Source of the DNA: an uncultured Alphaproteobacteria bacterium
GTDB lineage: Bacteria > Pseudomonadota > Alphaproteobacteria > Acetobacterales > Acetobacteraceae
Reading direction: 5' to 3'
Length of the DNA stretch: 64,000 bases
Assembly (NCBI GenBank): GCA_963696195.1
Contig: OY968826.1
Location: 2,829,101-2,893,100, forward strand
The notes beneath the pieces were generated by a model. The model was not told the origin of the DNA. It saw only the letters and a program-made list of their open reading frames with translations, and did no database searches. The position numbers and the translations under genes are program-made. Shown here in pieces: positions 1 through 64,000 of the stretch. Positions within the stretch are counted from its first letter, which is position 1; every line of letters begins with the position of its first letter.

Positions 1-2
1 TT

Positions 3-3000
3 ATCGTCCCGGACGCCTTGGCCGATCCGCGCTTCCAAAACATCCCCCTGGTGGCGCGCCCCAACGGCGTCCGTTTTTACGCCGCCGCCCCGCTGGTCAC
101 GCCAGATGGCTTCCGCATCGGCGTGGTCTGCATTGCCGACCATTGCCTGCGCCCGGATTTCGGCCCGTCCGAGGCAGACACCCTGCTCCAGATCGCCGGC
201 GCGGTGATGCGCGAGCTGGAATCGCGCCGCGTGGTCTCCAACCTGATTTTCCAGCAGGAGCTGAACACCGCCATCGCCGGAACCCTCAATTTTCAAACCG
301 CGCTGGAAATCGTGCTGCGGCGCGCGGGGGAGCGCCTGGGCGCCAGCTACTGCCTGGTGCCGCAGCAGCACGAAGACGCAACAAAATTCAACGTCATCGC
401 GGGTGTCGCAATTGCGCCGGAATTCCAGCCGATCATTGATCGGGCGCTCAGCATCCCGGCGCAAGACATCGAGATGTTCCGCGCCCAGCCGGTGCTGACC
501 GAACCCAGCGTCATTGATACCGGCGTACTGACAGCGGAAACCATCGCGTCGTACACTGAATATGGCGAGGAGTTATTCGCCTTGGGCATGCGCCGGCAAA
601 TCGGCATCCCGCTTGATCTGGGAACCCGCCGCGCGGCCATCCTGGTGGGCTTCAATCACGGCTATCTCGCCGCCATCGATCGGGATTTCCTGACCGGCCT
701 CGCAACAAAACTGGTGCCGCTGCTACTCGGCCGCCTGCGCGAGGAAGAATTGCAGCGCGGCCGCAAACTCATGAACTACGCCAACCGGGCCATGCGCACG
801 CTCATAGGCGTCAATCAAGCACTGGTCAGTGCCAGCACGGAACTTGGCCTGATCCAGACCATCTGCCAGGTGGCGGTGATGCAAGGCGGCTACAGCGCGG
901 CCTGGGTCGGCTTTGCCGAAACCGACGCGCGGCAAAGCATCCGCGTCGTGGCAAGATGGGGCCAGCACGTTGAACAGCTGGAGGAAATGCCGCTAACCTG
1001 GGCAGACAACCACTTTGGCCAGGGCGTCTCGAGCACCGCGATAAGGGAAAACCGCGTCGTGGCCATTCATAGCATCGCGCGTGACCCGCGGGTGGACCCA
1101 TTCCGCAAGTATCCAGCCCTGTCGTTGTTCGGCTCCTGCATCGCCATCCCCCTGCGCACCGCCGGAGGCGGCGTGCTCGGGGTTTTCACACTGTACAATA
1201 CAGTCCGCGCGGAAGGTGAAACAGCCGGCCAGCTCTCCTTCGACCACAAGGAAGAGGGACTGCTGACAGAACTCGCCCGCGACATCGTCAATGGCATCAA
1301 CCTGATGAGAATTCGCACCGAACGGAGCGAAGCGCTGAAAAAGCAACAGGCCAGCGACGCGCGCTTCGCCGATCTGCTGGCCTCCAGCCCCACCGTTCTC
1401 TTCGCCCTGGAACACCAGCGGCAAGGCTGGCGCTGCATCGAAATCACACCGAATTTCGAGCGCGTGTTCGGTCATCCCAATGAAGACGCCAAGACCGACG
1501 GCTGGTGGGAGGCGCACCTGCACCCGGGCGACCTGGCCGTGACGCAGGCCACGCTGCGACGGGTCGCGGAGGACAAACCCGAGGTTGCCCAGTTCCGCCT
1601 AGCCGATAAAAGCGGCGGCTACCGCTGGGTCCGTGCCGAACTGGCATACCGCCCGGCCAACGGTGAGGCCGCGCCCCAAATCATCGGCTCCTGGTTCGAT
1701 ATTACCGAAAAACAGGAAGCCCAGAGCGAAATCCACCGGCTGGCCTTCTACGACCAGCTCACCGGCCTCGCCAACCGCCAGCTATTACAGGATCAGATCG
1801 AAAAAACCGTGCTCAGCGCACGCCGCCACGACTTCCACAGCGCACTGCTGTTCATCGACCTGGACCGCTTCAAAGCCATCAACGACGCCTACGGCCACGC
1901 CACCGGCGACGAGGTGTTGGTGACCGTGGCCAAACGGCTCCGCCTCGGCCTGCGCGCCAGCGACACGGTCGCCCGCCTCGGCGGCGATGAATTCGTCGTG
2001 CTACTGCCAAAACTTGGGCTGGACAACCCTGAGGCCACCACGCGCGCACGCGCGCTGGCGGAAAAAATCATCGCCGCCATAGACCGGCCAATAACGCAGG
2101 GCGAACTGACCCTGCGGGTAACCGCCAGCGTCGGCATCTACGTATTCTCCGGCCAGGACCACAATATGGAAAAAATTCTCCGTTGCGCCGACATGGCCAT
2201 GTACACCGCCAAGTCAACTACAAAAAAACAAGCCTGGTCCTGGGGACATTCTAACATCTCGGTGTTCGAATCCGCCATGCAGGACATGGTCGCGCAGTAC
2301 CACGCCGTCCAGAACGAGGTGAAACGCGCCCTCGCCGAAGACCGCCTCGAACTCTGGCTGCAGCCGCAGGTGGACGGCAATGGTGCCACCATCGGCGCCG
2401 AAGGCCTGATCCGCCTGCGCCGGACCGACGGCGTGCTGATCCAGCCAAACAACTTCATCACCGCCGCCGAGGAAACCGGCCTGATCGTGCCGATCGGCCA
2501 ATGGGTCCGCGCGCAAGCCTGCCGCCTGCTGGCAGAATTCCCGCCCACGCAACTGCCGCGCCTCTCGGTCAACGTCAGCGCCGCGGAATTCCACCAGCCG
2601 CACATCGTCGCGGACATCGGCGACTTGCTACGCCGCTCGGAAACCAATCCATCACGCCTGGTGCTGGAAATAACCGAAAACCTGCTAATCGACCGGCTCG
2701 ACGAAACCATCGAAAAACTGGAAAAACTCGCCGCCATGGGCGTCGGCATCTCCATCGACGACTTCGGCACGGGATACTCCAGCCTCGCCTACCTGCAACG
2801 CCTGCCCATCACCGAAATCAAAATCGACAAACGCTTCATCCACGACATGCTCATCGACCGCCGCAGCGCCGACCTCACCCAATCACTCATCATGCTGGGC
2901 CAAAACTTCGGTTTCTCCGTCGTCGCCGAAGGCGTGGAAACCCAGGCCCAAGCAAACTTCCTGCGCCACCACGGCTGCCAATACATGCAAGGCTACCTCT

Positions 3001-3062
3001 TCGGCGCCCCCACCCCCACCTTCACCGCCATGACAACCGTAAACCATGGGGCTGGGGGTTAA
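3..3062 (+). CDS. GAF(x3)-PAS-GGDEF-EAL diguanylate cyclase/phosphodiesterase, 5'-truncated by window edge
   Basis: Frame open from base 3 (IVPDALADPRF, a GAF motif); RLGGDEF with upstream RASD I-site; EGL variant of EAL plus DDFGTGYSS. Confidence 0.92.
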   Translation: MVPDALADPRFQNIPLVARPNGVRFYAAAPLVTPDGFRIGVVCIADHCLRPDFGPSEADTLLQIAGAVMRELESRRVVSNLIFQQELNTAIAGTLNFQTALEIVLRRAGERLGASYCLVPQQHEDATKFNVIAGVAIAPEFQPIIDRALSIPAQDIEMFRAQPVLTEPSVIDTGVLTAETIASYTEYGEELFALGMRRQIGIPLDLGTRRAAILVGFNHGYLAAIDRDFLTGLATKLVPLLLGRLREEELQRGRKLMNYANRAMRTLIGVNQALVSASTELGLIQTICQVAVMQGGYSAAWVGFAETDARQSIRVVARWGQHVEQLEEMPLTWADNHFGQGVSSTAIRENRVVAIHSIARDPRVDPFRKYPALSLFGSCIAIPLRTAGGGVLGVFTLYNTVRAEGETAGQLSFDHKEEGLLTELARDIVNGINLMRIRTERSEALKKQQASDARFADLLASSPTVLFALEHQRQGWRCIEITPNFERVFGHPNEDAKTDGWWEAHLHPGDLAVTQATLRRVAEDKPEVAQFRLADKSGGYRWVRAELAYRPANGEAAPQIIGSWFDITEKQEAQSEIHRLAFYDQLTGLANRQLLQDQIEKTVLSARRHDFHSALLFIDLDRFKAINDAYGHATGDEVLVTVAKRLRLGLRASDTVARLGGDEFVVLLPKLGLDNPEATTRARALAEKIIAAIDRPITQGELTLRVTASVGIYVFSGQDHNMEKILRCADMAMYTAKSTTKKQAWSWGHSNISVFESAMQDMVAQYHAVQNEVKRALAEDRLELWLQPQVDGNGATIGAEGLIRLRRTDGVLIQPNNFITAAEETGLIVPIGQWVRAQACRLLAEFPPTQLPRLSVNVSAAEFHQPHIVADIGDLLRRSETNPSRLVLEITENLLIDRLDETIEKLEKLAAMGVGISIDDFGTGYSSLAYLQRLPITEIKIDKRFIHDMLIDRRSADLTQSLIMLGQNFGFSVVAEGVETQAQANFLRHHGCQYMQGYLFGAPTPTFTAMTTVNHGAGG

Positions 3063-3637
3063 GGCTTGGCCGCGTAGGTGAGGTCGGAGGCGATGCCGGG
3101 GATGTCGGGGGTTCCGCCTTCCAGTCCGGCGATAATGAACTGGGGTTTGCCTTGGGCGTTGAACACGTACACGGCGGAGGAGTGGGTAACCGCGTAGGTG
3201 GGGGCTTTGGTAACGGAGAACACCACGCGGTAGCGGCGGGCCAGCGCGTATAACTGGTCAGCGTTTCCGCGCAGGCCGGTCACGTTGGTCCCGAACAGGC
3301 TGGTGTATCGTGCCAGTGTGGCCGGGGTATCGCGATCCGGATCCACGGTCACGAACAGCACCTGCACCTGGGTGGCCGCGCTGCCCATTTGCTTGAAGAT
3401 ACGGTCGAGGTTGTACAGCGTCGCGGGGCACACATCCGGGCAGTTGGTGTAGCCAAAGTACAGCAGCGTGACCTTGCCTTTAAAGTCCGCTTCGCTCACC
3501 GTTTTGCCGGTATTCACATCGGTCATGGTAAACGCCAAATCCGGCACCAGCCCGGCGATGTTCACATCCTGCGGCGAGAGGTCATGGTGGCACCCAGCGA
3601 GCGCCAGGCACGCCAGCAAAAAAACACGGCGGATCAT
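3059..3637 (-). CDS. SCO1/SenC family copper chaperone (lipoprotein)
   Basis: YFGYTNCPDVCP (CxxxC), VTVDPDRDT, distal His (VTHSS); LAGC lipobox. Confidence 0.92.
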   Translation of the reverse strand: MIRRVFLLACLALAGCHHDLSPQDVNIAGLVPDLAFTMTDVNTGKTVSEADFKGKVTLLYFGYTNCPDVCPATLYNLDRIFKQMGSAATQVQVLFVTVDPDRDTPATLARYTSLFGTNVTGLRGNADQLYALARRYRVVFSVTKAPTYAVTHSSAVYVFNAQGKPQFIIAGLEGGTPDIPGIASDLTYAAKP

Positions 3638-4887
3638 GCTGTTTCCTCTTCCTCAGGCTCGGCTTCCAGCCCCAGCATCACCTGCGCGGCATCGGCCTCC
3701 ACCATTTCCACGGTGCGCAACACCCGGCCCACGGCCCGCGTCCGCACCCGGGCTTTTTCAATATTGCTGGACATCGCCGAGGCATTCGCCGCCAGTTTGC
3801 CTAGCACATCGTCCATCTTGGTCATTTCCGCCCGCGTGGCGCCCAGCAGCTTGCCGATTTCACCCGCCCGCTTCTCCAAATCCAACGTAATATGCCCCAG
3901 ATGAATCGTCTGCAGCATCGCCGGCAGCAGCGTCGGCCCCAGTATAATCACCTTCTCGCGCACCCGTATTTCATCAATCAAATTAGGAATCCGCGCGACT
4001 TCCGCAAACAGCCCGTCGCTCGGCAAATACATCACGCCAAACTCCACCGTCTCCGGCGGGCAAATGTATTTTTCCCGGATTTTTTTAGCTTCCAGCCGCA
4101 CCCGCGCCGCGATGCCATCACGCGCCGCCCGTTCACCCTCCAGATCCGCCACTTCCGCCGCATTCAGCAGCCGCTCGTAATCCTCGGTCGGAAACTTGCT
4201 ATCCACCGCCAGCCACAACGTGCTGCGCGATGGCATCCGCACGGCAAAATCCACCCGCTCCCTTGAATCCGCCCGCAGCGCGAAATTCCGCTCAAACGCC
4301 CCCGGCGGCAGCACCTGTTCCAGCATCGCGCCCAGCTGCGCCTCACCCCAGCCGCCGCGCGTCTTCACGTTGGAGAATATCCGCTTCAAATCCCCAATTT
4401 GCGCCGCCGCCGACTGCACTTCCCCCATCGCCTGCTGCACGCTGGCAAACTGCTCCAGCACGCGGGCAAAGCTATTGGTCATCTGCAGTTCCACCGCCTC
4501 GTGCAGCTTCTCGTTCACCGAGGTCTGGATCGCCGTCAGCCGCACCTCCAGCAGCGCCAGCGTCTTCTGTGAATCCTCCGCCGCCGTCCGCCGCAACGCA
4601 TCCACCGCGGTAGCCATATTCTGTGTCGCCCCGCCGATCTGCGCGAACGCCTTCGAAAGCGCATCCGTCGTCCCGGTCTGGATCGCCGTGGTCAGCCGCC
4701 CCTCCACCGCCGCCAGGCTGGAGCGCAAAAACTCCGCCTCCGCCCGGTTGCCGGCCAGCACCTTCTCCAGCCCCAGTTGCAGCCGCGCCGGGGCTTCCCG
4801 CGCCGCGCGCCAGGCCAGCCAGCCAAATACCATGGCCGCCACGCCAATAAGCCCAACCAAAGCCAGGAGCGGAAATTCAGTGTTCAT
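3634..4887 (-). CDS. rmuC: DNA recombination protein RmuC
   Basis: N-terminal TM, coiled coil, KTRGGWGE, VDSKFPTEDYERL, FGVMYLPSDGLFAE motifs. Confidence 0.92.
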   Translation of the reverse strand: MNTEFPLLALVGLIGVAAMVFGWLAWRAAREAPARLQLGLEKVLAGNRAEAEFLRSSLAAVEGRLTTAIQTGTTDALSKAFAQIGGATQNMATAVDALRRTAAEDSQKTLALLEVRLTAIQTSVNEKLHEAVELQMTNSFARVLEQFASVQQAMGEVQSAAAQIGDLKRIFSNVKTRGGWGEAQLGAMLEQVLPPGAFERNFALRADSRERVDFAVRMPSRSTLWLAVDSKFPTEDYERLLNAAEVADLEGERAARDGIAARVRLEAKKIREKYICPPETVEFGVMYLPSDGLFAEVARIPNLIDEIRVREKVIILGPTLLPAMLQTIHLGHITLDLEKRAGEIGKLLGATRAEMTKMDDVLGKLAANASAMSSNIEKARVRTRAVGRVLRTVEMVEADAAQVMLGLEAEPEEEETA

Positions 4888-4931
4888 GCTAGCAGCCTAG
4901 CAAGATTAAACGAGTCGCGGGAGACACCGGC

Positions 4932-5381
4932 ATGGACTACCATTACCTAGAAGATTTCCACCCCGGCCAAGTGTACGAGAGCCCCCCAGTCACGGTCACC
5001 GAGGCGGAAATCATTGAATTTGCTTCCAAATACGACCCACAGCCGATGCACGTGGACCCGGTGGCCGCGCAAACCATCACCGGCGGCCTCATCGCCAGCG
5101 GCTGGCACACGGCGGCCCTGACCATGAACCGCTTCGTCACCGCCGGCTTCTACAACCCCGCCCCCGGCGCGCTCGGCCTCGGCTGCGAGTCCCTGAAATG
5201 GCCAAAACCCGTCCGCCCCGGTGACTCCCTCCGCCTGCGCCTTGAAGTCCTCACCGTCCGCCCCAGCGCCACCCGGCATGGCTACGGCGTCATCACCAAC
5301 CGCTTCACCACCCTCAACCAGCATAATGAAACCGTGCAGGAAATGGTCACTTCTGTTATGATCGCCAGGCGACAAGCCTGA
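4932..5381 (+). CDS. MaoC family dehydratase (hot-dog fold)
   Basis: YDPQPMHVD, GLIASGWHT, LKWPKPVRPGD. Confidence 0.9.
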   Translation: MDYHYLEDFHPGQVYESPPVTVTEAEIIEFASKYDPQPMHVDPVAAQTITGGLIASGWHTAALTMNRFVTAGFYNPAPGALGLGCESLKWPKPVRPGDSLRLRLEVLTVRPSATRHGYGVITNRFTTLNQHNETVQEMVTSVMIARRQA

Positions 5382-5398
5382 ACAGAGGAACACCCACA

Positions 5399-6295
5399 AT
5401 GAACAGCGCCGTCACCCTCATCGCCTTCCTCGTCATCATCGCGGGAGCCGCCCTCGGCTACCTCACGCAAAACCCCGTCATCGGCGGCCCCATCATCCTC
5501 ATCGGCGTCATCCTCGCCCTCACCCTGCGTACCTGCGCCGAGTGGGAACGCGCCGTCGTCCTGCGCCTCGGCCGCTTCGCCGGCGTGCGCGGCCCCGGCC
5601 TCTACTTCCTCGTCCCGGCGTTCGAGCTGGTCTACACAGTGGTTGACACCCGCCGCCAAAGCACGCGCATCTCGGCCGAGGACACCCTGACCGCCGACGC
5701 CGTCTCCGTCACCATGGACAGCATCATGTTCTGGCGCGTCTCCGACGTTAAACGCGCCGCCACCGAGCTCACCGACTACCGCAACATGATCGCCCAGATC
5801 GCCCAGACTTCATTGCGTGAAGTCATCAGCGCCACCACGCTGAATGACATCCTCGCCAACCGCGAGGCGATGGACGAGAAACTGCGCGCCTACATCACCA
5901 AAAAATCCGACGGCTGGGGCATCGGCGATATTTCCGTCGAAATCCGCGACGTCAAAATCCCCCCCGAACTCAACGACGCCATGAGCCGCAACGCCCAGGC
6001 CGAGAAAGAAAAGCAAGCCCGCGTCACCCTCGCCAGCGCCGAAGTCGCCATCGCCGAACAAATCGCCTCCGCCTCGCACATCTACCAGAACAACCCCGTC
6101 GCCCTGCAAATCCGCCAGATGGGCCTGATCTACGACATGAACAAAGACCGCGGTGTCACCATTTTGGTTCCCACCGACATGGCCAATGCCCTGGGCGCCA
6201 GCATCGCGCTCAACGTCAACAACCCCGACCGCCCCAAACCCCTCCCTGCGACGGTGTTTTCTGCGCCGTCGAGTGGGTCGGTGCCGAAGGCTTAA
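5399..6295 (+). CDS. SPFH/stomatin (slipin) family protein
   Basis: N-terminal hairpin TM, WERAVVLRLGRF, GPGLYFLVP, AQTSLREVI, ALQIR. Confidence 0.9.
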   Translation: MNSAVTLIAFLVIIAGAALGYLTQNPVIGGPIILIGVILALTLRTCAEWERAVVLRLGRFAGVRGPGLYFLVPAFELVYTVVDTRRQSTRISAEDTLTADAVSVTMDSIMFWRVSDVKRAATELTDYRNMIAQIAQTSLREVISATTLNDILANREAMDEKLRAYITKKSDGWGIGDISVEIRDVKIPPELNDAMSRNAQAEKEKQARVTLASAEVAIAEQIASASHIYQNNPVALQIRQMGLIYDMNKDRGVTILVPTDMANALGASIALNVNNPDRPKPLPATVFSAPSSGSVPKA

Positions 6296-6309
6296 CAGGC
6301 TGCGGAAAT

Positions 6310-6633
6310 TCACCACCGTTTGGCGGTGAAAGAGCTTTCGTCTCCGTTGTCAAAGCGGATTTCACCGACGATGGTGCGGTTTTTTTCGAGTTCGGCATCA
6401 CCGTCTCCGGCGACCTCTTCCATTTCGTCTGACCCGTGGAATTTGAACCGGATACTGGTTTTGCCATACTCGCATTGCAGGCCGATCTGGACGGCGCCGA
6501 ATGCCATTTGGCCACCGGCATCGTCGATTTGTATGTAGGCTGGGCCTAGCATATCGATGTACTCGGTATCCCAGCTCTCCATGCTGATGATCCGCCACTT
6601 GCCAAGAAGGAATTTGCCGCTGAAGGTTGTCAT
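6310..6633 (-). CDS. 107-aa conserved hypothetical passenger protein inside the IS5-family element
   Basis: ATG overlaps transposase TGA (ATGA 6633-6630); stop lies inside the terminal repeat; motif GKWRIISMESWD as recalled from ORFs that follow this transposase type. Confidence 0.65.
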   Translation of the reverse strand: MTTFSGKFLLGKWRIISMESWDTEYIDMLGPAYIQIDDAGGQMAFGAVQIGLQCEYGKTSIRFKFHGSDEMEEVAGDGDAELEKNRTIVGEIRFDNGDESSFTAKRW

Positions 6634-7290
6634 GCCGCGGCGGCGACCAACTTGGGCAGCCGGACCAAGTTGCATGCGGCGACTGTGAGGGTCACCATCC
6701 AGCCAACCCGTTTGAGGCCCCGATGGCGAGTTTTGCGCAAGCCAGCCGCGGCTTTGATCCAGCCGAAGGGCTCCTCGATGCGCTTGCGCTGCCGCTGGCT
6801 GATGGCATAGCCCGGATGACGGGTGGTCCGCGCATCGATAGCGGAGCGCCGGCCGGTGGTATTTTGCGCGACATGCGGAGTTACGCCGCGGGCGCGTAGC
6901 CGGGCCACATGCTCGGCGGTATCATAGGCTTTGTCGGCGCCCAGACTACATCGCCGGCCTCGCGGTTTGGCCGCGATCATATCCTCCGCTGCCTCGCGTT
7001 CCGCCCTGCCGGTTGCATGCGTGGTGCGGGCATCGACGATCAGGCCATGGCGGTTCTCAATGAGCAGATGCCCCATATAGCAAAGTCGTGCCGGCTGGCC
7101 TTTGGATTTGCGATATAGCCGGGCGTCCGGGCCGGTGGTCGAGGCATGGGTATCGTTGCTACGCGTCTCGCCATGAAAATTGCGCTCCGCGTTGCGCCCG
7201 GGTCCCGTCGGCGGCTCATCCGCGCCGTTCTTGCGCCGAAAACTCTTCATCGAGGCCCCGGCATCGATCAGCGTACCGTCAACCACCAAG
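6630..7290 (-). pseudogene. IS5-family DDE transposase, C-terminal two-thirds (N-terminus missing)
   Basis: VDGTLIDAGASMKSF, RSNDTHASTT-PDARLYRK, LGADKAYD, SQRQRKRIEEPFGWIK. Confidence 0.85.
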
Positions 7291-7753
7291 TGCACGGGCC
7301 TTTTGCGGCCCCGCATCATTTTCTTCAGCAGAGTTATGAAAAGTTCGGCCGTGAGGCCACCCTGATAAGTGCAATACCAGAAGGCGCCACGATCATTGAC
7401 CGCGGATGCAGCACTGACTGATTGGCGTTGACCTAGCCGCTCAACGACCTCGCGTCCACAGACCGAAATCCAAACCGTATTGGCGTGGATCTGCCGTTAA
7501 CCCAACGAAAAACCTGCTGCTCCTGCTTCGGCGTCAAGCTGCGCGGGCGCCCAGGCAACGGCTTTGCTTGCAGCGCCCTTAACCCAACGCCCGGCTGAGA
7601 GGCCGCCTTGATCCATCTGTAGATTGCAGTGCGACAGAAGCCGTACGAAGCGATAACCACAGATGGAGACTCACCATCTCGTACCCGCTCAACCGCCATT
7701 AAACGGATGACCTCCAACGTATGATGATCAAGACTTCGTCCGTCGCGCTTCAT
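7280..7753 (-). pseudogene. IS630-family transposase, frameshifted and internally deleted
   Basis: HTH part MKRDGRSLDHHTLEVIRLMAVERVR; frameshift at NGR/DPRQYGLDFGLWTR; jump to ERLGQRQSVSAASAVN..ELFITLLKKMMRGRKRPVHLVVDG. Confidence 0.82.
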
Positions 7754-7821
7754 GTGAAAACATACCAAATCAAGCCAACAAAAACCACAAAGATGTGGCC
7801 TTATTTACCAGCCTGTGAGTA

Positions 7822-7853
7822 AGTGGGCCCATGCCTCCTGGCCTTCCTTACTC
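7822..7853 (-). repeat. Truncated, degenerate copy of the ~65-bp palindromic intergenic repeat
   Basis: Minus strand AGTAAGGAAGGCCAGGAGGC matches left arm of copies at 47973 and 53445; cut by IS630 end. Confidence 0.55.
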
Positions 7854-7855
7854 TC

Positions 7856-8869
7856 TCACCCGCGCGTGAGATCGACTGTGGCGGCGAAGCCGGATTCGGT
7901 GCCGATGGCCAGGTGGGAGCCGGATGGGTTCCAGGTTAGGGCGGTGATGGCGCCGCGGCCTGGGCCGCAGACGGGGAGGACTTGTTCTTTATTGATGTCG
8001 AGGATGAGGACGAGGCCGGTGTCGAAACCGGCGGCGATGACGTCGTGTTCCGGGTGGCAGGCGACGCGTTTGACGATGCCGTCTCCGGGTCCGAGTTCCA
8101 GCGGGGCTTTGCCCATGGGGCCGCCGCCGAAGAAGGGCCATAGCACGGTGGATTCCGCTCCGCCGGTGGCGAGCCAGCGGCCGGAGTGGGTAAAGCCGAA
8201 GGATTCAGTTTTTGCGGGGTATCCGGCCATGCGCATATGTTTGCCTTCCGGCAGGGTCCAGCCGTGCAGGGCGTTTTCCTGCATGGAGGTAACGAGTGCG
8301 TCCCCCTGCGGGTGGATGGCGATGCCGGTATGGCTACCTTTCCATTCCAGGAAGCGGGGCGTGGCCGAGGCGGTGAACCACAGCGAGGCGCCGTTATAAT
8401 GCGATGCGGCGATGCGTTTGCCTTTGGTATCAAAAGCGATGCCGGTGACGGTGGACGGGTGGGGCAGGGCGCGGATGGTCTCGCCTTTGCCGTTGAACAA
8501 ATGCAGGTTTTTGCCCACGGCGGCGGCGAGCAGCGGGGTTTTCCCGGCGTAGCTGGCCACGTGCTCCACCCATTTGGAGCCGAAGCGGGCGATTTCGGTG
8601 ACGTTGCCGTCCACGCCGATGCTTAAGAATTTGCCGTCATCGCCGCCGGTGATGAAGCCGGGGGCTACCGGGTGCCGCGCCAGGGAGAGCACGGCGCCGT
8701 TATGCGCGGCGATGCTGGTCCAGCCCAAAACATTTTGCAGGCGCAGGGTGCCATCCCCGAGCGCAAAGGCGGCGTGGGTGCCAGTGGCGTCGAAACAGGC
8801 GGCGATGGCATGGGCGCCGAGTTCAGCGGTGTTGCCGCGGGCTTTGATAAGCTGGTCGAGATCTGACAT
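7856..8869 (-). CDS. WD40/beta-propeller repeat protein
   Basis: Repeated blades (FITGGDDG, WLATGGAE, VIAAGFDTG, LTWNPSGSHLAIG). Confidence 0.85.
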   Translation of the reverse strand: MSDLDQLIKARGNTAELGAHAIAACFDATGTHAAFALGDGTLRLQNVLGWTSIAAHNGAVLSLARHPVAPGFITGGDDGKFLSIGVDGNVTEIARFGSKWVEHVASYAGKTPLLAAAVGKNLHLFNGKGETIRALPHPSTVTGIAFDTKGKRIAASHYNGASLWFTASATPRFLEWKGSHTGIAIHPQGDALVTSMQENALHGWTLPEGKHMRMAGYPAKTESFGFTHSGRWLATGGAESTVLWPFFGGGPMGKAPLELGPGDGIVKRVACHPEHDVIAAGFDTGLVLILDINKEQVLPVCGPGRGAITALTWNPSGSHLAIGTESGFAATVDLTRG

Positions 8870-9003
8870 GCCTGACTAACTGCCGAACTCGGGCGCCGGG
8901 GGCAAGGCCGTGGCCTGAAGCGTGGTAAATTTGCCGCATGATTTAGGGAAAAGCCCATCGCCGGGTGATATACGCGGGTTGTGTTGTGCGGTGCGGTATG
9001 TTC

Positions 9004-9017
9004 TTGAGCTAGATCAA
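9004..9017. promoter_or_regulatory. FNR/FixK-like box
   Basis: TTGAG-CTAG-ATCAA, one mismatch to TTGAT-N4-ATCAA, 55 bp upstream of the ATG at 9073. Confidence 0.5.
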
Positions 9018-9072
9018 GGTAGCGGATTTTTCTGGCTGCCAGAAATGCGCTTGTTATCAGCAGGAGTGCGCA

Positions 9073-10437
9073 ATGAAGCGGAATAAATTTAACTGGGCAG
9101 GCGCCGCTGGCGCAGCGGCCGGATTGGTGGCGATGACGGCGATGCCTCATACGGCCCAGGCGATTCCTGCCTTCGCGGCTCAAACGGGTATGCCTTGTTC
9201 GGCTTGTCACATTGGTTTCCCTCAGCTTACCCCCTTTGGCCGCGCGTTTAAGCTTGATGGCTACGTCCAGGGCGGCACTTTCCCCGATGTGAAGAATTTC
9301 GCCGCCATGGTGGAAGGTGGCTTCACCCAGTTGCACGATAAGGTGCCGGGCGGCATGGCGCCTGACTTTCCCAGCAACAATGCTTGGTCGATCCAGCAGA
9401 CCAGTCTGTTCTATGGCGGTGCGCTTGATGGCAACATCGGCCTGGGCGGCTTTGTCCAAGGCACGTATGATGGTGTCGCGCACCAGTTCCACTGGGATAA
9501 CCTCGATATCCGTCTGGCGCAGATGACCACTGTCGCCAACAAGCGGCTGGTTTATGGTTTTACCTTCAACAATGCGCCGGGCCTGACGGATTTGTGGAAC
9601 ACACTGCCTGCCTGGGGTTATCCTTTTGTGCCGCCGGCGCTGGCGGTTGGGCCAACGGCCGGCATCCAGATCAGCGCGCTGGCGCAGGCCGTAGCGGGCG
9701 TGGGCGGGTATACCTCGCTTAACGTAACGCCGAGTGATTTGCTGTATACCGAAGTTGACCTCTACAAATCCGTGCCAAACCACACCGCCTATGCGCTTGG
9801 CGCTGGACCAGAAGTGCCGATCTCCGGGCCGATCCCCTATTGGCGCGTGGCGGTGCAGCACAGCACGTGGAAGCAATCCATTGAGCTTGGCACCTCCGGG
9901 ATGGTGGATCACCCCTATCCGGCCGGCTTCACCCACGGGCCGACGGATACCCTAACGGATCTCGGCGTGGACGCGCAGTACCAATACATTACGGTGAAGC
10001 AGGCCTTCTCCGTGCAGGCGTCTTATTTCCATGAGGCGCAGCATTGGGGTGCGAGCTATGCGCAGGGCATGACCGCGAATTTGAACGACTATCTGGATAT
10101 GGAGACGTTGACGGGCTCTTATTTGTGGCACCAGATGTTCGGCGTGACGGAATCCTTCAATGCCATCTCCGGCAATGGAGATTCGGGATTGTATGCGGCA
10201 AGCCCGGTTACCGGCAACGCCAACGGCAAGCCGAACACGGACAGCTACACCACCGAGTTGGATTACTATCCGTTCAATACCGACGGCCCGAAAATCTTCC
10301 CTTGGGCCAACGCGAAGTTCTTCGTGGAAAACACAATCTATCCCACATTCAATGGGTTAGCGCATAATTACGACGGCAACGGCCGCTCGGCGCAGGGGAA
10401 CGACGTGTGGTTTACGGGCATCTGGCTGGTCTTCTGA
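9073..10437 (+). CDS. Cyc2-like outer-membrane monoheme cytochrome c-porin fusion
   Basis: Signal peptide ending AQA, then IPAFAAQTGMP-CSACH-IGFPQLTPFGRAFKLDGY (Cyc2 N-terminal signature; CxxCH at 9196-9210), ~390-aa aromatic beta-strand-rich region, terminal Phe (GIWLVF). Confidence 0.85.
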   Translation: MKRNKFNWAGAAGAAAGLVAMTAMPHTAQAIPAFAAQTGMPCSACHIGFPQLTPFGRAFKLDGYVQGGTFPDVKNFAAMVEGGFTQLHDKVPGGMAPDFPSNNAWSIQQTSLFYGGALDGNIGLGGFVQGTYDGVAHQFHWDNLDIRLAQMTTVANKRLVYGFTFNNAPGLTDLWNTLPAWGYPFVPPALAVGPTAGIQISALAQAVAGVGGYTSLNVTPSDLLYTEVDLYKSVPNHTAYALGAGPEVPISGPIPYWRVAVQHSTWKQSIELGTSGMVDHPYPAGFTHGPTDTLTDLGVDAQYQYITVKQAFSVQASYFHEAQHWGASYAQGMTANLNDYLDMETLTGSYLWHQMFGVTESFNAISGNGDSGLYAASPVTGNANGKPNTDSYTTELDYYPFNTDGPKIFPWANAKFFVENTIYPTFNGLAHNYDGNGRSAQGNDVWFTGIWLVF

Positions 10438-10463
10438 ACGCCGGATATGCGTAAGATTACGGC

Positions 10464-10496
10464 AAAGGCGGCTGGGACATCCCAGCCGCCTTTTTG
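10464..10496 (+). terminator. Rho-independent terminator of the cyc2-like gene
   Basis: GGCGGCTGGG-ACAT-CCCAGCCGCC-TTTTT. Confidence 0.88.
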
Positions 10497-10708
10497 TAAT
10501 CAAATTATAATTGTCTTGAACTTGCAAGGCGGCCATGCAAAGCTTGACAATGGTTTTTGCAACGGCTCCAGTTGGACTGAGCTTCAAGGAAGAATTGCTT
10601 CTTCTTTGCGCACGCATAGGTTTCAGCCCGCCCCGCGCTTAAGGTTTTGGCTTGCCCGCGCCAATGGCGTGCGGGTGCGTTCATTAATCTATGGGGAAGA
10701 ATCAAATT

Positions 10709-12088
10709 ATGTTGGATAAAGCTGGTGCCGCCGTTAACTGGCAGAGCATCGATAATGCACATCATTTACACCCGTTCACGGACCATAAGGCGCTGCATGC
10801 CGGTCACGTGCGGGTTATCACCAGGGCAGACGGGGTGTTTCTGCATGACTCAGAGGGTAATCGCATTCTGGACGGCATGGCTGGGCTTTGGTGCGTGAAC
10901 GCAGGTTATAGCCGGCCCGAGCTGGTGGAAGCCGCGTCCACCCAGATGAACAAGCTGCCGTACTACAACACCTTCTTTAAAACCACGAACCCGCCGGCCG
11001 CCGCTTTGGCGGAGCGCCTGGCGAACATCGCGCCCGAGGGCGTCAACCACGTGTTTTTCGCCTGTTCCGGCTCGGAAGCCGTGGACACCGCCTTGCGCAC
11101 CGCGCGCGTGTACTGGCAAACCCTGGGCAAGCCGGAAAAGAAGATCATCATCGGCCGCGAATACGGCTACCACGGCTCCACCACGCTCGGCGCTTCCGCC
11201 GGCGGCATGGTGGACATGCACCGCCAGGCAGGCGACATGCCGAACTTCGTGCAGGTGCTACCGCCCTATTGGTACGGCTACGGCGGCCAGATGAGCCCGG
11301 CCGAATTTGGGCTTTATGCAGCCAAGCAGCTGGAAGACAAGATCAAGGAACTCGGGGCCGGCAACATCGCCGCCTTTATCGGCGAGCCGCTGCAAGGATC
11401 CGGCGGCGTTATCATTCCACCCGAAACCTACTGGCCCGAGATCAACCGCATCTGCAAGGAAAACAACATCCTGCTGATCGCCGATGAAGTGATCTGCGGT
11501 TTTGGCCGCACCGGCAAAATGTTCGGTTCTGATTATTTTGGTATTAAACCGGATATGATGACGGTCGCCAAGGGCCTCACGTCAGGCTACATTCCGCTCT
11601 CCGCGGTGCTGATCCACGACCGCGTGGCGGAGGTGCTGATTAACCAGACCGGCGAGTATTTTCACGGCTTCACCTATTCTGGGCATCCAGTTGCTTGCGC
11701 CGTGGCGCTAAAGAATCTCGATATCATCGAGAGCGAGGGACTGGTTGAGCGGGCCAATGTGGTGGGCCAAATGCTGCGTGAAAAACTGCAAGCGATGTTC
11801 GCTGACCATCCGCTCGTCGGCGAAGTGCGCGGCATCGGCATGATCGGCGGCATTGAGCTGGTTGCCGACAAGCGCACGCGCCGCTTCTTTGAGCCACGCG
11901 GCCGCGTCGGCCAGATCTGCCGCGACTTCTGTGTTGGCAACGGGCTGATCATGCGTGCCGTGCGCGACACCATGGTGTTCTCGCCACCGTTGATTATTTC
12001 GCACGATGAAATCGACACCATGGTCGCGCTGGCGAAGAAATCCATAGACCAGACCTATGAGAAAGTGAAGCACGAGGTGGCATCATGA
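10709..12088 (+). CDS. spuC: Class III omega-aminotransferase (putrescine-pyruvate transaminase, SpuC-like)
   Basis: HHLHPFTD, LDGMAGLWCVN, GYHGST, ADEVICGFGRTG, VAKGLTSGY; RBS favours ATG 10709 over 10691. Confidence 0.85.
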   Translation: MLDKAGAAVNWQSIDNAHHLHPFTDHKALHAGHVRVITRADGVFLHDSEGNRILDGMAGLWCVNAGYSRPELVEAASTQMNKLPYYNTFFKTTNPPAAALAERLANIAPEGVNHVFFACSGSEAVDTALRTARVYWQTLGKPEKKIIIGREYGYHGSTTLGASAGGMVDMHRQAGDMPNFVQVLPPYWYGYGGQMSPAEFGLYAAKQLEDKIKELGAGNIAAFIGEPLQGSGGVIIPPETYWPEINRICKENNILLIADEVICGFGRTGKMFGSDYFGIKPDMMTVAKGLTSGYIPLSAVLIHDRVAEVLINQTGEYFHGFTYSGHPVACAVALKNLDIIESEGLVERANVVGQMLREKLQAMFADHPLVGEVRGIGMIGGIELVADKRTRRFFEPRGRVGQICRDFCVGNGLIMRAVRDTMVFSPPLIISHDEIDTMVALAKKSIDQTYEKVKHEVAS

Positions 12089-13455
12089 ATATGCTGCCGC
12101 TCGCCGCCGACCGCGATGCCAGACTGGCGCTGATGGCGCAGGCTGAATATATCGAGGCCTTCATCATCGATGTGAATGGCGTGCCGCGCGGCAAATGGAT
12201 GCAGCCGGACAAGGCAAAATCCTTGCTCGGCGCCGGCGTCGCCATGCCGCGCTCGGCTTTTCTGCTGGACATCTGGGGCCGCGACGTGGTCGAGGGCGGA
12301 ATCGCGCTCGACACCGGCGACCCCGACGGGTTGTGTACCGCCGTGCCGCATTCCATCACCCGCATGAGCTGGGCTGAAGGCACGGCGTGCCAAGCCATGC
12401 TGACCATGCTTGAGGCTGACGGCAGCCATTTCTTCCTCGACCCGCGCGGTGTGCTGGCGCGCGTGCTGGAGCGCTACACCGCCGCCGGCCTTAGCCCGGC
12501 ACTTGGCGTGGAGTTGGAATTTTACCTGGTCGATGAAGGCCAGACCGGCGGCTTGAAAATTGCCCCGCGCGGCGCGGATTACTCCGGCTGGCGCGGCTGG
12601 CATATCGATGCGGTGGGTCTGGGCGAAATCCATGACTACCAGGTGATTCTGCGCGAAATGATGTCGATCGCAAAATCGCAGGGAATCACGCTGGAAACAC
12701 TGATCAGCGAGAACGGGCCGGGGCAGTTCGAGGTGACGCTGAAATACTCGACCGACGCATTGCGCGTCGCCGATTCCGCGACGCTGTTCAAGCGCACCAT
12801 TAAGCAAGTGGCGCGCAAGCATGGGCTCACCGCCACCTTCATGGCCAAGCCTTATGGGCAATGGGCGGGCAGCGGCATGCATGTGCATATGTCCGTGCTG
12901 GACACCAAGGGCAACAATATTTTTGTCGGCACGCCCGAACGCGCCGCACCCGTGCTGTACAACGCGCTGGGTGGAATCATCCAGGCCATGCCTGATACGA
13001 TGCTCACCCTGGCACCGCACGCCAACTCCTACCGCCGTTTTGCCCCTGGTGTGCATGCGCCCACCTTTGGTGACTGGGGGCATGACAACCGTTTGGCCGC
13101 GGTGCGCGTCATCACCGCCGACCCGCCGGCCTCGCGCATCGAACACCGCGTTGCCGGGGCGGACTGCAACCCATATCTTGCCTTCGCCTCGCTGCTCGGC
13201 TCGGCACTGCACGGCATTGAAACCAAAGCCGGCCCCGGCCCGGAAACATTTGGCGACAGACGCACTGGCCAAGCCCCGCCGCTGCCCATCGCCTGGTCCA
13301 CCGCGCTCGATAAATTTGCTGACTCCGCCTACATTAAAAGCATTTTTGGCGCTGATTTCCAGCGGCTTTTCACAGCCTGTAAACGTCAGGAAATCAACGA
13401 AATGCGGCGGCGAATCTCGGATGTGGAGTATGACGCTTATCTGGAGACAGCATGA
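12085..13455 (+). CDS. Glutamine synthetase-like gamma-glutamyl-polyamine ligase (PuuA/SpuB-like)
   Basis: DVNGVPRGKW, ELEFYL, ENGPGQFE, FMAKPY, GSGMHVH, NSYRRF, RIEHRVAGADCNPY. Confidence 0.85.
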   Translation: MNMLPLAADRDARLALMAQAEYIEAFIIDVNGVPRGKWMQPDKAKSLLGAGVAMPRSAFLLDIWGRDVVEGGIALDTGDPDGLCTAVPHSITRMSWAEGTACQAMLTMLEADGSHFFLDPRGVLARVLERYTAAGLSPALGVELEFYLVDEGQTGGLKIAPRGADYSGWRGWHIDAVGLGEIHDYQVILREMMSIAKSQGITLETLISENGPGQFEVTLKYSTDALRVADSATLFKRTIKQVARKHGLTATFMAKPYGQWAGSGMHVHMSVLDTKGNNIFVGTPERAAPVLYNALGGIIQAMPDTMLTLAPHANSYRRFAPGVHAPTFGDWGHDNRLAAVRVITADPPASRIEHRVAGADCNPYLAFASLLGSALHGIETKAGPGPETFGDRRTGQAPPLPIAWSTALDKFADSAYIKSIFGADFQRLFTACKRQEINEMRRRISDVEYDAYLETA

Positions 13456-14339
13456 GGAACGTTACCATCGCCGCAACGCAAATGGCATGCGGACCAGATG
13501 CCGCGGCAAACATCGCCAGGGTGGAAAAACTGGTCCGCGCGGCGGCGGCGCAGGGTGCGCAGATCATTCTGATACAAGAACTTTTTGAGAGCCTGTATTT
13601 CTGCCAGGACCAGGTTCACGCCTTCTTCGGCCTGGCCAAACCGCTGGCGGAAAACGCCGCGGTCAAGCACTTCGCTCCCATTGCGAAGGAACTCGGTGTT
13701 GTGCTGCCGATCTCGGTGTTCGAGCGCGCCGGGCAGAGCTTTTTCAACACCATCGTGATTCTTGATGCTGATGGCACCAACCTCGGCTACTACCGAAAAT
13801 CACACATCCCCGACGGCCCCGGTTATTCCGAGAAGTTTTACTTCTCCCCCGGCGATACCGGCTTCAAAGTGTGGGACACTAAATACGCGCGCATCGGTGT
13901 TGGCATCTGCTGGGACCAATGGTTTCCCGAAACCGCGCGCGCCATGGCCCTGATGGGCGCGGAACTGCTGTTCTTCCCCACCGCCATCGGCTCCGAACCG
14001 CAGGACCCCACGCTGGACTCCAGCGGTCATTGGCAGCGCACCATGCAAGGCCACGCCGCCGCCAACCTCATGCCGCTCGTTGCCTCCAACCGTATCGGCA
14101 CGGAACCAGGCGTGCACGGCACCTCCATCACCTTCTACGGCTCCTCCTTCATCGCCGATAATACGGGCGCCAAAATCGCCGAGGCCAACCGGACGGATGA
14201 GGCCATCCTCACCGCCACCTTCGACCTCGATGCACTGGCCCATATCCGCGCCTCTTGGGGCGTATTCCGAGACCGCCGCCCGGAACTCTACACCCCGCTG
14301 CTCACCCTGGACGGCAAACACGCTAGCAGGGCGCGATAA
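13452..14339 (+). CDS. aguB: N-carbamoylputrescine amidase
   Basis: Nitrilase E-K-C triad: QELF, YRKSHIPDGPGYSEKFYF, GICWDQWFPE. Confidence 0.93.
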   Translation: MRNVTIAATQMACGPDAAANIARVEKLVRAAAAQGAQIILIQELFESLYFCQDQVHAFFGLAKPLAENAAVKHFAPIAKELGVVLPISVFERAGQSFFNTIVILDADGTNLGYYRKSHIPDGPGYSEKFYFSPGDTGFKVWDTKYARIGVGICWDQWFPETARAMALMGAELLFFPTAIGSEPQDPTLDSSGHWQRTMQGHAAANLMPLVASNRIGTEPGVHGTSITFYGSSFIADNTGAKIAEANRTDEAILTATFDLDALAHIRASWGVFRDRRPELYTPLLTLDGKHASRAR

Positions 14340-15421
14340 TGGGGACGGTGCCCCGCCAACTTGGTTTTGCCATGCCCGCGGAGTGGGCGCCGCACGCGGG
14401 GTGCTGGATGATTTGGCCCGAGCGGCCGGACAACTGGCGGCTGGGGGCTAAGCCGGCGCAAGCTGCGTTCACGGCCGTGGCCTCGGCGATTGCGCGGTTC
14501 GAGCCGGTGACGATGCTGGTGAGTGCAAGGCAATTCACCAATGCGCGGGCGATGCTGCCGGAGGCCGTGCGCGTCGTGGAGGTCAGCACGAATGACGCCT
14601 GGGCGCGCGATGTGGGGCCGAGTTTTCTGCTGAACGCGGCAGGGGAACTGGCCGGTGTGGACTGGCCGTTCAATGCCTGGGGCGGTTTGCAGAACGGCTT
14701 GTATTTTCCGTGGGATTTGGACGACCAGGTGGCCGCGAAAATGCTGCAGATCGAACGCGCACGAAAATTCCGCGCGCCGAAAATTGTCGAGGGCGGGGCG
14801 ATTCATGTCGATGGCGAGGGCACCGTGCTTGTTACCGAGGCATGTCTGCTCGCTGAGGACCGCAACCCCGGCGCCACCCGCCAGGAGATGGAGCGGGTTT
14901 TGAAAGATTATCTCGGCGTCAGCCATGTCATCTGGCTGGGTGCCGGGGTGCCGGGTGATGAGACCGGCGGGCATATCGACAACCTCGCCTGCTTCGTGCG
15001 CCCCGGCGTGGTGCTGCTTACCTGGTGCGACGACCCTGCCGACCCGCATTACGAAGTCTCCCGAGCGGCGCAGGAGCGTTTGCAAGGTGCGCATGATGCT
15101 AAGGGGCGTGCGATCAGGGTCGAGCACATTCCCATGCCTACGCCGATGTTCATCTCCGCGGACGAGGCTGCCGGCATTGACCATGCGGAAAACGGCATGA
15201 ACCGCGCGGCGGGCGAGCGGCTCGCGGCGTCCTACGTGAATTTTTATATTGCGAACGGCGCGATAATTGCACCATGCTTTGGGGTAGCAACGGATGCCCC
15301 CGCGCGGGCCGTATTGGCGCGGCTGTTGCCGGAGCGGGAGATTGTGATGGTGCCGGCGCGCGAGATTCTACTGGGAGGCGGCAATATTCATTGCATCACC
15401 CAGCAACAACCAAAGGCTTAA
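14339..15421 (+). CDS. aguA: Agmatine deiminase
   Basis: MPAEWAPH, NDAWARD, EGGAIHVDGEG, ETGGHIDN, GGGNIHCITQQQP. Confidence 0.95.
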   Translation: MGTVPRQLGFAMPAEWAPHAGCWMIWPERPDNWRLGAKPAQAAFTAVASAIARFEPVTMLVSARQFTNARAMLPEAVRVVEVSTNDAWARDVGPSFLLNAAGELAGVDWPFNAWGGLQNGLYFPWDLDDQVAAKMLQIERARKFRAPKIVEGGAIHVDGEGTVLVTEACLLAEDRNPGATRQEMERVLKDYLGVSHVIWLGAGVPGDETGGHIDNLACFVRPGVVLLTWCDDPADPHYEVSRAAQERLQGAHDAKGRAIRVEHIPMPTPMFISADEAAGIDHAENGMNRAAGERLAASYVNFYIANGAIIAPCFGVATDAPARAVLARLLPEREIVMVPAREILLGGGNIHCITQQQPKA

Positions 15422-15443
15422 GGATAAACATAAGGGGGCTAGA

Positions 15444-16823
15444 ATGGCTACGGAGTTAAAGGCGAACGCGTTATCGTTCTTCGAATCGATCATTATGGGT
15501 ATAGCGGGTTCCGCGCCGGGATTCTCCATCGCGGTGGCGATTGCGGGACTGTTGGCAACAGCGGGGCATGTGTCGCCCAATGCGTTGCTGCTCTTTGCCG
15601 TGCCGATGCTGGGCATTGCGGTGGCCTATAAAGGGCTAAGCCAGAAAATGACGAACGCCGGGGCCGCTTACGAGTGGACCAAATCCGTATTCGGCGGATT
15701 TTTTGGCTATTTCTCGGGCTGGGCGCTGCTGATCGCCGCCATGGTGTTCATGGTCACCGGCAGCGTGCCGCTGGGCACCGCGACCATTGATCTGTTCGAC
15801 CCGTCCCTGGCCGCCAATGTTTGGCTGACCACCTTCATCGGCGCGGTCTGGTTCCTGGCCATCGGCGCCGTGCTGATCGCCGGTATTGAACTCACCAGTA
15901 AAATCCAGGTGGTGATGAGTTCGATCGAGCTGCTGATCCTGTTCGGTATTTCCATCGCGGCATTTCTGCATACCGGCGTGGGCGGCGCGGTGTCACCTTT
16001 TTCCTGGTCCTGGTTCAGCTTCAATTATCCCGCCGGCACGTTTGCCACTTCCGCGCTCGCGGTGGTGTTTCTGTACTGGGGTTGGGATGTCACCGCCAAC
16101 CTCGGCGAGGAAACCAAGGAGCACCCGCCCAATGCAGCCGGCCATGGCGGTTTCCTGAGCATCTTCGTCACCATCGCCTCGTTCGTGGCGTTCACGGCCG
16201 CGGCGCTCATGATGTTCACGCTGGCGGATGCGACCAGCTTCTCCGATAATCTGATCTACCACGTCGCGATTGCGGCGGGCCTGGGCAAGACGGGCGGTTA
16301 CGCTGCCTCGCTGGCGCTGATCCTTTCCAGCGTCGCGACGCTGGAAACCACCATGCTGCAATTCTCCCGCACCCTGTTCGCCATGGGACGGGACCGTGCG
16401 CTGCCGGTGTTTTTTGCCCTGGTGCACGAAAAGACGGTGACGCCGGTACGCACCATGTACCTGCTGCTGGCCGTCGGGCTGGTGATGATTTTTGTTTCCA
16501 GCTTCTTGCCGTCGATCGCGACAATCCTGGGTGATTCAGTCGCCGCGATTGCGGTGCAGGTTTGCTATTATTACGGTCTGGCTGGGCTGGTCTGCGCCTG
16601 GGTGTACCGCGATAGTTTCAAGCAATCCACGTGGACTTTCGTGCAGTACGTGATTTACCCGCTGCTGAGCGCGCTCTCCCTGTTCGCGCTCGGCATCTAC
16701 GCGTTCATGGGCTACAATATGACCGTGAAAATCGTCGGCCTTGGCGGGCTGCTGATCGGCATCATCTTCTACCGTCCCTCCGGCTACGGCAAGCTGGTCG
16801 CGGATATCGTCGCCGAAGAGTAA
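15444..16823 (+). CDS. APC family amino acid/polyamine permease
   Basis: About 12 hydrophobic segments, GSAPGFS, AGAAYEW, YWGWD, EETK. Confidence 0.88.
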   Translation: MATELKANALSFFESIIMGIAGSAPGFSIAVAIAGLLATAGHVSPNALLLFAVPMLGIAVAYKGLSQKMTNAGAAYEWTKSVFGGFFGYFSGWALLIAAMVFMVTGSVPLGTATIDLFDPSLAANVWLTTFIGAVWFLAIGAVLIAGIELTSKIQVVMSSIELLILFGISIAAFLHTGVGGAVSPFSWSWFSFNYPAGTFATSALAVVFLYWGWDVTANLGEETKEHPPNAAGHGGFLSIFVTIASFVAFTAAALMMFTLADATSFSDNLIYHVAIAAGLGKTGGYAASLALILSSVATLETTMLQFSRTLFAMGRDRALPVFFALVHEKTVTPVRTMYLLLAVGLVMIFVSSFLPSIATILGDSVAAIAVQVCYYYGLAGLVCAWVYRDSFKQSTWTFVQYVIYPLLSALSLFALGIYAFMGYNMTVKIVGLGGLLIGIIFYRPSGYGKLVADIVAEE

Positions 16824-16837
16824 GCGGCTTTAAACGG

Positions 16838-16862
16838 ACCGGGGCGTTGCCGCCCCGGTTTT
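16838..16862 (+). terminator. Terminator hairpin between convergent genes
   Basis: ACCGGGGCG-TTGC-CGCCCCGGT-TTT. Confidence 0.7.
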
Positions 16863-17277
16863 AGAAATCGGCGAGCGGGTCAGGACCAAAACGGTTCTGG
16901 CCCGTTGTGCCGCGGGTGCAGAACCACACGAGCAGAAGAATCGGCCCCACCAGCGGCACCAGCCCGATGAAGTACCACCAGCCGGATCTGCCGACGTCAT
17001 GCAGGCGGCGGACGATCACTGAAATTGACGGCAGCAGGATTGCCAGATTCAAGACGGCAAGGGCGATGCCGTAGAGCGCTTTCTCGTGCACGATGACGGC
17101 GAGAAAGCCGGAAACAAATCCAACCACCAGGCCGAGCAGTATGCAGAACAGGGCCCAGTACCAGTATTCCGAGCGCGGTGCCCGCCCGGCAAACCCCACG
17201 TAGTTTTGCAGGCAAATGTCGATGGCCTGGGCAAAGCTGCGGCCCCGGCCAGATGAGCGGTTAACGTAACCAGACAT
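16861..17277 (-). CDS. DUF805 family inner-membrane protein
   Basis: FAGRAPRSEYWYW, VRRLHDVGRSGWW, NRFGPDP; ATG at 17277. Confidence 0.88.
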   Translation of the reverse strand: MSGYVNRSSGRGRSFAQAIDICLQNYVGFAGRAPRSEYWYWALFCILLGLVVGFVSGFLAVIVHEKALYGIALAVLNLAILLPSISVIVRRLHDVGRSGWWYFIGLVPLVGPILLLVWFCTRGTTGQNRFGPDPLADF

Positions 17278-17333
17278 GCGCTTCTCCTGTTTTGCCGCGA
17301 TGGTAGGCCGGAACCGATTGTTCCGGCAAGGCA

Positions 17334-17957
17334 CTACAACGCTTTGCGGAACGTCAGGTTGATGCGGCGGGAGCCCGCCAGTTGATGCACCCCGTCGCGC
17401 AACGGCATCACGCCGTGGAAATTCAGCCGCGCCACGCCACCCCACACCACCACATCGCCGCTCACCAGTTCAATTCGTGCCGCCTTGTCGGCGCGCGCCG
17501 CACCACCCCACAAAAACACCGCCGGCAGGCCGAGCGAGACGGAGACGATGGGGGCGGTGAAATCCGCCTCGTCGCGGTCCTGGTGCAGGCTCATGCGCGC
17601 GCCGGGGCGGTACAGGTTCACCAGGCAGGCATCCGGCGCAAACCCAGCATACCCCGCAGCCTGGGCCGCGCGCGCCGCCAGTTCACGGAAAATCTCCGGC
17701 ATCGCGGGCCAGTTTTGCCCGGTCCGCGGGTCCACCGCGCTGTAGCGGTAACCAAGCCGGTCAGAAATCCAGCCCAGCGCGCCGCAATTGCTCATATGCA
17801 CGGACATCGGCTTGCCGCCTGGCGTGACCACTTGCCGGAATGGCGCAGCGGCGGCCACATCCTCCATCGCGGCCAGCAGCCCCGTCTCGTCGTCCCGCGC
17901 GAACCCCGGCAGCAGCGTCAGCCCCGGATAGCTTGGCGCAAACAGGCCGGAGGTCAT
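17334..17957 (-). CDS. alkB: Alpha-ketoglutarate-dependent dioxygenase AlkB
   Basis: PDACLVNLY, SLHQD-DE, FHGV, RINLTFRKA. Confidence 0.93.
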   Translation of the reverse strand: MTSGLFAPSYPGLTLLPGFARDDETGLLAAMEDVAAAAPFRQVVTPGGKPMSVHMSNCGALGWISDRLGYRYSAVDPRTGQNWPAMPEIFRELAARAAQAAGYAGFAPDACLVNLYRPGARMSLHQDRDEADFTAPIVSVSLGLPAVFLWGGAARADKAARIELVSGDVVVWGGVARLNFHGVMPLRDGVHQLAGSRRINLTFRKAL

Positions 17958-18301
17958 TTTTCGGGCAGCATCAGCTCCGGCACGCGCCCGCCCGCTTGGA
18001 TATGCCGGTCCAGCACTTCATCCACCGCCGCGAAGGAGTCCAGCCGGTACCATACGCCCTCTGGGTACAGCACGGCGCAGGGGCCAAGCTCGCAGCGGTC
18101 CAGGCAACCCGCCTGGTTCACCCGCACGCCGGGGATTTTCAGCTCTTTCACGCGCGCCTTCATATAGTCGCGGATTTTCTCGGAGCCTTTGGACGCGCAG
18201 CAGCCCCGCTCATGGCCTTCCGGCCGGCGGTTGCCGCACACAAACACATGGGTCTCAAAATACGGGGCGGGGTCGGTCGGCAGTCTTGTACCCAAAATCA
18301 A
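17954..18301 (-). CDS. Thioredoxin-like [2Fe-2S] ferredoxin
   Basis: HVFVC-N-R...GCC...RVNQAGCLDRCELGP...YPEGVWY. Confidence 0.88.
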   Translation of the reverse strand: MILGTRLPTDPAPYFETHVFVCGNRRPEGHERGCCASKGSEKIRDYMKARVKELKIPGVRVNQAGCLDRCELGPCAVLYPEGVWYRLDSFAAVDEVLDRHIQAGGRVPELMLPEK

Positions 18302-18325
18302 ACTCCTGGAACGCGCGGCAGAGGT

Positions 18326-19117
18326 TTATACCAGCAGCGCCCCGCGCACCGCGTCAAGCTCGGCATCGCTCAGGCCGATCGCCTCGTGCAAAAACCCTTT
18401 CACCGAGCCGTGCTTGGCCTCGATGGTGGCGAACATGGTCTCGATATAGTCCCGCTCCGCATGCATCATCGGCGCCCAGATGGCTTGCTCGACGCCGTTC
18501 AGCGCATGCGAGTCGAAATCCGTCATCACGATGGCGATGTTATGCTCGAAGAAATGCTCGGTAAGCAGATAGTCCTGCACCACGGTCTCGCGCGGCACGC
18601 CCAATACGTCCAGCAGCAGCGCCGCCGCCACGCCGGTGCGGTCCTTGCCGGCGGCGCAGTGGAACAGCAGCGGCAAATCGCCCTTGGCGATGCGGCGGAA
18701 CAGTTCGGTGTAGGATTCCGCCTGCTCGTAGGCGAGGTGCTTATAGATATCGACCATCTTCTGGTGCGACGTCTCGGCGGTGGCGCCGGCGGCGGAGAGT
18801 GCCGCGATCAGATCGGCGGTGCTGCCCGTATGGTCACGTTCCCACACCTCATACCTGGCGTTTTTGGCATGGCGGGAGGGGCGGCGCTTGCGTTCGCGGT
18901 TGTCGCGCAGATCAAAGATCACGCGGATGTTCAGCGCCGCGATGAGATCATGGTCTTCATCGGTCAGGCGGGCCAAATTGGCTGAACGGAACACCTTGCC
19001 CGAGGCGACCCGCTGGCCATCGGCGGTGACGTAACCACCGATATCGCGGAAATTATGCCCCCCGGCGAGGTGCAGGATGCGTGGATCTTGAAGCGGAGAT
19101 GTCATCGTATTGGTCAT
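18326..19117 (-). CDS. Protein tyrosine/serine phosphatase (Y_phosphatase3 type)
   Basis: NFRDIGGY, FHCAAGKDRTG P-loop. Confidence 0.9.
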   Translation of the reverse strand: MTNTMTSPLQDPRILHLAGGHNFRDIGGYVTADGQRVASGKVFRSANLARLTDEDHDLIAALNIRVIFDLRDNRERKRRPSRHAKNARYEVWERDHTGSTADLIAALSAAGATAETSHQKMVDIYKHLAYEQAESYTELFRRIAKGDLPLLFHCAAGKDRTGVAAALLLDVLGVPRETVVQDYLLTEHFFEHNIAIVMTDFDSHALNGVEQAIWAPMMHAERDYIETMFATIEAKHGSVKGFLHEAIGLSDAELDAVRGALLV

Positions 19118-19433
19118 GCCATCTCCATATAGGGAACATTCGGGTTGGTTGCCATGACACGGCCCGAAGTTATGTGATGTTTTCGATATCCACGGAGGCG
19201 CCTTTCCTGGTTCGGCAAAAATGTTGCCGTGGTTTTGTCAGCGGCCGCGGTGAACCGCAATGGTGGTTGATTTCCCATGCCGCGCCGGGGGGCGGCGGGT
19301 GTTTCTGGTTCACCAGCACACAATATACTTGCACGTGGAACGGTAAGCACACCCGCCATTGCGCGCATTGACGTGGCTTCACCCCGGTCCATATTGGCGG
19401 CAGTATCGCGATCTGCTGGCAGGGAAGACTGAA

Positions 19434-20507
19434 ATGAAACAGATTATTGCCGCCGGGCTGCTCGCCTGCCTGGCGGGCGGCTTTGCCAGTGCGCAGGAAG
19501 CGCCGCCCGTCGTCGGGGTCATTACCGCCGCCAGCCAGCCGGTTTACGCGCAGCAGGACTATGTCGGGCACATCCAGTCACCGCGGATCGTCAACATACA
19601 GGCCCGCGTCACCGGCTTTCTGGAGACGCAGAATTTCACCGACGGCCAGGCGGTGAAGGCGGGCGACCTGCTCTATATTATCGAGCAACCGCCCTATCAG
19701 GCGCTGGTGGCGCAGGCGCAGGCGGCGGTCGCGCAGGCGCAGGCGCAGGCGCATGTGGCGCAGCTCACGCTGCAACGCGCGCAGGCGCTGCTGCACACCC
19801 CGGCCGGCCAGCAATCCAATGTCGACCTCGCGCTGGCCACCTATCTCTCCGACCAGGCGATGGTGCAGACCGCGCAGGCGCAGTTGCAGACCGCGCAGAT
19901 CAACCTCGGCTACACGCAAATCCGCGCGCCGATCAGCGGTGTCATCGGCGCCACCACGGTGAACGTGGGCAACGTCGTTGGCCCGCAGAGCGGCGTGCTG
20001 GCGACCATAGTAGCCGAGGACCCGATGTATGTGGATTTCTCCCTGCCCATGGCCGACGCGCTGAAATTCCGCGCTCAGGCGTCGCGGATGGACCTGCTGC
20101 TGCAACTGCCTGACGGCTCCACCTACGCGCAGACCGGCAAAGTCGATTTTATCAACAATCAGGTGACGCAGAATACCGACACGCTGGCCTGGCGCGCCAC
20201 CATCGCCAACCCCGGCCACGCGCTCACCGATGGCGAGTTCGTCACCGTCACCTTGCGCGCGCAACAGGCGCAGTCCCGGGTGGTCATCCCGCTTGCCGCC
20301 ATCATTGCCGACCAGCTTGGCGACTACGTGCTGGAAGTGGGGCCGGGCAACATTGTGACCCGCCATGACGTCACCCTGGGGCCGGAGTCCGACACCACCG
20401 CCCCCGTGCTGGCCGGCATCGCACCAGGGGATAGAATCATCACCGAGGGCATCCAGATGGTGCATCCTGGCATGAAGGTGAATCCACAGCCGGCGGCGCG
20501 GAATTAA
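19434..20507 (+). CDS. RND efflux periplasmic adaptor subunit
   Basis: IQARVTGFL, coiled hairpin, [12 protein letters not shown]; signal peptide from ATG 19434. Confidence 0.9.
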
Positions 20508-23500
20508 TGTTCTCCGCCTTTTTCATCGACCGCCCGCGCTTTGCCATCGTCATCGCGATTATCATCACCCTTGCGGGGATGATCGCCATTACGCGCATCC
20601 CCGTCGCGCAGTTTCCCAACATCGTGCCGCCGCAGGTGCAGGTTACGGTCAACTATCCCGGCGCCTCGGCGAAAGTGGTGGAGCAGACAGTGGCCGAGCC
20701 GATCGAGGAGGCCGTTAACGGCCTCAACGACGAAATCTACATGGCCTCGACCAGCGCCAACGACGGCAGCTACGCCCTCACGGTCAGCTTCGCCGTCGGT
20801 TCGGACCCGAATATCGACACGGTGAACGTCACCAACGCGGTGCAGCAGGCGACCTCGCAACTGCCCACGCTGGTGCAGCAGGAGGGCATCACCGTGCGCA
20901 AGCGCTCCTCCGCGGTGCTGGACTTTATTTTTGTCTCTAGCCCCGGCAATCAGCTCAGCCAGCTACAGGTCTCCAACTATGTCACCCTCAACATGCTGGA
21001 CCCGCTCTCGCGCGTGCCCGGCGTCGGGCAGGCGCTGCTGTTCGGGCCGCAGAACTACTCCATGCGGGTGTATTACGACACCAACCGTCTCACCCAGCTC
21101 GGCCTCACCCCGCAGGACATCATCAACGCGCTCAACGGCCAGAACGTGCAGGCGCCGGTGGGGGCCATCGGCGTGCCGCCCAACGCCGGCACGCAGCAGT
21201 TGCAGATGACCGTGGAGGCGCAAGGCCGGCTCACCACCGCCAAGCAGTTCGGCGATATCGTGCTGCGCGCCAACCCGGACGGTTCGCTGCTACGGATAAA
21301 GGACGTGGCGCAGGTCGTGCTCGGCGCGCAGGTGCAGACGCGCATCAACAAGATCGACAATAATCTCGGTCAGTCGATCGCCATCTACCTCGCCCCCGGC
21401 GCCAACGCGCTTGCCACCTCGACGGCGGTGAACCAGGAGCTGGCCCTGCTGGCGCGGCATTTCCCGGCCTCGCTCACGGCCACGCCGGTGTTCGACACCT
21501 CCAGCTTCGTGCGCGAGACCATCCAGGAGGTTGAGCGCACCCTGGTGGCGGCGTTCCTGCTGGTGGTGCTGGTGGTGTTCCTGTTTCTCGGTGACTGGCG
21601 CGCGGCGGTCGTGCCCACGGTGGTGCTGCCCATCGCCCTCACCGGCACCTTCGCCGCTTTGCTGGCGTTCGGCTTTTCCGCCAACACCGTCACCTTGCTG
21701 GCCCTGGTGGTCGCCACCGGCATTGTGGTGGACGACGCCATTGTGGTGGTGGAAAACGTCGAGCGTGTGATGACCGAGCGGCCGGACCTCTCGCCGCGTG
21801 ATGCCACCAAGCTGGCGATGACGCAGATCACCGCGCCGATCATCGCCATCTCGCTGGTGCTGCTCTCGGTGTTCGTACCCATCGCCTTCATCCCCGGTCT
21901 TTCCGGCCTGCTGTTCCAGCAATTTGCCGTCACGGTGAGCGTCGCGATGCTGATCTCGGCCTTCAACGCGCTCACCCTATCGCCGGCGCTGTGTGCCATC
22001 CTCATCCGCCCCGGCCACCGGCCGCATGGCGTGCTGGGGCGGGTTTTGCGCGGCATCGACCTGGCGCGCGACGGCTACACCAGCGTTGTCACCCGCGGCC
22101 TGCGCAAAGCCTGGATCGGCCTGGCGGTCATCGCCGCCTTCGCGGTGGCCGCAGGTGTCATGGCGATTATCACCCCAAGCGGGTTCCTGCCCAACGAAGA
22201 CCAGGGCGCCATTTTCGCGCAGATCACTTTGCCGCCCGGCGCCTCGGTCAACCGTACCGAGGCGGTGGCCGACGGCGTGGTGAAGCAGCTGGAGGCGCTG
22301 CCGCAGGTCAGCCACGTGATGTCGGTGATAGGCATTTCCATCCTCGACGCCGCCACTGAATCCAACTCCGCGTTTTTCCTGATCCGCCTCAAACCCTTCG
22401 CCGACCGGCCGGGCGTGGCCAATAACGCCGACACCGCGATCAAACACGCCTTTGGCATCGGCAGCCAGCTGCGCGACGCCAAACTTGTCGCCTTTAACTT
22501 CCCGCCAATCTCCGGCCTCTCCATCAACGGCGGGCTGCAATACGAGCTGGAAAACACCGAAGGCGCGCCGCAGTCACAGACGCAGGCGGTCCTCAACGGC
22601 CTGCTGGTGGCCGCCGGCCAGGACAAGCGCCTGGGCCAGGTATTCTCCACTTATGACGCGCGAACGCCGGCGTTGTTCCTCAACATCGACCGCGACAAGG
22701 CAGGCGCCCTGGGCGTCAACCTCAACGACATCTACACCACCCTGCAGTCGACGCTGGGCGGCTATTACGTCAACCAGTTCAACCTGTACGGCCGCATCTG
22801 GCAGGTGAATATCCAAGGCATCGCCGCTGACCGCGTCACCCCGGAGTCGATCTACCAAAGCTACGTGCGCAGCAGCTCCGGCGCCATGGTGCCGCTGCGC
22901 GCTTTGGCCACCACCACCACTATCCTCGAACCGCCGGTTATCTCCCGCTATAACGACACCGAAGCCATCCCCGTCATAGCCAACCCGGCACCCGGCTATT
23001 CATCGGCCACCGGCATCCAGGCCATGGCTGATGTTTCCAACAAGACCCTGCCGCCAGGCTACACCTATGAATGGACCAGCACCGCCTATCTGGAAAATGC
23101 CGCCTCCGGCCAGACCGGGCCTATTTTGCTGCTCTCGGTCCTCTTCGCCTATTTGTTTCTCGTCGCGCTGTACGAAAGCTGGGTGATCCCGGTGCCGGTG
23201 CTACTCTCCATCACCATCGGCGCGTTCGGCGCGTTGTTCGGCATCTGGTCCTGCGGCCTCAACATCAACCTTTATGCCCAGATCGGCATGGTCACGCTGA
23301 TCGCCATGGCCGCGAAAAACGGCATCCTCATCGTGGAGTTCGCCAAGGAGCGCCGCGCCGAGGGCATGCCGATCGAACAAGCCGCCGCCATGGGGGCGCG
23401 CATGCGGTTCCGCGCGGTGATGATGACCTCCATCGCCTTCATCGCCGGGTTGGTCCCGCTGGTCATCGCCACCGGCGCCGCGCAGATCAGCCGCCGCTCG

Positions 23501-23638
23501 GTCGGCACCCCGGTGTTCGCGGGCATGATAGCGGCTTCACTGGTCGGGATTTTCATCATTCCGCTGCTTTATGCGGTGTTTCAGCGCCTGCGCGAGGCCA
23601 CGGCGACGCGGCGGGCCAACCGGAAAAACCGGCACTAA
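20507..23638 (+). CDS. RND efflux permease (HAE1, AcrB-like)
   Basis: [38 protein letters not shown]; 1043 aa. Confidence 0.95.
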
Positions 23639-23763
23639 CAAGGGTCTCCACGCGATAATTACCTAAAATACGAATTTTACGTAATATCATTGCGCCAAAT
23701 AGACCTCTGTCATGCTTTTCTGTCCGGCCCGGCAAGGGTGACAGGTGCAAAAAAACGTAATAG

Positions 23764-25238
<1,475 letters not shown>

Positions 25239-25312
25239 TGGAATTTAACGAAAAATTTTGACTCGCGCCGCGCTCATGCTAGGTGCGCCGCAGTTATATG
25301 GAGACCCAAGAC

Positions 25313-26269
25313 ATGGCGGTTCACGCCTTTATTTTCCCCGGACAAGGCAGCCAGGCAGTCGGCATGGGCCGCGATCTGGCGGCGGCTTTTGCTCCGGCGC
25401 GCGCGGTTTTCGAGGAAGTTGACGAGGTTTTGAAGCAGAAGCTTTCGAATCTGATGTTCGAAGGGCCGATCGAGGAACTGACCCTCACCGAGAACGCGCA
25501 GCCCGCGCTGATGGCCGTCTCGCTCGCAGTGCTGCGGGTGTTGCAGGCCGAAGGCGGCATCGCGATCAAGGAAAAAATCGCTCTGGTCGCCGGGCATTCG
25601 CTGGGTGAATACAGCGCCCTGGCGGCCGCCGAGTCGTTTTCCATTGCTGACACCGCCCGGCTTCTGAAGCTGCGCGGCCAGGCCATGCAGCGCGCCGTGC
25701 CGGCGGGGCAGGGGGCGATGGCCGCCCTGCTCGGCGTGGAAATGGACGTGGCGCGCGAAATCTGCGCCGAAGCTGAGTTAGGCCCGAACGGCCGTGAAAT
25801 CATCGCCTGCGCCAACGATAACGGCGGCGGCCAGGTGGTCATCTCCGGCCACAAGGGCGCGGTCGAACGCGCCATCGAAATCGCCAAAACCAAGGGCGTG
25901 AAGCGAGCCATGCTGCTGCCGGTCTCCGCCCCGTTCCATTGCGCGCTGATGGCCCCGGCCGCCGACGCCATGGCCGAAGCCTTCGCCAACACCCCGCCGC
26001 GCGCCCCGCTGGTGCCGCTGGTGGCCAATGTGAGTGCCGCCAAAGCCACCGACCCCAACCTGATCCGCGACCTGCTGGTGCAACAGGTGACCGCCACCGT
26101 GCGCTGGCGCGAAAGCGTGCAGGAAATGGCGGCCCTGGGCGTGGACAGCTTCATCGAGCTTGGCACCGGCAAGGTCCTGGCCGGGCTGGTCAAGCGCATC
26201 GCCCCGGACGCCGCCACCGCCTCCGCCGGTTCGCCGGCCGACATCGAAGCCCTGCTGAAAGTTCTGTGA
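25313..26269 (+). CDS. fabD: Malonyl-CoA:ACP transacylase
   Basis: FPGQGSQ, GHSLGEY, LPVSAPFH. Confidence 0.96.
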   Translation: MAVHAFIFPGQGSQAVGMGRDLAAAFAPARAVFEEVDEVLKQKLSNLMFEGPIEELTLTENAQPALMAVSLAVLRVLQAEGGIAIKEKIALVAGHSLGEYSALAAAESFSIADTARLLKLRGQAMQRAVPAGQGAMAALLGVEMDVAREICAEAELGPNGREIIACANDNGGGQVVISGHKGAVERAIEIAKTKGVKRAMLLPVSAPFHCALMAPAADAMAEAFANTPPRAPLVPLVANVSAAKATDPNLIRDLLVQQVTATVRWRESVQEMAALGVDSFIELGTGKVLAGLVKRIAPDAATASAGSPADIEALLKVL

Positions 26270-27006
26270 TGTTTGATTTGACGGGAAAAACCGCGCTGGT
26301 AACCGGCGCTTCCGGTGGCATCGGCGCTGAAATCGCCCGCGCCTTGCATAAACAAGGCGCCGTCGTCGCCCTCTCCGGCACGCGGCGCGAGGCGCTGGAC
26401 ACGCTGGCGGCGGAACTCGCCGAACGCGTGCATGTGCTTCCCGCCGATCTGTCGCAGCCGGAAGCCGCGTTGGAACTGATCAATGCCGCCGAGGCCGCGA
26501 TGGGCAAGGTGGATATCCTGGTCAACAACGCCGGGCTGACCAAGGACGGTCTGGCCATGCGCATGTCCGACGCCGACTGGGAAAAAGTGCTCAACGTCGA
26601 CTTGGCGGCGCCGTTCCGCTTAATTCGCGCGTCGTTAAAGTTCATGCTCCGCCGCAAGGCCGGGCGCATTATCAACATTGGCTCCGTGGTCGGCAGCACC
26701 GGCAATGCCGGTCAGGCTAACTACGCCTCGGCCAAGGCTGGCCTCATCGGTCTGACCAAGGCCCTGGCGCAGGAAGTCGCCTCGCGCGGCATCACGGTGA
26801 ACCTCGTCGCCCCCGGCTTCATCGCCACGCCGATGACCGATGTGCTCAGCAACTCGCAGCGCGCCGACCTCGCCACCAAAATTCCGCTTGGCCGCCTCGG
26901 CGCTCCCGGTGACATCGCGGCCGCCGTGGTCTATCTGGCGGCCGATGAGGCCGGCTGGGTCACCGGCGCCACCCTGCATGTAAACGGCGGGATGGCCATG
27001 CTCTGA
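26269..27006 (+). CDS. fabG: 3-oxoacyl-ACP reductase
   Basis: TGASGGIG, VNNAG, YASAK; ATG overlaps fabD stop. Confidence 0.95.
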   Translation: MFDLTGKTALVTGASGGIGAEIARALHKQGAVVALSGTRREALDTLAAELAERVHVLPADLSQPEAALELINAAEAAMGKVDILVNNAGLTKDGLAMRMSDADWEKVLNVDLAAPFRLIRASLKFMLRRKAGRIINIGSVVGSTGNAGQANYASAKAGLIGLTKALAQEVASRGITVNLVAPGFIATPMTDVLSNSQRADLATKIPLGRLGAPGDIAAAVVYLAADEAGWVTGATLHVNGGMAML

Positions 27007-27200
27007 ACGATTCAGGGAGGCGGATTCACGTTTGCGATTCCCGCCCAAAAGGCGGTAACCGCAAACGATCCGGCTCCAGTTGGCGCGGCGCAATAAACCG
27101 TGCTAAGCGCCGCGACGTCTAAAGATTACCTAAATTGTCTCCCGCGGCGCCGGCTAGCGCCAAAGGTCTCCACGAAACCAGATGTAGGAAAGTGAATTAC

Positions 27201-27440
27201 ATGAGCGAAATCGCCGACAAGGTTAAGAAAATTGTTGTCGAGCATCTCGGCGTTGACGAGGGCAAAGTGACAACGGAAGCCTCTTTCATCGATGACCTTG
27301 GCGCTGACTCGCTGGACACCGTGGAGCTGGTGATGGCGTTCGAAGAGGCTTTTGGCGTGGAAATCCCGGAAGACGCCGCTGAAAAGATCACCACGGTCAA
27401 AGACGCGATCGAATACATCGAAAAGCAGAAAGCCGAATAA
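27201..27440 (+). CDS. acpP: Acyl carrier protein
   Basis: [12 protein letters not shown] phosphopantetheine site. Confidence 0.97.
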
Positions 27441-27477
27441 TCAGGCTGACTGAACGATAGCCGTTCGAGGAGTTCGC

Positions 27478-28740
27478 ATGCGCCGTGTTGTCGTAACAGG
27501 GATGGGTATCGCCAGCCCGCTTGGGGTTGGCGTTGAACATGTTTGGAAAAGACTGATCAACGGGGAATCCGGGATCAGTGTCATCCAATCGTTCGACACC
27601 ACGGAGCTGACGGCTAAAATCGCCGGCCAGGTTCCGGCGGGAACATCCGCCGAGGGCGGTTTGGACCTGTCGGAATGGATTGCCATCAAAGAGCTGAAAA
27701 AGATGGATCGTTTCATCCATCTCGGCATCGCGGCGGCGAGCATGGCCATCGAGGATTCCGGCTGGATTCCGCGGACCGAGGAAGAAAAATACGTCAGCGG
27801 CGTCATGATCGGCTCGGGGATCGGCGGCTTGCAGGCGATTTATGAGGCCGCGGTTCTGGTGCACGAGGGCAAGGCCCGGCGCCTGTCGCCGTTCTTCATC
27901 CCCTCGGCGCTCATCAATCTGGTCTCGGGCCAGGTCTCCATCAAATACGGCCTCAAAGGCCCGAACCATTCAGTCGTCACGGCCTGCGCCACCGGCGTGC
28001 ATGCCATTGGCGACGCGGCACGGCTGATCGTCTTCGGCGACGCCGATGTCATGGTCGCCGGTGGCGCGGAATCCACGGTTAACCCGCTCGGTATTGCCGG
28101 GTTCTGCGCGGCTCGTGCGCTCTCCACCGGTTTTAACGACCGCCCCACCGAAGCCTCCCGCGCCTGGGACAAAGACCGTGACGGCTTCGTCATGGGCGAA
28201 GGCTCCGGCGTGGTCGTGCTCGAGGAATACGAGCATGCCAAAGCCCGCGGCGCGAAAATCTACGCCGAAGTCGCAGGCTACGGCATGTCCGGCGACGCGC
28301 ACCACATTACCGCCCCGGCGGAACACCACGACGGCGCCTTCCGCGCCATGAAAGCCGCGTTCAAAAACAGCGGCCTCTCGCCCGAGGACGTGCAATACGT
28401 CAACGCGCACGGCACTTCCACGCCGATGGGCGACGATCTGGAGCTGGAAGCCGTGGAAAACATGTTCGGCGACGCCGCTAAAGGCCTCGCCATGTCCTCG
28501 ACCAAAACCGCCACCGGGCATCTGCTCGGCGCCGCGGGCGCCATCGAGGCGATTTTCAGCATCCTCGCCATCCGCGACGGCATCGTGCCGCCGACGCTGA
28601 ACCTGCATGAGCCAAGCCGCGCGAGCATCATCGACCGCGTGGCGTTGAAGGCGCAGGAACGCAAGGTCAACGTCGCGCTGTCCAACAGCTTCGGTTTCGG
28701 CGGCACCAACGCCTCTATCCTGTTCAAACGGGCGCCCTGA
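27478..28740 (+). CDS. fabF: Beta-ketoacyl-ACP synthase II
   Basis: VTACATG, NAHGTST, GHLLGAAG, SNSFGFGG. Confidence 0.96.
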   Translation: MRRVVVTGMGIASPLGVGVEHVWKRLINGESGISVIQSFDTTELTAKIAGQVPAGTSAEGGLDLSEWIAIKELKKMDRFIHLGIAAASMAIEDSGWIPRTEEEKYVSGVMIGSGIGGLQAIYEAAVLVHEGKARRLSPFFIPSALINLVSGQVSIKYGLKGPNHSVVTACATGVHAIGDAARLIVFGDADVMVAGGAESTVNPLGIAGFCAARALSTGFNDRPTEASRAWDKDRDGFVMGEGSGVVVLEEYEHAKARGAKIYAEVAGYGMSGDAHHITAPAEHHDGAFRAMKAAFKNSGLSPEDVQYVNAHGTSTPMGDDLELEAVENMFGDAAKGLAMSSTKTATGHLLGAAGAIEAIFSILAIRDGIVPPTLNLHEPSRASIIDRVALKAQERKVNVALSNSFGFGGTNASILFKRAP

Positions 28741-28771
28741 CGCAGTTTCGGCGCCTTAACGCGGTGCAGCC

Positions 28772-29749
28772 ATGGATGTAAAAAAGCTTAGCGCCGGGGA
28801 TAAGATCGGCATCGCGCTGCTTGCGTTGCTGGTGCTGTTTCGCCTTGCCGTCATGCTGGCCGAGCGTATTGTCCAGGCCCCCGGCCCCCTGCCAGTCTCC
28901 GCCGCCCTGGTCATCCCCGAGGGTGATTCGATCGCCGTCATGGAAGTGCTGCGCCGGGACGGCGTCATCGACCACCCTGGCGTCTTCCTCGCGGCGGCTT
29001 ACTTCACGCGCGGCCAAGGCCCGCTCCACGCCGCCGAGCTGTTTTTTCCAGCCTACGCCAGCATCGCGGATATTCTGGGCATCCTGCGCTACGGCGTTCC
29101 CGTGCAGCACCATGTCACCATCCCCGAAGGCCTGACCGGGACGGAAATTGCGAAAATTCTCAACGCAGCCCCGGCCGCCAGCGGCAGCGTGCCCGCGCCG
29201 GCCGAAGGCTCCGTGCTGCCGCAAACTTATGACTTCACATTGGGCACCAAACGCGAAGCCATCCTGCAGCGGGCGCAAAAAGCCATGCAGACGGGCCTGG
29301 ATGCTGCCTGGGCGCAACGTGCCCCCGCAGTGCCGCTGCAATCGGAGCAACAGGCGCTCGTCCTCGCTTCCATCGTGCAGCAGGAAACCCCTTTACCGGC
29401 GGAACTACCGCAAATTGCCGCCGTGTACGAAAACCGGCTGGCCATCGGCATGAAACTCCAGGCCGACCCAACCGTCATCTATGCCGCCAGCAATGGTGCA
29501 ACCTCCGGCGGCCAGCCAATCAGCCGCGCCGACCTTGCCAACCCCTCAGCCTATAACACCTATGCCCACCCGGGCCTGCCGCCCGGCCCGATCTGCGCGC
29601 CTGGGTTGGCGGCCATCCAGGCCGTGCTGCACCCAGCCCCCATCAAAGCCATCTACTTCGTCGCCACTGGCACCGGCGGGCATGTGTTCGCGGATAATTT
29701 TACGGCCCAACTGCGCAATATTGCTGCCTACCGGGACGCAAAAAAATAA
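28772..29749 (+). CDS. mltG: Endolytic transglycosylase MltG (YceG)
   Basis: TIPEG, LASIVQQE, LQADPT, YNTY..GLPPGPI. Confidence 0.92.
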   Translation: MDVKKLSAGDKIGIALLALLVLFRLAVMLAERIVQAPGPLPVSAALVIPEGDSIAVMEVLRRDGVIDHPGVFLAAAYFTRGQGPLHAAELFFPAYASIADILGILRYGVPVQHHVTIPEGLTGTEIAKILNAAPAASGSVPAPAEGSVLPQTYDFTLGTKREAILQRAQKAMQTGLDAAWAQRAPAVPLQSEQQALVLASIVQQETPLPAELPQIAAVYENRLAIGMKLQADPTVIYAASNGATSGGQPISRADLANPSAYNTYAHPGLPPGPICAPGLAAIQAVLHPAPIKAIYFVATGTGGHVFADNFTAQLRNIAAYRDAKK

Positions 29750-29837
29750 CTCCAAAGCGCAGCGCGCCTTGGAGTTACCTTGAAAATCGTAGCCGGGAAA
29801 ACCGTATCCAACCGCCCGGCTGCCGCCGGGCCGCCGG

Positions 29838-30065
29838 CTAGCCCTTGCGGGTGCCGATGCTGGCGAAGCGCTTGTTGAACTTGGCGACCTGGCCGCCGGT
29901 GTCCATCACGCGCTGCACACCGGTCCACGCCGGGTGGGATTTCGGGTCGATATCCAGGCGCAGCGTATCGCCGGCCTTGCCCATGCAGGACATGGTCTTG
30001 AATTCCGTACCATCGGTCATGATGATGTTGATCTCGTGGTATTCCGGATGAATATTGGCTTTCAC
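29838..30065 (-). CDS. rpmE: 50S ribosomal protein L31 (non-zinc type)
   Basis: [32 protein letters not shown]; GTG start. Confidence 0.95.
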
Positions 30066-30437
30066 CGTGTGCGCTCCATGGGTATTGCGCCGCCGATCCC
30101 GACCGGCAGCATTGAATTGAAGCGCCGCCTTTACGCGCCAGCAGCCCCGGACGCAAGGGCAGCCTTGCCAAAAGCCGCGGCCTGATCGAGCGCCTGGCGG
30201 GCTTCGGGCGCAACACGCCTTGAAGCCGCGCACGGCATAAGCCCCCGTGTGGCACCGGCGGGTGGTGGTTGAAGGCCTTGCGTGCGTAATGCGCGGTGGC
30301 GGCAGGCCAGATGCGCCAGTGCATCGGTTGCGCGGGTTAAGTAAATATTTGATGTGGGCGGGGGTAATAGAGTAGCGGCGGGTTTTGGTAATTGGCCTAA
30401 CGATAGGGTGGCCTGACCGTAATTAAGGAGATGGGCA

Positions 30438-30794
30438 GTGCTGATTCGGGGATTGGTCATACTGCTGCTGTGCCAGCTGGCCGGCACGGTGATAGCGGCG
30501 GCAACTGGCCTGCCGGTGCCTGGCCCCGTGCTCGGGCTGGTGATGCTGCTCGCCTACCTGGTCAAAACCGGCGGCCCCTCGGCGCATGTGCGGGATACCT
30601 CGCAGGGCCTGCTTAAGTATTTCGGCGTGCTGTTTGTCCCCGCCGGGGTGGGCGTGGTGACCGAGTTGCAGGATCTGCGGCAGAACGCGCTGGCCATCGC
30701 CATTGCCATTCCGGTGTCCACGTTGCTCGGGCTGGTGGTCACGGGCATGCTGATGCAGTGGTTTGTCAGCCGCCGGAGTGCCGCTGATGCATAG
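30438..30794 (+). CDS. CidA/LrgA family holin-like protein
   Basis: LPVPGPVLGL, LFVPAGVGV. Confidence 0.9.
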   Translation: MLIRGLVILLLCQLAGTVIAAATGLPVPGPVLGLVMLLAYLVKTGGPSAHVRDTSQGLLKYFGVLFVPAGVGVVTELQDLRQNALAIAIAIPVSTLLGLVVTGMLMQWFVSRRSAADA

Positions 30795-31518
30795 TATTCT
30801 GCCGCTCCCGTTGTTCCATGTCTGGGCGTATTTGCAGACCCAGCCGCTGCTGGGCCTCACCGCCACGCTCTGCGTGTGGGAAATTGCCAATTTCATCGAT
30901 GAGCGGGCGGGGCGCACGGCGCTGACCAACCCGACCGTGGTTTCCATCGTCATCCTGGCGGTGCTGCTGCTTACCCGCACCAGCTACCAGAGCTATTTCG
31001 CCGGCGCGGTGTATATCCACTTTTTGCTGGGGCCGGCCACCGTCGCGCTGGCGGTGCCGATGTACGCCAACTGGCCGGCGATCCGTGAGAATTTTCTCGC
31101 CATTTTTGTCTCGCTCACCACCGGCTCCATCATCACGGCGGCTTCGGCGATGCTGATTGCCCGTGCGCTTGGCGCGCCGAAAGTGGTGGTGATTTCGCTC
31201 GGCCCCAAATCGGTGACAACGCCGATCGCCATGGGCATCGCGCAGAACCTCGGCGGGCAGCCCTCGTTGACGGCGGTGTTTGTCATGGTCACGGCGATGT
31301 TCGGCACTTTGGTTTGTTCCGGCATGTTCCGCCTGACGCGGGTGCGCGACTGGCGCGCGCGCGGGCTGGCGGCGGGCACGGTGGCGCACGGGCTGGCAAC
31401 CTCGCGCATGCTGCTGCTCAATGAGACGGCGGGGGCTTTCGGCGGGCTGGCGATCGGGCTGAACGGCATCGTCACCTCGCTGGCGCTGCCGTTGCTGGTG
31501 TCGATTTTCGGGTTTTAG
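30787..31518 (+). CDS. LrgB/CidB family protein
   Basis: LLGPATVALAVP, PKSVTTPIAM, AHGLAT. Confidence 0.9.
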   Translation: MHSILPLPLFHVWAYLQTQPLLGLTATLCVWEIANFIDERAGRTALTNPTVVSIVILAVLLLTRTSYQSYFAGAVYIHFLLGPATVALAVPMYANWPAIRENFLAIFVSLTTGSIITAASAMLIARALGAPKVVVISLGPKSVTTPIAMGIAQNLGGQPSLTAVFVMVTAMFGTLVCSGMFRLTRVRDWRARGLAAGTVAHGLATSRMLLLNETAGAFGGLAIGLNGIVTSLALPLLVSIFGF

Positions 31519-31525
31519 AGGGGGG

Positions 31526-32596
31526 TCACCAGACCAGGATCTTCGCCACCCGCGCGCGGCGGATCACGTACAGTGTCCAGACCAGTTGCACCGCCAGCGG
31601 CAGCAGCAAAAACGGCGGTTTCCACACCGGCGGCAGATTCAGGAACACCAGCGCGCATACGCCGCCCAGCACGGTGAATGCCCAGTGCAGCAGCGCCACA
31701 TTGCGCGCATCCATCCCGGCGCGGCGCACGACCTGGTACAAATGCCCGTTATGCGCCTGGGCGATATTCTCCCCGGCGGCTAAGCGGCGGACCAGGGTGA
31801 AGCTGACATCATACAGCACGCCCGAGAGCAGCAGCGGCACCAGCAGGAAGGATAGCGGCGCGCCTTCGAACCGAGTCGCGGCGATGCCGAACAGCGCCAG
31901 CATGAAGCCGCAGAACTGGCTGCCGACATCGCCCATGAAGATTTTCGCGGATGGGAAGTTGAACGGCAAAAACCCCAGCACGCCGCCGGCCAGCAGCAGC
32001 GAGGCGGTGTAGACGAAAAACCCGCCATAGCTGCCGGCGATGCCCGCCAGGAACAGGCACGCGAGCAGCGTCACCCCGGCGGCCAGCCCGTTCAGCCCGT
32101 CGATGAAGTTCATCGCATTGGTGACGAACAACAGAAAAAAAATGGTCAGCGGCAGGCCGATCCAGCCGATGTCAACAGTTCCGTAATACGGCAGCGCGAC
32201 AACATGCATCCACAGCCCGCAGGCCACGGCGGCCAGTGCCGCGACCAACTGGGTGGCGAGTTTTATCAGGAAGGAAAGGTCGAGCAGGTCATCGAGCAGG
32301 GAAATCGCGGCCATGAGGAAGGCGGCGGCGATGACACCGAGGAAATACCCCTCGGCAAGGCGCGAGACCTGGCCGTAGCGGTGCAGCAGCAGCACGCCGA
32401 GCATGAAGGCCGCGACAATGCCCACCCCGCCGGATTTGGGTGTTACGCGGCTGTGCGCCTTGCGCGCGTCGGGCCGGTCCGGCACGCCGATGGCGATCAT
32501 TATCCGCACGATGATGCCTGAGAAAATGGCCAGTCCGGCCATAAGGGCGAGGTGCCGGGGGAGTGCGAGCAGGCCAAGGGAGATTGCGGGGTTCAT
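31526..32596 (-). CDS. MraY/WecA-family undecaprenyl-phosphate sugar-1-phosphate transferase
   Basis: RKAHSRVTPKSGG, LLDD, NAMNFIDGLNG, IFMGDVGS, AHNGHLYQ. Confidence 0.9.
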   Translation of the reverse strand: MNPAISLGLLALPRHLALMAGLAIFSGIIVRIMIAIGVPDRPDARKAHSRVTPKSGGVGIVAAFMLGVLLLHRYGQVSRLAEGYFLGVIAAAFLMAAISLLDDLLDLSFLIKLATQLVAALAAVACGLWMHVVALPYYGTVDIGWIGLPLTIFFLLFVTNAMNFIDGLNGLAAGVTLLACLFLAGIAGSYGGFFVYTASLLLAGGVLGFLPFNFPSAKIFMGDVGSQFCGFMLALFGIAATRFEGAPLSFLLVPLLLSGVLYDVSFTLVRRLAAGENIAQAHNGHLYQVVRRAGMDARNVALLHWAFTVLGGVCALVFLNLPPVWKPPFLLLPLAVQLVWTLYVIRRARVAKILVW

Positions 32597-32739
32597 CTGG
32601 CGTGGACCATGGCTGAAAGTGCTGCAAATTTGAAGATGCGGGGAGGAATTGATGACAAGCCCTGGCGGCCGGGGCTTGTCTGCGGCATACGGCCAAGCCA
32701 GAACCACTGCGCGGGATTCGTACTGCTGGAGGCACGGGC

Positions 32740-34089
32740 GTGAAGATTGCGATCATTGGCGGCGGCTATGTTGGCTTGGTGTCGGGCGCTTGTTTTGCGG
32801 AGTTCGGCGTCTCGGTCGCGGTGGTGGAAGCCGACGAGACCAAGCGGCGCATGCTGCTGGAGGGCAAAATCCCCATCTACGAGCCAGGGCTGGACCGGCT
32901 GGTGGCGGAAAATGCCACGGCGGGGCGGCTGACTTTTCCCGCCACCCTGGAGGAAGGCATTGCCGAGGCAGAGGCTATTTTTATTGCCGTCGGCACCCCA
33001 ACCCGCCGCGGCGACGGCCATGCTGATCTCACCTATGTATTCGCCGCCGTGGAACAGGTGCTGATGGCGCTGGACCATCCGGCGGTCATCGTCACCAAAT
33101 CCACCGTGCCGGTTGGCACCGGGCGTAAAATCGCCGCCATGGCGCAAAAACTGCGGCCGGACCTGGGCATCGAAGTGGCCGCGAACCCGGAGTTTCTGCG
33201 CGAGGGCAGTGCCATCACCGACTTCATGCGGCCGGACCGCGTGGTGGTGGGGGCGGAGAGCGAACACGCGCGCGAGGTGCTGCGCCGGCTGTACCGGCCG
33301 CTTTATCTCATTGAGGCGCCGATCGTCTTTACCGGGCTGGAGACCGCCGAGCTGATTAAATATGCCGCCAACGGGTTTCTCGCGATGAAGATCACCTTCA
33401 TCAATGAAATGGCTGATTTGTGCGAAAAACTTGGTGCGGATATTCAGGACGTCGCGCGCGGCATTGGCCTGGACGGGCGCATCGGCCGCAAATTCCTGCA
33501 CGCCGGGCCGGGGTTTGGCGGTTCGTGCTTCCCGAAAGATACGTTGGCGCTGATGCGCATTGCCGAGGAAGCCGGGGCGCCGAGCCGGCTGATCCAGTCG
33601 GTGGTGAGCGTGAACGACGCGCGCAAGGAGTCCATGGCGGCGCGGGTGGTGGCGGCTTGCGGCGGCAGTGTGCGGGGCCTGCGCATCGCCGTGCTCGGCC
33701 TGGCCTTCAAGCCGGAGACCGACGACATGCGCGAGGCGCCCTCGCTGCCGCTGATCCAGGGGCTGGTTTCGCGCGGCGCCGCCGTCACGGCCTTCGATCC
33801 CGAGGCGATGCAAGGGGCGAAAGCCTTGCTGCCTGGCAGTGTCAGCTTCGCCAAGGATGCCGTCGAGGCCCTGAGCGGCGCCGATGCGCTGGTGCTGGTT
33901 ACCGAATGGAACGAATTCCGCGCCCTGGCGCCGGTAAAATTAAAGCAGTTGATGCGCGGCAATGTCGTGGTCGACCTGCGCAATGTGTTTGACCCCAAAG
34001 CCCTGCGCGAGGCGGGATTTGCCTACCATGGCATTGGTCGGGCAAAACAGGATTATGCCGCCCCTACAACCGTCAGTTCTCAAGGATAG
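32740..34089 (+). CDS. ugd: UDP-glucose 6-dehydrogenase
   Basis: GGGYVG, KSTVPVG, NPEFLREG, GFGGSCFPKD. Confidence 0.95.
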   Translation: MKIAIIGGGYVGLVSGACFAEFGVSVAVVEADETKRRMLLEGKIPIYEPGLDRLVAENATAGRLTFPATLEEGIAEAEAIFIAVGTPTRRGDGHADLTYVFAAVEQVLMALDHPAVIVTKSTVPVGTGRKIAAMAQKLRPDLGIEVAANPEFLREGSAITDFMRPDRVVVGAESEHAREVLRRLYRPLYLIEAPIVFTGLETAELIKYAANGFLAMKITFINEMADLCEKLGADIQDVARGIGLDGRIGRKFLHAGPGFGGSCFPKDTLALMRIAEEAGAPSRLIQSVVSVNDARKESMAARVVAACGGSVRGLRIAVLGLAFKPETDDMREAPSLPLIQGLVSRGAAVTAFDPEAMQGAKALLPGSVSFAKDAVEALSGADALVLVTEWNEFRALAPVKLKQLMRGNVVVDLRNVFDPKALREAGFAYHGIGRAKQDYAAPTTVSSQG

Positions 34090-34095
34090 CGCCAA

Positions 34096-35796
34096 TTGAC
34101 CGCTGCTCACACGCATTATCCAGATTTCGCCAATCCCGAACTGCTTGAAAAAATTCCGCTTTCGGCCCGTACAATTCTCGACGTTGGCTGCGCTCAAGGC
34201 GCGCTGGGCGCGGATTACCTGCGCCGCAATCCCAGTGCGCGGGTGCTCGGCATTGATGTCGATGATGAGGCGATTACCCACGCCAGGGAACGGATATCGG
34301 AGGTGTTCTGCGGCGATGTCGAGAAGACGCCGATGCCCTTCAACGTGCCGGAAGGGATCGACTGTATTATTTACGGCGATGTGCTGGAGCATCTCGTCGA
34401 CCCCTGGGCGCTGCTGGCCGAACACGCCAAATACCTGTCGCCGCAGGGCACCGTGCTGGTCTGCATGCCCAATGTGGAACACTGGTCCTTTGCCGCCAAG
34501 CTGCTGACCGGGAGTTTCGACTACGACGAGCAAGGGCTGTTCGACCACACGCATTTGCGCTGGTTCACGCCGCGCATGATGGGCAATGCCCTGGCGGACG
34601 CCGGGCTGGAACTCTCCGATGTCGCGCCCCGTCCGATTGCGCGTGAGCAGGCGGAGCAGTTCATCACCCTGTTGGCCCCGGGGTTGCAGGCAATAGGCGT
34701 CAACCCGGCGGAATATCTCAACCGCGCGGTGCCGCTGCAATTCATCTGGCGCGCCCGTAAATCCTCGCCGGAGCGGCTGGAGCTGAACGCCACCATGCTG
34801 ACGCCGCAGGGCGGGGTGAGCGATGTGCGCGTAATCGAGCCGATTCGCGCCCTGCGCACCGACAGCGCGTTGCTGGGCTTGATCGCCAGCGAGGTGGACC
34901 TCGACCCCCGTTTGCAGGATTCGCCGCGTATCGCCGTGCTGCACCGGCCGCTGCTGCTGGGCGACTCCGGCCTGGCGCGGCTGCGCACCCTGCTGGACAA
35001 GGGCTATGTGGTGGTGAGCGAGTTCGACGACCATCCGCAGTTCATGGAAGACCGTGGCGTGAACCTGGATGAGCTGCTGACGTTCCGCGGCGTGCATGCG
35101 ATTCAGACCAGCACCGAGGCGCTGGCGGATGCCCTGCGGCCGCAGAACCCGGAAATTCGCGTGTTCCGGAACGGCATTTTCTCGCTGCCGCTGGTCAATA
35201 ATTTTCAAGCCCCTGAACGCCTGACGCTGTTTTTCGGCGCGCTCAACCGCGGGGCGGACTGGGCGCCGCTGATGCCGGTGCTCAACGAGGTGGCGCGTGC
35301 CGTTGGCGGCCGCCTGCATTTCCATGTCCTGCTCGATGAGAATTTCTACAACGCGCTGGACACGCCGCATAAGCGCTTCGACCCGATGGCCGATTACGCG
35401 ACCTATATGCGCATGCTGGGCGAGGCGGATATCGCCTTCATGCCGCTGGGCGACACGCCATTCAACCGGGCCAAATCGGACCTCAAATTCATTGAGGCCG
35501 GGGCGGCGCGCGTGGCGGCGCTGGCCAGCAACGTGGTTTATGCCGGCACCATCCAGGACGGCAAAACCGGCGTGCTGTTCAGCAATCCGGGGGAGTTGCG
35601 CGCGTGCCTGCTGCGGCTGCTTGCCTACCCGGAAGCGACGCGCAAAATGGCCGACGCGGCGCGCGCCTATGTCGCCGGGGAACGGATGCTGGCGTACCAG
35701 GTGGAAGCCCGCACGCAATGGTACCGCGGCCTGTGGGAGCGCCGCGCGGAACTGACCGAGGCCCTTAAAGCGCGGGTGCCGGAACTCTTTGCCTGA
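34096..35796 (+). CDS. SAM-methyltransferase fused to GT-B (GT4-like) glycosyltransferase
   Basis: ILDVGCAQGALG, DVLEHLVDP, DHTHLRWFT; C-terminal PLGDTPFNRAKSDLKFIE. Confidence 0.82.
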   Translation: MTAAHTHYPDFANPELLEKIPLSARTILDVGCAQGALGADYLRRNPSARVLGIDVDDEAITHARERISEVFCGDVEKTPMPFNVPEGIDCIIYGDVLEHLVDPWALLAEHAKYLSPQGTVLVCMPNVEHWSFAAKLLTGSFDYDEQGLFDHTHLRWFTPRMMGNALADAGLELSDVAPRPIAREQAEQFITLLAPGLQAIGVNPAEYLNRAVPLQFIWRARKSSPERLELNATMLTPQGGVSDVRVIEPIRALRTDSALLGLIASEVDLDPRLQDSPRIAVLHRPLLLGDSGLARLRTLLDKGYVVVSEFDDHPQFMEDRGVNLDELLTFRGVHAIQTSTEALADALRPQNPEIRVFRNGIFSLPLVNNFQAPERLTLFFGALNRGADWAPLMPVLNEVARAVGGRLHFHVLLDENFYNALDTPHKRFDPMADYATYMRMLGEADIAFMPLGDTPFNRAKSDLKFIEAGAARVAALASNVVYAGTIQDGKTGVLFSNPGELRACLLRLLAYPEATRKMADAARAYVAGERMLAYQVEARTQWYRGLWERRAELTEALKARVPELFA

Positions 35797-38243
35797 TGCC
35801 AGCAGCAGCCCGCAAAATACGGATTGCCGAGCATATTGAGGTTGACTGGCTGGACCCGCGCACCGCGCCCGCAGTGTGCCCCAACTGCGGCGCCAGCGTG
35901 CAGGCTGAGCAGATTCTCGACATCGACTACCGCCCGCCGAAAGCGATGCACCGCTTTATCTTACAAATCTGTCCGGCATGCACGGCGCGCTTCGTCGATA
36001 ACATGCACACCATGGACTACAGCACCGATGAGCTGATCGAGATCGGCTGGAACGTGTATCAGGTGCAGCTGGGGGCCGGGGTATGGCCGATTTCAGCGCC
36101 GTTAACGCGGGTGGAAAAGCCGCCCGGCGCGAGGGTGCTGGAGATTGGCGGCGCGTATGGTTTCGGCCTGGATTTCTGCATCCGCGCGCGCGGCTGGCAG
36201 GGGGTGGGGTACGATCCCTCGCCGCTGGCCGCCTTTGGCGCGCGCGAGCTGGGGCTGGATATCAAACAGGCCTATTTCACCGATGCGGAGTTGACCTGCG
36301 GCCCGTGGGATGTGGCGATCGCCACCGAGGTGCTGGAGCATTTGGAGCATCCGCCGGAATTTTTGGCGCTAATGCGCAAGGCGATGACGGACGGCGGCAT
36401 ACTGGTGCTCACCACGCCGGACGCTGAACACATTACCCCCGCGCTGGATGCCGGGTCGCTGATGCCGCTGCTCTCACCGGGCGCGCATCTGGTGTTGCAG
36501 ACCGCCGCCAGCCTGGAGCTGGCGCTGCGCGCCGCCGGGTTCGCGCATGTGGTGGTGCTGCGCGGTTCGCTCTCGCTGGTGGCCTATGCCTCCCCGGCGC
36601 CGTTTACACTGATTGAGGATACCGCCGCCGGGCGGGCGATGTACCGGCATTATCTGGTGGAGCGGAGCAAGATCACCGCGCCGGGGAGCGATCTGTGCTT
36701 TGGTTTTGCCGGGCGCGGCCTGTTCGAGGCGGCGAATGACGGTGACGCCAAGGCGGTGGAAGCGGCCTGGAACGTGCTGCTGCCGGCGGCCAAACAGCGT
36801 TTCGGGCTGGATCTGGCCGCCATGCGGGAGTTGCCCGCCGGGGCGCAAGCCGCCAGCCTGGCGGAGCTGGCGCGGTTGATGCCGCTGGGGCTGGGTATGA
36901 TTTTATTCGGCCGGATCAATTACCTGCTCGGCCTGGGCACCAGCCGCGCGCAACTGCTGCCGCTGCTGCGCCTGGCGGGTGAGGCGGTGAACGCTTTGCA
37001 GGCCGCGCTGGCGAAACGCTCGCTGACGGATGGGTTGTCGGCCAGCATCGGCAACATCGTCGAGGGCGAGATACTGCTGTGCCAGGCGGAGGCGGGCGAT
37101 GCGGCCAGCGTCGCGGGGCTGATCGCGCGCGGCAACGTGGTTGACGGCTGGCGCGGCTTTGTCGCGCTGGTGAATGCGGATGCTTTGGAACTGGCGCGGG
37201 AATTGAAGGAAGCCATGCTGGCGGACATGCCGGATAAAACGCTGCCCGCTGACCTGCGCCGCAACGCGTTGTTGAGTCTGGCGAATTTCACACTGACGCC
37301 GGGTGGCGAGACGCTGCGGGCACTGGATTACGCGCGCGCGCTTGAGCAACTTGGCACGCCGGAAGCGGGAGTTATTCTGGCTGCTTTCACGCGCCTGGTA
37401 AACGATGCGCGCTATGATGAGGCCGAGGCGCTGGCCAATGCGGAGGTATGTTTTGCTCACCTCGACGCGACACCGGGAAAGGCGGCGCAAGATGCCAGGA
37501 TCGCCGCCGTGCTGCTGGATTTTGCGCGCGGCAGGACGGAGCTGGCGATCGGCCGGATCGCCTCGCTGGAGCAGGACGGCGGGGATCTCGCGGTTCTGGC
37601 CAAACTATATGTCGACGGCTTTGTGCGTCTGGTGAACCAACAAAAATTCGCTGCCGCATGGGAGTTTTCGCAAGGCCGGGCCGTGGAGCGCCGGCTGGCC
37701 GGTTGTCCGCTGGCGTTGCGGCATGATGCGCTGGCGGCGCTGCTGATGCTGGAACTACGGCCGGGCGGCAGTGCGGCGCGCATACCGCAAAGGCTGGAAG
37801 AGGCGATGCAGGGTGGGTTGGGTGCGGAGCGCGTGCAGGTACTTGCCCTGGTCGCCTTCGTGACCCTGGTGAACGCGGCGGATTTTGCCACGGCGCGGCT
37901 GCTGCTGCATATGGTGGAGCCGGTGCTGCTGAAACTGTGCCCGCCCCATGACGAGACTTCGCGCAATGCGCTGTTCGCGGCAGGTGTGCTGTACTTACAG
38001 GAGCGCGACGACTGGCGCCGTAGTGCTGCCACGTTTGCCCGGCTGCGCGACGGGCTGGTAAAAATGACGCCAGCGGGCAGCGAGCCCGATCCGCTGTTCT
38101 GGCCGGCGCTGCGTGGCGAGTTGGTGGCACTGAACCATTTGAAGCGTGGCGAGGATGCGGCGGCTCTGCTGACCGCCTTTGCCGGCTATTACCCCGGTGC
38201 CCCCGATGATCTGTTGCAACAGATGGAAAGCCTGAAAGCATGA
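35796..38243 (+). CDS. Zn-ribbon + class I SAM-methyltransferase with long helical C-terminal extension
   Basis: CPNC..CPAC, VLEIGGAYGFG, EVLEHL, LVLTTPD; ~560 aa Ala/Leu-rich remainder unassigned. Confidence 0.72.
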   Translation: MPAAARKIRIAEHIEVDWLDPRTAPAVCPNCGASVQAEQILDIDYRPPKAMHRFILQICPACTARFVDNMHTMDYSTDELIEIGWNVYQVQLGAGVWPISAPLTRVEKPPGARVLEIGGAYGFGLDFCIRARGWQGVGYDPSPLAAFGARELGLDIKQAYFTDAELTCGPWDVAIATEVLEHLEHPPEFLALMRKAMTDGGILVLTTPDAEHITPALDAGSLMPLLSPGAHLVLQTAASLELALRAAGFAHVVVLRGSLSLVAYASPAPFTLIEDTAAGRAMYRHYLVERSKITAPGSDLCFGFAGRGLFEAANDGDAKAVEAAWNVLLPAAKQRFGLDLAAMRELPAGAQAASLAELARLMPLGLGMILFGRINYLLGLGTSRAQLLPLLRLAGEAVNALQAALAKRSLTDGLSASIGNIVEGEILLCQAEAGDAASVAGLIARGNVVDGWRGFVALVNADALELARELKEAMLADMPDKTLPADLRRNALLSLANFTLTPGGETLRALDYARALEQLGTPEAGVILAAFTRLVNDARYDEAEALANAEVCFAHLDATPGKAAQDARIAAVLLDFARGRTELAIGRIASLEQDGGDLAVLAKLYVDGFVRLVNQQKFAAAWEFSQGRAVERRLAGCPLALRHDALAALLMLELRPGGSAARIPQRLEEAMQGGLGAERVQVLALVAFVTLVNAADFATARLLLHMVEPVLLKLCPPHDETSRNALFAAGVLYLQERDDWRRSAATFARLRDGLVKMTPAGSEPDPLFWPALRGELVALNHLKRGEDAAALLTAFAGYYPGAPDDLLQQMESLKA

Positions 38244-39289
38244 GACATGCTCTGATTGAAAAAATCCGCCGGTTGCTGTTCCTGGCAAAATGGTGGCTGT
38301 GGATTCCCTTGGCCCGCGTTGTCGGGCAGCTCCGCAGCACGCGGCAGATCGTGCGCGTCTGGCCGGAGGGCAAGATCGAACTGGGGCCGCAGGTCGTGCT
38401 GTTCATGCATTTCGATGGCCGTGGCCTGGTCCGCCCGCAGTTGCTCGACTACATGCGCGAGCTGAAGGACAATGGCCGCAGCGTCGTGTTTGTGAGCAAC
38501 GCGCGCCGGTTGAAGCCCTTGGCCATGGCGGCCTTGCAGGAGGTTTGCGCGGCGGTGATCGTGCGCAAAAACATCGGCTACGATTTTGGCGCCTGGCGCG
38601 ATGCGGTTGATTTTCTCGAACTGCCGCGCGCGGAAACGCAAGAAGTGATTCTGGCCAACGACAGCGTATTCGGCCCGTTGCTGCCGCTGGGCGATACGCT
38701 GCGCCGGTTGAACTATGCGAAAGCCGATGTCTGGGGCCTGACGGAAAGCTGGCAGTTGCGCTACCATCTGCAATCTTTTTTCCTGGCGTTTGGCCCGGCG
38801 GCGTTGCGCGCCGAGGCGTGGGGCAAATTCTGGAAGAGCGTGCGCCCGGTACCGGTGAAATCCTACATCGTGCATACCTACGAAGTGGGCGTGACACAGG
38901 CGATGGTGAAAGGCGGGCTGCGTTGCGCCGCCGTATGGCCGTATGAAAACCTGATCAAACTGGTGAACCGCGCGGAGCTGGCCAAGCTGCTGGAGGACGA
39001 GGAGACCGAACTGGGCAAGGCCGACCCGATTGCGATTACGCGCAAAATGCAGGTCTTGCGCATTCGTGATGGCGTGGCGCGGCGTGTGGCGCTCAACCCG
39101 ACCTCGGATTTGTGGCGGCAGCTGCTGACCTCGGGTTTTCCGTTCATCAAGCGCGAATTGTTGCGCGATAATCCGACCAGGGTTGAGGATGTGGGCGACT
39201 GGATGGAGGTGGTGCGCGACATTCTGGCCGCTGATCCAGAGCCGATTCTTCAGGATCTGCGCACCATGCTGAAAGGCGGCGCGCCCTGA
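38240..39289 (+). CDS. Rhamnan synthesis protein F (RgpF) family
   Basis: RKNIGYDFGAW, ILANDSVFGP, DVWGLT, HLQSFFL, FPFIKRELL. Confidence 0.85.
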   Translation: MRHALIEKIRRLLFLAKWWLWIPLARVVGQLRSTRQIVRVWPEGKIELGPQVVLFMHFDGRGLVRPQLLDYMRELKDNGRSVVFVSNARRLKPLAMAALQEVCAAVIVRKNIGYDFGAWRDAVDFLELPRAETQEVILANDSVFGPLLPLGDTLRRLNYAKADVWGLTESWQLRYHLQSFFLAFGPAALRAEAWGKFWKSVRPVPVKSYIVHTYEVGVTQAMVKGGLRCAAVWPYENLIKLVNRAELAKLLEDEETELGKADPIAITRKMQVLRIRDGVARRVALNPTSDLWRQLLTSGFPFIKRELLRDNPTRVEDVGDWMEVVRDILAADPEPILQDLRTMLKGGAP

Positions 39290-39294
39290 TACGT

Positions 39295-40065
39295 TTGGTG
39301 CTGCGGCTGGTGGCGATCCTGCTGTGGACGCTGCTTTGCATGCCCATTCAGGCGGTGATGCTGGCGTTGCCGGGGCGTGGCAAGGAATGGTTCGCGCGCG
39401 TGTACTGGCGCGGCGTGGCGCTTGCGCTGGGGTTGCGGGTGCGGGTTTCCGGCACGCTTTCTCCGCACCGGCCGACCTTGTTTGTCGCCAATCATTGCTC
39501 CTGGATGGATGTGGTGGCGCTGGGCAGTGTGCTGCCGGGGTGTTTTGTCGCCAAGGTGGAAATCGGGGGGTGGCCGTTGATAAGCTGGGTGGCGCGGCTG
39601 GGGCGCACGGTGTTTGTCTCGCGCAACCGCACCAACGTGGCGCGGGAGCAGGGCGGCCTAGCGGCGCGGCTGGACGCGGGGGATAATATTATTTTGTTCC
39701 CGGAAGGCACGACCTCCGACGGCAACCGGATTTTGCCGTTTGCCTCTTCGTTTTTTGTGGTGGCGGATGCGGACGCCAGACCCTATGTGCAGCCGGTGAC
39801 GATTGTGTACGACGGGTTGGACGGGCTGCCGGTATTGCGGGCAGACCGGCCGGAGATCGCCTGGTATGGCGACATGGAGATGGCCCCGCATTTTAGCCGG
39901 CTTGGCCGGCGGCGCAGCGTGCATGCGACGATATTGCTGGATGCGCCGATTGCGCCGGGGACTTTCCCGAATCGAAAAGTACTCGCGGCGGCGCTGGAAG
40001 CGCGGATTGCGCATAATGCCGCGGCATTGAGACAGGGACTTACGGGACAAGGACTTACGGTATGA
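39295..40065 (+). CDS. 1-acyl-sn-glycerol-3-phosphate / lyso-ornithine lipid acyltransferase (PlsC/OlsA family)
   Basis: NHCSWMD (HX4D), FVAK, FPEGTTSDG. Confidence 0.88.
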   Translation: MVLRLVAILLWTLLCMPIQAVMLALPGRGKEWFARVYWRGVALALGLRVRVSGTLSPHRPTLFVANHCSWMDVVALGSVLPGCFVAKVEIGGWPLISWVARLGRTVFVSRNRTNVAREQGGLAARLDAGDNIILFPEGTTSDGNRILPFASSFFVVADADARPYVQPVTIVYDGLDGLPVLRADRPEIAWYGDMEMAPHFSRLGRRRSVHATILLDAPIAPGTFPNRKVLAAALEARIAHNAAALRQGLTGQGLTV

Positions 40066-40841
40066 CGAACAAGGTAGCCGCGCTGTATCAGTTTTTGCGG
40101 CTGGAACACCCGCAGGCGGTGCGGGAAGAGTTTTTGGCGGCCTGCGCTGATTTAAGGATTTTTGGCACCATTTTGGTCAGCCCGGAGGGGATTAACGGCA
40201 CCATCGCCGGGGCGCCGGAGGCGATTGATGCGTTTGTCGGGAAGCTGCGCGTGGCGACCGGTGACCGCCCGGCGTTCGAGCGGCTGGAGGTAAAATTTTC
40301 CACGGCTGGGGCGGCGCATTTTGACCGGTTGAAGATTAAGCTGAAGCGCGAGGTTATTACATTTGGCCAATTGCTGGATGAGAGCACGAAGCTTGGCCAG
40401 TACGTGGCGCCGCGGGAATGGAACGCGCTGCTGGAAGACCCCGATGTGGTGCTGGTGGACACGCGCAACGGATTCGAAGTTGGTTACGGCACGTTCGAGG
40501 GGGCGATTGACCCTGGGCTGACCAGTTTTACCGGGTTCAAGGATTTTGTGCGCGAGCGGCTTGGCGATGCGAAGCTCAAGAAAATCGCGATGTTCTGCAC
40601 CGGCGGGATACGTTGCGAGAAGGCCAGCGCGTTTATGCTGGAGGCGGGATTTGAACAGGTTTTCCAGCTCCAGGGGGGGATTCTGCGCTATCTGGAGGAG
40701 GTTCCGGAGGCGGAAAGCAAGTGGCGGGGCGAGTGTTTTGTGTTCGACCAAAGGGTGGCGCTGGGGCATGGGCTGGCGATCAAGTCACCGGATGGTCACG
40801 CAAATTTTCTTGACACGGCGCGTGGAAACATAGCGGAGTAG
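40062..40841 (+). CDS. trhO: Oxygen-dependent tRNA U34 hydroxylase (rhodanese, UPF0176)
   Basis: GTILVSPEGINGT, LKIKLKREVIT, DTRN-FE, MFCTGGIRCEKAS, CFVFDQRV. Confidence 0.88.
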   Translation: MTNKVAALYQFLRLEHPQAVREEFLAACADLRIFGTILVSPEGINGTIAGAPEAIDAFVGKLRVATGDRPAFERLEVKFSTAGAAHFDRLKIKLKREVITFGQLLDESTKLGQYVAPREWNALLEDPDVVLVDTRNGFEVGYGTFEGAIDPGLTSFTGFKDFVRERLGDAKLKKIAMFCTGGIRCEKASAFMLEAGFEQVFQLQGGILRYLEEVPEAESKWRGECFVFDQRVALGHGLAIKSPDGHANFLDTARGNIAE

Positions 40842-41033
40842 CGGGACGCTCAGGAGGATTCTTAAGGAATTGACCTTGACCAGTTTGCCTTACACGCGCT
40901 TTTCCGTCCGGGAAAACCGGATGAGTTTTGAGCGCGACCTGCGGCCGCACTCAAACTTTTTGATCAGAGACCGATTCACGTTAAAGGCTGCGTCAGAAGC
41001 TGACGCAACCTTTAACGATCGGGCTCTAGACGT

Positions 41034-42389
41034 ATGACCGCGACGGAAACAAAAACCCGTAGACTGCATATAGTGACTCATGGCTGCCAGATGAACGTGT
41101 ACGATAGTGCGCGGATGGCGGATGTGCTGGCGCCCTTGGGCTACACCACCGTGGACACCCCCGAGGGGGCGGACATGGTGATTATGAATACCTGCCACAT
41201 CCGCGAGCGGGCGGCGGAGAAAGTGTTTTCCGCGCTGGGGCGGTTGCGCGATTTGAAGGAAGCTGGCGGCGGCAAGATGATGATCGCCGTGACGGGCTGC
41301 GTGGCGCAGGCGGAGGGCGATATTCTGCTGAAGCGGGCACCCTATGTGGACATGGTGGTGGGACCGCAGGCGTATCACCGGTTGCCCGAGCTGATCGCGC
41401 AGGTGCACCGGAGCAAGGGCTCGGTGATTGATACCGATTTCCCGGCGGAGAAAAAATTTGATTTTCTGCCGGATGCGGCGGCGGCGCAGGGGGTGATTGC
41501 GAACCTGACCATCCAGGAAGGCTGCGACAAGTTCTGCTCGTTCTGCGTGGTGCCATATACGCGCGGGGCTGAAGCCTCCCGCCCGGTGGCGAGCATTGTG
41601 GCCGAGGCCAGGCGGATGGTGGCGCAGGGGACGCGCGAGATTGCGCTGCTGGGGCAGAATGTGAATGCCTACCACGGCGAGGGGCCGGATGGGCGGATTT
41701 GGAGCCTGACGCGGCTGCTGAGCGAGTTGGCGGAGGTCGAGGGGCTGAGCCGGTTGCGCTATACGACCTCGCACCCGTCGGACATGACCGAGGAGCTGAT
41801 TTTGGCGCACCGGGATAATCCGGCGCTGATGCCGTTTTTGCATCTGCCGGTGCAGTCGGGCTCGGACAAGATTTTGACCGCGATGAACCGCAAGCATAAG
41901 GCGGATGATTTCCGGCGGATTGTGGCCCGGTTGCGTGAAGTGCGGCCGGATATGGCATTTACGTCTGATTTCATCATCGGCCACCCCGGCGAGACGGATG
42001 CGGATTTTGCCGCGACCATGGCGCTGGTGCGCGAGACGGGGTTTGCGCTGGCGTATAGCTTTAACTATTCCCCGCGCCCCGGCACGCCGGCGGCGGGGCT
42101 GCCGCAGCTCTCCGACGAAGTGAAGAACGCCCGGCTGTATGAGTTGCAGGCGGAATTGCGGCGCCAGCAGGATGCGTTCAATGCCTCGACCGTGGGGCTG
42201 ACGACGCCGGTGCTGTTTACAGGTTTTGGCCGCCACCCAGGCCAGATTGCCGGACGCTCGCTTTATGCGCAGCCGGTTGTTGTGGAGTCTCCGGTAGAGC
42301 TGACCGGCGAAATTCACGAGGTGAAAATCACGCACGCCAATCCCAACTCACTCTTAGGAAGTTTGAAAAAGGAGGTTCTTGCCGCTTGA
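41034..42389 (+). CDS. miaB: tRNA-2-methylthio-N6-dimethylallyladenosine synthase
   Basis: [24 protein letters not shown] (radical SAM), TRAM-like C-terminus. Confidence 0.96.
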
Positions 42390-43408
42390 GCCAGATCATC
42401 GCATCTACGGCTACCCAACCCGTCCCGCCCCCGCGGTCCCTCACCCTCACTTTTGGCGATAACGCGCTGCTTTCGTTGTTGCTGGGGGATCATGACAGGC
42501 ATCTGTCGCGAATCGAGCAGCGGCTCGGGGTGCGGCTGGCGTGCCGGGGGAATCGCGTATCCATTACCGGCTCGGTGGAGCAGGTTGCCGCCGCGGAAGC
42601 GACACTGGCGGCGCTTTACCGGCAGTTGGAACGCGGCGAGATGATTGACGGGCCGAAGGTGGATGCGGCGATGCGGATGACGGACCCGGCGATGGAGCCG
42701 CGGCTGCCGCTCTCGGACTTGCCAGCGATACGGACGCGCAAGGGCGCTGTTGGCCCGCGCAGTGCTGCGCAGGCGGCGTATATTGACCAGCTGGCGCGCC
42801 ATGAGATGGTGTTTGCGCTCGGGCCGGCAGGGACGGGCAAGACGTATTTGGCGGTGGCGCAGGCGGTGGCGATGCTGACTTCCGGGAGGGTGGACAGGAT
42901 CGTGCTCTCCCGCCCGGCGGTGGAAGCGGGTGAACGGCTGGGGTTTTTGCCGGGCGATATGAAGGAGAAGGTGGACCCTTATCTGCGCCCGCTTTATGAT
43001 GCGCTGAACGACATGCTGCCCGGCGACCAGCTGACCAAGCGGATGACGACCGGCGAGATCGAGATTGCGCCGCTGGCGTTCATGCGCGGGCGGACGCTGG
43101 CGCATGCGTTTGTGATTTTGGATGAGGCGCAGAACACCACGGCCGTACAGATGAAAATGTTTTTGACCCGCATGGGCGAGGGCACGCGCATGGTGGTGAC
43201 CGGGGATTTGACGCAGGTGGATTTGCCGACCGGTACGCGCTCAGGGCTCGCGGATGCGCTGGATACGCTGGAAGGGATTTCCGGCATTGGCGTCGCGCGG
43301 TTTAATAATTCCGATGTGGTGCGTCACCCGCTGGTGGGACGGATTGTGGAGGCGTATGACCAGCGCCAGGCCGCGGCGAAGGAAGTTTCGCGCGAGCGGC
43401 GCGGATAA
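42386..43408 (+). CDS. phoH: PhoH family ATPase
   Basis: [36 protein letters not shown]. Confidence 0.93.
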
Positions 43409-43418
43409 ATGGATACAA

Positions 43419-43853
43419 ATGGAACCCGGAAGTAGTTACCCCTTCGGGGGCGAAGTGGTTGTTACGGATAGACGCTGGAATTTTTATGTGCGGGATGTGG
43501 TGCGCGTGGCGGCCCGCGCACTGCGGGCGGCGGGGTGCGAGGCCGGCGTGGTACTCACCGACGACCGCACCGTGCAGCGCCTGAATTACCGGGACCGGGG
43601 CAAGAATAAGCCGACCAATGTGCTCACCTATGAGACCCCGCCGGAGATTATGCTGGCGCTGGGCGTGGTGCGGCGTGAGGCGGCGCGGGAAGGTAAATCG
43701 GTGACGGCGCACCTGGTGCATTTGTTGGTGCATGGGGCGTTGCATTTGCGGGGATATGACCATCACCACGTTGGGCAGGCGCGGGAGATGGAGAGCGAGG
43801 AGGCTAAAATTTTGGCGCGGTTGAAGGTGGCGAACCCATGGAAAAACCGATGA
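43419..43853 (+). CDS. ybeY: rRNA maturation RNase YbeY
   Basis: RGKNKPTNVL, HGALHLRGYDH zinc motif. Confidence 0.9.
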   Translation: MEPGSSYPFGGEVVVTDRRWNFYVRDVVRVAARALRAAGCEAGVVLTDDRTVQRLNYRDRGKNKPTNVLTYETPPEIMLALGVVRREAAREGKSVTAHLVHLLVHGALHLRGYDHHHVGQAREMESEEAKILARLKVANPWKNR

Positions 43854-44734
43854 GCTCGGCATTTGGACGGATATTGAACCGGCTGCGCAGCAGTGAGCAA
43901 TCAGTGCGCGATTCCATTGCGGAACTGGTGCAGGAGGCGGGGGCCACGGGGCTGGATGCGGCCGGCGAGGGCGTGGGGTTGAATTTGCAGGAGCGGGCGT
44001 TGATCGCCAACGTGCTGCGGCTGCGCGGGATTAGTGCTGACGACGTGATGGTGCCGCGGCCCGATATTATCGCCATGCGAGCGGATGTTAGTTTGGCGCA
44101 GGCGATTGAGTTGCTGCGGCAGGAAGGACATTCGCGGTTGCCGGTGTTCCGCGAGCATCTGGATGATCTGGTGGGCATGGTGCACATTAAGGATGTGTTT
44201 GCTTATAGCGGCGAGCCGGAAAATTTTTCGGTGGAAAAGATTTTGCGCAAGCCGCTGCTGGTGGCGCCCCAGATTGGGGTGTTGGATTTATTGTTGCAGA
44301 TGCGCCAGACGCGGACGCATCTGGCGCTGGTGGTGGATGAGTACGGCGGGATCGACGGGCTGGTGACCATCGAGGATTTGGTGGAGACGATTGTCGGCGA
44401 TATTTCCGACGAACATGACGAAATTGAAGGCCCGATGGTGGTGGAACGCCCCGATGGGGCGCTGGATTTGAATGCGCTGCTGCCGGTGGAAGAGTTTGAG
44501 ACGAAGATGGGGCCGGTGCTCTCGGAAGATGAGCGCGATGCGGATATTGAGACCGTGGGTGGGCTGGTGTTTAACCTGGCGGGACGGGTGCCGGCGAAGG
44601 GGGAGATTATCGCGCATCCCTCGGGCGTGGAGTTTTTGGTGCTGGAGGCGGATGCGCGGCGGATACGCAGGCTGCGGGCGAGGCGGACGCTGACGCCGGA
44701 GGCCGAGGAGGCGGCGGCGAAGGATGAAAGCTGA
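43838..44734 (+). CDS. corC: HlyC/CorC family CBS-domain protein
   Basis: DVMVPR, GHSRLPV, VVDEYGGIDGLVTIEDLVE, ETVGG. Confidence 0.9.
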   Translation: MEKPMSSAFGRILNRLRSSEQSVRDSIAELVQEAGATGLDAAGEGVGLNLQERALIANVLRLRGISADDVMVPRPDIIAMRADVSLAQAIELLRQEGHSRLPVFREHLDDLVGMVHIKDVFAYSGEPENFSVEKILRKPLLVAPQIGVLDLLLQMRQTRTHLALVVDEYGGIDGLVTIEDLVETIVGDISDEHDEIEGPMVVERPDGALDLNALLPVEEFETKMGPVLSEDERDADIETVGGLVFNLAGRVPAKGEIIAHPSGVEFLVLEADARRIRRLRARRTLTPEAEEAAAKDES

Positions 44735-44939
44735 AGGGGGGGCGCCGGGGGTGCTCCACGTGAAGCTATTGTGAGGGTTGTGGTGTAACGTGTTGTTAGT
44801 GTGGCTTAATTTTTTGCTTGCACCCCAATTTGTGCGGGTTTGTGCCGGAAAAGGAATGAGTTGGGGGTGGGATGGTGGTTTTAGAGCCTTGTTGGACGGT
44901 GATGGCCAACGGTGGAATGGCAGGATGGGGCCGGGAGCA

Positions 44940-45430
44940 GAATGGCGGGTTTGGAGTTACGGCTATCAGGTCGTCCGCCGCCTAGCCGATACCGGCGAGC
45001 CAGAATGCGGCCTGCGGAGTGGCAAAACATCACCGGGGAAGTCGCCGAGGCGCGCCGCCGCGAGTTGGCCACGATCCAGCGCAAGATCGACCATATCGTC
45101 GAGGCCATTGCCGATGGCGGACGCAATGCCGCCCTTCGGGCCAAGCTCGATACGCTGACCTCAACGTACGAGGCGTTGCAGGCAGAAGCTGGAGAGGGAG
45201 ATGCTCATCTGCCACCGCTGGAAGCAGACCTGGCCGAAATCTACCACCGCCGGATCAATGACCTGCAGCAGGCTCTCGCTAGTGATGATGCAATCGAGAG
45301 CCGTGAACGCGTGCGGGACTTGATTGACCAGATCGCCGTGCGTCCGCCGGAAGACGAAGGCGAGCCGGTAGTGGAGTTCAGCGGCAATCTGGCGAGCATG
45401 CTTGCTCTTGGCGGTTTAGCACTAGCGAAG
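44940..45430 (+). pseudogene. Remnant of a large serine recombinase (internally deleted)
   Basis: SYGYQVVRRLADTGEP (start of recombinase domain) joined in another frame to the C-terminal coil RRELATIQRKIDHIVEAIADG..LAEIYHRRINDL..RDLIDQI; no catalytic domain. Confidence 0.7.
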
Positions 45431-45447
45431 GAGCCGTCTATAAAAGA

Positions 45448-45487
45448 GGGGCCAGGGGACAGCGTCCCCTGGCCTTACTTACTTCCT
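45448..45487 (-). repeat. Truncated copy of the ~65-bp palindromic intergenic repeat
   Basis: Minus strand GAGGAAGTAAGTAAGGCCAGGGGACGCTGTCCCCTGGCCCC; second hairpin missing. Confidence 0.7.
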
Positions 45488-46239
45488 CAACCCGCGCGTA
45501 AAAACAGGCCGATGGTGAGGAGGATGCCGATGGTTGTGATGGCGATGCGCAGGGCGGTTTCGTTGATGCGGCGGAGCATATAGACGCCGAGTTGGCCGCC
45601 GAGGATGGCGCAGATGGCGACGAGCAGGACGATGTGCCAGTGCACGTGGGTTCGGACGGTGAAGATGACGACGGCAGCGACGTTGATGACGCCGGCGAGC
45701 ATGTTTTTGGTGGCACCTGCGTGGCGGACGGAGAGTCCGGCGGCGGTGAGGGCGGCGAGCATGAGGATGCCGATGCCGCCGCCGAAGTAGCCGCCGTAGA
45801 TGGCGATGAGCATTTGCGCGGCCATGGCGGCGCGCGGGGTGATGTGGGCGGGTTCGTCCTCGGCGCGTTTTTTGGCGACGAAGCTGCCCCAGGCGAAGAC
45901 GGCGGTGGCGAACAGCACCAGGAAGGGCACGAGGTGGGTGAAGATGCTGACGGGCGTTGCCAGCAGCAGGCAGGCGCCGATGGCGCCGCCGATGAGGCTG
46001 ATGCCTAAAAGCATGCGGATGGAGAGGCCCGCCGCACCTTCCACCATGTTGCGGCCGGAGAGCGAGGTGGTGACCTGGCCGGGGAACAGGGCGATGGTGG
46101 AGGTGATGTTCGCGGTGAGCGGGTTAAGCCCGGCGAAGAGCATGGCCGGGAACACCAGGAATGAACCGCCCCCAGCCAGCGCGTTTTGCGCGCCGGCGAT
46201 GAATGCCGCGAGGAGGAGCAGGATGATCGGCAGGGTCAT
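45487..46239 (-). CDS. Sulfite exporter TauE/SafE (TSUP) family protein
   Basis: NALAGGGS, ANITST, YGGYFGGGIG, TKN; multi-TM. Confidence 0.9.
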   Translation of the reverse strand: MTLPIILLLLAAFIAGAQNALAGGGSFLVFPAMLFAGLNPLTANITSTIALFPGQVTTSLSGRNMVEGAAGLSIRMLLGISLIGGAIGACLLLATPVSIFTHLVPFLVLFATAVFAWGSFVAKKRAEDEPAHITPRAAMAAQMLIAIYGGYFGGGIGILMLAALTAAGLSVRHAGATKNMLAGVINVAAVVIFTVRTHVHWHIVLLVAICAILGGQLGVYMLRRINETALRIAITTIGILLTIGLFLRAG

Positions 46240-46244
46240 GCCGC

Positions 46245-47222
46245 TTAGGCCAGGGCTTTCAGTTCAGCCGCGGGCGGGCGGGCGCCGATACGGCTGATGG
46301 CCAGGGCCGCCGCTTTGGCGCCGAGCATACCGGCGGCATGCAGCGTTTCACCTTTTGTGTAGGCGGTGAGGAAGCCGGCGGCGTAGGCATCGCCAGCACC
46401 TGTGGTGTCCACCACCTCGGTTGGCGCCGCCGCGACATGGGTTTGCGTGCCTTCATGCAAAATGATGCTGCCGGCTTCGCTGCGGGTGAGGATTGCAAGC
46501 TTGATGTCGCGCGCGGCGTCGGCGGCGGCGGCGGCGAAGTCGTTGCGCTGATACAGGCTACATATTTCAGCCTCGTTGGCGAAGAGAATGTCCACACCCT
46601 CGGCGATGAGGCGGCGGAAGCCGTCGCGGTGGCGATCCACACAAAAAGCGTCAGAGAGGGAGAGAGCGGTTTTCTGCCCCGCCGCGCGGGCGGCTTTCGC
46701 GGCTTCGGCGAAGGCGGCCTGGGCAGCCGGTGGGTCAAACAAATAGCCTTCCAGGTAGGTGACGGCGGAGGCGGCGATCACGGTCTCGTCCAGGTCGGAG
46801 AGCGCGAACTCGCCGCCGGCGCCGAGGTAGGTGTTCATGGTGCGCTGGCCGTCCGGCGTGACCAGGATGAGGCAGCGCGCGGTGGGGATTTGCGCATGCA
46901 AGGGGGCGGTGGGGTAGTGCACGCCATGCGCGGCGATCTCGCGGCGGAAAACATCGCCCATCTCATCGCCCGCGACCTTGCCTAGGAAAGCAACGCGTGC
47001 GCCGAGTGCTGCGGCCACGGCGCAGGTGTTGGCAACCGAGCCGCCGGAAGCCGTCAGCCCGCCCTGCATGGCGGCGGTGAGTCGGGTCGCGGTATCCGCG
47101 TCAATGAGCGACATGCTGCCCTTGGGCATATTATGGTGGCTTAAAAATGCGTCATTCGTTGGTAACAGGAGATCGACGATGGCATTGCCGATGCCGGTAA
47201 TATCGAAGCGGGTGACGGCCAT
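46245..47222 (-). CDS. PfkB family sugar/adenosine kinase
   Basis: GIGNAIVD, GGSVANT, YLEGYL, FANEAE, DTTGAGDAYAAG. Confidence 0.9.
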   Translation of the reverse strand: MAVTRFDITGIGNAIVDLLLPTNDAFLSHHNMPKGSMSLIDADTATRLTAAMQGGLTASGGSVANTCAVAAALGARVAFLGKVAGDEMGDVFRREIAAHGVHYPTAPLHAQIPTARCLILVTPDGQRTMNTYLGAGGEFALSDLDETVIAASAVTYLEGYLFDPPAAQAAFAEAAKAARAAGQKTALSLSDAFCVDRHRDGFRRLIAEGVDILFANEAEICSLYQRNDFAAAAADAARDIKLAILTRSEAGSIILHEGTQTHVAAAPTEVVDTTGAGDAYAAGFLTAYTKGETLHAAGMLGAKAAALAISRIGARPPAAELKALA

Positions 47223-47366
47223 GCTGCTCTCTCCAAGGGGTTTTCAGCCCGGCCGATACCACCCCTGCCGCCGTGCGGGCAAATGTTGGCGCCGCATGGC
47301 TGAGGTTGTCCCGGGGCGGCGGGCCGTGCTAGCCCACGGGTACAATTATTGTGTCACGGAGGATTC

Positions 47367-47966
47367 GTGTTCAACAAACGTAAGCCTGAAGAGCCGAAGC
47401 TGACCGCCGTAATTCCACCGGCCGCCGAAACCCCGGCCCCGGAAACCGACACCGCTGCCGAGCCCGAGAGCACCCCGGCCGCACCCGCTCAATCTAGTTT
47501 CAAGGAGACTTTCATGGTCCGTTCCCCCTTTACGCCGCATGTGCCCACGCCACCCCCCGGCGTTCCCGCCCGCTCCACCGTGACCAGCACCGCCGCCTCC
47601 GCCCCGCGCGAAGACGGCCAGCGCCGCACCCTGGTGGTCGGCCGCGGCATTAGCGTGCAAGGCACCGTGCAGGACGCCGAACGCCTGGTGGTTGAAGGCA
47701 CCGTGGAAGCAGCCATGATCAACGGCCTGGTGGAACTCTCCATCGCCCAGGGCGGCCTGTTCAAAGGCGAAGTCGAAGTCGACGAAGCCGAAGTCGCCGG
47801 AACCATCGACGGAACGCTCGTCGCCCGCCACGCCCTCATCGTCCGCTCCTCCGGCCGCGTGCTCGGCACCGCACGCTGCCGCCGCCTGCAGGTGGAAGAC
47901 GGCGGCCAAATCACCGGCCGCATCGAAATGCTCACCGATGCCCAAGCCGCCGGGCACGAAGACTAA
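47367..47966 (+). CDS. Bactofilin (polymer-forming cytoskeletal protein)
   Basis: MFNKRK N-terminus, Pro/Ala linker, LVVGRGISVQGTV..LVVEGTVE..GEVEV..GTIDG beta-helix. Confidence 0.88.
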   Translation: MFNKRKPEEPKLTAVIPPAAETPAPETDTAAEPESTPAAPAQSSFKETFMVRSPFTPHVPTPPPGVPARSTVTSTAASAPREDGQRRTLVVGRGISVQGTVQDAERLVVEGTVEAAMINGLVELSIAQGGLFKGEVEVDEAEVAGTIDGTLVARHALIVRSSGRVLGTARCRRLQVEDGGQITGRIEMLTDAQAAGHED

Positions 47967-47972
47967 GCGGAG

Positions 47973-48035
47973 GAAGTAAGGCCAGGGGGTGCTACCCCCT
48001 GCCCCCCCGCCAAAGGCTCGCCTTTGGAATCCATT
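47973..48035 (+). repeat. Full copy of the ~65-bp two-hairpin intergenic repeat
   Basis: GAAGTAAGGCCAGGGGGTGCTACCCCCTG-CCCCCCCG-CCAAAGGCTCGCCTTTGG-AATCCATT. Confidence 0.8.
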
Positions 48036-48258
48036 CTCCAGCAGGGCGCCCAAGGAATATGACGATGCGATTGTGCGGCTGCGGCTGCGGCAGGCGTTTG
48101 GGCGGCTCATTCGCCGGGCCGATGACCGGGGCGTGTTCGTGCTGCTGGACCGGCAGATACCCTCACGGCTGCTGAGCGCGTTCCCCGAGCGGGCGCCGAT
48201 CATCCGCTCCGGGCTGGCCGAGGCGGTGGTGGGGATACGGCGGTTTTTGGAGGGGTGA
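48036..48258 (+). pseudogene. Orphan 3' fragment (~73 codons) of a DinG-family helicase
   Basis: YDDAIVRLRLRQAFGRLIRRADDRGVFVLLD (helicase motif VI region, QxxGRxIR) with native-looking stop; no 5' part. Confidence 0.75.
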
Positions 48259-48280
48259 GGTGGTGGTGAGGGTGGCTTAA

Positions 48281-48323
48281 CGGACGCAAAGGTGGCGGAA
48301 TGCGCTTCGCTTTTCCGCCCTAC
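48281..48323 (-). repeat. GTAG-class REP, copy 1
   Basis: Minus strand GTAG-GGCGGAAAAGCGAAGCGCATTCCGCC followed by ACCTTTGCGTCCG. Confidence 0.75.
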
Positions 48324-48332
48324 ATTGCTGTA

Positions 48333-48734
48333 TTAATTGGCGGCTTCGGCCAGAATTTTCTCGCGGGCCGCGCTGGCGATGAAACCGGAGCGGGTTAAAC
48401 CGCGCTGTTGCGCGGCACGGTCGATCTCCGCCAACAAGGCGGCATCCAGGGACAGATTGGCCCGCACGGGGCGCCCGCTGTCGAGCAGAACGGGGATATT
48501 GACGATAACCTCGTTCGCCTGAACCTCCTCGCGCATAATGCGGTCGAGGGGGGTCGGCGCGGGAAGAGCAAAGCCCTTGCCCGCCCGATGTTCGGCCCAT
48601 TCCCGCGCCGCGGAGATGGCATCGGCAAGCGCCTCATCAGGATTGCCGCCGCCACCGTGGCAACCGGGAAGATCGGGAACCCGAACCCCCCAGCTGTCTC
48701 CGCTGCCATCCAAAATCCCATAAAACTGCGCCAT
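48333..48734 (-). CDS. hicB: HicB family antitoxin with C-terminal RHH
   Basis: WGVRVPDLPGC, DEALADA, RANLSLDAALLAEIDRAA..TRSGFI. Confidence 0.9.
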   Translation of the reverse strand: MAQFYGILDGSGDSWGVRVPDLPGCHGGGGNPDEALADAISAAREWAEHRAGKGFALPAPTPLDRIMREEVQANEVIVNIPVLLDSGRPVRANLSLDAALLAEIDRAAQQRGLTRSGFIASAAREKILAEAAN

Positions 48735-48748
48735 CTTGCTTTACCTTT

Positions 48749-48955
48749 TTAAATCCACCCGGCTTGCTTTGCGATCAAGCGCGCAACGCCTGGGGATAAT
48801 ACCTTGTGCCGGGGCACAACAATCAACATTTCTGGCCGGGCGGGGTGTTCGTACTTGTCGTGTTTTCCACCTCCCACACTCACCCAGCCATCAGCCTTTA
48901 AGCGGTCGGTAACCTTGCGGGTGTTTGTCTCGGTCACGTTTAACCATTCCTGCAA
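48749..48955 (-). CDS. hicA: HicA family mRNA interferase toxin (start may be GTG 48937)
   Basis: LKADGW..GGGKHDKYEHP..IVVPRH..LSPGVARLIAKQAG; directly upstream of hicB. Confidence 0.88.
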   Translation of the reverse strand: MQEWLNVTETNTRKVTDRLKADGWVSVGGGKHDKYEHPARPEMLIVVPRHKVLSPGVARLIAKQAGWI

Positions 48956-49022
48956 AAAACATCGTCATTTGTCCTCGCCTAATCTAAACTGGTAAATTCC
49001 AGTCCGGTCCCCTCAGGCATAT

Positions 49023-49085
49023 GCGCAAATAATTCGCAATTCCGTTGTGACATACAAGCGCTAAATGCGCAAGTATTTGCGCAAC
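49023..49085. promoter_or_regulatory. Inverted repeats upstream of hicA, probable HicB operator
   Basis: TGCGCAAATA near 49023 inverted at TATTTGCGCA; the distal site is itself TGCGCAA-GTAT-TTGCGCA. Confidence 0.5.
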
Positions 49086-49121
49086 GCCAGTCTTGTGGCC
49101 CAGCTATTTAATGTGGCGTAG

Positions 49122-49156
49122 CGGACGCAAAGATGGCGGAATACGCTTTTCCGCCC
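49122..49156 (-). repeat. REP copy 2 (direct repeat of copy 1, 5-bp deletion, GTAG tail lost)
   Basis: CGGACGCAAAGATGGCGGAATACGCTTTTCCGCCC vs CGGACGCAAAGGTGGCGGAATGCGCTTCGCTTTTCCGCCC. Confidence 0.75.
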
Positions 49157-49159
49157 GGC

Positions 49160-49600
49160 TCAAACGAACCGGAGAATACCCTTATCCGCCCAGTATATCA
49201 GGGCAAGGCAAAAACATGCTGTGTATAGCGCCGCCATACCACTCACATAGCCTGACTGATCCAAGAGATACATCACGGATGCTGCGGTAGCAGCTGCAAG
49301 AGTTATAAATTTCTTTGCGCTCCATCCCACCATTTTATATTCTTGGAGAGTAGGCTTTTCATCCACCACCTCCGCCTCGTCGCCCGATCCAGCAGCTAAC
49401 TGCTTGAAGGTTTTTTCCCGGTTTTTATGCAGGCCTCGTCCGATCACACCATTCAGGAGAAGGGCAAGAATGCACACCCCCAGCAGTTTCCAATCAAACC
49501 GGAACAGAGCAACTAGCGTCAACCCGGTCATGATAGCTTGGAACATATAGAGCGCCCGCAGCTCAAATCGGCGCTCCAGAGCAAAGAGGGCTTGGCTCAT
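49160..49600 (-). CDS. Hypothetical 4-TM membrane protein, AT-richer than host genes
   Basis: 146-aa ORF with two pairs of hydrophobic helices; no family recognised. Confidence 0.6.
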   Translation of the reverse strand: MSQALFALERRFELRALYMFQAIMTGLTLVALFRFDWKLLGVCILALLLNGVIGRGLHKNREKTFKQLAAGSGDEAEVVDEKPTLQEYKMVGWSAKKFITLAAATAASVMYLLDQSGYVSGMAALYTACFCLALIYWADKGILRFV

Positions 49601-50023
49601 GATTATTTTCTATATTGGTCGAGCGTTCAGGGCGGAGGCTATGTGCTAACGAGAGGAGTTCCGCTTACTTTTGCGGGAATACTTGCGGCTAAAGTGTATC
49701 AGCCTTCGGTTCCGCGACGGGTCTACGTCAGGCTGACTTGGCGTGCGGCCATAGCTACCGTCTTTGCCCGGGGCATTAGCCACGGTCTTGTCATTGCCCG
49801 GAAACTCATCATCATTCATATCGGTCACCAGCATTATGCTACTATTTAATTATACTACGATTGTGACATACCCAGCCAGAAAATTCGCAAATCTTAATGG
49901 TTGCTACGCTATGCCCCCGCCTTGACTCTCCCACCCCCCGGTTCTAGGGGGGGGCAGAATATCGTCCGCCGTGCTGCGAGGGTTCGCACCACGGCGTGTT
50001 TTGCGTTGTGAGGGTGGTAGAGC

Positions 50024-51397
50024 ATGTTCGACACGCTGTCGGGCAAATTAGGTGAGGTTTTTGACCGGCTCCGCCGCAGGGGGAGCTTGTCCGAGGCGGA
50101 TGTGGCCGAGGCGCTGCGGGAAATCCGCCTGGCGTTGCTGGATGCTGACGTCGCGTTGCCGGTGGTGAAAGACTTTATCGCCACGGTGAAGGAAAAATCC
50201 GTGGGCGCGGAAGTGCTGCGCTCGGTCTCGCCGGGGCAGATGGTTGTCAAAATCGTCAACGATGCGCTGGTTGAGGCGCTCGGCGGCACGGTGGTGCCGA
50301 TCAACCTGCTGGCCCCCTCGCCTATTCCCATCCTCATGGTTGGTTTGCAGGGTTCGGGTAAGACCACGACCTCGGGCAAGCTGGCGCTGCGGCTGCGCAC
50401 GCGCGAGCGCAAAAAAGTGCTGCTGGCGAGTTTGGATACGCAGCGGCCGGCGGCGCAGTTGCAGTTGGAGCAGTTGGCGCAGCGCGCCGAGGTAGCCAGC
50501 CTGCCGATTATCGCCGGGCAGACGCCGATGCAGATTGCGCAGCGGGCCATGGATGTGGCGCGGCGCGAAGTTTTTGACGTGGTGATTTTGGATACCGCGG
50601 GGCGGCTGTCCATCGACGCGGCGCTGATGGAGGAGGTGAAATCCATCCGGTTTGCCGTGAACCCGGTGGAAACGCTGCTGGTGGTCGACGCCATGACCGG
50701 CCAGGACGCGGTGACCACCGCCACCGCCTTTAACCAGGCGCTGGGGATTACCGGCATTGTGATGACCCGCCTCGACGGCGATGCCCGTGGGGGTGCGGCG
50801 CTCTCGATGCGCGCGGTGACCGGCGCGCCGATCAAGCTGGCGGGTACGGGCGAGAAGCTGGATGCGCTGGATGAGTTCAACCCGGAGCGGATTGCCGGGC
50901 GGATTCTCGGCATGGGCGACATTGTCGGCCTGGTGGAGCGGGCGGCGCAGAATATCGACCAGGTGGAAGCCGAGAAGCTCGCCAAGCGCATGGCGAAGGG
51001 CAAGTTCGACCTGGACGATTATGCCTCGCAGTTGAAGCAGATTTCCAAAATGGGGTCGCTGTCGGGGATTCTGGGCATGTTGCCCGGCGTCGGCAAGATC
51101 AAGAAGCAGATCGAGGATGCGAACCTCGATACCACCATGTTCAAGCGTCAGGCCGCGATCATCAGCTCGATGACCAAGGCCGAACGCCGCAATCCGGATT
51201 TGTTGAAGGCCAGCCGCAAGAAGCGGGTGGCGGCGGGGTCCGGGACATCCGTGCAGGAGGTCAACAAGCTGCTGAAACAGTTTGATGACATGTCCACCAT
51301 GATGAAACGCATGAATAAAGCCGGCGGCCAGGAGGCGATGATGCGCCAGATGCAGGCCGCGATGGGGGGCGCCAAAGGAGGGCGCCGGCCGTTTTAA
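50024..51397 (+). CDS. ffh: Signal recognition particle protein
   Basis: GLQGSGKTT, DTAGR, TRLDGDARGG, M-domain. Confidence 0.97.
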   Translation: MFDTLSGKLGEVFDRLRRRGSLSEADVAEALREIRLALLDADVALPVVKDFIATVKEKSVGAEVLRSVSPGQMVVKIVNDALVEALGGTVVPINLLAPSPIPILMVGLQGSGKTTTSGKLALRLRTRERKKVLLASLDTQRPAAQLQLEQLAQRAEVASLPIIAGQTPMQIAQRAMDVARREVFDVVILDTAGRLSIDAALMEEVKSIRFAVNPVETLLVVDAMTGQDAVTTATAFNQALGITGIVMTRLDGDARGGAALSMRAVTGAPIKLAGTGEKLDALDEFNPERIAGRILGMGDIVGLVERAAQNIDQVEAEKLAKRMAKGKFDLDDYASQLKQISKMGSLSGILGMLPGVGKIKKQIEDANLDTTMFKRQAAIISSMTKAERRNPDLLKASRKKRVAAGSGTSVQEVNKLLKQFDDMSTMMKRMNKAGGQEAMMRQMQAAMGGAKGGRRPF

Positions 51398-51428
51398 GTT
51401 TTTTACTGTTTAACCTTGAGGAGTTACC

Positions 51429-51770
51429 ATGTCCGTTAAAATTCGTCTGTCGCGCGGCGGCGCCAAGAAGCGCCCGTTCTACCATATCGTCATCTCCGAT
51501 GCGAACAGCCCGCGCGATGGCAAGTTCATTGAGCGCGTTGGCACCTATAACCCAATGCTGCCGGCTGACCATGCCGACCGCGTGAAGCTGGTGACCGAGC
51601 GCCTGGCGCATTGGATCGCCAACGGCGCGCAGCCGACCGATCGCGTTGCCAAGTTCCTCGGCAAGGCCGGGCTGATCCCGATGCCGGTGTATCCGGAACA
51701 GCCGAAGCAGTCCCTGCCGAAGAAGAAGGCGCAGGAACGTGCCGCCGAGCGCGCGAAAGCCGCCGCTTAA
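51429..51770 (+). CDS. rpsP: 30S ribosomal protein S16
   Basis: [31 protein letters not shown]. Confidence 0.97.
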
Positions 51771-51786
51771 AGCATAAGGCAGTTAG

Positions 51787-52296
51787 GTGAACGAGCAGTT
51801 GATCCTGATGGGCGTGATCGGCAAGCCACATGGCGTGCGGGGACTCCTGCGCGTCAACTGCTTTGCCGGGGACCCAGAGGCGCTGGCGGAATACCCGCTG
51901 AGCGACCGCACCGGCCGCCGGTTCTCGCTGGAATGGATGCACGACAATGTCGCGCAGCTGAGCGAGGTCACGGCCACGGGGAAACGCGCGATCACCGACC
52001 GCAACGAGGCGGAAAAGCTTACCAATACCGAGCTTTTTGCGCCGCGCGCGGCACTGCCAGCACCTGATGCGGAAGAATTCTACCTCGCCGACCTTATTGG
52101 CATGAAAGCCCGTAACGAGGCCGGAGTGGAGATCGGCAGCATCACCGCCGTGCATGACTACGGCGCCGGCACCAGCCTGGAGATTTCTCCGGGCGCGCTG
52201 CTGGTGCCCTTTACCCGCGCCGCCGTGCCGGTGGTGGATATCGCCGCCGGATATGCCGTCGTGGTGCCGCCGGTTGAAGTGGTGGTGCCGTCATGA
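51787..52296 (+). CDS. rimM: Ribosome maturation factor RimM
   Basis: [32 protein letters not shown]. Confidence 0.93.
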
Positions 52297-52994
52297 CCTG
52301 GCGCGCCGATGTGCTGACCATTTTCCCCTCCATGTTTCCGGGGCCGCTGGGTGAGTCCCTGGCGGGCAAGGCGCTGGAGGCTGGAACCTGGGCGCTGAAA
52401 GTCACGGATATCCGCGACTTTGGCTTAGGCCGCCACCGCAGCGTGGACGACACGCCGTTCGGCGGCGGGGCCGGAATGGTCATGCGGCCGGATGTGCTGG
52501 ACGCCGCCATTGGGTCGGTCGCGGATGAGCGCCCGCTCATCGTACTCACCCCGCGCGGCAAGCCGCTGACGCAAAAGCGGGTGCGGGAACTGGCCGAAGG
52601 GCCGGGGGTTATCCTGCTCTGCGGACGCTTTGAAGGTATCGACCAGCGGGTGATCGAAGCCCGCCAGGCGGAGGAAATTTCCATCGGGGACTATGTGCTC
52701 TCCGGCGGGGAAATTGCTTCCCTGGTGCTGCTCGATGCCGCCATCCGCCTGCTGCCGGGCGTTATGGGTGCTGCCGATAGCGCCGTGGAGGAAAGCTTCT
52801 CCTCGCCGCTGCTGGAATACCCGCATTATACCCGCCCTGCCGTTTGGGCGGATCGCGCCGTGCCGGAAACACTCGCCTCCGGCAACCACGCCGCCATCGC
52901 CGCCTGGCGGTTGGAGGCAGCGCGGCAAACCACCAAAACCCGCAGACCGGACCTGTACAACCAATACATTGCATCTGGTGCCCAGGCACCCTAA
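52293..52994 (+). CDS. trmD: tRNA (guanine-N1)-methyltransferase
   Basis: [40 protein letters not shown]. Confidence 0.96.
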
Positions 52995-53021
52995 ACACCG
53001 CTTTCGAAAAGGACCTCGACC

Positions 53022-53405
53022 ATGAACATTATCCAGACCATCGACGCCGAACAGATCGCCAAGCTCACCGCCGGCAAACCTATCCCGCCGTTCGCCCCCG
53101 GTGATACCGTGCGCGTCAGCGTCAACGTTAAGGAAGGCGAACGCTCGCGCGTCCAGGCCTTCGAAGGCGTCTGCATCGCCCGCTCCAACCGCGGCATCAA
53201 CTCCTCCTTCACCGTGCGGAAAATCTCCTACGGCGAAGGCGTGGAACGTATCTTCCAGCTCTACGCGCCCACCATCTCGGAAATCCACGTGATGCGCCGG
53301 GGCGACGTGCGCCGCGCTAAACTCTACTACCTGCGCGGCCGCCGCGGCAAATCCGCCCGTATCGCCGAAAAAGCCCGCGAAGTTGAAGCCGCTCCGGCTG
53401 AGTAA
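53022..53405 (+). CDS. rplS: 50S ribosomal protein L19
   Basis: [26 protein letters not shown]. Confidence 0.97.
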
Positions 53406-53510
53406 GCAAGGTTAGGGGGTCTCTGCCTCCCAAAACTCGTAACTAATGGATTCCAAAGGCTAGCCTTTGGCGGGGGTCCAGGGGGGCAGAGCCCCTTGGC
53501 CTTCCTTACT
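53401..53510. repeat. Inverted pair of the ~65-bp repeat: degenerate forward half-copy (53401-53431) plus full reverse copy (53445-53510)
   Basis: Reverse complement AGTAAGGAAGGCCAAGGGGCTCTGCCCCCCTGGACCCCCGCCAAAGGCTAGCCTTTGGAATCCATT closely matches 47973-48035. Confidence 0.8.
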
Positions 53511-53527
53511 CAGGAGGACCAGCTTCG

Positions 53528-54931
53528 ATGTCACGGACTTTGTTTGACAAGATTTGGGATGCGCATGTGGTGGAGCGCATGGGTGATGGCACTTGTGTGC
53601 TGTATATTGACCGGCATCTTGTGCATGAAGTGACCTCGCCGCAGGCGTTTGAGGGGTTAAAGCTGGCGGGGCGCAAGGTTCGGCGCGTGGATGAGACGAT
53701 TGCGGTGGTGGACCATAATATTCCCACTGATGCGGACCGGCTGAACGGCATTAACGAGCCGGAGAGCAAGCTGCAGATTGAGACGCTGGAGGCGAATGTC
53801 GCGGCGTTTGGGGTGCCGTATTTTCCGGTGAGCGACGCGCGGCAGGGCATTGTGCATGTCATTGGGCCGGAGCAGGGAATTTCGCTGCCGGGGTTCACCA
53901 TTGTTTGCGGGGATTCGCACACCAGCACGCATGGCGCGCTGGGGGCGCTGGCGTTTGGCATTGGCACCTCCGAGGTTGAGCATGTGCTGGCGACGCAGAC
54001 GCTGTTGCAGAAGCCGGCGAAGAACATGCTGGTGCGGGTGGATGGCGTGTTGCCGCCCGGCTGCACTGGCAAGGATATTGTGCTGGCGATTATCGGCAAG
54101 ATCGGCACCGCTGGCGGCACCGGGCATGTGATTGAGTTTGGCGGCGAGGCGATAAGGGCGCTGGACATGGCCGGGCGGCTGACGGTTTGCAACATGAGCA
54201 TCGAGGCGGGCGCGCGGGCTGGGCTGATTGCGCCGGATGAGACGACTTTTGAGTACATCAAAGGCCGGCCGTATGCGCCGAAGGGGGCGGATTTTGAGGC
54301 CGCCGTGGCGTATTGGAAGACGCTGCCGAGCGATGCGGACGCGCATTACGACAAGGTTGTGGTGCTGGATGCGGCGGCGATTGCGCCGCAGGTGACGTGG
54401 GGCACCAGCCCCGAGACCGTGGTGCCAATTACCGGCGTGGTGCCGGACCCGGCCAACGAGCCGGATGAGGGCCGCCGCGCGCAGTTGCAGCAGATGCTGC
54501 GTTATATGGATTTGGCGCCGGGGCAGAAATTGGCGGGGACCAAGGTGGATGTGGTGTTCATCGGCTCCTGCACCAACTCCCGCATTGAGGACTTGCGCGC
54601 CGCCGCAGCCGTGGCCAAGGGCCGCCATGTGGCGCCAAACGTGCGCGCCCTGGTGGTGCCAGGCTCTGGGTTGGTGAAGGCGCAGGCCGAAGCTGAAGGT
54701 CTGGCGCGGATATTTCTGGATGCCGGGTTTGAATGGCGCGAGGCGGGATGCTCGATGTGCCTGGGCATGAACCCGGACAGACTGACGCCGGGGCAGCGTT
54801 GCGCCAGCACGTCCAACCGCAACTTTGAGGGCCGCCAGGGGCCGGGTGGGCGCACGCATTTGCTCTCCCCCGCCATGGCCGCCGCCGCCGCCGTGACCGG
54901 CGTGCTCACCGATGTTAGGGAGCTTGTGTAA
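53528..54931 (+). CDS. leuC: 3-isopropylmalate dehydratase large subunit
   Basis: [41 protein letters not shown]. Confidence 0.97.
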
Positions 54932-55545
54932 TGGATAAATTCACCCTCCTCACCGCCACGGTGGCGCCATTGAATTTGGCGAATGTGGATACGGATAAAA
55001 TTATTCCGGCGCGGTTCTTGAAAACCATCAAGCGCAGCGGGCTGGGCGTGAGCTTGTTTTCGGACCTGCGGTATAATGCGGATGGTTCAGAGAAGCCGGA
55101 GTTTGTGCTGAATCAGCCGAAATATCGTAAGGCGGAAATTCTGGTGGCGGGCGAGAATTTTGGTTGTGGCTCCTCGCGCGAGCATGCGCCCTGGGCGCTG
55201 CGGGATTTTGGCATCCGTTGCGTGATCGCGCCGAGCTTTGCCGATATTTTCCACGGTAATTGCTTAAAGAATGGCATTTTGCCGATTGTGCTGCCTGCGG
55301 CGGTTTGCGAGCAGTTGATGGAAGATGCGGCGAAGGGCACCAATGCGCGGCTAACCATTGATCTGGAAAAGCAGGTTGTGGTGCGGCCAGATGGCGAGGA
55401 AATTCGTTTTGAAGTCGATGCTTTTAGAAAGCATTGCCTGCTCAACGGGCTGGACGATATTGGCCTGACGCTGGAACATGCCGCCGCGATTGATGCCTAT
55501 GAAGCCAAAACCCCAAGCTGGAAGCCGGCGATTAACGGAGTCTGA
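54931..55545 (+). CDS. leuD: 3-isopropylmalate dehydratase small subunit
   Basis: [24 protein letters not shown]. Confidence 0.97.
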
Positions 55546-55550
55546 AAATT

Positions 55551-56657
55551 ATGAGTGCTAGGAAAAATCTGCTGCTGATGGCTGGTGACGGCATCGGCCC
55601 GGAAGTGATGGCGCAGGCGAAGCGCGTGCTGGAATGGCTGCAGAAAACGGGCCGGGTGAATTTTGAAATCACCGAGGATCTGGTGGGTGGTGCTTCCATC
55701 GACGCGCATGGCGTGCCGCTGACTGACGAAGCCCTGGCGCATGCGCTGGCGGCGGATGCGGTGTTGTTTGGCTCCGTCGGCGGGCCGAAGTGGGATACCA
55801 TGCCGTTTGATATCCGCCCCGAGGTGGCGCTACTGAAACTGCGCAAGGAAATGGGCGTGTTCGCTAATTTGCGCCCGGTGAAAGTGTTCGATGCGCTGGT
55901 GGAAGCCAGCTCGCTGAAGCCGGAGTTGGTGCGCGGGCTGGATATTCTGATTGTGCGTGAACTGATCGGCGGCATTTACTTCGGCGAACCGCGCGGGATC
56001 GAGACCCTGCCCGACGGCAGCAAGCGCGGCGTGAACACCGAGGTTTATACCACGGGTGAGATAGAGCGCGTCGGCCGGGTGGCCTTCGACCTCGCGCGCA
56101 AGCGGCAAAACCATGTGTGCAGCGTGGAAAAAGCCAATGTGATGGAGAGCGGGCTGCTCTGGCGCCAAGTGATGACGGCGCTGCACGCGGCCGAATACCC
56201 GGACGTGAAGCTGACCCACATGTACGCCGACAACTGCGCCATGCAACTGGCGAAAAACCCGCGGCAGTTTGACGTGATTGTCACCGGCAATCTGTTCGGC
56301 GATATTCTCTCCGACCTCGCGTCCATGCTCACCGGCTCGCTGGGGCTGCTGCCCTCCGCCACGCTGGGTGCCGTGGACGCGTCTGGCCGCCGCGCGGGGT
56401 TTTATGAGCCGATCCACGGCTCGGCGCCTGATATCGCAGGCAAGGGGCTTGCCAACCCGCTGGCGCAGATCCTCAGCCTGGCGCTGATGCTGCGTTATTC
56501 CTTCGACCAGGAGGCGGAGGCAGCGTTGATCGAACGGGCCGTGGAGAACGTGCTGGCCAAGGGCGGGCGCACGCCGGACATCGCGGCACCCGGCCGGGCG
56601 CGGATTTCCACAGCGGAAATGGGGGATGCGCTGCTCGCAGAGCTGGCCGCGATTTAA
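55551..56657 (+). CDS. leuB: 3-isopropylmalate dehydrogenase
   Basis: [36 protein letters not shown]. Confidence 0.97.
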
Positions 56658-56711
56658 ACACTTAATCGGGGTTGCCGGACGATGCCAGTTCGGTTACACC
56701 CCGCCCACCAA

Positions 56712-56788
56712 GCACCCGTAGCTCAACTGGATAGAGCACCAGACTACGAATCTGGGGGTTAGGGGTTCGACTCCCTTCGGGTGCGCCA
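56712..56788 (+). tRNA. tRNA-Arg (ACG)
   Basis: GCACCCG acceptor stem / CGGGTGC-G-CCA, anticodon arm CCAGA-CT-ACG-AA-TCTGG, GTTCGA T-loop. Confidence 0.96.
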
Positions 56789-57012
56789 TTATCTCCTTCA
56801 AACATAAGAGTTTTTTGGACGGGCGCAGAGCGCGCCACGCGGTGCCGCCGCTTCTGCCCACCACAATCCCCTCGACGGCCCCATTTCGCCGCCGGTCGCC
56901 CGGTGGGACGTGTGCGCGACCGCTGGAGACGTCGCCACGCCCCGTCGTCGCTCACCACTTGACCGCGGCCAGAACTGTTGCCCTCATGGGGTGGATTCCC
57001 GAGGTCCTCCCC

Positions 57013-57870
57013 ATGCTCCCACCCACGTCGATCTTCCGCCGGATGCCCGGCACCCTGGTCCTCTCCCAACGGCGGTTTCTTGGCGCCCTGGCCTACGCGA
57101 GCGACTGCACGGAACTCTCGTTCGAGAGGCTGAAGCAGGCCGCGCGTGCCTACCGCTTGCCCACCTCCGCCGACGGTTACGAAGAGGCTGGGTGGACGCC
57201 GGTGAACCGGCTCAGCATCATCACCGATGCTTGGGCCTGCGTCGATCACCTCAACCGCGCGCGGCAACTTGTGAAGAGGTCCCCGTATGGCAACCCGCGA
57301 CCGCTAGAGGTTGATCCGTTCCTCGCCGCGACGAAGCCCGCCTTGGACATCAGGAACCGGATTCAGCACCTCGACGAGGACATCTTCACCGGCGCGAATT
57401 GCGCCGAAGGGAATCCGGTGCTGGGCGCAGTGTCTTGGGCGGACGCCCGCATCCTTGGGGGTCACCTTCGGTACTCAATTTCATCTGGCCCATCAATCGA
57501 CGGCGGACGCATGGCCGGTACGCAGCTCGCCGATGTGGACGGTGCCGGTGACGTCCTGGACTTCGCGCTCAAGGCGGCGGATCAGACCATACATCTGGAC
57601 GAGACCGTGAAAGCTCTGGCCGCCTTCATGGCCGCGTTCGAGGTGACTGTGGCGCGCGCGGTCACTTCGGGTCTTCGCGAAGCCGCGACACGGCAGGGGG
57701 TGTCGCTCCAAGAACCCCGCCCCCATGGAATCACGGACATGACGATGGCAATGAGGATGAGGCGGAAAGCAGAGGGTGGCTGGGAGTGCGGCAACGGCGA
57801 TGGCTTCGCCTTGGTCGAGGTACCACCCGGTTCTTTCGACATCAGCGAAGCGACCGATGAAGTAGCCTGA
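57013..57870 (+). CDS. Hypothetical protein with HEPN-like Rx4H motif (start uncertain: 56815/56986/57013)
   Basis: Helical N-half with RNRIQH at 57352-57369; GAGGT RBS before ATG 57013. Confidence 0.6.
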   Translation: MLPPTSIFRRMPGTLVLSQRRFLGALAYASDCTELSFERLKQAARAYRLPTSADGYEEAGWTPVNRLSIITDAWACVDHLNRARQLVKRSPYGNPRPLEVDPFLAATKPALDIRNRIQHLDEDIFTGANCAEGNPVLGAVSWADARILGGHLRYSISSGPSIDGGRMAGTQLADVDGAGDVLDFALKAADQTIHLDETVKALAAFMAAFEVTVARAVTSGLREAATRQGVSLQEPRPHGITDMTMAMRMRRKAEGGWECGNGDGFALVEVPPGSFDISEATDEVA

Positions 57871-57882
57871 TGGCTCGGCAGG

Positions 57883-58764
57883 TCAGGTAGTAGGGTTCTC
57901 CTGCAACGCAGCCGAAGCGGAGATCGCCGCAAGCACCCTGGCGAGCGCTTCCGCGAAAGGCCTCGGTGCACCTCCGGGCTCTTCGTCTTCCCAACCGCCC
58001 CGCGCCAGATTCCGGGCGCTCGCGACGGTATGCCGGAGTTGGGCCAATTTCAGGCGGAGATCGAGGAAAGGGTCCCACGCTGCTTCCCGGGTCACCGCCT
58101 CCGGGAATGCCTCCTCTCCGAACGGGTCGTCGGGGTCGTAGGGGTCTTCTTCGAGCCGCTCGGAATTCCGCGCGGTGTAGTCGGTGCGCAAGGCTCTGTG
58201 AGAGGACAGTTGCGCTGCGGCCTCAAGAACTGCATCTGCGCGCAACGCCAGTTGGGTCCCGAACTCTCTTCTCGCCGAGAGCGCCTCGACATGGGCGCCG
58301 ATCACGGTTTCCACTTCGGCCTTCCGGTACATGATCTCCGCACCACTGAAGCGAAGAACCGGGAGACCAGTCTGCACGCGGATCGTTCGTTCGCGCTCAC
58401 GATCTGCTCTGATCTGCTCTGCGTTCTCGGCGTGCCCAATTCGACCGTCACACTCCACGAAGAATGCGAAGCCGGAGAGCTGTGTTACCCCACGAACAGC
58501 GCCAGGGTCGGCACAGACCACCATGAAATCGATTCGGTACTGGCCCACCCAGACTTGTGGGAAGACGATCAACTGGCTGCGAAGGATTACAGCAGGCTCC
58601 TCGGCCATGCCGGTGAGCGCCTCCCGCCAGCCAGGAGCGCGGGCGAACAGCGCGCGGGTGTTCGTACCTGGGCCTCCTTCCAGAATCCGGGCCAAGAGGT
58701 CTTCGGCGGGCGATTCCAGAAGGAGACCTACTGGTGACCATCTTGAGAGAAGTTCGAGACCCAT
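57883..58764 (-). CDS. DUF559/Vsr-like PD-(D/E)xK endonuclease-domain protein with helical C-terminal extension
   Basis: ESPAE, PQVWVGQYRIDF, FVECDG..H, DRERER, VLRFSGAEI. Confidence 0.78.
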   Translation of the reverse strand: MGLELLSRWSPVGLLLESPAEDLLARILEGGPGTNTRALFARAPGWREALTGMAEEPAVILRSQLIVFPQVWVGQYRIDFMVVCADPGAVRGVTQLSGFAFFVECDGRIGHAENAEQIRADRERERTIRVQTGLPVLRFSGAEIMYRKAEVETVIGAHVEALSARREFGTQLALRADAVLEAAAQLSSHRALRTDYTARNSERLEEDPYDPDDPFGEEAFPEAVTREAAWDPFLDLRLKLAQLRHTVASARNLARGGWEDEEPGGAPRPFAEALARVLAAISASAALQENPTT

Positions 58765-58899
58765 TGGAATCCTTGTCGACGCGAGGAAAATCAGAAGCGG
58801 GTGAGTGTCGAACCTAGAGCCGAACCTTCGAGTCGCCTATTCCTCTTTCTGGTTGGTCACTTCCGGACCGAAGACGGCTTGTGGAATTCTTCTCGTTGC

Positions 58900-59169
58900 T
58901 CAACCGGGCTTCCGCCGCTTCCGCCCCGCCGGCAGCGACGGCGGGGCATCGCCCTCCGGCCCGGGGTCGGCGAACAGCGCCGCGATCTCCACGCCCAGCG
59001 CCGCCGCTATCCGCTCCAGCACAGTGACGGTGGGGTTCTCCAGCTTCCTCTCGATCCGGCTCATGTAGGTCCGGTCAACCCCGGCGTCGACGGCGAACGT
59101 CTCCTGCGAGACGCCGCGCGCGACGCGCAGCCGCCTGATGTTCACCGCAACTTTTTCCCGCGCGTCCAT
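58900..59169 (-). CDS. XRE-family HTH transcriptional regulator
   Basis: NIRRLRVARGVSQETFA..VDRTYMSRIER..NPTVTVLERIAAAL. Confidence 0.92.
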   Translation of the reverse strand: MDAREKVAVNIRRLRVARGVSQETFAVDAGVDRTYMSRIERKLENPTVTVLERIAAALGVEIAALFADPGPEGDAPPSLPAGRKRRKPG

Positions 59170-59179
59170 GACGGAGCGA

Positions 59180-59217
59180 GCACATATTGTGCAGGCCTAT
59201 TATTCCACGCATAATAG
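59180..59217. promoter_or_regulatory. Two palindromes in the 52-bp divergent intergenic region
   Basis: GCACA-TAT-TGTGC (59180-59192) and CTATTAT-N7-ATAATAG (59197-59217). Confidence 0.55.
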
Positions 59218-59221
59218 ACCC

Positions 59222-59542
59222 ATGATTACGTGGAACGGCACAGAAATCGGAACCTGGCACTGGTGGATGGCGGTATTGGCCGCGGCATGCACCACGATTC
59301 CGCCGGCCGCCCGCCTCGCGGGGCTGGCAGCGCTCGGCGTCCTGCTGGGGCTCCTCCCCGCGAACCGGCTGCTCACGCGCCTGGGACTGCGGCGCTGGCG
59401 GCTGGCTGCGCTGTTCCTGCCCGGCATCGGGCCGCTCGTCTTCATGTGGCTGGTCGCGTTCTCCGGCGCCCACGACCAAGACGCTCCCGATACCGAACGC
59501 GATGGAAGCGACCTCGGCATGTTGCCCCAGCAGCAGGGCTGA
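59222..59542 (+). CDS. Small hypothetical membrane protein
   Basis: 106 aa, three hydrophobic segments, LFLPGIGPLVFMWLVAF, acidic tail. Confidence 0.55.
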   Translation: MITWNGTEIGTWHWWMAVLAAACTTIPPAARLAGLAALGVLLGLLPANRLLTRLGLRRWRLAALFLPGIGPLVFMWLVAFSGAHDQDAPDTERDGSDLGMLPQQQG

Positions 59543-59610
59543 CGCGGCGAGGAAAAAACGAGGGCGCCCCAACGGCGCACCGGGCGGAGATGCCCAGCGC
59601 GCCGCTTCGA

Positions 59611-59871
59611 TTACATTGCCGGCAATGGCCCGCCGGCCAGCCACGCCCACATGGCCCAGACGCCGGCGGCGGTGAGGATGACGTCGAGTTGGGGGGCAAG
59701 ATGCAGCTCGATCTCGGCGCCGAGCAGCGCCATGGCCGGCGGCAGCATCAGGACGATTTTCACGATGGTCGGCAGGCGGCGCCAGAGGCGCGAGGTCACT
59801 GACCCGGCGGGCGCTGGTACGCCACTCCGCGGACGCACCTCGGTGGCAGCAGACTTTTTCTCTTTCTTCAT
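59611..59871 (-). CDS. Small hypothetical two-TM protein
   Basis: Basic N-terminus MKKEKK then two hydrophobic helices. Confidence 0.45.
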   Translation of the reverse strand: MKKEKKSAATEVRPRSGVPAPAGSVTSRLWRRLPTIVKIVLMLPPAMALLGAEIELHLAPQLDVILTAAGVWAMWAWLAGGPLPAM

Positions 59872-59993
59872 AGTGGTTCCTTTCAAAATAGAGCGTCAGA
59901 ATGTCACTGGAGATCAGAATCAAGCATCCACAGGTCGATTCTTTCTTGACCCGCGGGGACGGGAGCTGTACGTAATTTTGACCTCAAGATCAC

Positions 59994-60374
59994 ATGGAGG
60001 ATCTTGAGAAGAAATTTCTGAGATTTTTTATGGCAGCAGTCACTGATGAGAAAATTCACGAAGTCGCACGAACACTCTGGATGGACGTCTATGAGGACGA
60101 GTTCCGCGGCAAGGAGCGAGGGCGATTTTGTCTCACCCGCCGACAACTCATGGACGCGCTGGGCACGACGCGCCTGCACGCGAGCGCCATCCAGCGCTTG
60201 CAGGATGAGGCGCTGGGGCTGGGTCTCGTGATCATCGATCTCGACGATCTCTTCCCGTGCGTCGAGGTCCGAGTTGCGCGCAGATACCGTAGGCCACCAG
60301 CCGAGGTGTTTTTGAGGCACTTTCCAGGACCGGCGGAGGAGCACGCCGGCGAAGGTGACGACGACGAGCCGTGA
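59994..60374 (+). CDS. Hypothetical protein (possible DNA-binding), acidic tail
   Basis: 126-aa ORF with realistic composition, GKERGRFCLTRRQL, LVIIDLDD; convergent on int. Confidence 0.6.
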   Translation: MEDLEKKFLRFFMAAVTDEKIHEVARTLWMDVYEDEFRGKERGRFCLTRRQLMDALGTTRLHASAIQRLQDEALGLGLVIIDLDDLFPCVEVRVARRYRRPPAEVFLRHFPGPAEEHAGEGDDDEP

Positions 60375-60414
60375 CGCAGGCTCTCCGCGTGCCGTAGCCC
60401 GAGCATCTTTGCTA

Positions 60415-60446
60415 GGTGGGGAAGGCGCTTTGGCGCCTTCCCCACC
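60415..60446. terminator. Perfect 14-bp hairpin between convergent ORF and integrase
   Basis: GGTGGGGAAGGCGC-TTTG-GCGCCTTCCCCACC; no clear U-tract. Confidence 0.6.
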
Positions 60447-60477
60447 TTCGTGCTGGCGGCGCTTCCGACCGCCCTCT

Positions 60478-61761
60478 TCACGCCGCGTTCTGCACCTGCA
60501 CCTCCACCACCTCGGGCTCGGGTAGCAGGTTCCATGCCCGCAGCGCGATCGTTGCGGTATCGATCAGCCGCTGCGGGGCATGGTGCGCGTACCTCTGGGT
60601 CGTCGAGAGCTGGCTGTGACCCAGAACCGTTCCGATCTCGTTCAGCGGCGTGCCGGCGTTGGCCAGCGCGGACGCGAACGAGTGCCTCAAATCGTGGATG
60701 CGCAGGTCCTCGGGCAGTCCCGCCGCCTCCCTCGCCCGCCGCCACGCGCCGCGTATCCCCTCCACCGCCCTGTCCGGCCGGCGGGCGCTGGGGAAGACGT
60801 ACGGGTTGCCCGGGTGGAGCTGACGCTTGGCGAGCTGGCGCTGGAGGATCGTCACGGCCAGGGCCGAGAGCGGTACGTGCCGCGTGCGGCCGGACTTGGA
60901 CCGGGGCACGGTGAGCAGCCCGCGCTCCAGGTCCACGTTCTCCCACTTCGCCTTCAGCGCCTCGCCCCGGCGGGCGCCGGTGACGGCGAGCAGCATCAGC
61001 ACCGACGCGGCGGTCTCGTCCGGGTCGGCGGCCAGCGCGCGGAAGAGCGCCTGGGTCTCAGGCGCGCTCAGGTACTTGTCCCGGTGGACCTCGCGCAGCA
61101 TCCCGGGCGAGCTCGCCGGGTTCTTGCCCGCGTACAACTCCCATTTCGTTGCGAGATTGAACATCGCCCGCAACGTCGCCAAGTGCCGGTTGACCGTGCC
61201 GTTCGCCAAGCCCTCCGCCACCATCCTGCGCCGCAGCTCAGCGACATCTTGCGGTGTCACCTCGTCCAACGCCTTCTTGCCCAGGGCGGGCAGGATGCGC
61301 TTGCGCAGGTAGGCCTCGACGTTGTGCGCGGCGCGCTGAGTCTCGCGCGCGTGCGGCAGATATCGATCCTTGGCGAATTCATTGAGCGTAGGCACGGCCT
61401 TGAGCTTTGCCTTCTCCGCCGCCGGGTCGCCGCCCAGGCTGACCTCGGCCTTGAGCTGCTCGGCGCGCTTGCGGGCCTGGTCGACGGTGACGTCGCCCAG
61501 CCGGCCGAGCCGGACTTCGTGCTGGCGGCCGCGGGCATCCTTGTACCGGAAGTAGAACGTTACGGTGGTCCGGCGCTGCTCGGCGATGAAGCCGACCAGC
61601 CGGTCGTCGAAGAGACGGTGCTTGGCTGCGCCCGCCGACAGCGGGGGCAGCTTCTGCAATAGCGTGCGGGTGAGTGTGATGGCGGCCATTTGGCTCCTCT
61701 GCTGGGTGGTGCTGGTTGGATTGGAATTGGGCGTGGGGGTCATAGGGGGCATCGGCCGCAC
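60478..61761 (-). CDS. int: Tyrosine integrase with N-terminal arm-binding domain (true start may be 61682)
   Basis: LFDDRLVGF..FYFRY..VRLG (arm-binding), TGARRGE, HDLRHS, LGHSQLSTTQRY. Confidence 0.95.
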   Translation of the reverse strand: MRPMPPMTPTPNSNPTSTTQQRSQMAAITLTRTLLQKLPPLSAGAAKHRLFDDRLVGFIAEQRRTTVTFYFRYKDARGRQHEVRLGRLGDVTVDQARKRAEQLKAEVSLGGDPAAEKAKLKAVPTLNEFAKDRYLPHARETQRAAHNVEAYLRKRILPALGKKALDEVTPQDVAELRRRMVAEGLANGTVNRHLATLRAMFNLATKWELYAGKNPASSPGMLREVHRDKYLSAPETQALFRALAADPDETAASVLMLLAVTGARRGEALKAKWENVDLERGLLTVPRSKSGRTRHVPLSALAVTILQRQLAKRQLHPGNPYVFPSARRPDRAVEGIRGAWRRAREAAGLPEDLRIHDLRHSFASALANAGTPLNEIGTVLGHSQLSTTQRYAHHAPQRLIDTATIALRAWNLLPEPEVVEVQVQNAA

Positions 61762-61775
61762 CCGGGGCGCGGCGC

Positions 61776-62012
61776 CTACCCCGCCGTGCTGTGGCGGCGG
61801 TTCATCAGGATGAATGCGTCCAAGTCCTCGTTCCGGTACCGGACGTACTTTTCGGAGAGCTTGACGTAGGCTGGCCCTTCGCCCGTGCCGCGCCAGCGCT
61901 CCAGGAAGCTGGGCGGGACGTTCAAGCGCTCGGCGGCTTGCTGCGCGGTCAGCAGCGGCTGACGCTCTTGGGTTTCGGCGGTGGTGTCATCGGCATTGCT
62001 TTGCTGGGTCAT
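61776..62012 (-). CDS. Excisionase/AlpA-like HTH (HTH_17 type)
   Basis: LLTAQQAAERLNV..LERWR..GEGPAYVKL..VRY..DLDAF; directly upstream of int. Confidence 0.85.
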   Translation of the reverse strand: MTQQSNADDTTAETQERQPLLTAQQAAERLNVPPSFLERWRGTGEGPAYVKLSEKYVRYRNEDLDAFILMNRRHSTAG

Positions 62013-62177
62013 GCTGGGTCTCCACGTTCGGGCGCCGGTGGCGGTCATGCCCCGGCTTCGCCCATGGAAATGTTCGGTGGCCGTCCTTGGCCGTCGAAGG
62101 TCGTGCTTCGCCCGCCGTCGCCGGCACCACGCGGACAGCCGGACGGGCCAAAGCCCATCCGGCGCGTTGGCGATTCT

Positions 62178-62828
62178 TCAGCTTGGCTCCTCGGAGTTTG
62201 CCGAATCAGGCTCGCCAGAGGATTCCGCGACGACGCGCGCGATCCGCACGCGGCGAATCTCGGCGGCGAGGGCCTCGCGCACGGCGTTGCGGCAGGACCA
62301 GAGCCGGGAGATGTACGGCGCCCGCTCCGCCCAGTCCCGCAGCGCCTCGTCCGCAACGATGATGATCTGCTCAGGCACGATACCTTCCTGGCGACTCTCG
62401 GGATCGGGGCAGAGCTCGATCGCCAGATCGCCGCACCGCGCCACCGTCCAGCGGTAGGGAGAGGGCTGGCCGCCGGGGCAGAACTCCACCCCGGCGCCGA
62501 GAGGCTCGCCCGCCTGCAACTGCCGGACCGCCCGGCCGAGCGCCTCCAGCACGGCGAGGGCGCCGCCATCCGGCATCCGCGCGTGTTCCAGGGCCATGCG
62601 CGCCTGCGCCACGAGGATCAACTGGCGCAAGGTCCAGCCCGCCGGCGCGGTGCAGACAGTGCCGTATCGCACCGGCAGGCCGAAGCCGTCGCCGCCGGTG
62701 TCCAGCATCGCCACCCAGAATTTCTGCTCCCAGAACGGCAGTACATCGGCGTTGGTGAACAGCACGAACCGCTCGCCGTCTCCGGTGCGGCGCACGGCGA
62801 CGATGGATTTCTCATCGAAGTCGATCAT
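62178..62828 (-). CDS. Hypothetical protein, internally duplicated, paralog of 63401-63985
   Basis: ATGA overlap with upstream stop; internal repeat GWTLRQLILVA / GIVPEQIIIVA. Confidence 0.7.
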   Translation of the reverse strand: MIDFDEKSIVAVRRTGDGERFVLFTNADVLPFWEQKFWVAMLDTGGDGFGLPVRYGTVCTAPAGWTLRQLILVAQARMALEHARMPDGGALAVLEALGRAVRQLQAGEPLGAGVEFCPGGQPSPYRWTVARCGDLAIELCPDPESRQEGIVPEQIIIVADEALRDWAERAPYISRLWSCRNAVREALAAEIRRVRIARVVAESSGEPDSANSEEPS

Positions 62829-63202
62829 CGGCGTGCCTCTCCTTTGGAGCTCGAAGCAGGCGACGCGGTGTCGGCGGCCGGGACCGTTTCGGTTCCGTCC
62901 GCCTCGGCTTGATCGATCTCGAACACCAGCCACAAATCGTCGCTTTCGATGGATACAGCCACGCCCTCAGGAATTCGGAAGGCGTTGATCTCCTCCTCGT
63001 CGGGATCGTCGTTGAGGCGGAACAGGTCGGCCGGCTCGCGCACCGCGATGCCGAGCGTGCCGAAATACTTGACGATGCTGAGCGGGTCTTCGCCGGTGCG
63101 GACGGCATCGTCGAATTTGATCCGCTGCACGTCTTGCAATTTCTCGACGCTGGAGAAGCGCCGCAGCAACTCCTCCAGCGTCTGGGTTTCGTATTGGTCC
63201 AT
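62825..63202 (-). CDS. Small highly acidic hypothetical protein
   Basis: 125 aa; by hand count 29 D/E vs 13 K/R; GGAG RBS before ATG 63202. Confidence 0.65.
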   Translation of the reverse strand: MDQYETQTLEELLRRFSSVEKLQDVQRIKFDDAVRTGEDPLSIVKYFGTLGIAVREPADLFRLNDDPDEEEINAFRIPEGVAVSIESDDLWLVFEIDQAEADGTETVPAADTASPASSSKGEARR

Positions 63203-63220
63203 GTGATGGGGCTCCAGACG

Positions 63221-63254
63221 CAGGAAGCCCCGCCTTTGCGGGCGGGGCTTCCTG
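63221..63254. other. Perfect 14-bp hairpin just upstream of the RBS of the acidic-protein gene
   Basis: CAGGAAGCCCCGCC-TTTGCG-GGCGGGGCTTCCTG. Confidence 0.75.
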
Positions 63255-63400
63255 CTCGTTCGGGGTGGGTGGAACGCCCTGGCCTGTAGTGGCCTGGGCG
63301 AGAGCATCACATGCGGCCGTGTGGCGGCGCCGATGCGCCACGGGACACCGGGCACACCCCTTCATCCATGATGAAAGAAGTAACCAGGCGGTCGGCCGGT

Positions 63401-63985
63401 TCAGCCCAGCTCCGGCTCCCCGTCGCAGTCGGCGACATGCGCCGCCCACCGCGCCTTCGCCCTCGCGGCTTCCAGGGCCAGCGCCGCGCGAACCTCGCGC
63501 CGTGCTTCCCAACTACTCCGCCGCCAGGGCGTGACCGGCAGCCAACTGGTCAGCGCCATTTCGATCACGACCAAAAGTTGCTCAGGCACCACGCCACGCT
63601 GCCGCGCCTCCGCATCCGGGCACAAGACAATCGAGAACGGCCCCGCCCTGGCCACGGTCCAAGGGAAGGGTGACGACACCCCGCCCGGCGGCGCCGGCTC
63701 GAAGGCGACCGGCGGCACCGCCCAACCCGCCTGGGGCTCTCGGTGCACGGCGGCGGCGCTGTCCAGATGGCGCACGATCTCGGCCAGGATGGGCTCGCCG
63801 GAATGCGCCAGCTCGGCCTCGAACCTGGCCAGCGTCACGCTAAGAAGCTGGCCGACGGCCCAGCCATCGTACGGGCCGAGGATGGCGAGGCGGATGAACA
63901 CGCCGCCGTCAGGAATCTCGACCGCCGCGCCCCACAGGCGCGGCGGCCTGCCCGGGATCAGGTCGGTGGTGATAAGCGCGACCAT
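63401..63985 (-). CDS. Hypothetical protein, internally duplicated, paralog of 62178-62828
   Basis: SPFPWTVARAG..IVLCPDAEARQRGVVPEQLLVV matches SPYRWTVARCG..IELCPDPESRQEGIVPEQIIIV. Confidence 0.7.
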   Translation of the reverse strand: MVALITTDLIPGRPPRLWGAAVEIPDGGVFIRLAILGPYDGWAVGQLLSVTLARFEAELAHSGEPILAEIVRHLDSAAAVHREPQAGWAVPPVAFEPAPPGGVSSPFPWTVARAGPFSIVLCPDAEARQRGVVPEQLLVVIEMALTSWLPVTPWRRSSWEARREVRAALALEAARAKARWAAHVADCDGEPELG

Positions 63986-64000
63986 GCGCCCGGCGCTGGT

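Follow-up and report, generated by a model that had tools for sequence, protein, structure and literature searches.

Genes and features at the locus

The window (the whole 64-kb stretch of DNA that we analyzed) carries at 9073..10437, on the plus strand, a gene for a 454-aa protein with a signal peptide, a single CSACH heme motif and a predicted 16-strand barrel. The motif occupies residues 42–46, past the signal-peptide end (...AQA/IPAF), and is the sole CxxCH near the N-terminus; C42, C45 and H46 are invariant across 16 homologs. The AlphaFold (AF2) model contains 16 beta-strands (at moderate confidence, pLDDT 62.7, pTM 0.68), and the product as modeled has the layout of a Cyc2-type fused cytochrome-porin. 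No Pfam or NCBIfam model matches this protein, and a search for cyc2-like paralogs in the same genome found none, i.e., the gene is single copy. Its nearest homologs are Acidocella proteins (85% to a protein of a bog MAG and 83% to one of A. aquatica), and we therefore assigned the 2.9-Mb genome, a single contig, to Acidocella.

A Shine-Dalgarno sequence (AGGAG, 9062..9066, plus strand) lies 6 nt upstream of the ATG and is invariant in the alignment of close relatives. At the other end of the gene, just 3' of the stop codon, we identified by sequence and folding an intrinsic terminator (10456..10500, plus strand), a GC-rich hairpin followed by TTTTT. The hairpin has a dG of -31.2 kcal/mol (z = -8.6), and 0 of 200 shuffled sequences fold as well; the cyc2-like gene is therefore taken to be monocistronic. 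The next gene downstream of the terminator encodes a class-III aminotransferase (Pfam) and is unrelated. On the other side, a WD40-repeat gene (7856-8869, minus strand) is transcribed divergently, and the gap of 203 nt between the two genes holds the cyc2-like gene's own promoter.

Further out, the region 10691-16823 downstream of the terminator looks like an agmatine/putrescine utilization cluster, with genes for a class-III aminotransferase, a glutamine-synthetase-like protein, a nitrilase-family amidase, an agmatine-deiminase-like protein and an amino-acid permease (the aminotransferase was named by Pfam, the other genes by our own reading of the translations). This cluster is syntenic with the cyc2-like gene in Acidocella only. 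On the far side of the WD40 gene, upstream of the cyc2-like gene, the window has an SPFH gene (5399-6295), and remnants of a DDE transposase (PF01609) lie between the SPFH and WD40 genes at 6310-7319.

An FNR-type box upstream of the cyc2-like gene

Reading the sequence directly, we find CTTGAGCTAGATCAAG at exactly 9003-9018, an FNR/FixK-type box that is assigned to no strand and is supported by its consensus match, by conservation upstream of orthologs and by over-representation in intergenic DNA (see below). This is where the original prediction had placed the box, and the single mismatch to TTGAT-N4-ATCAA that it had described is borne out as well. The core TTGAGCTAGATCAA (9004-9017) has 8 of the 8 specified bases of TTGA-N6-TCAA and 9 of the 10 bases of TTGAT-N4-ATCAA, G9008 being the sole mismatch. 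The box is centered at 9010.5, that is, 62.5 nt upstream of the ATG at 9073 (54 nt separate the end of the box from the ATG) and 141.5 nt from the ATG of the WD40 gene. Its promoter-proximal half-site, ATCAA, is the consensus, and the distal half-site, TTGAG, has a G where T or C is usual. By our own count, just 2 of the genome's 45 intergenic boxes have a G here, and this rare base may make the site at 9003-9018 a weak one, of lower affinity than the boxes of Acidiphilium. An Rfam scan of 8700-10800 returned sub-threshold chance matches only, with no riboswitch or sRNA at the box.

The 64-kb window contains two TTGA-N6-TCAA sites (0.40 expected). The second one, at 55018-55031, is inside a leuD-like coding frame (our own reading of the translation) and is most likely a chance occurrence.

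We note another element in the same gap, a near-palindrome TGGTAAATTTGCCG at 8923-8936 (TGGCAAATTTGCCG in relatives), which is kept in the six closest relatives. It is 81 nt away from the center of the FNR box, and the divergent WD40 gene starts 60 nt downstream of it. We considered this TGG(C/T)AAATTTGCC block as a sigma-54 promoter and rejected it, the GG-to-GC spacing being 7 nt and not 10. A genome search for the block gave 13 loose copies only and no clear regulon.

Conservation of the box upstream of orthologs

Conservation upstream of orthologs was the check named along with the prediction, and we ran it on 80 loci encoding relatives of the cyc2-like protein, taken from a species-level genome collection. 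The ortholog set contains 47 Acetobacteraceae loci (at least 58% identity and sufficient upstream DNA), and a distant set contains 31 loci (less than 58% identity). A perfect TTGA-N6-TCAA is found in 32 of the 47 Acetobacteraceae loci, 175-226 nt upstream of the heme codon, and 13 more loci have a box with one mismatch in the same place, so that 45/47 are within one mismatch in total. The background in the rest of the same loci is 5 boxes in 293 kb (0.006 per 360 nt). Two of the 47 loci (L025 and L056) have no box at the conserved position. Among the distant loci (Burkholderia, Stellaceae and others), a box was found in only 5 of 31. No block of the intergenic region beside the gene is better conserved among the closest relatives than the box and the Shine-Dalgarno sequence.

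The neighboring genes are conserved over a narrower range: the WD40 neighbor is kept in 20 loci and the aminotransferase in 19, all of them in the Acidocella clade. Acidiphilium-type loci have different neighbors and no divergent WD40 gene, yet they have perfect TTGAT-N4-ATCAA boxes. As the box is retained despite the differing neighbors, it belongs to the cytochrome-porin gene.

The two half-sites have different histories. Within the syntenic Acidocella clade the distal half-site decays (TTGCG in A. facilis and A. aminolytica, TCGAG in L022) and the proximal ATCAA is invariant (L013, L014, L015, L019, L038, L017 and L022); the Acidiphilium-type loci L035-L051 retain the full TTGAT-N4-ATCAA. 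Such decay of the distal half-site could lie behind strain differences in iron reduction, constitutive in some strains and O2-inducible in others.

Promoter signals at a fixed distance from the box

We anchored 46 ortholog promoters on the box without gaps and counted again in a non-redundant subset of 31 promoters (flanks less than 55% identical). Two flank positions stand out. A G is found at +8.5 from the box center in 43/46 promoters (29/31 non-redundant), and an A at +30.5 in 40/46 (26/31 non-redundant), preceded by C or T at +29.5 in 40/46. The remaining flank columns carry less than 0.6 bit each and none of them reaches 80% in the non-redundant set; downstream of the box region, conservation is confined to +30.5. 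If the box is centered at -41.5, the G at +8.5 falls at -33, as in TTGACA, and the A at +30.5 falls at -11, where the -10 hexamer has its key A. On the WD40 side, the corresponding mirror positions lack conservation, with T at -30.5 in only 15/46 promoters and no conserved G at -8.5. Across the genome, the Y-A signature is seen at 18 of 40 gene-facing boxes, as compared to 6/50 and 5/42 in the controls.

Placed on the window, this geometry predicts a -35 region AAGGTA at 9017..9022 that is overlapped by the box (G9019 being the conserved G at +8.5, i.e., -33), a weak -10 hexamer CAGAAA at 9040..9045 (C9040 and A9041 being the conserved Y-A at +29.5/+30.5, i.e., -12/-11) and a transcription start near 9052 (9050..9054; box center + 41.5, from class II geometry), all on the plus strand. 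Apart from the A at -11, the predicted -10 is poor. The predicted leader is ~21 nt long and holds the AGGAG. A scan of the plus strand for sigma-70 consensus promoters found none (the same scan missed the terminator, which was later confirmed by folding), and this fits the expectation for an activator-dependent promoter. The conserved flank columns give specific, if indirect, support to a class II activator-dependent promoter.

Boxes across the genome and the candidate regulon

The whole genome (2.9 Mb) has 66 TTGA-N6-TCAA sites. Using a second-order Markov model, we expected 8.8 +/- 3.3 boxes in intergenic DNA (18% of the genome according to our own codon-usage gene calls) and observed 45; coding DNA has 16 boxes as compared to 18.9 expected under the same model, i.e., no excess. 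Given 45 observed and 8.8 expected, any intergenic box in this genome is therefore ~80% likely to be part of the excess before other evidence is considered.

Boxes lie 25-250 nt upstream of a range of genes, among them hemN (TIGR00538, 440 bits, above the cut-off), cydA, hcp, hemB/Nramp, a cyoA-like gene, ompW, cfa, phaC, the gene for an alternative ATPase beta subunit, fhs, and genes for OmpA-type porins and a small cytochrome c. A box is also found upstream of the ATG of the fnrL-like regulator gene. As predicted from box positions, this set of genes is a typical low-O2 regulon. We note that the box of hemN (gene at genome position 955633, box at 955585-955598) is centered exactly 41.5 nt upstream of the called ATG, and therefore a leaderless hemN mRNA is predicted if its promoter is class II.

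CRP/FNR-family regulators

We identified three CRP/FNR-family paralogs in the genome, with recognition helices ETVSR, ENLSR and ETVSR, all of the E--SR type. One of them (genome 604207-604980) has FnrL as its best NCBIfam match; it scores 162.2 bits, below the equivalog cut-off of 300, and hence we call it FnrL-like and not an equivalog. Its top PDB match is the FixK2 structure 4i2o. The protein has cysteines C27-x2-C30-x7-C38 (CxxCx7C) and a central C126, so that four cysteines are present as for a putative [4Fe-4S] O2 sensor, three of them N-terminal and one central. C27, C30 and C126 align with the cluster-ligand cysteines of the Aliivibrio FNR-type chain (5cvr/5e44 group, variant 9qlt_A), and C38, the third N-terminal cysteine, is offset by 2 residues from the corresponding ligand.

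The box of the fnrL-like gene, TTGATATGGATCAA at genome 604166-604179, is centered 34.5 nt upstream of the ATG, which suggests either negative autoregulation or a mis-called start.

The other two paralogs are an FtrB-like regulator (genome 1181865; match to the FtrB model), which is divergent from hcp and has a perfect TTGATCTAGATCAA box, and a FixK-like regulator (genome 1975620-1976348; match to the FixK model). A search of the genome for FixL gave no match above the cut-off (the model is rhizobium-specific).

FnrL orthologs are found in 11 of the 12 relatives' genomes that we examined. The only one of the 12 without an FnrL match at 1e-20 is L025 (MAG RAIPG19), which is also one of the two loci without a box upstream of the cyc2-like gene; this joint absence is suggestive and may reflect either co-loss or incompleteness of the MAG.

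Proposed mechanism and alternative explanations

Taken together, we consider it likely that the monocistronic cyc2-like gene is driven by a class II promoter that depends on an FNR-type activator, with the box as its operator, and that FnrL binds there at low O2. The FNR-type regulatory reading of the original prediction is thus supported by the conservation of the box, by an FnrL-like regulator with Fe-S cysteines and by a low-O2 regulon, and the class II geometry that it had proposed gains indirect support from the two conserved flank positions, G at -33 and A at -11. We infer that FnrL is the binder, that it activates and does not repress, that O2 is the signal, and in which direction electrons flow; low oxygen probably induces the cyc2-like gene.

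In the proposed sequence of events, the FnrL-like regulator would keep its [4Fe-4S] cluster as O2 falls, and would dimerize. The dimer would bind TTGAGCTAGATCAA, centered ~41.5 bp upstream of the start near 9052 and extending into the -35 region, and would bring in RNA polymerase at a promoter with a weak -35 and -10 of its own. The resulting mRNA would be short, beginning with the ~21-nt leader that contains AGGAG and ending at the hairpin 10456-10500. The cell would then make the cytochrome-porin at the same time as the other products of the low-O2 regulon (among them those of hemN, ompW and hcp, and cytochrome bd). Under O2 limitation, the protein would most plausibly offer electrons a path through the outer membrane to Fe(III) outside the cell or to other metals.

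Could a genuine CRP/FNR-family operator be read by a different protein? The three paralogs share the E--SR motif and match the FtrB, FixK and FnrL models, and a site bound by the FtrB-like or FixK-like paralog would respond to NO or nitrosative stress, to redox state or to a cascade. The FtrB-like gene has a perfect TTGATCTAGATCAA box of its own and pairs with hcp, a gene for NO/hydroxylamine detoxification, and the FixK-like paralog is conserved in Acidocella genomes (matches of 36-41% identity). However, in Acidiphilium iwatense and Acidiphilium sp. C61 the FnrL-type protein is the only one found at E<=1e-20, and yet these genomes have perfect boxes before their cyc2-like genes; moreover, A. 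rubrum and Acidiphilium sp. PA encode FnrL, and not one of the other paralogs, beside the operon. No bona fide FixL was found for such a reading, though the FixL model is rhizobial, and a cascade from FnrL to the FtrB-like protein would still have O2 as its top signal. We regard control by another paralog as unlikely. A reading in which the site acts mainly on the divergent WD40 gene, or represses the cyc2-like gene, appears quite improbable to us: 20 Acidocella-type loci keep the WD40 gene in synteny, the window has a C-A dinucleotide at the mirror +29.5/+30.5 position too, and the regulator's own box, 34.5 nt before its ATG, has a geometry suggesting autorepression, but the box is kept in ~25 loci without a WD40 neighbor, the conserved flank columns are on the cyc2 side only (with the mirror T at -30.5 in 15/46 and no conserved G at -8.5), and no independent sigma-70-like promoter was found that the box could occlude.

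As for a chance palindrome without regulatory role, chance alone would place ~9 boxes in the intergenic DNA of this genome, and the site is one position off TTGAT-N4-ATCAA. Conservation at a fixed position in 45/47 loci (as compared to the background of 0.006 per 360 nt), together with a promoter signature at fixed spacing, makes this explanation very unlikely.

Cytochrome c partner and implications for iron metabolism

In ~25 Acidiphilium-type loci, the cytochrome-porin gene is directly followed by a gene for a small monoheme cytochrome c. For example, in Acidiphilium rubrum (L042) the cyc2-like gene is in an operon with a gene for a 131-aa monoheme cytochrome c (4311-4706), and the same is seen in L045. 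In A. rubrum (L042, 5736-6590) and in Acidiphilium sp. PA, the operon is followed, ~1.4 kb further downstream, by the gene for a second FnrL paralog (CxxCx7C). We note that in A. rubrum this second paralog comes after an SPFH/stomatin-like gene, and that an SPFH gene is also present in the window. In the window's clade, the cytochrome c gene is not linked to the cyc2-like gene; the cytochrome c homolog of this genome (53% identical) has a perfect box 220 nt upstream of its start. The cytochrome c orthologs of two relatives have no box within 1.5 kb.

Cyc2 homologs have already been reported in Acidocella, Acidiphilium and other Acetobacteraceae (PMC10715153, PMC10654088), and the homologs of Acidocella and Acetobacteraceae are linked in a similarity network (PMC10654088). 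Those of acidophilic heterotrophs were previously read as possible Fe(II) oxidases that feed a cytochrome oxidase (PMC10715153). Fe(III) reduction under micro-aerobic conditions is described for both Acidiphilium and Acidocella, with an oxygen-inducible system in some Acidiphilium (PMC8790237; PMC10715153); according to a review, the mechanism of Fe(III) reduction in acidophilic heterotrophs such as Acidiphilium and Acidocella is unresolved (PMC8790237). At. ferrooxidans expresses the isoforms Cyc2B/Cyc1B in anaerobic Fe(III)-reducing cultures (PMC8790237). Induction of a Cyc2-type protein at low O2 would fit this picture of Fe(III) reduction (PMC8790237, PMC10715153). It argues against a purely aerobic role as Fe(II) oxidase, and micro-oxic Fe(II) oxidation remains compatible with it.

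A search of the literature for an FNR box linked to Cyc2 homologs (Acidiphilium, Acidocella, At. ferrooxidans) found no paper. What is new here is the cyc2-like gene as a regulon member of a well-known type of switch. A conserved FNR-type class II promoter would tell when the protein is wanted, namely at low O2, alongside hemN and cytochrome bd. The FNR link makes both the direction of electron flow and the mechanism of Fe(III) reduction in acidophilic heterotrophs testable. It also bears on functional annotation, as pipelines (FeGenie-style calls) score any Cyc2 match as 'iron oxidation'.

We put forward more tentatively that an FnrL-controlled Cyc2-type porin-cytochrome might be the 'oxygen-inducible' Fe(III) reductase of acidophilic Acetobacteraceae, acting in Acidiphilium with the operon-encoded monoheme cytochrome c. 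The 'oxygen-inducible' Fe(III)-reduction system was reportedly inferred from physiology in 2002, and we know of no gene that has been assigned to it. If the proposal is true, a family known as Fe(II) oxidases would run as terminal reductases under micro-oxic conditions. Box strength would then explain why some strains are constitutive and others reduce iron at low O2 only, the box being full in Acidiphilium, TTGAG or TTGCG in Acidocella, and absent from the conserved position at two loci.

Comparison with known systems

At class II FNR promoters of E. coli, the site TTGAT-N4-ATCAA is centered at -41.5. The promoter proposed here is similar in having a palindromic operator over the -35, a fixed spacing to the A at -11 and a weak core promoter, and the regulator shares with E. 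coli FNR the Fe-S cysteines and the E--SR helix. Unlike in E. coli FNR, the N-terminal cysteines follow the pattern CxxCx7C and not Cx3Cx2Cx5C; in addition, the distal half-site is TTGAG, the transcription start is a predicted one, and the host is an acidophilic, mostly aerobic alphaproteobacterium.

The regulons of FnrL (Rhodobacter) and FnrN-FixK (rhizobia, Caulobacter) use TTGA-N6-TCAA and have hemN, a high-affinity oxidase and the regulator's own gene among their targets. The candidate regulon described here resembles them in its consensus, in these hallmark targets and in a regulator whose best NCBIfam match is FnrL, and differs from them in that the FnrL score is below the equivalog cut-off and that the oxidase target is cytochrome bd (cydA). 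In the literature that we searched, we found no description of an outer-membrane Cyc2-type cytochrome as a member of an FnrL/FixK regulon.

Within the Acetobacteraceae, GoxR of Gluconobacter oxydans is an Fe-S FNR-type regulator, as described in PMC9429829 with reference to Schweikert et al. 2021. Going by that citing description, GoxR and the candidate regulator here are alike in that each is an Fe-S protein of the FNR type that would control genes of respiration and redox metabolism, and G. oxydans is an aerobic member of the same bacterial family.

The gene product itself can be compared to Cyc2/Cyc2B and Cyc1/Cyc1B of At. ferrooxidans, with which it shares the outer-membrane monoheme cytochrome-porin and the pairing with a small periplasmic c-cytochrome (PMC8790237, PMC10715153). 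Unlike cyc2 of At. ferrooxidans, for which the FNR paper that we examined reports no FNR control, the gene here stands alone, with the cytochrome c encoded elsewhere and no rusticyanin or rus-operon context in the window. Acetobacteraceae homologs were retrieved with a Cyc2B query and described as 'often adjacent to a mono- or di-haem cytochrome' (PMC10715153), and the ~25 Acidiphilium-type loci with an adjacent cytochrome c agree with this description.

Follow-up and report, generated by a model that had tools for sequence, protein, structure and literature searches.

The window, a stretch of 64,000 nucleotides, carries on its forward strand a cyc2-like gene with an intact frame of 454 codons, present in a single copy in its genome (Table 1). 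Its product, P0001, begins with MKRNKFNWAGAAGAAAGLVAMTAMPHTAQA, followed by IP; judged by eye, this is a signal peptide with a basic n-region (KRNK), a hydrophobic core and an AxA cleavage site, and the AxA-[ILV]P junction is kept across an alignment of 40 sequences. Past the signal the order is A30-I-P-A-F-A-A-Q-T38, G-M-P, C42-S-A-C-H46, I-G-F, P50-Q-L52 and then TPFGRAFKLDGY. There is exactly one CXXCH motif (C42-S-A-C-H46), to which a haem would be attached through C42, C45 and H46, and the chain ends in ...GIWLVF, with Phe as its final residue. An AlphaFold2 model of P0001 (pLDDT 83.8, pTM 0.81) has 16 strands over residues 76-453, and its top Foldseek matches are AlgE, OprP/OprO, and general and 16-strand porins, with E-values down to 1e-8; on this model, P0001 would reside in the outer membrane. 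Sequence and model together bear out what an earlier, sequence-only reading of the locus had described, namely a signal peptide, the motif, CXXCH and a barrel ending in Phe. That reading had also looked to AlphaFold for a barrel plus haem ligands: the 16-strand barrel is there, but no distal ligand stands out, as the 40-homologue alignment holds neither an invariant Met nor an invariant second His. Searches of P0001 against Pfam and NCBIfam assigned no family, and a PDB sequence search gave no meaningful match.

The gene had been described as monocistronic with its own terminator, and the details agree: the upstream gene is divergent, the cyc2-like gene has its own ribosome-binding site (the AGGAG is conserved in the orthologue loci L097, L100 and L101), and a hairpin at 10467-10490 is followed by TTTTT. 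The segment 10455-10505 folds at -35.4 kcal/mol (z = -9.17), and 0 of 200 shuffled sequences were equally stable. As read from the DNA, the gene is a one-gene transcription unit with its own terminator. The hairpin was overlooked by a consensus promoter and terminator scan, and its support comes from folding. Our search for RNA sequencing runs carrying the gene found none; the runs found were DNA only (sediment and soil study).

Table 1. Features of the cyc2-like gene and its surroundings, in window positions.
Feature	Position	Strand	Description and basis
cyc2-like gene, P0001	9073..10437	+	454-aa fused monohaem cytochrome c / 16-strand outer-membrane porin (predicted)
Signal peptide, residues 1-30	9073..9162	+	predicted cleavage between AQA and IP; by-eye sequence features
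Cyc2 signature, A30-x-P-x-F-A-(A for R)-Q-T38 / C42-S-A-C-H46 / P50-x-L52	9160..9228	+	alignment; PMC8406198 motif
Beta-barrel, residues 76-454, C-terminal ...WLVF	9298..10434	+	AlphaFold2 secondary structure; Foldseek
Ribosome-binding site AGGAG	9062..9066	+	6 nt before ATG; read from sequence
Intrinsic terminator GGCGGCTGGGA-CA-TCCCAGCCGCC plus TTTTT	10467..10495	+	sequence and fold
WD40 beta-propeller gene, divergent	7856..8869	-	Pfam WD40-type matches
FNR/FixK-type box TTGAGCTAGATCAA	9004..9017		one mismatch to TTGAT-N4-ATCAA; centre 62.5 nt before ATG

We judged family membership by the criteria of Keffer et al. 2021 (PMC8406198) and FeGenie, which include a length of at least 365 aa and a BLASTP E-value of at most 1e-5 to a characterised Cyc2. 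The reference Cyc2 was the protein encoded upstream of cyc1-cox-rus in the Acidithiobacillus rus operon of L085, a metagenome contig found with rusticyanin as the anchor (rusticyanin 99% identical). P0001 aligns to this rus-operon Cyc2 with 30% identity over 473 columns (E = 7e-44) and matches a second A. ferrooxidans homologue, P0319, with E = 6e-40. When the L085 Cyc2 was queried against the whole genome, the sole match was the cyc2-like gene (E = 2e-39), and all 414 of the 414 relatives that we fetched matched both proteins. P0001 has the length (454 aa) and, by eye, the signal peptide of the family, together with a single N-terminal CXXCH. Its A30-I-P-A-F-A-A-Q-T38 fits six of the seven specified positions of AXPXFAR[Q/K][T/Y]; the change of R to A in the FAR motif is common to the whole Acidocella/Acidiphilium clade, and distant relatives have FARQT. 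The PXL element is P50-Q-L52, with its proline four residues after H46, and the spacing from motif to CXXCH equals that in the rus-operon Cyc2, ALPSFARQTGWSCAACHTSYPQL. In the alignment of 40 homologues, the columns A30, P32, T38, C42, C45, H46 and L52 never vary, and at least 90% of the sequences have P50. The barrel is predicted to have the expected 16 strands, and the Foldseek matches include OprP (2o4v) and OprO (4rjw), the structural templates named by PMC8406198. P0001 is almost certainly a member of the Cyc2 family, the fused cytochrome-porin type to which it had first been assigned.

With more than 1,100 homologues, 2,744 representatives at 50% identity and a dN/dS of 0.09-0.10 against close orthologues (dS 0.8-1.1), the gene is not a chance open reading frame, and the ratio indicates that it is under purifying selection. 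In our tree, P0001 lies in an Acetobacteraceae-only clade (SH-aLRT 99) that shares one large, well-supported group with the Acidithiobacillus Cyc2. This places P0001 provisionally in Cluster 2 of the literature, an assignment that the earlier reading had left to a tree and that draws here on the level of identity and on a tree whose cluster references were those of Cluster 2. Because P0001 is 30% identical to the Acidithiobacillus protein, as against published between-cluster identities of 16-23%, it is nearer to Cluster 2.

P0001 shares with A. ferrooxidans-type Cyc2 the signal peptide, one CXXCH after AxPxFA-QT at identical spacing, PQLTP-GR-FKL after the CXXCH, a barrel of about 400 residues and an aromatic C-terminus. 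It is no orthologue of that protein, however, and its clade is separate. It differs further in that the R of the FAR motif is an A, its gene is not part of a rus operon (cyc1, cox genes, rusticyanin) and its host is a heterotroph. Cluster 1 Cyc2 (Mariprofundus PV-1, Ghiorsea TAG-1, Gallionellaceae) is alike by description, a fused cytochrome-porin with the consensus motif (PMC8406198), but is set apart in the literature by between-cluster identities of 16-23%. The MtrAB, MtoAB and PioAB systems also use a haem-containing barrel to move electrons across the outer membrane; these consist of two proteins, with a decahaem cytochrome inside a 26-strand barrel, whereas P0001 would be a single polypeptide that binds one haem and forms 16 strands.

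The sequence-only reading overstated the novelty of such a gene in this family. Cyc2-like genes in Acidocella were already published in 2021 and 2023: in Acidocella MAG 20 (PMC8357290) and in Acidocella MX-AZ03, Acidibrevibacterium and others (PMC10715153), and a Cyc2 network includes Acidiphilium, Acidisphaera and Acidocella (PMC10654088). P0001 is an expected member of a described family and, since the genome holds only one homologue, most probably an orthologue of the Acidocella genes in these reports. According to the same papers (PMC8357290, PMC10715153, PMC10654088), the gene is "often adjacent" to one for a mono- or dihaem cytochrome, whereas it stands alone in every Acidocella orthologue locus that we examined. 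In the papers and the text search that we covered, there was no mention of a conserved FNR-type box or of presence in about 50% of the genus. The conserved FNR-type control site before the Acidocella cyc2-like gene is the new detail.

The host had been placed in the Acetobacteraceae, subject to a check of its taxonomy. It is an Acidocella, as the Acidocella orthologues of P0001 are 83-85% identical and syntenic. Around the gene lie one for a WD40 protein, remnants of IS elements, and aminotransferase, GS-like and CN-hydrolase (polyamine) genes, and no cytochrome or cupredoxin gene adjoins it. In the Acidocella orthologue loci, the gene lies in stable synteny between the WD40 gene and the polyamine genes. 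We considered the WD40 neighbour as a partner and rejected it: although also found in L097-L101, it lacks a signal peptide and does not occur beside the Acidiphilium genes. The link is conserved adjacency within Acidocella only. A foreign origin of the cyc2-like gene was likewise rejected, given a GC content of 58.5% against 61.3% for the genome, the stable synteny and a clade confined to its own family.

Only about half of Acidocella species carry the gene. Fragmented or truncated copies occur in two genomes of the same genus (G192 and G168) and in three of the same family (G004, G017 and G083), IS remnants lie 1.3 kb upstream, and the partner cytochrome found beside cyc2 in Acidiphilium is not adjacent in Acidocella. 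These observations would fit a gene that is decaying or silent, the remnant of an ancestral iron-linked metabolism. We regard this as highly improbable for the copy studied here, whose frame is intact, whose dN/dS is low at the divergence given above, whose ribosome-binding site, regulatory box and terminator are all conserved, and in which every family-invariant residue is present.

The regulatory box lies at promoter distance from the start codon. The orthologue loci at 85% identity, L097-L099, have exactly the same box; in A. aquatica (L100) the sequence is TTGAGATAGATCAA, and L101 has a degenerate form, CTGATGACCATCAG. Perfect boxes precede cyc2 in Acidiphilium (L001/L002) and in about 14 other, mostly alphaproteobacterial, loci. 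The genome contains 66 copies of TTGA-N6-TCAA where about 14 would be expected, including sites upstream of hemN, cydA, hcp, cyoA, a gene of the crp/fnr family and an FnrL-type gene. The last of these (G000:604207-604980) encodes the C-x2-C-x7-C...C cluster and the E--SR helix and has its own box. At the sequence level, the locus has what an FNR/FixK regulon calls for: a box at promoter distance, its conservation in orthologues and an FNR-type sensor in the genome. The conserved box suggests that the gene is on when oxygen is scarce, alongside hemN, cytochrome bd and hcp. We consider low-oxygen control reasonably probable, and FNR would act here as an activator; an FNR box is able to repress as well as to activate.

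The absence of an adjacent cytochrome or rusticyanin had led the earlier reading to place the partners elsewhere, and the genome agrees. Small soluble monohaem cytochromes c are encoded away from the locus; one of them, a c2-like gene at G000:2025119-2025517, lies about 813 kb from the cyc2-like gene. In both Acidiphilium loci a c2-like gene is directly downstream of cyc2, and the homologue here is 51% identical. A TTGATTGAAATCAA box lies upstream of the c2-like gene in the Acidocella genome. More widely, a same-strand mono- or dihaem CXXCH ORF adjoins the cyc2 relative in roughly 40% of 80 loci. The c2-like cytochrome may be the partner of P0001, and we treat it as a candidate. The genes of an aa3 oxidase lie 267 kb from the cyc2-like gene; this oxidase, intact and with a CuA site, is of the low-affinity type and is the sole cytochrome-c oxidase in the genome, where cbb3 is absent. 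The quinol oxidases bd and bo3 have FNR boxes, and none was found near the aa3 genes.

Whole-genome tblastn searches with the L085 proteins gave no match to rusticyanin or AcoP and, for the dihaem Cyc1, a weak monohaem match only. No HiPIP and no RuBisCO was found in the genome, which suits the heterotroph that it had seemed to be. There is no rus-operon-type Fe(II) oxidation chain at the locus, and the neighbours of the cyc2-like gene are unrelated. In this genome the Rieske protein lacks every one of its four cluster ligands, and the cytochrome b gene appears frame-split at about G000:1229433-1229575, where the break may be real or a long-read error; a ligand-less Rieske protein has been described for acidophilic Acetobacteraceae (PMC10715153).

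In acid mine waters and in the sediments of pit lakes, Acidocella and Acidiphilium drive the reduction of Fe(III), and we know of no protein that carries electrons outward in either genus. In the mechanism that we propose, the haem of P0001 would sit in or under the barrel and pass single electrons between dissolved iron at the surface and periplasmic monohaem cytochromes c, the candidate being the product of the unlinked c2-like gene; in micro-oxic or anoxic heterotrophic growth, electrons would exit via P0001 to Fe(III), whose reduction is the iron phenotype for which Acidocella is known. That P0001 is an iron/cytochrome-c conduit is likely, and is supported by the frequent position of Cyc2 relatives beside periplasmic c-type cytochromes; iron would be its substrate. 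On whether iron is oxidised or reduced, we lean to Fe(III) reduction at low oxygen. Outward flow to Fe(III) as the physiological direction in non-autotrophic Acidocella is a tentative proposal, to which we give slightly less than an even chance. The caution of the sequence-only reading that homology implies neither function nor direction still stands.

Several reports bear on an outward direction. A review (PMC8790237) describes micro-aerobic Fe(III) reduction in Acidocella aromatica and an oxygen-inducible iron reductase in Acidiphilium acidophilum, and implicates Cyc2 and Cyc2B of A. ferrooxidans in anaerobic Fe(III) reduction. In its favour, too, is that the FNR boxes are on the quinol oxidases and not near the sole cytochrome-c oxidase. 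Against it, the biochemically tested Cyc2s (A. ferrooxidans Cyc2, Leptospirillum Cyt572, Mariprofundus PV-1 and Ghiorsea TAG-1; PMC8406198, PMC13692758) were all assayed as Fe(II) oxidases and none as a reductase, and the family is common in bacteria not known to metabolise iron, among them Nitrosomonas, Methylomicrobium and Flavobacterium. With the Rieske protein ligand-less and cytochrome b apparently frame-split, the usual quinol-to-cytochrome-c route for outward flow is missing, and we identified no alternative route in the genome. A gene absent from about half of the Acidocella species cannot be the iron reductase of the genus as a whole.

Alternatively, P0001 may be an inward Fe(II) oxidase, with electrons passing via a periplasmic monohaem cytochrome c to the aa3 oxidase and bringing the heterotroph supplementary (lithoheterotrophic) energy or Fe(II) detoxification. 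Degli Esposti et al. 2023 read the acidophilic Acetobacteraceae genes in this way. Every characterised family member oxidises Fe(II) (PMC8406198, PMC13692758), the genome retains the intact aa3 oxidase with its CuA site and soluble cytochromes c, and many related loci have a Cyc1-like dihaem c4 cytochrome downstream. FNR-type control is compatible with micro-aerobic iron oxidation. Since the Rieske protein cannot bind its cluster, cytochrome c needs another source of electrons, an argument also made in PMC10715153; if the ligand-less Rieske, examined here in one genome, is genus-wide, however, a gene missing in half of the genus cannot be the general source. With no rusticyanin, AcoP, HiPIP or dihaem Cyc1, the genome offers no carrier of high potential by which Fe(II) could be oxidised at low pH. 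It also has no RuBisCO and no cbb3, and the oxidase genes with FNR boxes encode quinol oxidases, unable to accept electrons from cytochrome c. In the papers that we consulted, Acidocella is Fe(III)-reducing or putatively so, and none of them reports Fe(II) oxidation by the genus. We hold an inward oxidase to be rather improbable.

P0001 could also be a Cyc2-fold redox porin for a substrate other than iron (Mn, Cu, humic or quinone compounds, reactive oxygen or nitrogen species) or with a role in periplasmic redox balance; iron chemistry would then be confined to a few of the family's lineages. Thousands of members occur in groups that are not known for iron metabolism (nitrifiers, methanotrophs, Bacteroidota, Gemmatimonadota, Acidobacteriota and Verrucomicrobiota), and Keffer et al. 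(PMC8406198) consider function outside Cluster 1 uncertain and other functions possible. The accessory-like distribution in Acidocella, with the decayed copies in G192 and G168, and a neighbourhood of polyamine genes and a WD40 protein without an iron link would suit such a role. To our knowledge, no member of the family has ever been shown to use a substrate other than iron. The frequent tight pairing with periplasmic c-type cytochromes, a habitat of iron-rich acidic waters and sediments, and a nearest characterised relative (30% identity) that is an iron oxidase make a non-iron substrate unlikely.

In metagenomes, Cyc2 is taken as a marker gene of iron oxidation. Heterotrophic iron reducers have it too, which shows that the marker needs context before it is taken to mean "iron oxidiser". 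A more specific form of the outward proposal, which we find doubtful, is that the FNR-controlled cyc2 encodes the Fe(III) reductase, inducible and repressed by oxygen, that has long been sought in acidophilic heterotrophs, a Cyc2 run in reverse and fed past a ligand-less bc1. If so, the pairing would be of cyc2 and c2 genes in Acidiphilium, with the c2-like partner unlinked in Acidocella, and low-oxygen control would be general to alphaproteobacterial members of this Cyc2 branch. Since only about half of the genus has the gene, Acidocella strains with and without it already exist in nature for comparison. Together with the FNR-type box and the co-occurrence of a ligand-less Rieske protein, these strains make direction testable in the laboratory in cultured carriers, and the orthologue carriers include cultured Acidocella aquatica and strain KAb 2-4.

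The cyc2-like open reading frame was recovered at the coordinates and with the motif that a sequence-only reading had described; it encodes 454 residues with a single CXXCH. Its product begins with a basic start, a hydrophobic core and a junction between AQA and IP, continues with A30-I-P-A-F-A-A-Q-T38, three residues, C42-S-A-C-H46, three residues, P50-Q-L52 and TPFGRAFKLDGY, and ends in ...GIWLVF. Under the published rules, a Cyc2 is at least 365 amino acids long, has a single haem site preceded by AXPXFAR[Q/K][T/Y] and followed by PXL at +4, and contains a 16-strand porin. The window protein conforms throughout apart from an A in place of the motif's R, a change common to the whole Acidocella/Acidiphilium clade.

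Scans of the protein against Pfam and NCBIfam matched no model, and no solved structure matched it by sequence. The family is large: more than 1,100 homologues were scored, and at 50% identity it has 2,744 representatives. Among 40 aligned homologues, with identity down to 40%, residues A30, P32, T38, C42, C45, H46, L52, G56, F59 and K60 are invariant. An AlphaFold2 model computed from this 40-homologue alignment is confident (pLDDT 83.8, pTM 0.81), with short helices near the haem site and, beginning at residue 76, 16 strands that reach the C-terminus. The suspected barrel is thus predicted, and the Foldseek matches to the model are outer-membrane barrels only, among them OprP (2o4v) and OprO (4rjw), which the literature gives as Cyc2 templates (PMC8406198). 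As a prediction, the assignment of an outer-membrane monohaem cytochrome-porin is secure.

Using a rusticyanin sequence that agreed exactly with the PDB as an anchor, we fetched rus operons from metagenome contigs. One such locus (L085) has the gene order cyc2, cyc1, cupredoxin gene, coxB, coxA, coxC, rus, and its rusticyanin is 99% identical. The window protein aligns over its full length to the Cyc2 of this operon (P0294; N-terminal part ...ALPSFARQTGWSCAACHTSYPQLTPMGRMFKLLGF) at 30% identity across 473 columns (BLASTP, E 7e-44), which, with the motif, bears out the earlier call of a Cyc2-type protein. When P0294 was searched against the host genome, the only match was the cyc2-like gene (E 2e-39), and a profile search likewise gave a copy number of one.

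All 414 fetched relatives match both the window protein and Acidithiobacillus Cyc2, and several score equally to the two; therefore, both proteins are members of a single continuous family. A maximum-likelihood tree was built from 81 sequences, without Cluster 1 or Cluster 3 references. In it, the window protein falls in a clade of Acidocella, Acidiphilium and related Acetobacteraceae sequences only (support 99), while the Acidithiobacillus/Acidiferrobacter proteins form a separate clade (support 99); a supported group of 67 sequences contains the two clades. A. ferrooxidans Cyc2 belongs to Cluster 2 (PMC7029218). Because 30% identity equals the published within-cluster values for that protein and exceeds the 16-23% found between clusters, we provisionally and informally place the window protein in Cluster 2.

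The identification of the Acidocella gene is correct, yet it is not new, since earlier papers describe Cyc2-like genes from an Acidocella MAG (PMC8357290) and from Acidocella MX-AZ03 and other Acetobacteraceae (PMC10715153), and an Acidiphilium/Acidisphaera/Acidocella group is part of a sequence network centred on A. ferrooxidans Cyc2 (PMC10654088). What we add is modest: a conserved FNR-type box that recurs in Alphaproteobacteria, a stand-alone syntenic cyc2 in Acidocella as opposed to a cyc2-c2 pair in Acidiphilium, and a distribution of cyc2 that covers about half the genus and includes decayed copies. Together these make the direction of electron flow testable.

The host genome, one contig of 2.91 Mb, comes from a freshwater sediment metagenome. 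The closest named relatives of the window protein are those of Acidocella aquatica (83%) and Acidocella sp. KAb 2-4 (70%), with Acidocella sp. C78 and Acidiphilium spp. at 59-63%. The order WD40 (minus strand), cyc2 (plus strand), aminotransferase, glutamine-synthetase-like gene, CN hydrolase, agmatine deiminase is kept at the loci of the 85%, 83% and 68% orthologues, and cyc2 has a dN/dS of 0.09-0.10 at dS 0.8-1.1. Cyc2 is therefore long established at the locus, inherited vertically and maintained by selection; that it is a dead gene is very improbable. Within the genus, cyc2 is present in 33 of the 61 species genomes (19 of the 38 of high quality), and across the family a homologue occurs in 45 of 151 genomes. 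Decayed copies in two other Acidocella genomes show that loss is ongoing; judged by this distribution, cyc2 is an accessory gene that has been lost repeatedly. The polyamine gene set 3' of cyc2 (class-III aminotransferase, glutamine-synthetase-like enzyme, CN hydrolase) is syntenic across Acidocella and is extended in orthologue loci by agmatine deiminase and an amino-acid permease.

Coordinates of features in the window, the host genome (G000, contig C1) and two other Acidocella genomes (G192, G168)
Feature	Sequence	Position	Strand	Remark
Two transposase remnants	window	6296-7819	-	
DDE_Tnp_1 fragment	window	6630-7319	-	transposase remnant
Winged-helix/HTH fragment	window	7433-7768	-	transposase remnant
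FNR-type box	window	9004-9017		TTGAGCTAGATCAA
cyc2-like ORF	window	9073-10437	+	454 residues
Polyamine gene set	window	10691-14339 onward		
Second TTGA-N6-TCAA site	window	55018-55031		TTGAAAACCATCAA
66-codon ORF (examples)	G000	157000-157200, 284044-284244, 2910027-2910227		MHHASWTDRSMAKALPRISNNFWCRHCH...
Box of FnrL-type gene	G000:C1	604166		TTGATATGGATCAA
FnrL-type gene	G000:C1	604207-604980		
Second Crp/Fnr-family gene	G000:C1	1181865-1182626		
Rieske subunit of bc1	G000:C1	1228640-1229194		
Cytochrome b gene	G000:C1	1229207-1230332		ORFs 1229207-1229575 and 1229433-1230332
c2-like cytochrome	G000	2025119-2025517		
Putative copper chaperone and monohaem c	G000:C1	2755490-2756283		
Decayed cyc2	G192:C2	140898-142232		split across three frames
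Decayed cyc2	G168:C59	232503-232784		N-terminal 95 residues only

An AGGAG lies 6 nt 5' of the cyc2 ATG, and a GC-rich hairpin followed by TTTTT lies 30 nt 3' of the stop (-35.4 kcal/mol, z = -9.2; 0 of 200 shuffles equally stable). Because the upstream gene is divergent and cyc2 has this terminator of its own, it forms a one-gene unit, in agreement with the monocistronic gene described from sequence. Its surroundings comprise the WD40 protein, the two transposase remnants and the aminotransferase, glutamine-synthetase-like and CN-hydrolase genes; no cytochrome or cupredoxin gene adjoins it in the host locus. Of 80 related loci, approximately 40% have a same-strand mono- or dihaem CXXCH ORF adjoining the cyc2 homologue; in the two Acidiphilium loci this ORF encodes a c2-like monohaem cytochrome directly 3' of cyc2. 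The host homologue of this cytochrome (51% identity) lies approximately 813 kb from cyc2, so the expectation that partners must be elsewhere held.

Searches of the whole host genome found no rusticyanin, AcoP-type cupredoxin, dihaem Cyc1, HiPIP, RuBisCO or cbb3 oxidase. Its c-type cytochromes are cytochrome c1, a membrane-anchored monohaem c and three small monohaem c, along with a trihaem dehydrogenase subunit, and its oxidases are an aa3 with an intact CuA site, a bo3-type quinol oxidase and cytochrome bd. A putative copper-chaperone gene is followed at once by a small monohaem c gene that overlaps its end; by eye we take the chaperone to be PCuAC-type from its Met-rich ...GGYHLMCM motif.

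An FNR-type box, one mismatch away from TTGAT-N4-ATCAA, stands 62.5 nt before the cyc2 ATG. The 85% orthologues share it exactly, the A. aquatica copy has one altered spacer base, and the 68% orthologue reads CTGATGACCATCAG, while the flanking sequence diverges. The looser form, TTGA-N6-TCAA, occurs 66 times in the host genome versus approximately 14 expected, mostly in intergenic sequence, with sites 5' of hemN, cydA, hcp, a crp/fnr-family gene, a cyoA-like gene and the c2-like cytochrome; another site lies elsewhere in the window. The host encodes an FnrL-type protein that has a central Cys in addition to an N-terminal C-x2-C-x7-C and whose recognition helix reads ETVSR (E--SR); an FNR box of its own lies upstream of the gene. 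A second Crp/Fnr-family gene is divergent from hcp, and the two share one perfect box. From these sites we infer that host cyc2 is under low-oxygen control, by activation or repression.

Among 84 loci, a perfect box precedes the cyc2 homologue in the two Acidiphilium loci and in approximately 14 others, mostly alphaproteobacterial, where chance would give far below one. Loci with perfect or near-perfect boxes (L001, L002, L005, L007, L009, L014, L016, L023, L047, L053, L059) come from Acidiphilium, other Alphaproteobacteria (Stellaceae, Rhizobiales, Rhodomicrobium) and one betaproteobacterium. This recurrence suggests that low-oxygen control may be widespread in this branch of Cyc2. A text search of the literature yielded no paper tying Cyc2 homologues to FNR through such boxes.

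The case for iron as the substrate draws on the characterised iron oxidases among the homologues, on the periplasmic cytochromes that recur beside cyc2, on the habitat and on what is known of iron chemistry in the genus. We consider a non-iron role unlikely. For direction, we tentatively consider outward flow, in which the protein would pass electrons out and reduce Fe(III), a real possibility somewhat short of an even chance, because cyc2 carries the FNR-type box and because the host has no cytochrome-c oxidase other than an aa3 type of low affinity, which does not belong to the box set. Also in its favor are micro-aerobic Fe(III) reduction by Acidocella aromatica, an oxygen-inducible reductase in Acidiphilium acidophilum, and the implication of Cyc2 and Cyc2B in anaerobic Fe(III) reduction by A. 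ferrooxidans (all PMC8790237).

The bc1 complex bears on the opposite direction. Compared with the Paracoccus protein, all four 2Fe-2S ligands of the host Rieske subunit are replaced (C to N, H to G, C to S, H to D), so that it reads GLNTGAPCALEG...WLSPCDGSVYD where the canonical sequence is CTHLGC...CPCHGS. A ligand-less Rieske leaves the aa3 oxidase needing another cytochrome c donor, an argument for inward flow from Fe(II) that is also made in PMC10715153, and the Cyc2 proteins tested so far are all oxidases. We rate Fe(II) oxidation by the window protein as somewhat less likely than outward flow. The half of the genus without cyc2 counts against inward flow as a general explanation, and against outward flow as well. 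The host bc1 matches the "deranged bc1" of acidophilic Acetobacteraceae described by Degli Esposti et al. (PMC10715153). Its cytochrome b lacks one haem-ligand His (VYWLLFRD instead of VY-H--RG), and the gene is apparently in two frames, as overlapping ORFs; this break may reflect the true sequence or an error in long-read assembly.

The two transposase remnants, 1.3 kb 5' of cyc2, are absent from the orthologous Acidocella loci examined. Elsewhere, a near-identical 66-codon ORF occurs in 17 places of the host genome and probably marks a multi-copy insertion sequence.

Follow-up and report, generated by a model that had tools for sequence, protein, structure and literature searches.

The window analysed here is a stretch of 64,000 nucleotides (C1:2829101-2893100) of a single-contig genome of 2.91 Mb and 61.3% GC. 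At position 50024 of the window the ffh gene starts on the plus strand, divergent from two small gene modules that are carried on the minus strand. Read along the minus strand, the locus was found to consist of an AT-rich leader, a gene for a protein with four putative transmembrane helices (4-TM gene), a REP, a further AT-rich leader, the hicA-hicB gene pair and another REP. An earlier note on this DNA had described this order, with a separate AT-rich upstream region for each module, stop codons 3 to 10 bp from a REP, and direct REP repeats of which copy 1 has a GTAG tetranucleotide and a hairpin. This description was borne out: on re-reading of the sequence all parts were at the claimed places, the two leaders have a GC content of 0.485 and 0.452 compared to 0.613 for the genome, the stop codons lie 3 nt (4-TM gene) and 9 nt (hicB) from their REPs, and the GTAG plus hairpin of copy 1 and the direct orientation of both copies were confirmed by sequence, alignment and folding.

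The conserved 5' region of ffh extends to catagcGTAG. The GTAG of this sequence (minus strand, 49907-49904) is a remnant of a REP; the related species G013 and G016 have that REP intact, reading catagcGTAGGATGGGT and onward. Homology to the relatives stops at this GTAG (49904) and gives way at 49903 to foreign, AT-rich DNA. The leader of module 1 spans 303 nt (49601 to 49903, minus strand) and includes a 9-mer, ATTAAATAG, at 49850-49842 (A1) as well as the motifs GTATGTCACAA and TTGCGAATT, which are also present in the hicAB leader. The 4-TM gene follows on the same strand (49600 to 49160; 146 aa, GC 0.51) and ends with a TGA at 49162-49160. Its product has four hydrophobic segments, taken by eye as transmembrane helices, and an N-terminal motif, MSQALFALERRFELRALY, that is conserved in the family. 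The gene had been called an orphan, and this stands in part. No homologue was detected in 62 congeners, nor were relatives detected in species-representative genomes by a pattern-based search of contigs. A search of 1.8 billion cluster representatives returned 31 sequences at E<=0.001 (the query included), and two metagenomic relatives of similar length share 48-50% identity and MSQALFALERRFELRALY with the protein. Thus, the 4-TM protein is not a strict orphan but belongs to a real, rare and unannotated family.

The hicAB module lies further along the minus strand. Its leader (48956 to 49103) contains operator-like palindromes (TGCGCAAATA.../...TATTTGCGCA) with an inverted repeat at 49022-49034 and 49071-49083, and from the end of the preceding REP (copy 2) to hicA the AT-rich DNA measures 157 nt. 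The hicA toxin gene (48955 to 48749) encodes 68 aa from a TTG start, with an alternative GTG start at 48937. After a gap of 14 nt, the adjacent and co-oriented hicB antitoxin gene (48734 to 48333) encodes 133 aa with a HicB fold and a C-terminal ribbon-helix-helix. Pfam matches were HicA_toxin (PF07927, 3.9e-11) and HicB_lk_antitox (PF15919, 3.7e-20), with a weak match to the ribbon-helix-helix, and a scan for promoter consensus sequences gave no strong site on the minus strand. Judged from these sequence features, the module is an intact type II toxin-antitoxin operon with its own predicted operator palindromes.

Among the 62 congeners, hicB of high identity was found in only one, G046, a different species in which the closest homologue (86% aa identity) occupies a low-GC, mobile-looking context; a hicB pattern search of genome contigs found a single MAG. 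DNA homology to G046 starts within the leader near 49020-49025, includes the operator-like palindromes and ends at the hicB stop, past which the G046 operon has its own AT-rich terminator hairpin and no REP. The hicAB module thus travels without a REP. Taken together, the low GC of both modules, the lack of a congener homologue for the 4-TM gene and the occurrence of hicB in one congener point to a foreign origin of both modules.

The REP that follows the 4-TM gene (copy 2, 49113 to 49156, minus strand) starts 3 nt past the stop codon and consists of a GGCGGAA/TTCCGCC hairpin, AYCTTT, native 3' flank of a Hint_2-domain gene and CTACGCCAC. It has GCCG where GTAG is expected, and its loop lacks 5 nt compared to copy 1. 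The REP that follows hicB (copy 1, 48272 to 48332, minus strand) has the native left flank TACAGCAAT, a GTAG at 48323-48320 (9 nt past the hicB stop), a hairpin, AYCTTT and the Hint 3' flank down to 48272; its element reads GTAGGGCGGAAAAGCGAAGCGCATTCCGCC. Both copies fold into the expected hairpin, a pattern for which 0.01 chance occurrences are expected in the window, and they align over 13/13 and 32/36 nt at a spacing of 836/841 nt. RNA fold z-scores of the REP regions were unremarkable (-0.3 to -1.6), and the promoter/terminator consensus scan found no T-tract after either REP. The REPs probably act as 3' RNA hairpins.

The tail that both copies share, GCGTCCGYTARGCCAC, was found by alignment of Hint 3' ends from five genomes to be the native stop and 3' flank of the Hint gene. 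In G002 it matches the Hint stop with its 3' flank, and G016, which has no REP at its Hint 3' end, reads GTGGCTTAACGAGCAAG at the same position. The tail is absent at the other REP copies of this genome. We considered it as part of the REP element itself and rejected this, as only AYCTTT recurs elsewhere and the other 16 nt are locus-specific. Within copy 2, CTACGCCAC corresponds on the plus strand to the last two Hint-like codons and the stop. Copy 1 is orthologous to a REP of G002 on both sides, with ACAGCAA(A)TGTAG as the left-hand match and the Hint flank as the right-hand one; copy 2 lacks both GTAG and the left flank. Since the repeated unit (B) holds at least 16 nt of native 3' flank together with Hint codons, it points to a local segmental duplication rather than REP transposition. 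By the content of its flank, copy 2 appears as a partial duplicate of the resident chromosome (REP, flank and two Hint codons) and as neither a transposed REP nor a cassette-borne site. The two copies of B differ by 4/36 nt and an indel, and the event is therefore not recent, or the copies come from different lineages.

Two independent REP insertions after two independently inserted genes could in principle give the same picture by coincidence, given that REPs of this family are habitually found right after stop codons. This explanation is highly improbable. At least 16 nt of flank specific to this locus are common to both copies and absent from all others, which contradicts independent insertion, and if ~18 copies are spread over 2.9 Mb, far fewer than 1% of them should have a neighbour on the same strand less than 1 kb away.

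On the plus strand, the sequence right past copy 1 reads GGTGAGGTGGTGGTGAGGGTGGCTTAA and encodes GEVVVRVA*. This stretch (48254 to 48280) is the remnant of the Hint_2-domain gene, which has 539-542 aa in relatives and of which all but the last 8 codons and the stop is deleted here. A microhomology, GGGGTGAG, links the remnant to the stop codon of a truncated DinG-like helicase gene, of which a 3' fragment of 225 nt is left (48035 to 48259, plus strand). The fragment is identical in 222/225 positions to the 3' end of a full-length helicase gene elsewhere in the genome (genome positions 344547-344771). At the breakpoint between the helicase fragment and a bactofilin gene lies a copy of a double-hairpin repeat (47963 to 48035), which belongs to a separate ~60-nt family with ~20 copies in the genome. 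The Hint remnant, its fusion to the helicase fragment and the repeat at the breakpoint indicate that the locus has been rearranged several times. The deletion of the Hint gene and truncation of the helicase gene would have come later, after the modules had been combined.

A second repeated element adjoins copy 2. The 9-mer ATTAAATAG abuts it at 49112-49104 (A2, minus strand), is identical to A1 and recurs once, as A1, in the module 1 leader. The probability of this recurrence was estimated at ~0.003 from 50,000 mononucleotide shuffles, in a test that was post hoc. Beyond the REP with its flank and short motifs, a BLAST comparison of module 1 with module 2 returned nothing significant. With the 9-mer (A) at the 5' side and the REP plus flank (B) at the 3' side of each module, the layout can be written [A-4TM-B][A-hicAB-B].

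The same 9-mers permit a different reading, in which a 729-bp segment holding the 4-TM gene and B came from the locus of another strain and was inserted into the hicAB leader in a transposition-like event with a 9-bp target duplication of ATTAAATAG. Perfect 9-bp direct repeats flank exactly that segment, and GTATGTCACAA and TTGCGAATT are present both in the 53 nt from the GTAG junction to A1 and in the hicAB leader, which would follow if the two had once been one continuous leader. However, no terminal inverted repeats were seen by eye and there is no transposase gene, the segment ends inside the Hint-gene remnant, and the 9-mer could instead mark the boundary of a duplication. We know of no element that would carry such a remnant as its end. 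On balance, insertion of this segment is rather unlikely.

We compared the same site in species-representative genomes and one metagenome contig, a set that carries no information on polymorphism within the species. Helicase, Hint gene, gap and ffh stand in this order in four congeneric species, each with a gap content of its own. Between the Hint stop and ffh the gap of G022 is empty (97 nt). That of G013 holds a 98-aa orphan and then an inverted REP pair. In G016 a REP pair is followed by a 186-aa orphan, whose end is separated from the Hint stop by 13 nt that contain no REP. The gap of G002 holds a REP pair, then an orphan ORF that could encode 192 aa at most (170 aa with the start chosen for the Pfam search), and then a REP that belongs, as the local ones do, to the GGCGGAA subtype and is the one orthologous to copy 1. 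No Pfam family was detected for any of these occupants. The genome under study has the 4-TM module, REP copy 2, the hicAB module and REP copy 1 in the gap. Comparison of the locus across strains for variable content had been proposed in the earlier note, with invariance as the outcome that would speak against its reading. Run across five species, the comparison gave five contents and no invariance; the gap is thus a true variable hotspot.

The locus had also been described as conserved upstream of ffh. Its content is variable in all five species, and the order of its neighbours holds only in this clade, part of a genus of the Acetobacteraceae: the helicase and ffh are not neighbours in the distant congeners G004 and G014, which makes the hotspot clade-specific, and the regions upstream of ffh in these two genomes contain no REP. 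A metagenome contig that is 99.9% identical over 2.4 kb is arranged in the same way and breaks off within copy 1, and therefore reveals no polymorphism. Intermediate alleles, with either module alone between A and B (A-X-B, A-Y-B), were not found in the representative set or on the metagenome contig.

The REP family was next surveyed across the genus with the strict pattern GTAGGRYGGRNNAGCGNAGCG, using the reversed pattern as control. The pattern matched at 8 places in this genome and at 0-23 in each of the 62 congeners, and its reversal matched nowhere; relaxed searches raised the count here to ~18, with 7-9 copies belonging to the GGCGGAA subtype. The family is a genus-wide set of low-copy GTAG REPs. 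Four of the REPs in this genome have their GTAG end 8, 10, 24 and 31 nt past the stops of the GST, CYTH-CHAD, COX1 and RlmN genes, the COX1-associated REP being inside the ctaD-ctaB interval. Other REPs of this genome follow accessory genes (e.g., a TacA/GNAT pair). One LMWPc-like small gene in a low-GC island lies between direct REPs 408 nt apart (genome positions 2009833-2010241), and the TAG of a GTAG serves as its stop codon. In congeners, direct REP pairs enclose a high-GC, core-like gene (G056) and a T5orf172 ORF (G013), the latter with an adjacent ~80-nt duplication of the 3' end of a neighbouring gene. GTAG REPs have been reported often to abut or overlap the stop codons of ORFs, or to supply them (Di Nocera et al. 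2013, PMC3733652). In the light of that report and of the short distance at which REPs follow core genes, the spacing of 3-10 bp between stop codon and REP is a habit of the family and not the mark of a cassette. It had earlier been proposed that REP copies be counted and their placement beside accessory genes assessed: the copies are few, and they stand both beside accessory genes and after core genes (at 8-31 nt).

A RAYT and an integron integrase were said to be missing from the window, and this holds for the whole genome. No RAYT was found with PF01797 or NF047646 (NCBIfam REP_Tyr_transpos), and tblastn with the G013 RAYT found no remnant. No IntI was detected in the genome with TIGR02249, for which the best score was 74 bits compared to a cut-off of 265, from generic tyrosine recombinases. 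A tyrosine recombinase gene lies at ~60.6-61.1 kb of the window. The search for a RAYT, empty in this genome, succeeded in the genus. Scores above the cut-off were obtained in 10 of 63 genus genomes, all of them congeners (10/62) and not this genome; in G013, a 196-aa gene with 210 bits to NF047646 (cut-off 80) is flanked by these REPs. With the RAYT absent here and REP-flanked in G013, the link between REP family and RAYT holds at the level of the genus only.

These results bear on the central proposal of the earlier note, an integron-like capture system delimited by REPs. The view of the locus as a cassette array retains some ground: the site is variable, in G002 an orphan is followed by an orthologous REP, and the two modules share the 9-mer and the REP with its flank. 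Against it, REPs likewise follow core genes. The notion of integron-like capture is largely unsupported, as the genome has no recombinase for it (no RAYT or remnant, no IntI) and the REP is a resident that was duplicated with native flank. The related notion of the REP as a site borne by the cassette is not supported either, given the G046 hicAB operon without a REP and the G016 and G013 occupants without a trailing REP. That HicAB might stabilise the array, as the earlier note also proposed, would be speculation.

A more specific form of capture, in which a RAYT (since lost, or acting in trans) joined gene fragments at single-stranded REP sites, deserves separate consideration. TnpA-REP systems, for which Corneloup 2021 (PMC8266576) is a reference alongside Di Nocera 2013 (PMC3733652), cut at CT or CA, with CT a known cleavage motif and GTAG a guide rather than the cut site (PMC8266576). 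At our locus a CT dinucleotide is located 2-3 nt 3' of both hairpins. The foreign DNA sets in directly behind a GTAG whose REP has stayed intact in relatives (49904/49903), and the start of copy 2 coincides exactly with the foot of its hairpin, without GTAG. A REP-directed nuclease could explain these two edges, one right after GTAG and the other at the place of GTAG, better than random recombination does. RAYTs are present in congeners, direct REP pairs around small foreign ORFs recur (the LMWPc-like gene here, T5orf172 in G013), and the REP-adjacent duplication of G013 is comparable. The borders of the duplication, however, are not at the CT/CA sites at which the published enzyme cuts, and the repeat unit runs at least 16 nt past the CT into native flank and includes Hint codons. 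The lack of a RAYT or remnant in the genome, the hicAB homologue without a REP, the equal placement of REPs after core genes and the occupants of G016 and G013 without a trailing REP also speak against capture by RAYT, which we regard as unlikely.

The reading we prefer, to which we assign a probability of about 60%, is that ordinary recombination at a REP-containing hotspot stacked the two modules with no integron-like capture machine. The starting point would have been a hypervariable intergenic hotspot between the Hint_2-domain gene, downstream of the DinG-like helicase gene, and the ffh promoter. Two modules, the 4-TM gene and hicA-hicB, each with its own putative promoter, would have been acquired independently. 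The resident REP at this site would be a member of the genus-wide GTAG family, for which other species have a RAYT; with the RAYT lost here, the REPs are presumed to be immobile relics. When the modules were combined, a block of 44-52 nt (REP hairpin, Hint 3' flank and last codons) would have been duplicated. The arrangement most likely arose as two alternative alleles of the site stacked by host recombination, as [A-4TM-B][A-hicAB-B] is the outcome of tandem joining of two alleles that share left and right flanks. A circularised or illegitimately joined allele fragment may have integrated through the homology patch of REP plus flank, or the joining may have proceeded by homology-facilitated illegitimate recombination. 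Against stacking count the presence of only two units, the failure to find intermediate alleles and the post hoc nature of the 9-mer statistic.

It is also conceivable, and quite unlikely, that the REP and its short flank form a portable recombination patch throughout the genus, by which occupants would be stacked or exchanged in events possibly started by a RAYT, as in a primitive cassette array. Were the layout and the junctions at REP boundaries to recur in populations, this would implicate REPs as patches for the exchange of accessory genes by recombination. As it stands, the locus is a cautionary case, in that a gene-plus-REP periodicity can come from the habit of REPs to follow stop codons and a single local duplication.

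Compared to integrons, the locus has the periodicity of gene plus structured site, a toxin-antitoxin module in the array and variable content at a fixed site. By contrast, there is no IntI here and only two units; the site is a 26-30-nt REP hairpin with chromosomal flank and not a cassette-carried attC, and the modules have their own putative promoter regions, whereas typical integron cassettes are mostly promoterless and use a common Pc.

For GTAG-type REP/RAYT systems, REPtrons and BIMEs, Nunvar 2010 is a further reference. The family shares with these systems a 5' GTAG with a GC-rich hairpin, an intergenic placement a few bases past stop codons, the occurrence as singles, inverted pairs and clusters and, among congeners, one RAYT gene with REPs on its flanks. 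It differs in copy number (~8-18 per genome here compared to hundreds in classical cases), in the absence of the RAYT from this genome, in one local copy without GTAG and in that the local pair would derive from duplication of the REP with native flank and not from REP mobilisation. With HicAB type II systems the module agrees in the position of hicA upstream of hicB, both Pfam domains, the C-terminal ribbon-helix-helix and the leader palindromes, and as far as its sequence tells nothing about it is unusual.

Chromosomal integration hotspots between conserved genes and homology-facilitated illegitimate recombination are both known kinds. Like other hotspots, the locus holds different small accessory genes in the same gap between conserved neighbours of related species, and the junction microhomology and short duplications are like those of homology-facilitated illegitimate recombination. 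It departs from both in that the duplicated patch is a REP with 16-20 nt of flank and that two occupants stand in tandem. The locus thus combines known things, namely a low-copy GTAG REP family without RAYT, a HicAB module and a small hotspot near ffh, in an [A-X-B][A-Y-B] layout that is a modest structural curiosity.

The 3' end of the DinG-like helicase gene was found in two copies in the genome, identical at 222 of 225 positions. One copy, at the ffh locus (the variable gap upstream of ffh), is accompanied by a remnant of the Hint_2-domain (Hint) gene (window 48035-48280). The other ends a full helicase gene at a 344-kb locus (genome coordinates C1:344547-345000; 4547-5000 of extracted stretch L016), where all that remains of Hint downstream is a ~70-nt internal fragment, with transposase-like remnants beyond it. 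Hint was lost from the ffh locus by deletion across a GGGGTGAG microhomology. Thus, the two helicase 3' ends and the differing Hint remains at these loci imply that the helicase-Hint region was duplicated in the past and that its two copies decayed differently. A second repeat family, distinct from REP, forms a ~60-nt double hairpin (AAGTAAGGCCAAGGGGCnCTGCCCCTTGG...CGCCAAAGGCTCGCCTTTGGAATCC); one of its copies marks the breakpoint that separates the helicase fragment from the bactofilin gene. This family has about 20 copies in the genome (window 47963-48035, 53445-53511 and 45448-45483 among them) and is present in congeners too.

The 4-TM gene of the ffh locus (window 49160-49600) belongs to a family with members in extracted stretches L049 (1127-1564) and L050 (721-1161). 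The N-terminus carries a strongly conserved motif, MSQALFALERRFELRALY; beyond this, a charged linker separates two hydrophobic helices from two others. In these metagenome contigs, the genes next to the family members are unannotated.

The hairpin of the REP after hicB was matched at 100% over 32-34 nt by two far-off copies: one follows a GST gene, the other lies between ctaD and ctaB (C1:684402-684435 and C1:2569540-2569571). This identity suggests recent spread or gene conversion of REPs, although the RAYT transposase is absent.

REPs also adjoin further genes elsewhere in the genome. A 116-aa LMWPc-like phosphatase gene (C1:2009800-2010270), located in a low-GC island with an integrase nearby, is flanked by a pair of direct REPs spaced 408 nt apart, and the GTAG of the downstream REP provides its TAG stop codon. 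A TacA-like antitoxin paired with a GNAT toxin (C1:2792742-2793604) makes a second toxin-antitoxin module adjoining a REP in this genome; the REP lies 56 nt downstream, in opposite orientation. An inverted REP pair encloses a single 316-aa glycosyltransferase-like gene of lower GC3 (C1:411676-412752), next to two genes that we take, by eye, to be thiD and glmM.

In G013, a RAYT-carrying congener, two direct REPs enclose a T5orf172/MUG113 ORF (970-2000 of L052, from G013:C67). A third REP comes after ~80 nt that duplicate the 3' end of a convergent 309-aa neighbour gene, by eye presumably citE-like. This duplicate is another native-flank duplication adjoining a REP.

What the first reader, a model, noticed from the sequence alone, without database searches (positions are those of the whole stretch)
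57013..58764. Convergent HEPN-motif protein and DUF559-like nuclease: candidate anti-phage pair
Seen: first island gene has a helical N-half with RNRIQH (Rx4H) and an unassigned beta-rich C-half; it converges, 12 bp apart, on a PD-(D/E)xK DUF559/Vsr-like nuclease with an extra ~130-aa helical tail. Established: Rx4H is the HEPN RNase motif used by many abortive-infection effectors, and tRNA-integrated islands are defence hotspots. I recognise no named system here. Inference: one or two undescribed defence genes (RNase plus DNase). Rx4H is short and can occur by chance.
Basis: partly seen in the sequence, partly recalled or inferred. Interest (0 to 1): 0.65.

Follow-up and report, generated by a model that had tools for sequence, protein, structure and literature searches.

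The report
Two unrelated nuclease-like island cargo genes
Two converging genes at the edge of a 15-kb mobile island are independent cargo rather than a working pair: one founds a large unannotated protein family carrying the active-site signature of HEPN RNases, and the other is a Vsr/DUF559-type DNA endonuclease with a helical tail.

Summary
Gene A (57013-57870, +, 285 aa) and gene B (57883-58764, -, 293 aa) converge 12 bp apart, just inside a ~15-kb element integrated at tRNA-Arg(ACG). The element is bounded by an identical 27-nt repeat.

The "pair" reading fails. Outside this genome, no fetched locus holds relatives of both genes. A occurs in 2 of 37 genomes of the genus and B in 1 of 37. 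Sister islands have A followed directly by the XRE gene, without B.

Gene A has no match in Pfam, NCBIfam, PHROGs or PADLOC, and no Foldseek match despite a confident model (pLDDT 87). It belongs to a family of about 990 clusters. Across 134 members (mean identity 23%), W74, R114 and G138 are invariant, and H119 is kept in 131. Position 115 is always N, H, D or Q. [quoted passage not shown] A HEPN fold is not demonstrated.

Gene B is a DUF559/MTES_1575 Vsr-like endonuclease. Its best structural match is 3hrl, its D...ExDG...H motif is intact, and it has a conserved helical tail of unknown role.

Both are solitary, patchily distributed cargo genes. A defence role is plausible but untested.

The parts
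56712..56788 (+). tRNA-Arg(ACG), the integration target
   Evidence: ARAGORN
56762..56788 (+). attL core: the 27-nt 3' end of the tRNA. An identical copy (attR) lies 14,964 bp downstream, outside the window (genome 2900826-2900852, equivalent to window position ~71726).
   Evidence: Pattern search of the window's own genome
57013..57870 (+). Gene A, 285 aa. Member of a large unannotated family and a candidate HEPN-like RNase.
   Evidence: ORF and start codon; 38 close homologs; 991 representative clusters at E<=1e-3; no Pfam, PADLOC, PHROG or NCBIfam hit; AF2 pLDDT 87; no Foldseek hit
57244..57258 (+). Codons D78-H-L-N-R82 of gene A, in predicted helix 2. This is the counterpart of the HEPN Ex3[KR] acidic motif. 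The invariant W74 lies 4 residues upstream.
   Evidence: D78 in 127/134, R82 in 81/134, W74 in 134/134; helix 63-88; motif definition in PMC3710099
57352..57369 (+). Codons R114-N-R-I-Q-H119 of gene A: the Rx4H motif, at the end of predicted helix 3
   Evidence: R in 134/134, H in 131/134, position 115 N/H/D/Q only; helix 108-117 ends inside the motif
57883..58764 (-). Gene B, 293 aa: Vsr/DUF559/MTES_1575-like endonuclease plus a helical tail
58300..58716 (-). Gene B residues 17-155: the DUF559-like nuclease core. Conserved residues are E-helix ESPAE, R77xD79F, E104-C-D106-G-x3-H111, D121xxR124E125 and LRFSG.
   Evidence: Alignment A2; Pfam stretch 64-151; Foldseek hits 3hrl and I-Bth0305I
57886..58299 (-). 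Gene B residues 156-293: helical tail with conserved HRALRxDYTxRNS and PYDxxDPFGE motifs, function unknown
   Evidence: Alignment A2; AF2 helices 148-186, 232-260 and 270-289; no family hit
58900..59169 (-). XRE-type HTH protein (89 aa). It is part of the island backbone and is also present in sister islands that lack gene B.
   Evidence: Pfam HTH_3 1e-12; PADLOC 'control protein' 3e-15; orthologue in L001/L019
60478..61761 (-). Tyrosine integrase of the island
   Evidence: Pfam Phage_integrase 7e-36 and Arm-DNA-bind_3
61776..62048 (-). HTH_17 excisionase-like gene
   Evidence: Pfam HTH_17 2e-9

Best explanation
Genes A and B are two independent, single-gene cargo modules. They lie in the variable slot between attL and the integrase of a ~15-kb integrative island at tRNA-Arg(ACG).

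Gene A belongs to a large, previously unannotated family of 230-290-aa proteins. I infer it is a HEPN-like, metal-independent endoribonuclease. In this reading, H119 and R114 (end of helix 3), N115 and D78 (helix 2) form the active site. A conserved beta-rich module with invariant G138 and G159, inserted between helices 3 and 4, would act as a substrate-binding or regulatory (sensor) part.

Gene B is a Vsr-fold (DUF559/MTES_1575-type) Mg-dependent DNA endonuclease with an intact D79 / E104-x-D106 / H111 site. A ~140-aa coiled helical tail probably mediates oligomerisation or target recognition.

Each gene most likely acts alone as a conflict (defence or toxin-like) gene carried by mobile elements.

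Shown: gene anatomy, motif conservation, lack of linkage between A and B, island borders and accessory distribution. Inferred: RNase and DNase activity, the sensor role and the defence role.
For: Independence of the two genes:
- No locus outside this genome has both A and B.
- A is in 2 of 37 congeneric genomes and B in 1 of 37; G431 has A without B.
- Sister islands share the backbone but carry different cargo between A and the integrase.
- No conserved neighbour of A was found in 10 loci or in 37 metagenomic loci of a distant subfamily.

Gene A:
- 991 representative clusters match at E<=1e-3.
- W74, R114 and G138 are invariant; H119 is kept in 131/134, D78 in 127/134, and position 115 is N/H/D/Q only.
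- hhalign against HEPN_Apea aligns exactly the LRNxxQHL segment to RNxxxH.

Gene B:
- 19 of 22 family members hit MTES_1575 and DUF559.
- Foldseek finds 3hrl (prob 1.0) and the homing endonuclease I-Bth0305I.
- The catalytic residues are at least 90% conserved.

Context:
- The island also carries a Type IIG R-M enzyme (PADLOC E=0).
- A B homolog sits beside CBASS genes.
- Distant A-like genes sit beside Eco57I-type MTase plus Mrr, a DEAD/ResIII helicase, and a PLD-like gene.
Against: No homology or fold link from A to any known HEPN family was found:
- Pfam on 27 and 90 members gave nothing consistent. The only HEPN trace was one HEPN_Apea hit at E 0.099.
- PDB profile searches were empty.
- Foldseek against PDB and BFVD gave a best E of 0.2-0.5 despite a pLDDT 87 model.
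- hhalign against HEPN_Apea, Abi_2 and PF05168 was not significant.

A ~75-residue beta insert between helices 3 and 4 is unusual for HEPN. The acidic motif is Dx3R rather than Ex3[KR], and R82 is present in only 60% of members. I could not inspect model coordinates, so the four-helix packing is unverified.

B scores below Pfam gathering thresholds. Neither protein hits PADLOC. Several A-like genes sit among housekeeping genes.
Confidence: 0.5

Rival explanations
1. One reading: A (RNase) and B (DNase) form one two-gene anti-phage system and act together.
For: The genes are adjacent and converge 12 bp apart. There is a precedent for HEPN and MTES_1575-type Vsr REase domains in a single polypeptide, MTES_1575 itself (PMC3710099).
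Against: The genes are convergent, so they are not an operon. No co-occurrence was found in any other locus or genome. Sister islands have A without B at the same site.
Confidence: 0.04
2. Gene A is not a HEPN RNase. It has a new fold, and its conserved W/D/R/N/H/G residues form a different site, such as ligand or nucleotide binding, another phosphotransfer chemistry, or a protein-interaction surface serving the mobile element.
For: The confident model has no Foldseek match. There is no profile link to HEPN. The beta-rich insert, with invariant G138 and G159, is as conserved as the motif.
Against: The position-specific agreement with the HEPN signature is hard to attribute to chance: R, then only N/H/D/Q, then x3, then H, at the end of a helix, plus an upstream acidic residue in the preceding long helix. 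Known HEPN families also failed to find each other in the same hhalign test, so the negative result carries little weight.
Confidence: 0.3
3. Gene B is a selfish, homing-type or otherwise mobile endonuclease gene, or a decaying remnant, rather than a defence gene.
For: It is present at this site but absent from sister islands, and it occupies a different site in another sister island. Its second-best structural match is the homing endonuclease I-Bth0305I. One homolog (L012) is frameshifted. It often lies near transposases.
Against: The full-length protein, including the tail, is conserved at 40-83% identity over 22 clusters. No intron, intein or target-site context was seen. One homolog neighbours CBASS.
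Confidence: 0.2
4. Gene A is the toxin of a toxin-antitoxin pair whose antitoxin (a small protein or an RNA) was not recognised.
For: Many HEPN proteins are TA toxins (PMC3710099). Small unannotated ORFs flank several homologs.
Against: No neighbouring ORF is conserved across 10 plus 37 loci. In this window the upstream 224 bp holds no separate ORF of at least 50 aa, and the downstream neighbour is B.
Confidence: 0.08

Closest known systems
HEPN superfamily RNases, especially solitary Abi-type members (AbiD/F = Abi_2, AbiU2, AbiV, HEPN_Apea, Swt1 clade) and Csx1, which has a beta-hairpin after the motif
   Same: A strictly conserved R-[N/H/D]-x3-H sits at the end of a helix and the start of the following loop. 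An upstream conserved acidic residue (D78x3R82) lies in the preceding long helix. The core is helical. The genes are solitary, patchily distributed and carried by mobile elements.
   Different: No detectable sequence, profile or Foldseek similarity to any HEPN family. A conserved ~75-aa beta-rich module with invariant G138 and G159 separates helix 3 from the putative helix 4. The acidic residue is Asp rather than Glu. W74 is invariant. Close relatives have an extra C-terminal beta region.
DUF559 (PF04480) / REase_MTES_1575 (PF18741) Vsr-fold endonucleases; PDB 3hrl (NGO0050); E. coli Vsr; the homing endonuclease I-Bth0305I
   Same: The motif order is the same: (S/T)xxE helix, RxDF strand, ExDG...H, D..RE, LRF. 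Foldseek gives 3hrl at prob 1.0 and TMt 0.70. 19 of 22 family members hit both Pfam models.
   Different: Scores are below the gathering thresholds (25.8 vs 38.2 bits; 14.2 vs 20.6). There is a ~30-aa insert after the first helix. A conserved ~140-aa helical tail has its own motifs (HRALRxDYTxRNS, PYDxxDPFGE) that match no family. No partner cytosine methyltransferase is adjacent, unlike Vsr.
P4-like / tRNA-integrated defence islands with variable cargo hotspots
   Same: A tyrosine integrase with an Arm-binding domain, an HTH_17 excisionase, an AAA_25 replication-type protein and tRNA 3'-end direct repeats. Sister elements keep the backbone and swap cargo. The cargo includes a Type IIG R-M enzyme.
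   Different: The integrase is about 3.7 kb from attL rather than adjacent to it, with the cargo slot lying between them.

Membership tests
HEPN superfamily (gene A) | Conserved Rx4-6H motif | tested here: met
   R114 in 134/134 and H119 in 131/134 homologs at 23% mean identity
HEPN superfamily (gene A) | Residue after the R is polar, mostly N, D or H (PMC3710099) | tested here: met
   Position 115: N 110, H 13, D 10, Q 1 of 134; definition read
HEPN superfamily (gene A) | [quoted passage not shown] | tested here: met
   AF2/DSSP helix 108-117 ends inside R114-H119 and is followed by non-helical residues. This rests on a predicted model only.
HEPN superfamily (gene A) | Second conserved acidic residue in helix 2, typically Ex3[KR] | tested here: inconclusive
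   D78 (127/134) followed by R82 (81/134) in helix 63-88. It is Asp rather than Glu, and its spatial proximity to the motif could not be checked.
HEPN superfamily (gene A) | Four-helix up-down bundle superposable on solved HEPN domains | tested here: inconclusive
   Foldseek against PDB and BFVD found no HEPN hit (best E 0.2-0.5).
HEPN superfamily (gene A) | Profile-level homology to a recognised HEPN family | tested here: inconclusive
   Pfam on 27 and 90 members gave no consistent hit. hhalign against HEPN_Apea aligned only the motif (P 0.08). hhalign against Abi_2 and PF05168 was not significant, but the control pairs Apea/Abi_2/PF05168 did not find each other either.
HEPN superfamily (gene A) | Metal-independent RNase activity leaving a 2',3'-cyclic phosphate | not testable with these tools
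   Needs biochemistry
DUF559 / MTES_1575 Vsr-fold endonuclease (gene B) | Match to the family HMM above the curated cut-off | tested here: not met
   MTES_1575 25.8 bits vs 38.2; DUF559 14.2 vs 20.6. However, 19 of 22 family members hit both models weakly.
DUF559 / MTES_1575 Vsr-fold endonuclease (gene B) | Vsr-like fold | tested here: met
   Foldseek: 3hrl at prob 1.00, TMt 0.70; I-Bth0305I at prob 0.69. PDB profile hit to 3hrl at E 0.045.
DUF559 / MTES_1575 Vsr-fold endonuclease (gene B) | Catalytic D ... ExDG ... H residues conserved | tested here: met
   D79, E104, D106, G107 and H111 are at least 90% conserved in 22 sequences
Two-gene defence system (A plus B) | Conserved co-occurrence or adjacency of the two genes | tested here: not met
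   No other locus holds both. Genus survey: A 2/37, B 1/37.
Any named defence system (PADLOC-DB 2.0) | HMM match to a component | tested here: not met
   No hit for A or B. 90 A-family members gave only scattered hits at E>0.004.
Type II toxin-antitoxin (gene A as toxin) | Conserved adjacent small partner gene | tested here: not met
   Neighbour clustering in 10 and 37 loci found none

The most novel reading that the evidence does not exclude
Gene A represents a widespread family (~1000 clusters at 50% identity) of HEPN-derived RNases that no database has yet named. A conserved beta-rich module has been inserted between catalytic helix 3 and helix 4. The family would work as single-polypeptide abortive-infection or toxin genes, with the insert acting as a built-in sensor or gate.
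Probability: 0.3. Interest if true: 0.6.

Novelty: new variant of a known kind. Interest (0 to 1): 0.45.

Why it matters
If gene A is a HEPN-type RNase, about a thousand sequence clusters currently labelled "hypothetical protein", with no Pfam, NCBIfam, PHROG or PADLOC model, would gain a testable activity. HEPN would gain an architecture with a large conserved insert next to the active site, which is useful for understanding how solitary Abi-type RNases are kept silent and then triggered.

Gene B adds a tailed subfamily to the poorly understood solitary DUF559 nucleases.

Showing that the two genes are not a pair prevents a false "system" from entering defence catalogues. It also illustrates that adjacency in an island's cargo slot is weak evidence for functional coupling.

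Tried and rejected
1. Family scans. Pfam, PADLOC, PHROGs and NCBIfam scans of A, of 27 close members and of 90 diverse members gave no consistent family. One member hit HEPN_Apea at E 0.099, and two members hit Cas13a/b at E~0.01. These are motif-level hints only.

2. Solved structures. PDB sequence-profile searches with A1 and A3 found nothing.

3. Fold searches. Foldseek of the A model against PDB and BFVD found nothing below E 0.2.

4. Profile-profile comparison. hhalign of A-family profiles against HEPN_Apea, Abi_2 and PF05168 alignments built from genome hits was not significant. The known HEPN families were not significant against each other either, so I rejected this as a usable test.

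Viral-contig scans with A1 and A7 found no relatives.

6. Apparent fusion. A 692-aa ORF in L111 looked like a fusion, but its N-terminal 450 aa has no family match and reads like an antisense-frame artefact. The true start is the usual MIIRKNSPFRR.

7. XRE gene. I considered the XRE gene as a C-protein-like controller of B. I rejected this because it is island backbone, present without B in sister islands and absent next to other B homologs.

8. Promoter and terminator scan: none found.

9. Expression check.

Full report
**Observation**

The two ORFs exist as described. Gene A is 57013-57870 (+), 285 aa. Its ATG start gives MLPPTSIFR, the N-terminus shared by most homologs. Gene B is 57883-58764 (-), 293 aa. 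The two stop codons are 12 bp apart.

tRNA-Arg(ACG) lies at 56712-56788. Its last 27 nt recur identically 14,964 bp downstream in the genome, outside the window. Both genes therefore lie just inside attL of a ~15-kb integrative element.

The element contains an XRE HTH gene (58900-59169), a tyrosine integrase (60478-61761) and an HTH_17 excisionase-like gene (61776-62048). Beyond the window it has an AAA_25 protein and a 1127-aa Type IIG restriction-modification enzyme next to attR (PADLOC E=0). Base composition of the island does not stand out.

**The two genes are not a pair**

- Close homologs of A (80% identity) sit at the same leuB-tRNA site in metagenomic contigs and a MAG. There they are followed directly by the XRE gene, and B is absent.
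- Other A homologs lie in unrelated places: next to a capsid-protease fusion in an integrase-bearing element of Sphingomonas segetis, near an RND efflux operon plus an integrase, and next to coaBC/dut. None has a B homolog nearby.
- B homologs lie elsewhere in a sister island (beside a DUF1835/DUF3658 gene), beside a CBASS operon (patatin, DncV-like, E2/ThiF) and Tn genes, near IS elements and a HEPN_LA2681 gene, and next to a PKS gene. None has an A homolog nearby.
- tblastn of both proteins against every fetched locus confirms that only the window's own genome has both.
- Among 37 genomes of the same genus, A occurs in 2 and B in 1. The second A-carrying genome lacks B.
- With the broad family profile, only 1 of 401 genomes sampled across the phylum (the window's own) has a match.
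- DNA comparison shows that sister islands share the backbone (A, XRE, a 91-aa ORF, integrase, excisionase and upstream genes) but differ in what lies between A and the integrase. This is a variable cargo slot.

**Gene A**

- Gene A has no hit in Pfam, PADLOC, PHROGs or NCBIfam.
- The word-index search found 38 relatives.
- The exhaustive profile search found 991 representative clusters at E<=1e-3 and 318 at E<=1e-10. Most are 230-290 aa.
- In 134 full-length members with mean pairwise identity 23%, conservation is as follows:

| Residue | Kept in (of 134) |
|---|---|
| W74 | 134 |
| R114 | 134 |
| G138 | 134 |
| H119 | 131 |
| G159 | 131 |
| D78 | 127 |
| P12 | 126 |

- Position 115 is N (110), H (13), D (10) or Q (1).
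- The DED triplet after the His is specific to the close subfamily.
- A single Rx4H is expected about 0.4 times by chance in this protein. The protein's other Rx4H (146-151) is not conserved, which serves as an internal control.

The AF2 model is confident (pLDDT 87, pTM 0.85). It has helices 17-45, 63-88 and 100-117, beta strands in 139-194, a long helix 195-228, and beta strands in 236-275.

The HEPN survey (PMC3710099, read) states four things:
- the residue after R is usually N, D or H;
- a second acidic residue, often Ex3[KR], lies in helix 2;
- inserts are common, with Csx1 carrying a beta-hairpin right after the motif.

Gene A matches each sequence and topology criterion. R114-H119 ends helix 3, position 115 is N/H/D, and D78x3R82 is in helix 2.

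No homology or fold link to HEPN could be shown:
- Foldseek against PDB and BFVD returned nothing better than E 0.2.
- PDB profile searches were empty.
- Pfam on 27 and 90 members gave only one HEPN_Apea hit, at E 0.099.
- hhalign against a HEPN_Apea alignment aligned only the motif segment (P 0.08).
- hhalign against Abi_2 and PF05168 was not significant. The three known HEPN families did not detect each other under the same conditions either, so this test lacks power.

I therefore file A as "works like a HEPN RNase (inferred), membership unproven".

No neighbouring gene is conserved, in 10 loci of close and distant relatives or in 37 metagenomic loci of a distant subfamily. Annotated neighbours of distant members include an Eco57I-type methylase plus Mrr endonuclease, a DEAD/ResIII helicase, a PLD-like protein and AAA_14/DUF4143 ATPases. 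They also include NADH dehydrogenase and amine oxidase genes. This is suggestive of defence islands but is not a statistical enrichment. No relatives were found in IMG/VR with two query sets.

**Gene B**

- The family is small, with 22 clusters found.
- 19 of the 22 members hit both MTES_1575 and DUF559 below threshold.
- The alignment shows the full DUF559/Vsr motif series: ESxAE helix, RxDF, ECDGxxxH, DxxRE and LRFSG. The catalytic residues are at least 90% conserved.
- The AF2 model (pLDDT 82) matches the DUF559 structure 3hrl (prob 1.0, TMt 0.70) and the Vsr-like homing endonuclease I-Bth0305I.
- Residues 156-293 form long helices with conserved motifs (HRALRxDYTxRNS, PYDxxDPFGE) that match nothing known.
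- The MTES_1575 REase domain was originally defined in a giant protein that also contains a HEPN domain (PMC3710099). That is a conceptual precedent for combining RNase and DNase, but it is not evidence that A and B cooperate here.

**Mechanism (inferred)**

A is a solitary HEPN-like endoRNase. Its conserved beta insert, next to the active site, binds substrate or gates activity. B is a Mg-dependent Vsr-fold DNA endonuclease whose tail mediates assembly or targeting. Both are accessory cargo of mobile elements. A conflict role (abortive infection, restriction or toxin) is the most likely, but no functional data exist.

**Verdict**

The main value lies in the large unannotated family with a HEPN-type catalytic signature. 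I rate the novelty as a new variant of a known kind, with interest 0.45.

Noticed in passing
L017:10816-14199 (-), equivalent to window position ~67415-70798, outside the window: The island's attR-proximal cargo is a 1127-aa Type IIG restriction-modification enzyme (PADLOC REase_MTase_IIG E=0, 1282 bits; Pfam N6_Mtase plus Type_ISP_C). An AAA_25 protein lies at L017:8721-10103 (+).
   Followed up: partly
window 57878-60417 compared with L001 6866-10133 and L019: Sister islands at the same tRNA-Arg site keep the backbone at 75-80% nt identity. Between gene A and the integrase they carry different cargo (EcsC-like, a 166-aa ORF, DUF4268) in place of gene B and the 134-aa and 126-aa ORFs. This is a cargo-swapping hotspot.
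   Followed up: partly
L011:1535-5583: A 58%-identical homolog of gene B lies immediately downstream of a CBASS-like operon (patatin, DncV-like NTase, E2/ThiF) and upstream of TniB/transposase genes.
   Followed up: no
L012:6001-6808: The gene B homolog here is split by a frameshift: residues 1-215 and 214-270 are in different frames. It appears to be a pseudogene among IS fragments, near a HEPN_LA2681 gene.
   Followed up: no
L008:3842-6825 (Sphingomonas segetis): A 43%-identical gene A homolog directly follows a 660-aa Peptidase_S78 plus Phage_capsid_4 fusion gene in a small integrase-bearing element. This may be a phage satellite-like element carrying the gene as a moron.
   Followed up: no
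window 59611-59886 (-): A 91-aa ORF with no family match is conserved (76% nt) in all three sister islands (L001, L019, L009). It is therefore backbone rather than cargo.
   Followed up: no
window 60414-60447: A perfect 15-bp inverted repeat with a 4-nt loop lies just downstream of the integrase stop codon (terminator-like, without a T-run).
   Followed up: no
L029:6272-8648: A distant gene A relative (P0099) lies 44 bp downstream of, and co-directional with, an AAA_14/DUF4143 ATPase. The contig also encodes eIF-1a, so it is probably archaeal, and the family may extend beyond bacteria.
   Followed up: no
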